DNA from: Promethearchaeota archaeon
GTDB taxonomy: Archaea; Asgardarchaeota; Lokiarchaeia; Sigyniarchaeales; SOKP01
Length of the DNA: 12,601 nucleotides
NCBI GenBank assembly: GCA_048941015.1
Contig: JBHLNZ010000082.1
Coordinates: 1 to 12,601, forward strand
Direction of reading: 5' to 3'
Part shown: positions 1-12,601 of the stretch, piece after piece
Layout of the letters: every line of letters begins with the position of its first letter
Position numbering within the stretch: the first letter of the stretch is position 1
Translations under genes and position numbers: made by a program
Notes under the pieces: model-generated
The model's database searches: none
What the model was told of the DNA's origin: nothing
What the model saw: the letters and a program-made list of their open reading frames with translations, nothing else

Positions 1-296
1 AATCGTAATCTATCCACCAAATAAATGGGTATATTAACTGTAAGATGATATTGAAGATCCGAGCTATACAACTTGACTTTTTTCTTCATGCTCAATATTT
101 CATCTGCTTGAGGGGGATTGATCTTTAAAAAATCAAAAATAGAGGCTAAGACTACATCTCCGCATACTTTATTCCCAATCTGCTCTTTTTTATTTGCATC
201 AATTAAGCATACCTTCAACCCTTTTGACGCAGCAAATCGGGCAGCAATTGTACTTGATGTTCCAGCACCAACAATTACTATATCATAGTCATTCAT
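1..296 (-). CDS. Geranylgeranyl reductase-family FAD-dependent oxidoreductase, N-terminal part (runs off the window)
   Basis: Not in the ORF track; translated by hand from ATG at 296: MNDYDIVIVGAGTSSTIAARFAASKGLKVCLIDANKKEQIGNKVCGD...YLVDR. It has a Rossmann-type YDIVIVGAG start, a KxCG motif and a 'DR' motif typical of the GGR family. GGGTGA RBS-like sequence upstream (304-309, minus strand). Confidence 0.8.
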   Translation of the reverse strand, partial: MNDYDIVIVGAGTSSTIAARFAASKGLKVCLIDANKKEQIGNKVCGDVVLASIFDFLKINPPQADEILSMKKKVKLYSSDLQYHLTVNIPIYLVDRLR

Positions 297-446
297 TTAT
301 TTTTCACCCTATTTTCTTCATAAGAGCAGTATTCAGATTTGAAATTTTTATTATTTTTAGTTTGTTTGAATAGAAAAGATTTCCCTTTTTTTCGAAATGA
401 ACTAATAAATGCGTGATTAAAAAACAACGGAAATAAACTAAATATT

Positions 447-1331
447 TTAATATGAATTTATAAATTTAATTAATTCTCCAGCTATTTCTGGACCTTTATC
501 TTCTTGGAGGAAATGACCTGCGCTTTTAATAGTAAGGTGTTCTAAATTTTTAGCTCCTGGAACATGGTTAATCCAAAGTGCTTCCGCTCCTCTTGTAATA
601 GGATCACTGTCGGAAAAAGCTGTTAAAAAAGGCTTTGTCCAACTTCCATACATCTTGATAGCTTTTTTATTGGCTTTACTTTCTGGATCATCGCGACTAA
701 TTGGAACTAATGATGGCATTATACGCGCTCCAGCTTTGTAAGAATCATTTGGAAATGGAGCATTATATCCCCTTAAAACCTCTTCTGAAAGATTACTAAC
801 AGTTCCATTTTGTATGATCCTTCCAATATCGAATTCTTTTGAAGTCCTTGAAAATTCACGCCATTCTAAGAAAGCTTTACTCATAATTCCTGTAGGTAAT
901 CCTCCATTTGCGAGAACAATTCTGTCAAACCTCTCTTGGTTTTCAATTGCTATCCTTAAACCAATTAAAGATCCCCAATCTTGACAAAATAAGGTAATTT
1001 TTTGAAGATCTAAACCCAATAACCAACCAGTCATCCATTTAATGTGCTTTGAATACGTATGATCAGATTGTTCCGTAGGTTTATCTGATCTGCCGAATCC
1101 AACTAAATCTGGAGCAATCACCCTAAAACCCGCTTTAATTAAAGGAGGAATCATATGCCTATAAAGAAAGCTCCAGGAAGGTTCACCATGCATCAATAAA
1201 ACTATTTCAGAATTTTTTGATCCTTCATCTACATAATGAATTCTTATTCCATCAACTTCCAAATATTTAGGATCGTAAGGAAAGTCAATTAGACCACTAA
1301 ATCTCTCATCAGGGGTTCGTATTAATTTCAA
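447..1331 (-). CDS. Haloalkane dehalogenase (alpha/beta hydrolase, HLD-I/DhlA-like subfamily)
   Basis: RTPDERF N-terminus, HGEPSW oxyanion motif, GFGRSDKP, nucleophile elbow CQDWG, acid residue in DSDPIT and catalytic His in AGHFLQED. TTG start preceded by GAGAGGA. Confidence 0.9.
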   Translation of the reverse strand: MKLIRTPDERFSGLIDFPYDPKYLEVDGIRIHYVDEGSKNSEIVLLMHGEPSWSFLYRHMIPPLIKAGFRVIAPDLVGFGRSDKPTEQSDHTYSKHIKWMTGWLLGLDLQKITLFCQDWGSLIGLRIAIENQERFDRIVLANGGLPTGIMSKAFLEWREFSRTSKEFDIGRIIQNGTVSNLSEEVLRGYNAPFPNDSYKAGARIMPSLVPISRDDPESKANKKAIKMYGSWTKPFLTAFSDSDPITRGAEALWINHVPGAKNLEHLTIKSAGHFLQEDKGPEIAGELIKFINSY

Positions 1332-1555
1332 AATATTTTATCCTCTCTCAATCAATAAATTAAAAAAATTAATAGAATTAATGAGCGATATAATTATAAT
1401 GTGATCAATATTGGAATATTTTAAATGGTTTTAATGAGTTTAAATTTCCTTAAAAATTGCTAAATTTAACATAAACTTCAAAAATTTTGCTTTTATTGAT
1501 TTAAAGATAATTTTCTATAGCTAGTAAATTTGAAAAAATAGAAAAAAATAAAATC

Positions 1556-1617
1556 AAAAAAAAAGATAGGGTTCGATAACTCGCAAAATGAGATTTTTAC
1601 TTATTACTATTTCCTAT
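1556..1617 (-). ncRNA. Candidate structured RNA element downstream of csp1 (3' UTR motif or independent sRNA), copy 1
   Basis: Minus-strand AUAGG-AAA-UAGUA-AUAA-GUAAAA-aucuca-UUUUGC-gag-UUAU-CGAAC-CCUAU-C-U9. Folds as a long hairpin and shares ordered blocks with 6519-6585. Confidence 0.55.
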
Positions 1618-1634
1618 TTATTATTTGTTATTTC

Positions 1635-1644
1635 TGATTTATAA
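1635..1644 (-). promoter_or_regulatory. Conserved decamer TTATAAATCA, 13 nt after the csp1 stop (TATA-like or protein-binding site)
   Basis: An identical decamer lies 11 nt after the csp2 stop (6604-6613). Confidence 0.4.
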
Positions 1645-1657
1645 CTATTCATATTCT

Positions 1658-1957
1658 CTAATAACGAGGAGATCTTTTGCCACCTCGACCACCACGACTT
1701 CCACCTTTACTAAATGAACGTGCTTGGGGAGGTGCTTTTTCAGTAACCACAACGTTGCTAGCTTGTGGTCCTTTTTGACCTTCTGTAACCTCAAACTCAA
1801 CTTTATCATTTTCATTTAACGTTCTGTATTCATCATCTTTGCCTACTAATGCAGAAAAATGAACAAAAACATCACTACCGTCTTCAGAGGTTATAAATCC
1901 AAAGCCTTTTCGGCTATTAAACCATTTTACTACTCCATGCGTCAATTTTAAGACCAT
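1658..1957 (-). CDS. Cold-shock domain protein with C-terminal RGG tail (csp1)
   Basis: GVVKWFN, RNP1 KGFGFI, RNP2 [17 protein letters not shown]; tail [16 protein letters not shown]. Confidence 0.95.
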
Positions 1958-1973
1958 TTTTTCATTTTAAAAA

Positions 1974-1997
1974 AATTCTTTTATCTCTAAAAGAATT
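1974..1997 (-). promoter_or_regulatory. 5' leader hairpin of csp1
   Basis: Perfect 10-bp inverted repeat AATTCTTTTA-tctc-TAAAAGAATT, 16 nt upstream of the ATG; a counterpart lies upstream of csp2. Confidence 0.6.
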
Positions 1998-2021
1998 AGT
2001 AATAAAAAATGATGCATCTCA

Positions 2022-2038
2022 AATAAGTTTTTACTTTT
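2022..2038 (-). promoter_or_regulatory. Putative BRE/TATA promoter of csp1
   Basis: Minus strand AAAAGTAAAAACTTATT; 14/17 identical to 6966-6982 and at nearly the same distance (25 vs 24 nt) from the leader hairpin. Confidence 0.5.
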
Positions 2039-2180
2039 AGTAGGTATCAGAAAATTATAATGCTTTCAATAAAATGATGATAAGAATGAAAAAAAGGTAT
2101 TTTAAAAAACCAAAAAATTATATCATTAGATAATTAACGTAAATTATATTTTAAGTTCTTACATAACAGTATGATTAAAT

Positions 2181-4421
2181 ATGGATAATAAAAACAATTT
2201 TCAAAAAGATGATAATATAAGGATCATACGCAGCTCTACAGCTTTTGATTGTGGAGGACGTTGTCCTCTTCAATTTCATGTGAAAGAAGGAAAGATTATT
2301 CGTGTAGAAGGTGATGATTATGAAAGTCAAGATGATCAGCTTAGAACTTGCTTAAGATGTCGAGCATTTAGGCAATATGTGTATCATCCTAACAGATTAA
2401 AGCATCCTTTAAAGAGAGAAGGTCCAAAAGGTTCTGGGAAGTTTAAAAGAATTTCATGGGATCAAGCTTTGACTGAGGTTGCTGAAAAGCTTAAAGAAGT
2501 AAAAGAAAGATATGGTAATTCTAGCATTTTCTTAGCTACTGGCGGAGGATATCAAGGTGCTTTGCATGATGGAATGTTTGCTATGATGAGATTATTGACC
2601 CACTTTGGAGGTTATTCAACTCATTATGGAAATGTATCCTCTGAAGGTGCTGTATACGCCACTCAAACTCAATATGTTTCACCTTTCGTTGGACATAGTC
2701 GAACAGATTTACTCAATTCAAAATTAATAATCATGTGGGGTTGGGATCCTGCAAGAATGATTTCGGGAACGGATACTATTTTCAATTTAATTAAAACTAA
2801 AGAAAGCGGTACAAAAATAATTTGTATTGACCCAAGATACACAGACTCTGCTGTAATTTTAGCTGATAAATGGATTCCTATAATTCCTGGAACAGATACC
2901 GCTATGATGATTGCCATGGCTTATGTTATGATTGAAGAAAATCTCCACGATCAGGAATTTTTGGATAAATATACTATAGGATTTGAGAAATTCAAGGATT
3001 ATGTTATAGGAGAAGAGGATGGAGTTCCAAAAACTCCTGAATGGGCAGAAAAAATTACTTCAGTTCCAGCAGAGACAATCATTAATCTTGCTCGTGAATA
3101 TGCTAGTACTAAACCCGCTGCTCTAATGGATTGTCAAGGACCAGCTCGAAGTGCGGTCGGAGAATTATATAATCGATGTGCAATGACCTTAACTGCTATG
3201 ACTGGTAATATAGGCAAGCATGGCGGCAGTGCAGCAGGAGGTTTAATGGGGATTCCTTATGGGCATATGTTTTTTGCTTCTAGAATCCCACCACCTTATA
3301 GAAATCCTGTTGAAGAAGGTTTGAAATCAGTTCGAGGTTCATTAGATTTACAACTAAGATTTCAAGCAAGATGTCATACAAACAAAATGTTTGATGCTAT
3401 TTTAAGAGGTAAAGCTGGAGGTTATCCATTCGATGTTAAATTAGCATGGTTTGTTAATAACAACTTCCTTAATCAATTAGGGAATACAAATAAATCTGCA
3501 GAAGCTCTAGAAAAGCTCGATTATATGGTTATTTCTGAATTATGGCTGACACCTACGGCAAGATATGCGGACATAATTCTTCCAGTAACTAGTGCAGCTG
3601 AAAGAAACGATTTAACGCGACCTTGGCCTTCTGGACCATATTTTACTTCTATGAATCAAGCAATTGAACCTCTTGGAGAATGTAAGTCTGATTTAAAAAT
3701 TGCAGAAGAATTAGCAGATAAACTTGGATTAGAAGCGTTCCAAAAATATCCTGATGAAGATAATTCTTTAAAGTTTCTAATAAAATTACGTGAAGATACA
3801 AGAAAAAATATAAGAAATATCCGTAAATTTAGAGAAGAAGGAATACATCGTTTAGACATTACAGAACCCTATGTAGCTTTCAAAGAACAAATTGAAGACA
3901 TTGAAAACAAACCTTTTAACACACCCTCTGGAAAGATTGAGATCTTTTCTCAAAGAATCGCGGATTTAAATGATCCTGAAAATCCCCCTATACCAAAATA
4001 TATGGAGAGATGGGAAGGGCGTTATGATTCATTAAGTAAGAAGTATCCCTTACAACTACTCTCTCCACATCCAAAAAATAGGGTTCATTCAGAAATGTTC
4101 TTAGTAGAATGGCTGAGAGAAGTTGATCCACATGTTGCTTGGCTTAACCCAATAGACGCTGAACCAAGAGGAATTAAAGATGGTGACGAAATCTTAGTGT
4201 ATAATGATAGAGGTAAATTAACCATAAAAGTATGGATTACCGAAAGAATAATTCCTGGAGTAATAAGTATTTTTGAAGGAGCGTGGTATAATCCTGATGA
4301 AAATGGAATTGATAGAGGAGGATGTGTTAATGTTCTAACCAAGGACGCATATTCACCAGGAGGGGCTTCTGCTCTCAATTCATGTCTTGTAGAAGTGCAA
4401 AAATTTAATGGAGGAGGGTAA
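2181..4421 (+). CDS. dmsA: DMSO reductase-family molybdopterin oxidoreductase, catalytic subunit (DmsA-like), no Tat signal
   Basis: DCGGRCP Fe-S region, RLKHPLKREG..G.GKFKRISWDQA, IDPRYTDS, PGTDTA, GVPKTPEWA, TPTARYADIILP, TPSGKIEI, C-terminal molydop-binding domain. Candidate Mo-ligand Ser in YGNVSS. Confidence 0.88.
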   Translation: MDNKNNFQKDDNIRIIRSSTAFDCGGRCPLQFHVKEGKIIRVEGDDYESQDDQLRTCLRCRAFRQYVYHPNRLKHPLKREGPKGSGKFKRISWDQALTEVAEKLKEVKERYGNSSIFLATGGGYQGALHDGMFAMMRLLTHFGGYSTHYGNVSSEGAVYATQTQYVSPFVGHSRTDLLNSKLIIMWGWDPARMISGTDTIFNLIKTKESGTKIICIDPRYTDSAVILADKWIPIIPGTDTAMMIAMAYVMIEENLHDQEFLDKYTIGFEKFKDYVIGEEDGVPKTPEWAEKITSVPAETIINLAREYASTKPAALMDCQGPARSAVGELYNRCAMTLTAMTGNIGKHGGSAAGGLMGIPYGHMFFASRIPPPYRNPVEEGLKSVRGSLDLQLRFQARCHTNKMFDAILRGKAGGYPFDVKLAWFVNNNFLNQLGNTNKSAEALEKLDYMVISELWLTPTARYADIILPVTSAAERNDLTRPWPSGPYFTSMNQAIEPLGECKSDLKIAEELADKLGLEAFQKYPDEDNSLKFLIKLREDTRKNIRNIRKFREEGIHRLDITEPYVAFKEQIEDIENKPFNTPSGKIEIFSQRIADLNDPENPPIPKYMERWEGRYDSLSKKYPLQLLSPHPKNRVHSEMFLVEWLREVDPHVAWLNPIDAEPRGIKDGDEILVYNDRGKLTIKVWITERIIPGVISIFEGAWYNPDENGIDRGGCVNVLTKDAYSPGGASALNSCLVEVQKFNGGG

Positions 4422-4424
4422 AAT

Positions 4425-4982
4425 ATGCAAATCGGCTTTTATTTTGATCAAACTCGATGTATTGGATGCTCTGCATGTGCTGTAGCTTGTAAAGACTGGC
4501 ATGATATTCCAGCAGGACCAGAAAAATGGATGCGAATCTTATACAACGAACAAGGGAAATTTCCTAATGTTTTTGTAAGCTACTTAATATATCCTTGTTT
4601 TCATTGTTTAGATCCGGTGTGTATACCAGTATGTCCTGTTGAAGCTATAACAAAAAGAACTGAGGATGGAATTGTCATTGTAGATAGCGAAAGATGCTTA
4701 GGTAATGAAGAATGCGATTCAAAATGTCTTAAAGCATGTCCTTATGGTGCTCCTCAATTCGGTCCAGAAAAAGGAGCAAAAATGCGTAAATGTAATTATT
4801 GCATCGATAGATATATTGAAAATAAGCTACCCGCATGTATTGAATCATGTAGGACAAGAGCCTTAGATGCGGGTACATTAGAAGAACTCAAAATGAGATA
4901 CGGTAATATAGTGGAAGCAGATAACTTTATATATTCTGAAAGAACTAAACCTGCAATTATTTTTAAGCCAAAAAAAAAATGA
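4425..4982 (+). CDS. dmsB: 4Fe-4S electron-transfer subunit (DmsB-like)
   Basis: MQIGFYFDQTRCIGCSACAVACKDW, CFHC..PVC..VCP, C..C..ACPYGAPQF, KCNYC..R..PAC..SC..RAL. Starts 3 nt after the dmsA-like stop with GGAGGG upstream. Confidence 0.9.
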   Translation: MQIGFYFDQTRCIGCSACAVACKDWHDIPAGPEKWMRILYNEQGKFPNVFVSYLIYPCFHCLDPVCIPVCPVEAITKRTEDGIVIVDSERCLGNEECDSKCLKACPYGAPQFGPEKGAKMRKCNYCIDRYIENKLPACIESCRTRALDAGTLEELKMRYGNIVEADNFIYSERTKPAIIFKPKKK

Positions 4983-5125
4983 TTTCTTTTTAAAAATAAT
5001 TATGAATAAGATATTGGGGGCTTATGGGAATTTCGATAGATATCAAATAGATAATAAATATTTTTCTTAAAAATTCTATAAACTATTGAGAATAAATTTA
5101 TAAGACTAAGATATAAAGAATCCAT

Positions 5126-5722
5126 ATGGATTCATATGATAATTTACCTGATGCTCAAATTGAACCTGTTGGAGAAATTTCCAAGAAATTTTTAGATTTG
5201 GGTATTAAATCGTTTAAAGAAGCATGTATGTATGTTCATAACAGTACTTATGGCTATAATTCGAACTATAATGATAAGATGATTTTTTTTAAGGAAAAAA
5301 TGGGTAGTTGTACCATGAAACATGCAACAATTGCGGGATTAGCTGAGGAACTCAATATCCCTGTCTATAAATATGTTGGAATTTACAAATTTACCGAAGA
5401 AATTACAACTGGTGTTGACGATATCTTAAAAAAATACGAAATACCATATATACCAATGGTACATTGCTTTCTAGTCTATGAGAATTATCATTTTGACCTC
5501 ACTGAAGGTAATTATAATGGAAAGAAAAAATCTATAGATGAGTTTGTTAAAACTGAAAAGGTTGAGCCATTTATTAGCAGAATTGATGAATATAAACTAT
5601 TTAAAAAAGTATTGAAAGAAAATATATTAACTAGTAAAGAAATGGAAGGCATAACTGAGCGAACTCTTTTAAAAGCTAGAGAAGAAGGTATTAAGCTTTT
5701 AAAAGAATGTATTAAAAGATAA
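5126..5722 (+). CDS. Hypothetical protein, probable transglutaminase-like (Cys-His-Asp) fold
   Basis: GSCTMKHATIAGLAEELNIP (G-x-C ... L.IP), MVHCFL and HFDLT occur in the order of a transglutaminase-like catalytic triad. Confidence 0.55.
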   Translation: MDSYDNLPDAQIEPVGEISKKFLDLGIKSFKEACMYVHNSTYGYNSNYNDKMIFFKEKMGSCTMKHATIAGLAEELNIPVYKYVGIYKFTEEITTGVDDILKKYEIPYIPMVHCFLVYENYHFDLTEGNYNGKKKSIDEFVKTEKVEPFISRIDEYKLFKKVLKENILTSKEMEGITERTLLKAREEGIKLLKECIKR

Positions 5723-6034
5723 ATCTTCTTTGTTTTGGTTTTTTTTATTCATTCCTGACGAATTGGGAATCAACCTAAAAATGAAACTTTGAATCAGAAA
5801 TTAATAAATTATTAAAAAAAAACATAAAGTACATATGCGATCTAATTCTACCCTATTGGATTGTAAATAAAATTGATAGGACTTTATTTTTAAAATATTA
5901 ATTCGCATACCGCGAAGTTCTATACAATAAATTTCCGTTTTTCAGCGAATCAATTTATTTAATCTTTATTTGAACTTTGGTTTTTTCAGAAGATCGGATT
6001 TACAATTATTAATCAAAATTAGAGTGTATTATAT

Positions 6035-6421
6035 ATGCCTAAAATGAAAAAAAAAGCCAAGAAAGGAAGAAGAACCTATGGACCAAATCCAACACCAGAA
6101 ATAAGGCGCGTAAAAATGCCATATAGAAAAAATGGGGAAATGTTTGCCCGGGTAACCGATATATATGGCCAAGATCGGATGGGCGTCTATTGTGAAGATG
6201 GAAAATATCGAATGGGACGGATTCGGGGAAAAATTAAAAAAAGAGTTTGGATAAGGAAAGGAGATTTGGTCGTAATTAATCCATGGGAGTTTGAGACAGA
6301 AATTGAAGGCCAAAATGAAAAATGTGAAATATCTTGGAGATACTTAAGACATGAAATTTCTTGGTTGCAACGTAAAGATTTAATTCCAGAAAATCTGGAT
6401 TTGAATAGTATTCCCCTTTAA
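6035..6421 (+). CDS. eif1a: Archaeal translation initiation factor aIF-1A
   Basis: GEMFARV, CEDGKYRMGRIRGKIKKRVWIRKGDLVVINPWEF and WRY...WL are eIF-1A family signatures; basic N-terminal tail. Confidence 0.95.
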   Translation: MPKMKKKAKKGRRTYGPNPTPEIRRVKMPYRKNGEMFARVTDIYGQDRMGVYCEDGKYRMGRIRGKIKKRVWIRKGDLVVINPWEFETEIEGQNEKCEISWRYLRHEISWLQRKDLIPENLDLNSIPL

Positions 6422-6426
6422 TCAAC

Positions 6427-6439
6427 TTTTTTATTTTTT
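6427..6439 (+). terminator. Putative U-rich archaeal terminator after aIF-1A
   Basis: TTTTTTATTTTTT immediately after the stop codon. Confidence 0.4.
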
Positions 6440-6518
6440 ATCATAAAATTATTTATTTTGAACTTATCAGCGTATAGTAAACTTATATAAAACTTAATTT
6501 GAATATTCTAAAACATAT

Positions 6519-6585
6519 TAAAAAAAATTAAGGTTCGATAATAATCGTAAAAACTTTTTACAAAATATTATTTACTACTTTTATT
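6519..6585 (-). ncRNA. Candidate structured RNA element downstream of csp2, copy 2
   Basis: Minus-strand AAUAA-AAG-UAGUA-AAUAAUAUUUU-GUAAAA-agu-UUUUAC-GAUUAUUAU-CGAAC-CUU-AA-U8; same blocks and fold as copy 1. Confidence 0.55.
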
Positions 6586-6603
6586 GAATTATTTCTTTTT
6601 TCT

Positions 6604-6613
6604 TGATTTATAA
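6604..6613 (-). promoter_or_regulatory. Conserved decamer TTATAAATCA after the csp2 stop
   Basis: Identical to 1635-1644. Confidence 0.4.
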
Positions 6614-6624
6614 AAACCATAGAA

Positions 6625-6891
6625 TTAAAATCGGAAATTTCCTCTTCTATTATATGGATTAGGTGGAGCCTTTTCAGTAACGACTACGTTACTCGCTTGA
6701 GGTCCTTTCTGACCCTCAACTATTTCAAACTCAACTTTATCATTTTCGTTTAGAGTTTTGTATTCATCATCTCTACCAGCTAATGCGGTATAATGAACAA
6801 ATACATCTGTTCCTTCTTCAGAATTTATAAATCCATAGCCCTTACGGCTATTAAACCATTTTACTGTTCCTTTTACCAATTTTAAAACCAA
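6625..6891 (-). CDS. Cold-shock domain protein (csp2), TTG start, short Arg/aromatic tail
   Basis: [30 protein letters not shown]; 63/77 residues identical to csp1 up to KAPP (hand count); tail [11 protein letters not shown]. Confidence 0.95.
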
Positions 6892-6910
6892 TTTATTAAT
6901 TTTCTATTGA

Positions 6911-6942
6911 AGTTCTTTACTTTTTTTTATTTATAAAGAACT
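6911..6942 (-). promoter_or_regulatory. 5' leader hairpin of csp2
   Basis: Perfect 9-bp inverted repeat AGTTCTTTA-N14-TAAAGAACT, 19 nt upstream of the TTG. Confidence 0.6.
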
Positions 6943-6965
6943 AATAAAAAAAAGAGTTTAAGAAT

Positions 6966-6982
6966 AATAAACTTTGACTTTT
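6966..6982 (-). promoter_or_regulatory. Putative BRE/TATA promoter of csp2
   Basis: Minus strand AAAAGTCAAAGTTTATT; matches 2022-2038 at 14/17 positions. Confidence 0.5.
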
Positions 6983-7258
6983 TTGAACTTTTTTATAAAA
7001 AATATTGTTGAAAAACAATCATTGGACTATATGTACCTTTTTTAATTGAATTTACTTCAAGAAGTTAATTCTTTTGAAGATTTATAGTGTATCTATTAAT
7101 CAATTAGTTCATAAATTAATCATGAATGACATCGAATTGATATAATTTTTTTCCTTTAACCTAAACTAAGAAATATAACCGTTTGAATTCCATTTAGAAT
7201 TTGAATTTAATAATTACAAAAAAATTAGAGGTGTATCAAAATTAATTTAAAAAATATA

Positions 7259-7573
7259 GTGAAAGGTATCATAAAATCGTTCCTACTACTACTATACACT
7301 ATATTCGTATTTGGTTTAGTGTTCGGTGGTATAGTTCCTGGAATTTTAACTCTACTCCCAGATGAAGCAAGTAAGCCGTGTTATTTAGGATATTATGCTC
7401 ATTGTTCTTTTGCACCATTTAGTACATTAATTCTGTTTGGAATGGCATTAGTAGGCGTGGTTCTTCTGGTGAAGTTAATCAAATACTTTAAACGGAAATT
7501 AAATGAACTTATGAAGAGTAATTCAAAAATAGCAAAAATAGCAACTTTGAAAAAACGAAGCGTCATCCATTAA
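7259..7573 (+). CDS. Small membrane protein with two TM helices and a Cys-containing loop
   Basis: Two hydrophobic stretches flank ASKPCYLGYYAHCSFAP; basic C-terminal tail; GTG start. Confidence 0.7.
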   Translation: MKGIIKSFLLLLYTIFVFGLVFGGIVPGILTLLPDEASKPCYLGYYAHCSFAPFSTLILFGMALVGVVLLVKLIKYFKRKLNELMKSNSKIAKIATLKKRSVIH

Positions 7574-7604
7574 ATTTATTTCTTTTTTTTTAATTTTATT
7601 TTAT

Positions 7605-8522
7605 ATGGATGAAATCGATATGAAAATTATTTCTTTATTATTAGTTAATTCACGATTATCTTATAGAGAAATTGCGGGTTATTTAGGATTATCTGTGAAT
7701 GCGGTCTATAAACGCGTTCAGATTTTGATAGAGCTAGATGTTATACATAAATTCACAGCAAGAATTAATCCTTATGCTGTTAATGCCATTTATACTTTAA
7801 TTTTTGGTGAGAGCAAAGCCGAAAACATCAATCTAGTTGCGAGTAAGCTGGGTGAACACGAAAATACATATAATATAATTTTGTCAAGTAGGAATTATTT
7901 ATACATTGGGGCGCTATTAAAAAACATCCATGAATTAGATGAATACTCATCGTTCGTGTCACAAACTGCTGAAATTCAAAATCCGTCAGTCGGTTTACTA
8001 CATGGAGTCTATTATTCATCTCCAAAAAGATATAATGTTCCTATTTCAAGAACTATTGCTACAAATCTAGATAAATTAGATATAGAAATTATCCGTTTTT
8101 TAAATAGGGACTCACGAAAGCCGATATCAGAGGTTGCTGATGATATTAACAGCACTTCAAATACCGTTCGCCGAAGATTAAATCGAATGATAAAAGAAGG
8201 TTTGATTGAATTATCAATTCAATTTAATCCGGTTTCATCTAGTGATATTTTTGCGCTACTTCAAATATCTTTAAGTCATTCATCTAATAAGGAAGAAGTG
8301 GCTCAATATATAGCTGATAATTATCAACCAAACATCTTTTTTTGTTGGGCTTTTAGCAATCTCCCTAATCTCTTATTATGCTATACATGGTGCAATAACA
8401 TGAATGAGCTTAATACTATAATCCAGAGATTAAAAAAAGATAAAGTGGAATCAGTAATTGCAGATGTACTTTTAAAGGGACTATTTTATGATACATGGAA
8501 AGAAAAGATGTTATATGAATAA
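7605..8522 (+). CDS. Lrp/AsnC-family transcriptional regulator with two tandem units
   Basis: Two wHTH repeats: MDEIDMKIISLLLVNSRLSYREIA..LGLSVNAVYKRV and LDKLDIEIIRFLNRDSRKPISEVA..STSNTVRRRLNRM. Confidence 0.9.
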   Translation: MDEIDMKIISLLLVNSRLSYREIAGYLGLSVNAVYKRVQILIELDVIHKFTARINPYAVNAIYTLIFGESKAENINLVASKLGEHENTYNIILSSRNYLYIGALLKNIHELDEYSSFVSQTAEIQNPSVGLLHGVYYSSPKRYNVPISRTIATNLDKLDIEIIRFLNRDSRKPISEVADDINSTSNTVRRRLNRMIKEGLIELSIQFNPVSSSDIFALLQISLSHSSNKEEVAQYIADNYQPNIFFCWAFSNLPNLLLCYTWCNNMNELNTIIQRLKKDKVESVIADVLLKGLFYDTWKEKMLYE

Positions 8523-8530
8523 ATCCTTAG

Positions 8531-8911
8531 TCACATAACACATATTATAACCCAAATTGCCACTCTTGTAAGATGTATTATATATGTAATAATTAGAGCA
8601 TACAAGAAGATCTTCCATGATAATAAATTTATGAATTTATAATCTCGCTCAAGTTTAGGTCCTCTTATCCATAGAATTAATCCATTTACACCCGTGATAC
8701 CTGAAATACATATTTCCACTAATAAAAGTGTCCATGAAGCGATTGGATTTATTTTGCTAAAACTATCTCCTCCTTCAAGTGCCATGCTAATCGCACGTAT
8801 AAGGAATAAGAGAGGGCCACTTCCTAAGAATAGCCACTTCAATCTGTCCCAAGTCTTTAAATTGCTTAAATCTTTCTTGTTTTCTCTGTTTGCATTAAAA
8901 GTTATTTTCAA
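8531..8911 (-). CDS. Hypothetical membrane protein (about 3 TM helices)
   Basis: Three hydrophobic segments; the start overlaps the flavodoxin 3' end and follows GAGGT. Confidence 0.65.
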   Translation of the reverse strand: MKITFNANRENKKDLSNLKTWDRLKWLFLGSGPLLFLIRAISMALEGGDSFSKINPIASWTLLLVEICISGITGVNGLILWIRGPKLERDYKFINLLSWKIFLYALIITYIIHLTRVAIWVIICVM

Positions 8912-9383
8912 TGACCTCTTCTTCCTTGGAATTATTGAGCTTATCAGATAACCTTAAACCTAGTTTTTCCATGGTATTTAAAGTACTTTCTTGTAACGGA
9001 CCTTCTTTATCAACTACTATGCCCGTAATAATTGGATTTATAATGTTTAATTTCATCTTTTTTAAATATCGCATAATTCTTTTAGCTGCAGATCCAGCTA
9101 AACGAAAATCTGCTTTAGTTTCAAATGCAAATCCTTGTTTGTTTTCAATATTTAAACCTTTAATTTTATTTAAAAATGCCTTCATTGGTTTTGAAGCTCC
9201 ATGAAAATGAGTGGGACCTCCAATTCCAATTACATCATAGTTTTCTAATTGGTTTATCTTGAAATCATTAATATATCTTGTATCTACATAAAAACCTCCT
9301 TCTTCTAATCCCCGACTCAGAGACATTGCTACTTTTTTTGTATTTCCAAATATGGAATCATACAGAATAATTACTTTTTTCAT
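8895..9383 (-). CDS. Flavodoxin-family protein
   Basis: FMN phosphate loop YDSIFGNTKKVA, YDVIGIGGPT, FAFET. Confidence 0.88.
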   Translation of the reverse strand: MKKVIILYDSIFGNTKKVAMSLSRGLEEGGFYVDTRYINDFKINQLENYDVIGIGGPTHFHGASKPMKAFLNKIKGLNIENKQGFAFETKADFRLAGSAAKRIMRYLKKMKLNIINPIITGIVVDKEGPLQESTLNTMEKLGLRLSDKLNNSKEEEVIENNF

Positions 9384-9604
9384 ATTATACCCTCGTTTTT
9401 AAGCTTTTGAACCATTTGATAATTCCTACGATAAAATATTTTGGTGAAAAAGCCATGTTCTCGTTGACAAAACGGTAGACCATTCGAAATTGAATGATAT
9501 TTAATGCATTCTTCACATTTGCCATGGTTTGAGCATTCTTCTTTAGGACAAGGACACTCAACAACATCTAATACTTCATTTCTAAGATTCTTTATTATTA
9601 CCAC
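9380..9604 (-). CDS. Small Cys/His-rich putative metal-binding protein
   Basis: CPCPKEECSNHGKCEECIKYH...LPFC; its stop overlaps the flavodoxin start (ATGA at 9380-9383). Confidence 0.75.
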   Translation of the reverse strand: MVIIKNLRNEVLDVVECPCPKEECSNHGKCEECIKYHSISNGLPFCQREHGFFTKIFYRRNYQMVQKLKNEGII

Positions 9605-9865
9605 CTAACTTATTTTTTTAAGTTTTAAATATTATTAGCCTAGATATAAATCTAAGTTCAGATAAAAGTGAATAAAGTATATATTCACATAGCTAAACAT
9701 GAATAATTCATAAACCAATTAGTAAAAAAGTGAGTTATTTTTTGGTTATCTTTTTTATTTTTCATTGAAAATTTATCTTAAAATTTATTATTATAAACTC
9801 TTTTTCAACTTATAAGAGCTCTTTTAAAATCTATTAATAGTTATTTTTGATTAAAATGATTTTTT

Positions 9866-10831
9866 ATGTTTAATCCTGATAAACCTTATGATTTTTTATC
9901 TGTTATCGATATGGCAACTATGAAAGTTTCTATACCAAGAGATAGTCATTACAGTATTGGAACTTCTCCATATTACGCCCATCAACACGGACTTGCAATT
10001 GATGTCTATCAAAACTTCTCTTTGGAAAATTATGAGGTAATGAGTCCAATATCGGGAACTGTGATTAAAATTAAAACATTGAAAGCCCCAAAACCAAAAT
10101 TTAAGCAAGGCACTGATAAAGAGTATCTTATTTTGATTAGCAATATATATCACTCAAAGACAGTTTACAAAATCCTTCATGTAAACCCAAAAATTCAAGA
10201 AGGTGAGAAAGTAAATGTTGGTGATATTATCGGAAAAACTATACGGAATGGATATTTCGCTTATTGGTCTAGTCCTCATTTACATTTAGAACTAAAAACA
10301 TTTAAAGATGCTTATCGTGCTAAGGGTGGAAAGGCTTTTTCACTTGCGACTCGAAATAGTCACTTAAAAATTTTAAGTGAAAATAAAAACAATCCTGAAC
10401 TGATTCCTGTTAAAATTAAACAAATTTTTCCAGAGTTCATGCTAGCTCAGTTTCCTGATTACATGTATAATTATATTGATCCTTTTTATGGTGTAAGTTG
10501 TAATTGTAATGATATTAACTGCTTAATAGATGGAGGCATTCCAATCTATAAAAATGGCATTATTTTTTTTCCTCATGTGCCTATTTTAGAATCTAAGAAT
10601 ATAATTTATTTAAATAAACATAGAATTGGTGAATTACGGGGTATTCATAAAAATTTTGGCTCAGTTTTGTTTGATCAGGTTGTATTTTTACTTAATGGAG
10701 AGAAAATTAGAGGCATTTCTCTATTTATGGCGGGATTTATACCTTTGATAAAAATTATACCAGAAAAAATTAATCAATTTTTATTTGAACCTGATTCTAC
10801 CCAATATTTATCAATTATTTCTAATCAATAA
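9866..10831 (+). CDS. M23-peptidase-like (LytM-fold) domain protein
   Basis: HQHGLAID, SPISGTV, ILHV, GEKVNVGDIIG, SSPHLHLE (HxH). Confidence 0.65.
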   Translation: MFNPDKPYDFLSVIDMATMKVSIPRDSHYSIGTSPYYAHQHGLAIDVYQNFSLENYEVMSPISGTVIKIKTLKAPKPKFKQGTDKEYLILISNIYHSKTVYKILHVNPKIQEGEKVNVGDIIGKTIRNGYFAYWSSPHLHLELKTFKDAYRAKGGKAFSLATRNSHLKILSENKNNPELIPVKIKQIFPEFMLAQFPDYMYNYIDPFYGVSCNCNDINCLIDGGIPIYKNGIIFFPHVPILESKNIIYLNKHRIGELRGIHKNFGSVLFDQVVFLLNGEKIRGISLFMAGFIPLIKIIPEKINQFLFEPDSTQYLSIISNQ

Positions 10832-10842
10832 TTTTACATGTA

Positions 10843-11268
10843 ATGGAAATTTATAATTCCCACATGTTAGATATTATATTAATACAACATAACAAAACCG
10901 GATTAAATCTATTAGAATATCGTCAAGAACGTACAAAAATAAAGGCTGAACATTCTGACATATTTAGTGGTTTTTTGAGCGCAATCCAAAATATTTCTCA
11001 GGAATTAGATATTGGAACGGTAATTTTAATCTCAACTGAGGGATCAAAAGGCCATAATTGTATTATCATTCCTAAAGAACTAATTAGTGTTATACTTCTT
11101 GTAGATCAAGAAGATCCGATAGATCTTTGGAGAGAACAAGGACATATCATCGCTAATAAATTTATTGAAAAATTCGGTGATTCATTTAATCCTAGTGATA
11201 TAAGACAGTTTGAAGTATTTATTCCTGCCATAAAGGAACTATGTACATTTCATGAATATTGTGATTAA
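10843..11268 (+). CDS. Stand-alone longin/roadblock-like domain protein (the start may be Met8 at 10864)
   Basis: IILIQHNKTGLNLLEY beta-hairpin, DIFSGFLSAIQNISQEL helix, three strands and a C-terminal helix F..KF...F; this is the pattern of Asgard longin-like proteins. Confidence 0.6.
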   Translation: MEIYNSHMLDIILIQHNKTGLNLLEYRQERTKIKAEHSDIFSGFLSAIQNISQELDIGTVILISTEGSKGHNCIIIPKELISVILLVDQEDPIDLWREQGHIIANKFIEKFGDSFNPSDIRQFEVFIPAIKELCTFHEYCD

Positions 11269-11292
11269 AAAATTACCTTAGTTTCTTTATCC

Positions 11293-12198
11293 TTACCCTT
11301 CTAATCCATATACTTGGTTAGGACCAAGGTATTGTGGAAACTTATCAATAATAGCTTTTCTCGCGAGAAAACATAGATGACACTCATCAACATAAGTATT
11401 TTCATGTGCGATGCTATACTTTTTTACTAATTCAGCAGGGCCGCCTTGGATTAAAGGACCTATAATAGGATGTGAATGGGGATCATACTTCTTAATAATT
11501 TCTGAAAGATTCGTCTTCCAGAAATTTCCTATACTTAATCCTTGACAAATTTGAGTATTTCCATATGAATCAATATGTACTCTTCCAAGACCTTCTAAAT
11601 CTTCATATGGACACTCTTTCAAATCTTCCCAAGATCTCCGTGGTAAATCATCAATTAAGGTTTCAATAGCCCTTCCTCGAAACATAGCACCACCACCGAT
11701 TACAGGTGTACCCTTCTCATGTTCTTTTTCAATTCCATAATCAATTGTAGGTTCATTTATGCTTATTGTTCCAACTGGAAGTCCCAACTTAGTGGCGGCC
11801 TTTTTTGCAACTTTAGAAAGATTTGCAGACTCAATTCCAAAATGAAATTCATCATCACTTACCGTAAAATCTTTTATATCATATTGGATTAAATGTTTAA
11901 GCCAAATTTCTGCATCTCTTTCGCAGTTAGCCCAATAGGAATTTGTTACAATGCCAACTTTGTAACCCTTTTCTTTTGCTTTCTTGATTCCCTCAACCAT
12001 TAATGGATAATAAAGGAATGGTTCTCCACCTTCAAAATATATCCACTCCATTGAATCAATTTTATCTGCTTCATCAAGAACCTGATCTATTTGGTTCATT
12101 GTAAAAGTGCCCTTAGAATTAGGTCCACAATATAAAAAACAATGATCACATTCATAATTACAAGCATAAGTTAATAAAAAATGAATACCAGTTAACAC
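11293..12198 (-). CDS. Radical SAM protein with C-terminal SPASM/twitch-like cysteines
   Basis: CNYECDHC (CxxxCxxC), EGGEPFL, VTN, C-terminal CPY...HIDSYGNTQIC...GN and DECHLC; GTG start. Confidence 0.9.
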   Translation of the reverse strand: MLTGIHFLLTYACNYECDHCFLYCGPNSKGTFTMNQIDQVLDEADKIDSMEWIYFEGGEPFLYYPLMVEGIKKAKEKGYKVGIVTNSYWANCERDAEIWLKHLIQYDIKDFTVSDDEFHFGIESANLSKVAKKAATKLGLPVGTISINEPTIDYGIEKEHEKGTPVIGGGAMFRGRAIETLIDDLPRRSWEDLKECPYEDLEGLGRVHIDSYGNTQICQGLSIGNFWKTNLSEIIKKYDPHSHPIIGPLIQGGPAELVKKYSIAHENTYVDECHLCFLARKAIIDKFPQYLGPNQVYGLEG

Positions 12199-12253
12199 AA
12201 CACAAAACCTTTTTTTTTGAATTACTTCAATAATAAAATGAATATAAATGAAT

Positions 12254-12601
12254 TTAAGTATCTAGATTTTCAATTATAGTTGCTAGTCCTTGTCCCCCTC
12301 CCACACAAGCATTAGCTAATCCATATTTTGCTTTTTTATCTTTTAATATACGTGCTAATGTCCCAGTGAGTCGAATCACTGTTGCTCCTAAGGGATGTCC
12401 TATTGCGGTGGAGCCCCCCATAATATTAACTTTTTCTTCTGGAATATTGAATTTATCCATACAATTTAGGGCAACAATACAAAAAGCCTCATTTATTTCC
12501 CAATAGTCAATATCATCAGCTTGCAATCCTGCACATTTTAATGCTTTTCGAGTTGCAGGAACAGGACCTCTGCCCATAACTCTTGGATCTACTCCCGCCC
12601 A
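12254..12601 (-). CDS. Acetyl-CoA acyltransferase (thiolase), C-terminal part
   Basis: The frame is open to the window edge (WAGVDPRVMGRGP...); EINEAF, GHPLGAT and CVGGGQG motifs. Confidence 0.93.
   Translation of the reverse strand, partial: WAGVDPRVMGRGPVPATRKALKCAGLQADDIDYWEINEAFCIVALNCMDKFNIPEEKVNIMGGSTAIGHPLGATVIRLTGTLARILKDKKAKYGLANACVGGGQGLATIIENLDT

Follow-up and report, generated by a model that had tools for sequence, protein, structure and literature searches.

Two cold-shock protein (csp) genes of a Lokiarchaeal contig are both followed by the same ordered sequence blocks, which raises the question of whether these blocks belong to an RNA element maintained by selection, how widely such an element occurs and what it could do for csp expression. 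The window, i.e. the whole stretch of DNA analysed (12,601 nt), is one entire 12.6-kb contig of a 3.59-Mb genome with 29% G+C. The genes and the parts of the two copies of the element are located as follows.

1658..1957, minus strand: csp1, 99 aa, cold-shock domain and Gly/Arg-rich tail (ORF list; Pfam CSD PF00313, E = 2e-27)
1556-1644, minus strand: element copy 1, entire (sequence)
1636..1644, minus strand: upstream box UUAUAAAUC of copy 1, separated by 14 nt from the stop codon and by 18 nt from stem P1
1565..1617, minus strand: hairpin of copy 1 (predicted fold; covariance model R1, 52.7 bits; nhmmer E = 3.7e-11)
1613-1617 with 1566-1570, minus strand: P1 of copy 1, AUAGG with CCUAU
1571-1575, minus strand: CGAAC, 3' side of the internal loop of copy 1, the 5' side being of the AAAUAGUA type
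about 1601-1607 with 1576-1580, minus strand: P2 of copy 1, register ambiguous
1595-1600 with 1583-1588, minus strand: P3 of copy 1, GUAAAA with UUUUGC, apical loop AUCUCA
1556..1564, minus strand: U-tract of copy 1 (U9), separated from P1 by one C; presumed signal for the termination of transcription
6625..6891, minus strand: csp2, 88 aa, cold-shock domain (ORF list; Pfam CSD, E = 1.9e-27)
6520-6611, minus strand: element copy 2, entire (sequence)
6605..6611, minus strand: upstream box AUAAAUC of copy 2, with U5 just before it (sequence)
6528..6582, minus strand: hairpin of copy 2 (predicted fold; R1, 54.8 bits; nhmmer E = 8.6e-9)
6578-6580 with 6530-6532, minus strand: P1 of copy 2, AAG with CUU
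6533-6537, minus strand: CGAAC, 3' side of the internal loop of copy 2, the 5' side being UAGUAA
within the hairpin of copy 2, minus strand: P2, AUAAUA with UAUUAU, and P3, GUAAAAA with UUUUUAC
6520..6527, minus strand: U-tract of copy 2 (U8; sequence)

The two copies of the window

The blocks quoted in the earlier note, which had proposed a selected RNA element acting on csp mRNA, are all present: GGTTCGATAA at 1570-1579 and 6532-6541, TTACTA at 1604-1609 and 6572-6577, TGATTTATAA at 1636-1645 and about 6604-6613, and the U-tracts at 1556-1564 and 6520-6527. Both copies had been said to fold as one long hairpin on the csp sense strand. Copy 1 does so (predicted MFE of -10.2 kcal/mol, z = -3.2), whereas the fold of copy 2, whose basal stem is merely AAG/CUU, is weak (z about -0.4 to -1). 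The csp1 and csp2 paralogues are 67% identical at third codon positions, 73% in the element and 62% in the flank past the U-tract. By themselves, the two copies of the window are poor evidence of selection, and homologous loci are needed for a strong case. Searched genome-wide, the 10-mer TTATCGAACC shows no enrichment (7 matches vs 10 for a reversed control).

The genome carries two further csp genes (on contigs C123 and C109) that lack the element. The third paralogue (C123:51560-51969, minus strand) is followed by an unrelated hairpin, AUCAAGGAAAAUA...UAUUUUUCUUGAU (z = -3.7), and then by U9; its orthologue-like counterparts in the same genus (e.g. G015:C211 and G024:C14) bear the element recognized by R1. 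Some Lokiarchaeal cold-shock proteins (CSPs) have Gly/Arg-rich tails resembling those of eukaryotic Y-box proteins. Elsewhere in the window, a 198-aa ORF (5126-5722, plus strand) without a Pfam match has as neighbours a molybdopterin oxidoreductase/4Fe-4S pair (2181-4982) and aIF-1A (6035-6421). The genes csp2 and aIF-1A converge across 6422-6520 and the stop codon of aIF-1A is directly followed by its own T-runs, so that the csp2 hairpin is unnecessary as a shared terminator. A search for transcript-like assemblies yielded no recorded contigs encoding exactly csp1 or csp2.

Distribution and association with csp genes

RNAalifold returned no structure from a plain MAFFT alignment, which is poor for such A/U-rich sequences; a structure given by hand and a model-based alignment were therefore required. 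The resulting covariance model, R1, comprises 67 positions with 21 base pairs and was built from 13 copies. Nearly all csp homologues in 23 genomes of the window's genus have the same downstream sequence. R1 matches 37 of the 42 genomes of this genus and 88 of the 121 genomes sampled from its family, which represent 10 genera, with one to three copies in each; it has no match in 19 genomes from three sister families of the same order. In the window's own genome, cmsearch with R1 found exactly two copies, a count upheld by an unfiltered nhmmer search in which the third-best match has an E value of 6.5. An exact 23-nt pattern, searched in one genome per species over 185,579 species, gave 64 matches, all but one in records titled Promethearchaeota, Promethearchaeia or other Asgard MAGs. 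The same pattern occurs in at least 120 metagenomic contigs and has no match in viral contigs. The element is known from more than 100 Lokiarchaeal genomes and from many contigs of marine-sediment metagenomes. The scope suggested earlier, i.e. csp homologues across Asgard genomes, proved too broad, as the element was found in only one family of Lokiarchaeia/Promethearchaeota. An apparent bacterial occurrence was rejected: the record DATKTW010000167.1 (L101), titled 'Candidatus Nanopelagicaceae bacterium', holds a Lokiarchaeal csp locus and proved identical to a contig from a genome of the window's genus (the coordinates of the match coincide with those in G011:C167); it probably has a wrong title or comes from a wrong bin.

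Among the 75 R1 matches with flanking sequence, 74 share the strand of a csp gene and lie 42-110 nt past its stop codon. The remaining one (L055) is preceded by the last ~45 nt of a degraded csp coding sequence. This locus (L055:560-770, from G128:C1:257316-258781) is a partial duplicate of the L054 csp locus of the same genome, in which the csp remnant retains a nearly intact box, hairpin and U-tract. Likewise, 135 of the 149 exact-pattern matches in genomes and metagenomes are adjacent to csp, the other 14 being too near a contig end to be judged; none of the 135 judgeable matches lacks csp. A scan for copies beside other genes, which had been suggested, found none among the judgeable matches. 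A dispersed repeat or MITE was rejected, given that the genome has only two copies, that every judgeable copy is linked to csp and that viral contigs have none. As far as can be judged, the element is exclusive to csp genes.

In the window's genus, csp genes commonly occur in tandem arrays of two to three genes. Arrays of three genes lying about 500-570 bp apart are found in related genomes, each gene having its own promoter, 3' box, hairpin and U-tract:

G008:C21:133370-134898 (L007): three-gene csp array
G010:C4:21805-23159 (L003): three-gene csp array
G018:C38:56195-57574 (L002): three-gene csp array

Architecture, pairing and conservation

The element spans about 90 bases and consists of an AUAAAUC box, a spacer of 20-21 nt, stem P1, an internal loop, stem P2, a variable top, a C and a tract of 8-11 U. 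Single-sequence folds of nearly all copies share a common architecture, in which P1 (AUAAG/CUUAU) is separated from P2 (AUAAUAAUU/GAUUGUUAU) by an internal loop of about 6 x 5 nt; a bulged A then leads to P3 (GUAAAAA/UUUUUGC), which is capped by a small loop. At the base of the hairpin, i.e. in P1, the purine-rich internal loop and the lower part of P2, the sequence is conserved. The apex is free in both sequence and length, as it is deleted in three copies (elements of 42-52 nt) and about 30 nt longer in three others; copies with a deleted or expanded apex, which come from distant genera, keep the layout of P1, loop and P2. The stem is long and interrupted and the GC content is 0.13-0.29. In this A/U-rich context, z scores of individual sequences are often unimpressive, and those of distant variants range from -0.4 to -1.8.

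Pairing was evaluated on a model-based alignment (A6) of 70 distinct copies, i.e. 1379 paired cells. Canonical pairing is found in 93.7% of these cells, compared with 39-55% after sliding the 3' partners by one to three columns. Nine pairs are changed on both sides, versus 4.2 +/- 1.5 in shuffled alignments (1 of 500 reaches 9); cells with double changes number 21 versus 5.3 +/- 2.0 (0 of 500), and the covariation score is 0.141 versus 0.110 (0 of 500). These values reflect few independent events among related sequences, in an alignment that was itself fitted to the model. Compensatory changes include the first pair of P2 (A-U, G-U or G-C), two other pairs (U-G, U-A or A-U) and a pair of P1 that changes from A-U to G-C in csp1-type copies (AUAGG/CCUAU). 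G-U pairs account for 159 of the 1379 cells (11.5%), and the opposite strand would pair in just 82% of them. R1 gives scores of 30-91 bits on the sense strand and of at most 23.6 bits on the reverse strand. The G-U share and the sense-strand scores together show that the structure is a feature of RNA from the csp sense strand; the observation that an exchange of U-G for U-A between the two copies keeps pairing only on the minus strand thus holds for the whole family.

Conservation was compared with that of the adjacent coding sequences. For pairs of csp genes with 44% identity at third codon positions (31% being expected from composition alone), element columns are 79% identical, and codon positions 1+2 of the cold-shock domain 78%. 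In an unbiased global alignment, the score is 0.72 for the element, 0.60 for the 60 nt past the U-tract and 0.56 for a shuffled control. Conservation is highest in P1, the 3' strand of P2, the U-tract (columns 93-100% U in 70 distinct copies), the upstream box and, within the 3' loop, at A101 (100%). Pairing, conservation and linkage agree with the original proposal of a selected structured RNA that lies on the csp sense strand and is specific to the 3' region of csp. The element is a selected, strand-specific RNA structure. It had not been recognized as a described family, and indeed neither the window nor any of four homologous loci (L037, L040, L054 and L055) matched an Rfam 15 family at E <= 1 in cmscan; literature searches found no description of it.

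Upstream box and csp promoters

Of 73 distinct copies, 35 contain a perfect ATAAATC (background 2%) and 65 contain it with at most one mismatch (background 30%). The majority form is (U)UAUAAAUC, 20-21 nt ahead of P1. Most copies keep this distance between box and P1, while the spacer varies in sequence and the box lies at varying distances from the stop codon. The box resembles both the eukaryotic AAUAAA signal and the Pumilio site UGUANAUA; most copies read UAUAAAUC.

At the other end of the gene, the csp promoter, AAAAAGTCAAAA-YTTATTAT, lies about 75-80 nt ahead of the start codon and is strongly conserved across genera. The leader contains a conserved 5'-UTR hairpin (e.g. AAUUCUUU-loop-AAAGAAUU), the stem sequence of which varies by lineage while pairing is kept. 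No clear Shine-Dalgarno sequence was seen in the csp leaders of the window and of loci L002-L076. In the window, these regions are:

1958-2090, minus strand: promoter and leader of csp1, compared over loci L002-L076
6892-7025, minus strand: promoter and leader of csp2, compared over the same loci

Proposed role at the 3' end of csp mRNAs

A single base (C in 76% of copies) separates P1 from the U8-11 tract, which corresponds to the spacing between hairpin and U-tract of intrinsic terminators, and the hairpin abuts the only strong U-tract downstream of csp. Across the 2717 long ORFs of the window's genome, a run of at least seven T is found within 160 nt behind 21%. The 56 nt ahead of such runs, examined for 500 other ORFs, have a mean z of -0.16 versus -0.19 for controls; as these regions fold like controls, the element is not the generic terminator shape of this genome. 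The csp genes of the sister families have a plain T-run a few nt past the stop codon, without a hairpin. Archaeal terminators are U-tracts that generally do not require a hairpin and act with aCPSF1 (PMC8716108), and the hairpin-free ordinary terminators of this genome agree with these data (PMC8716108). In Escherichia coli, CspD binds terminator-containing transcripts, stabilizes them and attenuates termination (PMC9765468).

Judging from sequence, the element would be a csp-specific 3'-end module for termination combined with mRNA stability or regulation, a reading to which a probability of about 0.5 can be assigned. Its action can be pictured as follows. The U-tract, as the usual archaeal termination signal, would stop transcription of csp, and the finished csp transcript would thus end in the hairpin. 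The hairpin together with the box would form a gene-family-specific platform on csp mRNA. This platform could increase the efficiency of termination, could shield the 3' end of the mRNA against 3'-to-5' decay and could be recognized by an RNA-binding protein, for which the CSP itself is a candidate purely by analogy with CspD. Binding of the CSP would mean a feedback on the level of csp mRNA.

Alternative interpretations

The hairpin could instead belong to a separate small-RNA gene or to a 3'-UTR-embedded sRNA with an internal promoter, which is the main rival interpretation, possible although doubtful. The box UUAUAAAU would then serve as a TATA box, with transcription beginning about 22 nt past it, at the base that opens P1, and ending at the U-tract; the product would be a hairpin RNA of about 60-65 nt that acts either on csp or in trans. 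Of the sequence upstream of the hairpin, the box is conserved best (88-100% per position), and TTATAAAT is found at about -30 to -23 relative to P1, which is the usual geometry of archaeal TATA boxes. TATAAAT-type words are 1.6-fold enriched upstream versus downstream of genes in a k-mer test that is mildly informative, words similar to the box occur upstream of some tRNA genes, and several copies carry U4-5 immediately ahead of the box as a candidate weak csp terminator. However, the BRE-like purine stretch before the box is not conserved (positions -8 to -3 at 44-63%), the C that follows it is 95% conserved and is no TATA feature, the genuine csp promoter of these genomes is different, and 8-10 copies have the box 29-50 nt from P1 and lack a replacement. 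Moreover, the element was detached from csp in 0 of 135 judgeable matches, which speaks for a role in cis. As no U-tract lies between the csp stop codon and the hairpin in the window's genus, csp transcripts must cross the hairpin whether or not there is a second start. The small-RNA and 3'-end-module models are not mutually exclusive. By analogy with YB-1, box and hairpin may even constitute a dedicated RNP site through which CSPs would control their own mRNAs from the 3' UTR, and the hairpin may under this reading also be released as a small RNA; such a circuit is considered unlikely. That the element might be a mere strong terminator, copied along with csp by duplication or gene conversion and without any sequence-specific role beyond stopping the polymerase, would fit the hairpin lying directly against a long U-tract in every copy, the near-identical 3' regions of csp neighbours in tandem arrays and the freely varying top of the hairpin. 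This view is nonetheless quite improbable, since loop and box are conserved like codon positions 1+2 across genera in which synonymous sites are near saturation, since the flank directly past the U-tract is at random level and since other terminators of the genome need no hairpin.

Two further readings concern the hairpin itself. The earlier note had recognized in the internal loop the sarcin-ricin/loop-E motif (AGUA opposite GAA), which would be the functional core of the element and a protein-recognition site. The loop UAGUA/CGAAC, described as invariant, is indeed shared by both copies of the window in the correct polarity, A101 is invariant, A7 and A10 are 93-94% conserved, and AGUA and GAA occur together in 22 of the 39 distinct copies from outside the window's genus. 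Across the family, however, the invariance is lost: the two diagnostic G positions hold a G in just 64% and 67% of copies, and the variants UAUUAA/CUAAC and UAGCAA/CAAAA persist in the window's genus amid otherwise strong conservation. With AGUA and GAA co-occurring in 26 of 70 distinct copies, of which that genus contributes only 4 (out of its 31 copies), the motif fails as a defining feature, and its being the functional core is very unlikely. The sarcin-ricin loop may be the ancestral state but is dispensable, and the element is not classed under this motif. As the hairpin is rich in A/U and G-U pairs and attached to a cold-shock gene, it could also be thought to act as an RNA thermometer that forms only in the cold. 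For copy 1 and two homologues, the hairpin is nevertheless predicted to be the MFE state throughout the range of 4-45 C, with a predicted stability of -16 to -23 kcal/mol at 4 C and still of -5 to -10 kcal/mol at 37 C; no melting is predicted within a plausible habitat range, which makes a thermometer extremely unlikely.

Several other identities were tried and rejected. The 5' side of the consensus loop, UAGUAA, has no GA step and does not fit a kink-turn (L7Ae site). A long-range pairing of GUUAG, past the stop codon, with CUAAC of the 3' loop is possible in 9 of 73 copies versus 3.3 by chance; eight of the nine belong to one close subclade, and copies of the CGAAC type show no matching change. 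Inspection by eye of the box against the 3' strand of P2 and the csp 5' UTR revealed no consistent complementarity or covariation. A small ORF starting from an AUG past the stop codon is not conserved. A tRNA or tRNA-like element, for which GGTTCGA on the plus strand might have been taken, was dismissed because ARAGORN finds no tRNA or tmRNA in the window. Over all contigs of the genome, which is rated 95% complete, ARAGORN finds just 16 tRNA genes, suggesting that many tRNA genes contain introns or are otherwise atypical; no promoter box at a fixed position emerged from the upstream regions of these 16 tRNAs.

Comparison with known systems

The element is a previously undescribed motif of a known general kind, the terminator-associated 3' hairpin; what is unusual is that it is tied to one gene family and that its host is an archaeon. 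Like bacterial Rho-independent terminators and 3' stabilizing stem-loops, it has a hairpin directly ahead of a U-tract where a gene ends, and the expected effects, i.e. termination and protection against 3' exonucleases, are shared with bacterial intrinsic terminators. In contrast to the short G/C-rich stem of the latter, its stem is A/U-rich with a large internal loop; it is conserved in loop and stem base across genera and found with one gene family only, in an archaeon with hairpin-free ordinary terminators (PMC8716108). The archaeal U-tract terminators that act with aCPSF1/FttA (PMC8716108, PMC7515710) likewise have U8-11 at the presumed 3' end but need no upstream structure, whereas the element adds a conserved hairpin and an upstream box. 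Archaeal terminators are thought to be hairpin-free; here, a structured 3' module with a conserved sequence is bound to a single gene family. It is a candidate new Rfam family and a marker of csp loci in this lineage, and would offer a handle on post-transcriptional control in Asgard archaea, be it termination efficiency, 3'-end protection, possible CSP autoregulation or a 3'-UTR sRNA.

To our knowledge, conserved cis-acting RNA structures in archaeal 3' UTRs have seldom been described. The metazoan histone mRNAs end in a stem-loop bound by SLBP, which is likewise a 3'-terminal hairpin of one gene family with a conserved stem base and conserved flanks; there is no similarity in sequence or size, and the likeness would be one of logic only. 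Among bacterial 3'-UTR-derived sRNAs, those of type I, such as DapZ and MicL, have an internal promoter. With them the element shares a promoter-like box within the 3' region and would share a small hairpin RNA that uses the terminator of its parent mRNA, whereas the promoter of the element is putative and has no BRE. Post-transcriptional control is also attached to other mRNAs for cold-shock-domain proteins: E. coli cspA carries a cold box and thermosensor in its 5' UTR, and YB-1 is autoregulated via its own 3' UTR. Both are unrelated to the csp 3' element, the former being located in the 5' UTR and the latter being eukaryotic. If the RNP-site interpretation were true, a eukaryote-style 3'-UTR autoregulatory circuit would exist in an Asgard archaeon.

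Follow-up and report, generated by a model that had tools for sequence, protein, structure and literature searches.

A conserved hairpin and U-tract behind the cold-shock-domain genes of a Lokiarchaeal family: a candidate 3'-end module of csp mRNA

The window, that is, the stretch of 12,601 nucleotides analyzed here, is the whole of a 12.6-kb contig (JBHLNZ010000082.1) from a Promethearchaeota archaeon of about 30% G+C. Two paralogous cold-shock-domain genes lie 5 kb apart on its minus strand, csp1 at 1658-1957 and csp2 at 6625-6891. The csp2 gene has 88 codons and ends in a stop codon at 6627-6625, and its product matches the Pfam CSD family with an E value of 1.9e-27. Because TTG and ATG interchange as the first codon among csp2 orthologs, the start of csp2 is probably the TTG at 6891-6889. 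On the plus strand, the gene for the translation initiation factor aIF-1A (6035-6421) runs convergently towards csp2. Two further csp-like genes of the same genome lack the element described below. Downstream of one of them (G000:C123:51721-51960, minus strand) there is a T9 run with a hairpin unrelated to the element (z −2.3 at 10°C); downstream of the other (G000:C109:88357-88560, plus strand), T8 alone comes 22 nt beyond the stop codon.

The original prediction, made from the letters of the window, was that the interval 6519-6624 holds a second copy of a structured RNA element also present downstream of csp1. This interval covers the full 3' UTR of csp2, upstream box included, and so reaches beyond the hairpin alone, and every letter cited for the second copy, its palindrome included, is present, the motifs lying on the minus strand. 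The complete module (6520-6624, minus strand, as are all positions of it that follow) consists of a box, a spacer, a hairpin and a U-tract. The box, TTATAAATCA, is located at 6613-6604, 15 nt past the stop codon and 30 nt ahead of the hairpin base. The hairpin (6580-6530, about 50 nt) is composed of three helices with nearly all A-U and G-U pairs, G-C pairs accounting for 2 of 17. The basal helix, P1, pairs AAG (6578-6580) with CUU (6530-6532) and retains three of the five pairs of the family, in which the consensus of the 5' arm is AUAAG. An internal loop made of UAGUAA (6572-6577) on the 5' side and CGAAC (6533-6537) on the 3' side separates P1 from P2, in which AUAAUA (6566-6571) pairs with UAUUAU (6538-6543). 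The apical stem-loop P3, UUGUAAAA-AGU-UUUUACGA (6545-6563), has an 8-pair stem (6563-6556/6552-6545) that encloses GUAAAA-AGU-UUUUAC and contains, read on the plus strand, the exact palindrome GTAAAAA-C-TTTTTAC (7+1+7, 6547-6561). Past P1 there are two A residues and then the U8 tract (6520-6527), the presumed transcription stop, which begins 2 nt past P1.

The module behind csp1 (1556-1644, minus strand) comprises a box at 1644-1635, a hairpin at 1617-1566 and a U9 tract at 1564-1556. As predicted, the two copies differ in stem length but have identical UAGUA and CGAAC loop strands: P2 of copy 1 is shorter (AUAA/UUAU), and its P1 is AUAGG/CCUAU in place of AAG/CUU. The pattern TAGTA-N15-45-ATCGAACC occurs in the whole 3.59-Mb genome only at these two copies.

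On its own, copy 2 does not stand out in calculated folding energy, and the case that its structure is more than chance comes from other genomes. Its energy at 37°C is −5.9 kcal/mol (z −1.1), and a fold of equal quality is predicted for the other strand. The full three-helix fold is the predicted minimum-energy structure at 4-15°C, a range within cold-sediment temperatures, whereas at 37°C only the inner stems form. A generic terminator scan that requires at least three G-C pairs did not call the copy 2 hairpin. When compared with intrinsic terminators, copy 2 has no G+C-rich stem of 5-14 pairs closed by a loop of 3-8 nt but does have the immediate U-tract. An archaeal terminator has at least five consecutive U residues at the 3' end of the transcript, and the sequence of copy 2 has U8 where that end is predicted to lie.

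To place copy 2 among its relatives, csp homologs were fetched from 40 of 41 related genomes and their 3' flanks were inspected. The same element stands behind nearly all of the close csp paralogs, often in tandem arrays. For a covariance model (R1), a three-helix structure was drawn by hand on 36 distinct copies; the model matched at both copies of the window, which supports the claim that the second is homologous to the first. Copy 1 (1554-1631) scored 76.6 bits, and copy 2 (6516-6592, minus strand) scored 59.8 bits with an E value of about 1e-6 to 2e-5, which places it among the weaker members; the source genome has matches at these two csp copies only. Within the genus, 57 matches were distributed over 37 of 42 genomes, and across a sample of the order, 74 of 101 genomes of one family (nine genera) had matches, one to three per genome, and none of 19 genomes of three sister families did. 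The linkage to csp is nearly complete: of 113 matches in the DNA analyzed, 111 follow a same-strand csp reading frame at a distance of 14-122 nt, and the other two, both on one contig, had the lowest scores. Among 80 further loci from named Promethearchaeota records, all 49 matches are located directly behind csp and on the csp strand, and there was no match behind bacterial csp genes or behind the most distant archaeal csp clade. Copy 2 shares the setting of the model, being directly past a same-strand cold-shock-domain gene and followed by a U-tract of at least seven residues. A search of both strands of the window against Rfam 15 gave no match up to E = 1, and no description of the element was found in the literature searched. 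From these sequence comparisons, we conclude that the element is an uncatalogued csp 3' module of a Lokiarchaeal family, of which copy 2 is a member. Given that no catalogue matches it today, it deserves an entry among the RNA families.

Several observations on the distribution stand apart from this conclusion. In the genus, two or three csp genes arranged in tandem, each with its own 3' module, are found in many genomes; examples are loci L009 (three csp units approximately 570 nt apart), L008, L014, L025 and L026. A contig labeled 'Candidatus Nanopelagicaceae bacterium' (L146, DATKTW010000167.1) has a csp gene 90% identical to csp2 and a full-scoring element (86 bits); it is probably of Lokiarchaeal origin and was misassigned to a bacterial MAG. 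One submitter has given Hod-, Thor-, Odin- or Hermodarchaeota labels to several more records that bear the element. For hairpins preceding the U-run of unrelated csp genes of the sister families and of the third csp gene of the source genome, the result was mixed (z −2.4 to +1.0, n = 9).

One possible explanation for a second copy is that it is a passive, functionless remnant of csp gene duplication, and the paralogous csp genes 5 kb apart, like the tandem csp arrays of relatives, are what such a history would leave. We therefore give the degree of conservation in pairs of csp units with a protein identity of 70-90%. The identity of the hairpin was 0.76-0.86 in these pairs, compared with 0.48-0.55 at csp fourfold-type synonymous sites, and the 60 nt past the U-tract showed an identity of 0.57-0.62, which is the level of shuffled sequence (0.59). 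Because the flanks and the synonymous sites are near background and the hairpin is not, the element has been kept by selection and is no slowly fading duplicate. The element also occurs in nine genera and in three clades of csp, with proteins as little as 59% identical. This family-wide distribution, together with the conservation of the hairpin, refutes the remnant explanation, which we now find barely conceivable.

The original prediction had taken the change in stem length around a constant loop as the mark of structural selection, as opposed to passive decay, and the pairing statistics agree with it, as do the identities given above. The pair counts were taken from the model-fitted alignment and lean towards structure for that reason. 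Over the 19 pairs of the three helices, 93.4% of the cells pair, compared with 40-60% when the partners are slid by 1-3 columns; changes on both sides are seen somewhere in the family at 15 of the 19 pairs, and none of 500 shuffles reached the observed values. Folding energies, which are independent of that alignment, lead to the same result. The mean minimum free energy of 91 unique hairpins at 10°C was −19.9 kcal/mol, with a mean z of −2.76 against dinucleotide-shuffled controls, and 69 of the 91 fold as a single unbranched hairpin closed at both ends. On a structure-blind MAFFT alignment of 36 copies, RNAalifold returned no consensus structure, and pair counts on the structure-blind MAFFT alignment showed weak covariation, because divergent types of the element are misaligned there. 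The apical stem of some copies contains short internal duplications (GTAAAAAAGTAAAAAA, TTTTGCGATTTTGCG).

The substitutions also tell on which strand, and as which nucleic acid, the element is recognized. In the paired columns there are 189 G.U combinations as opposed to 33 A.C, an A.C being what a G.U on the opposite strand would appear as. Furthermore, the A-rich 5' arms vary from A to G, whereas the U-rich 3' arms are nearly invariant, as selection on an RNA helix predicts: a U-to-C change breaks an A-U pair and an A-to-G change does not. The asymmetry between the arms and the excess of G.U indicate an RNA on the csp sense strand and not a DNA operator. An operator had been raised as an alternative reading of the perfect 7+1+7 palindrome of copy 2 (6547-6561), where a dimer of a DNA-binding protein might sit in the convergent intergenic region. 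The palindrome is, however, peculiar to copy 2: its second pair is U.G in 57 and U-A in 33 of 105 copies, and most orthologs are imperfect, mostly reading GUAAAAA...UUUUUGC with a U.G wobble. The element, moreover, keeps a fixed csp orientation and 3'-end position whichever gene comes next. With the palindrome unconserved, the operator reading is very unlikely. The U-tract lies 1-2 nt past P1 throughout, with T in 99-105 of 105 rows over its eight columns. Both copies are thus homologous members of a csp-strand RNA that pairs, is conserved family-wide, is strictly linked to csp and is followed by an invariable U-tract.

The internal loop is less uniform than the two window copies suggest. Among 105 distinct copies, the 5' strand reads U or A, then A (98), G (58; A in 22 and U in 22), U (87), A (97) and A (90), and the letters of the 3' strand are C (93), G (71; U in 23 and A in 9), A (105), A (87) and C (52, the position being C or U). 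The claim that the internal loop stays the same therefore holds for the two copies of the window and not across orthologs, in which the G residues are present in 55% (5' side) and 68% (3' side) of copies and variants such as UAUUAA/CUAAC and AAAUAA/CGAAU are common. Free variation of this loop in orthologs had been named in advance as evidence against the element; it is seen at the two G positions, whereas A17, U19, A20, A23, C121, A123 (105/105) and A124 are kept. By its sequence, the loop is constrained yet not invariant.

The kept letters bear on the possibility that the hairpin is chiefly a protein-binding site, whose internal loop (perhaps with the box) docks a regulator, be it Csp, an Sm-like protein on the U-tail or another RNA-binding protein. 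The loop letters are about as conserved as the stems and more so than the apical loop (A17 in 98, U19 in 87, A20 in 97, A23 in 90, C121 in 93, A123 in 105 and A124 in 87 of 105 copies), and even degenerate members that lack P2 have kept UUAUCGAAC as their 3' strand. The signature of the loop E or sarcin-ricin (bulged-G) motif is AGUA opposite GAA in a set orientation. Copy 2 has 5'-AGUA-3' opposite 5'-GAA-3' between helices in this canonical orientation, but the family as a whole differs from the motif, in that the strict AGUA/GAA signature is kept by only about a third of the members and the two defining G residues are both present in 42 of 105. The UAUUAA/CUAAC variant could simply form three Watson-Crick pairs. 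In addition, pure structural selection also predicts a near-invariant U-rich 3' arm. We consider a chiefly protein-binding role quite unlikely on this balance. By inspection, we rejected a kink-turn (the site of L7Ae), which calls for a bulge of three nt and then tandem sheared G.A pairs, as neither orientation of UAGUAA/CGAAC offers the GA/GA arrangement, and likewise a C/D-box reading of the internal loop. In many copies, the word AAAUCU (or AAAUCA) is found both in the box and on the 5' side of the apical loop (GUAAAAAUCUC/G; columns 52-56 of family alignment A2). One RNA-binding protein could bind at both of these single-stranded copies of the word.

The box upstream of the hairpin has the family consensus TATAAATC-T/A-AC-AAAA. 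At least seven of the eight letters of TATAAATC are found in 87 of 109 orthologous UTRs, compared with 15% of shuffles, and the best-kept letters are AAATC. The core of the copy 2 box (6612-6605) has all eight letters and is positioned 30 nt before P1 of the model (family range tested, 26-31). The distance from box to hairpin base is 28-29 nt in 56 of the 87 UTRs. In UTRs in which the distance from stop codon to box is shifted from the usual 15-17 nt (to 1, 7, 19, 24 or 29), the hairpin distance is still 27-28 nt in 8 of 13. The survival of the hairpin spacing in spite of such shifts shows that box and hairpin belong together.

Such a fixed spacing raises the possibility that the box is a TATA-type promoter and that the hairpin with its U-tail is an sRNA of about 60 nt, which would share the csp terminator; a terminator role for csp read-through is compatible with this. 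The word TATAAATC is all A/T except for the final C. Archaeal TATA elements usually lie about 30 nt before the transcript start, and the spacing from box to hairpin base matches this geometry. The csp promoter itself is laid out alike, with a TATA-like TTTATTAT approximately 31 nt before the 5' leader hairpin. On the other hand, the best-kept part of the box, AAATC, includes a C, the 'TATA' half accepts G or C (TGTAAATC, TACAAATC), and upstream of the box the UTRs have no conserved purine-rich, BRE-like stretch. TATA-like words are also common in a genome of 30% G+C, and the element is never found away from csp, as a self-sufficient gene would occasionally be expected to be. Attempts to set a promoter register gave little guidance: the upstream regions of tRNA genes (16 tRNAs called only) showed no clear register for the box, and the positions of TATA-like words before ORFs had no peak, because start positions are uncertain. 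We regard an independent sRNA as possible but doubtful.

The 5' side of the csp genes (6892-7010 and 1958-2080, minus strand) is also conserved family-wide. It contains a TATA-like AAAATTTATTAT, a leader hairpin approximately 31 nt further on, and then TTGGTTTTAAAATTGG. The leader hairpin is TTCTTT...AAAGAA, and its variants ATCTTTC/GAAAGAT and GTTC/GAAC still pair. The csp2 leader (6892-6942, minus strand), comprising the hairpin loop and the sequence following it, is similar to the segment of the 3' UTR that extends from the box as far as the hairpin base (6571-6618, minus strand), with a local alignment score of 43 compared with 20.6 ± 3.7 for 1000 shuffles; copy 1 has no comparable resemblance between leader and 3' UTR. 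The likeness could be due to local conversion between the gene ends or to chance in A-rich sequence. Base pairing between leader and 3' UTR was rejected, as the energies for cognate (−8.95 kcal/mol), non-cognate (−8.2) and shuffled pairs (−8.1, sd 2.8) show. A small downstream ORF in the 3' UTR was rejected as well: an ATG is present in only 38 of 110 UTRs, the frames are mostly of two codons, and they differ from one another.

The original prediction had also set the element between csp2 and aIF-1A. The convergent aIF-1A gene is indeed there, but its link to the element is incidental, since only 18 of 104 csp units with the element have a convergent aIF-1A gene behind them, and we rejected a functional tie to aIF-1A for this reason. 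The convergent pairing does recur across three csp clades, with as little as about 25 nt from element to aIF-1A end in some loci, and the csp and aIF-1A products are both small OB-fold RNA binders.

What, then, does the module do? We think it most probable (roughly 0.6) that it is a csp-specific, cis-acting 3'-end module of the csp2 mRNA, in which a U-tract terminator is joined to a protective hairpin. Archaeal RNA polymerase stops at U-tracts to which aCPSF1 binds and at which it assists, and a hairpin is not required; a Lokiarchaeal aCPSF1 behaves likewise, and a long U-tract predicts high termination efficiency in archaea (PMC8716108). Because archaeal termination needs no hairpin, a terminator role alone does not explain the hairpin. 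Nor is the combination of hairpin and U-run the general terminator type of this genome. The first run of at least seven T residues after long ORFs comes at a median of 24 nt past the stop codon, and the 50 nt ahead of these runs have about the folding energy of shuffles (−9.5 versus −9.3 kcal/mol), so that a general role was rejected. On these figures, the structured tail of 100 nt is special to csp and does not reflect a local style of terminator.

Under the 3'-end module reading, csp2 transcription would continue for approximately 100 nt beyond the stop codon and end in U8. Since the hairpin abuts the U8 tract, it would form the 3' terminus of the transcript, where it is expected to shield the mRNA from 3'-to-5' decay and may raise the efficiency of termination. 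The module thus most likely sets the end point and the lifetime of csp mRNA, as far as its sequence and position suggest. A plain stabilizer hairpin, however, leaves the upstream box of fixed spacing and the conserved letters of the internal loop unexplained.

The hairpin is weak and is predicted to form fully only in the cold, from which we infer that protection may depend on low temperature. Proteins of the cold-shock family melt RNA structure. Protection of the mRNA would rise at low temperature and fall as RNA-melting Csp accumulates, and the outcome would be cold induction with negative feedback. An mRNA end that is stabilized by cold and destabilized by Csp is a reasonable mechanism within this model. 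One could envision a complete switch at the csp 3' end of Asgard archaea, in which a weak A/U hairpin forms only in the cold and is melted by the encoded Csp, so that temperature and feedback together set mRNA life and Csp level, and in which the box may also launch an sRNA that titrates Csp; in this full form, the proposal is speculative and rather improbable. Public RNA runs (two metatranscriptomes and one further, doubtful run) shared 5-6% of words with the locus and covered only the conserved coding part of csp, with a likeness below 95% that points to other organisms.

Very little is known of how Asgard archaea, which among prokaryotes are the nearest relatives of eukaryotes, control their mRNAs after transcription. 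The usual view is that archaeal terminators consist of a U-tract alone; the csp family has a selected 3' hairpin and a box in nine genera. The closest formal likeness is to bacterial Rho-independent terminators and 3' stabilizing stem-loops, in which a hairpin is also followed within 1-2 nt by a U-run at the end of the unit, and like the bacterial 3' stem-loops, the csp hairpin is expected to guard the 3' end from exonucleases. It differs from the bacterial intrinsic terminator in its length of 50 nt, its three helices and its almost exclusive use of A-U and G-U pairs, and also in that the archaeal polymerase stops without a hairpin (PMC8716108). With archaeal aCPSF1/FttA terminators it shares a tract of U8-12 at the 3' end, which for csp is the predicted one, but those described have no conserved upstream hairpin (PMC8716108). 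Unlike ordinary terminators of any kind, the csp element is conserved in sequence over nine genera and tied to one gene family.

In this last respect, it is reminiscent of the 3' stem-loop of animal histone mRNAs, a conserved hairpin specific to one gene family that marks where the mRNA ends and governs its stability. The likeness, a family-specific hairpin at the 3' terminus, is by analogy only; neither sequence nor processing machinery is related. The bacterial sRNAs DapZ and MicL are derived from 3' UTRs, are internally promoted and share the terminator hairpin with the mRNA; the csp module resembles them in having a promoter-like box in the tail of the upstream gene, and no archaeal example of an internally promoted 3'-UTR sRNA was found in the literature searched. 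The module is an easily cloned test case for whether structures at the 3' ends of archaeal mRNAs set stability or termination efficiency. Finally, the 5' UTR of Escherichia coli cspA contains a thermosensor and a cold box, which act on translation and on stability at the 5' end. The csp2 element resembles it as a structured UTR RNA, predicted to be temperature-sensitive, on a cold-shock gene, and it differs from it in having no Rfam match and in being positioned at the 3' end. It also offers a case in which to ask whether csp expression in sediment archaea is tuned at the 3' end, as opposed to the 5' end in bacteria.
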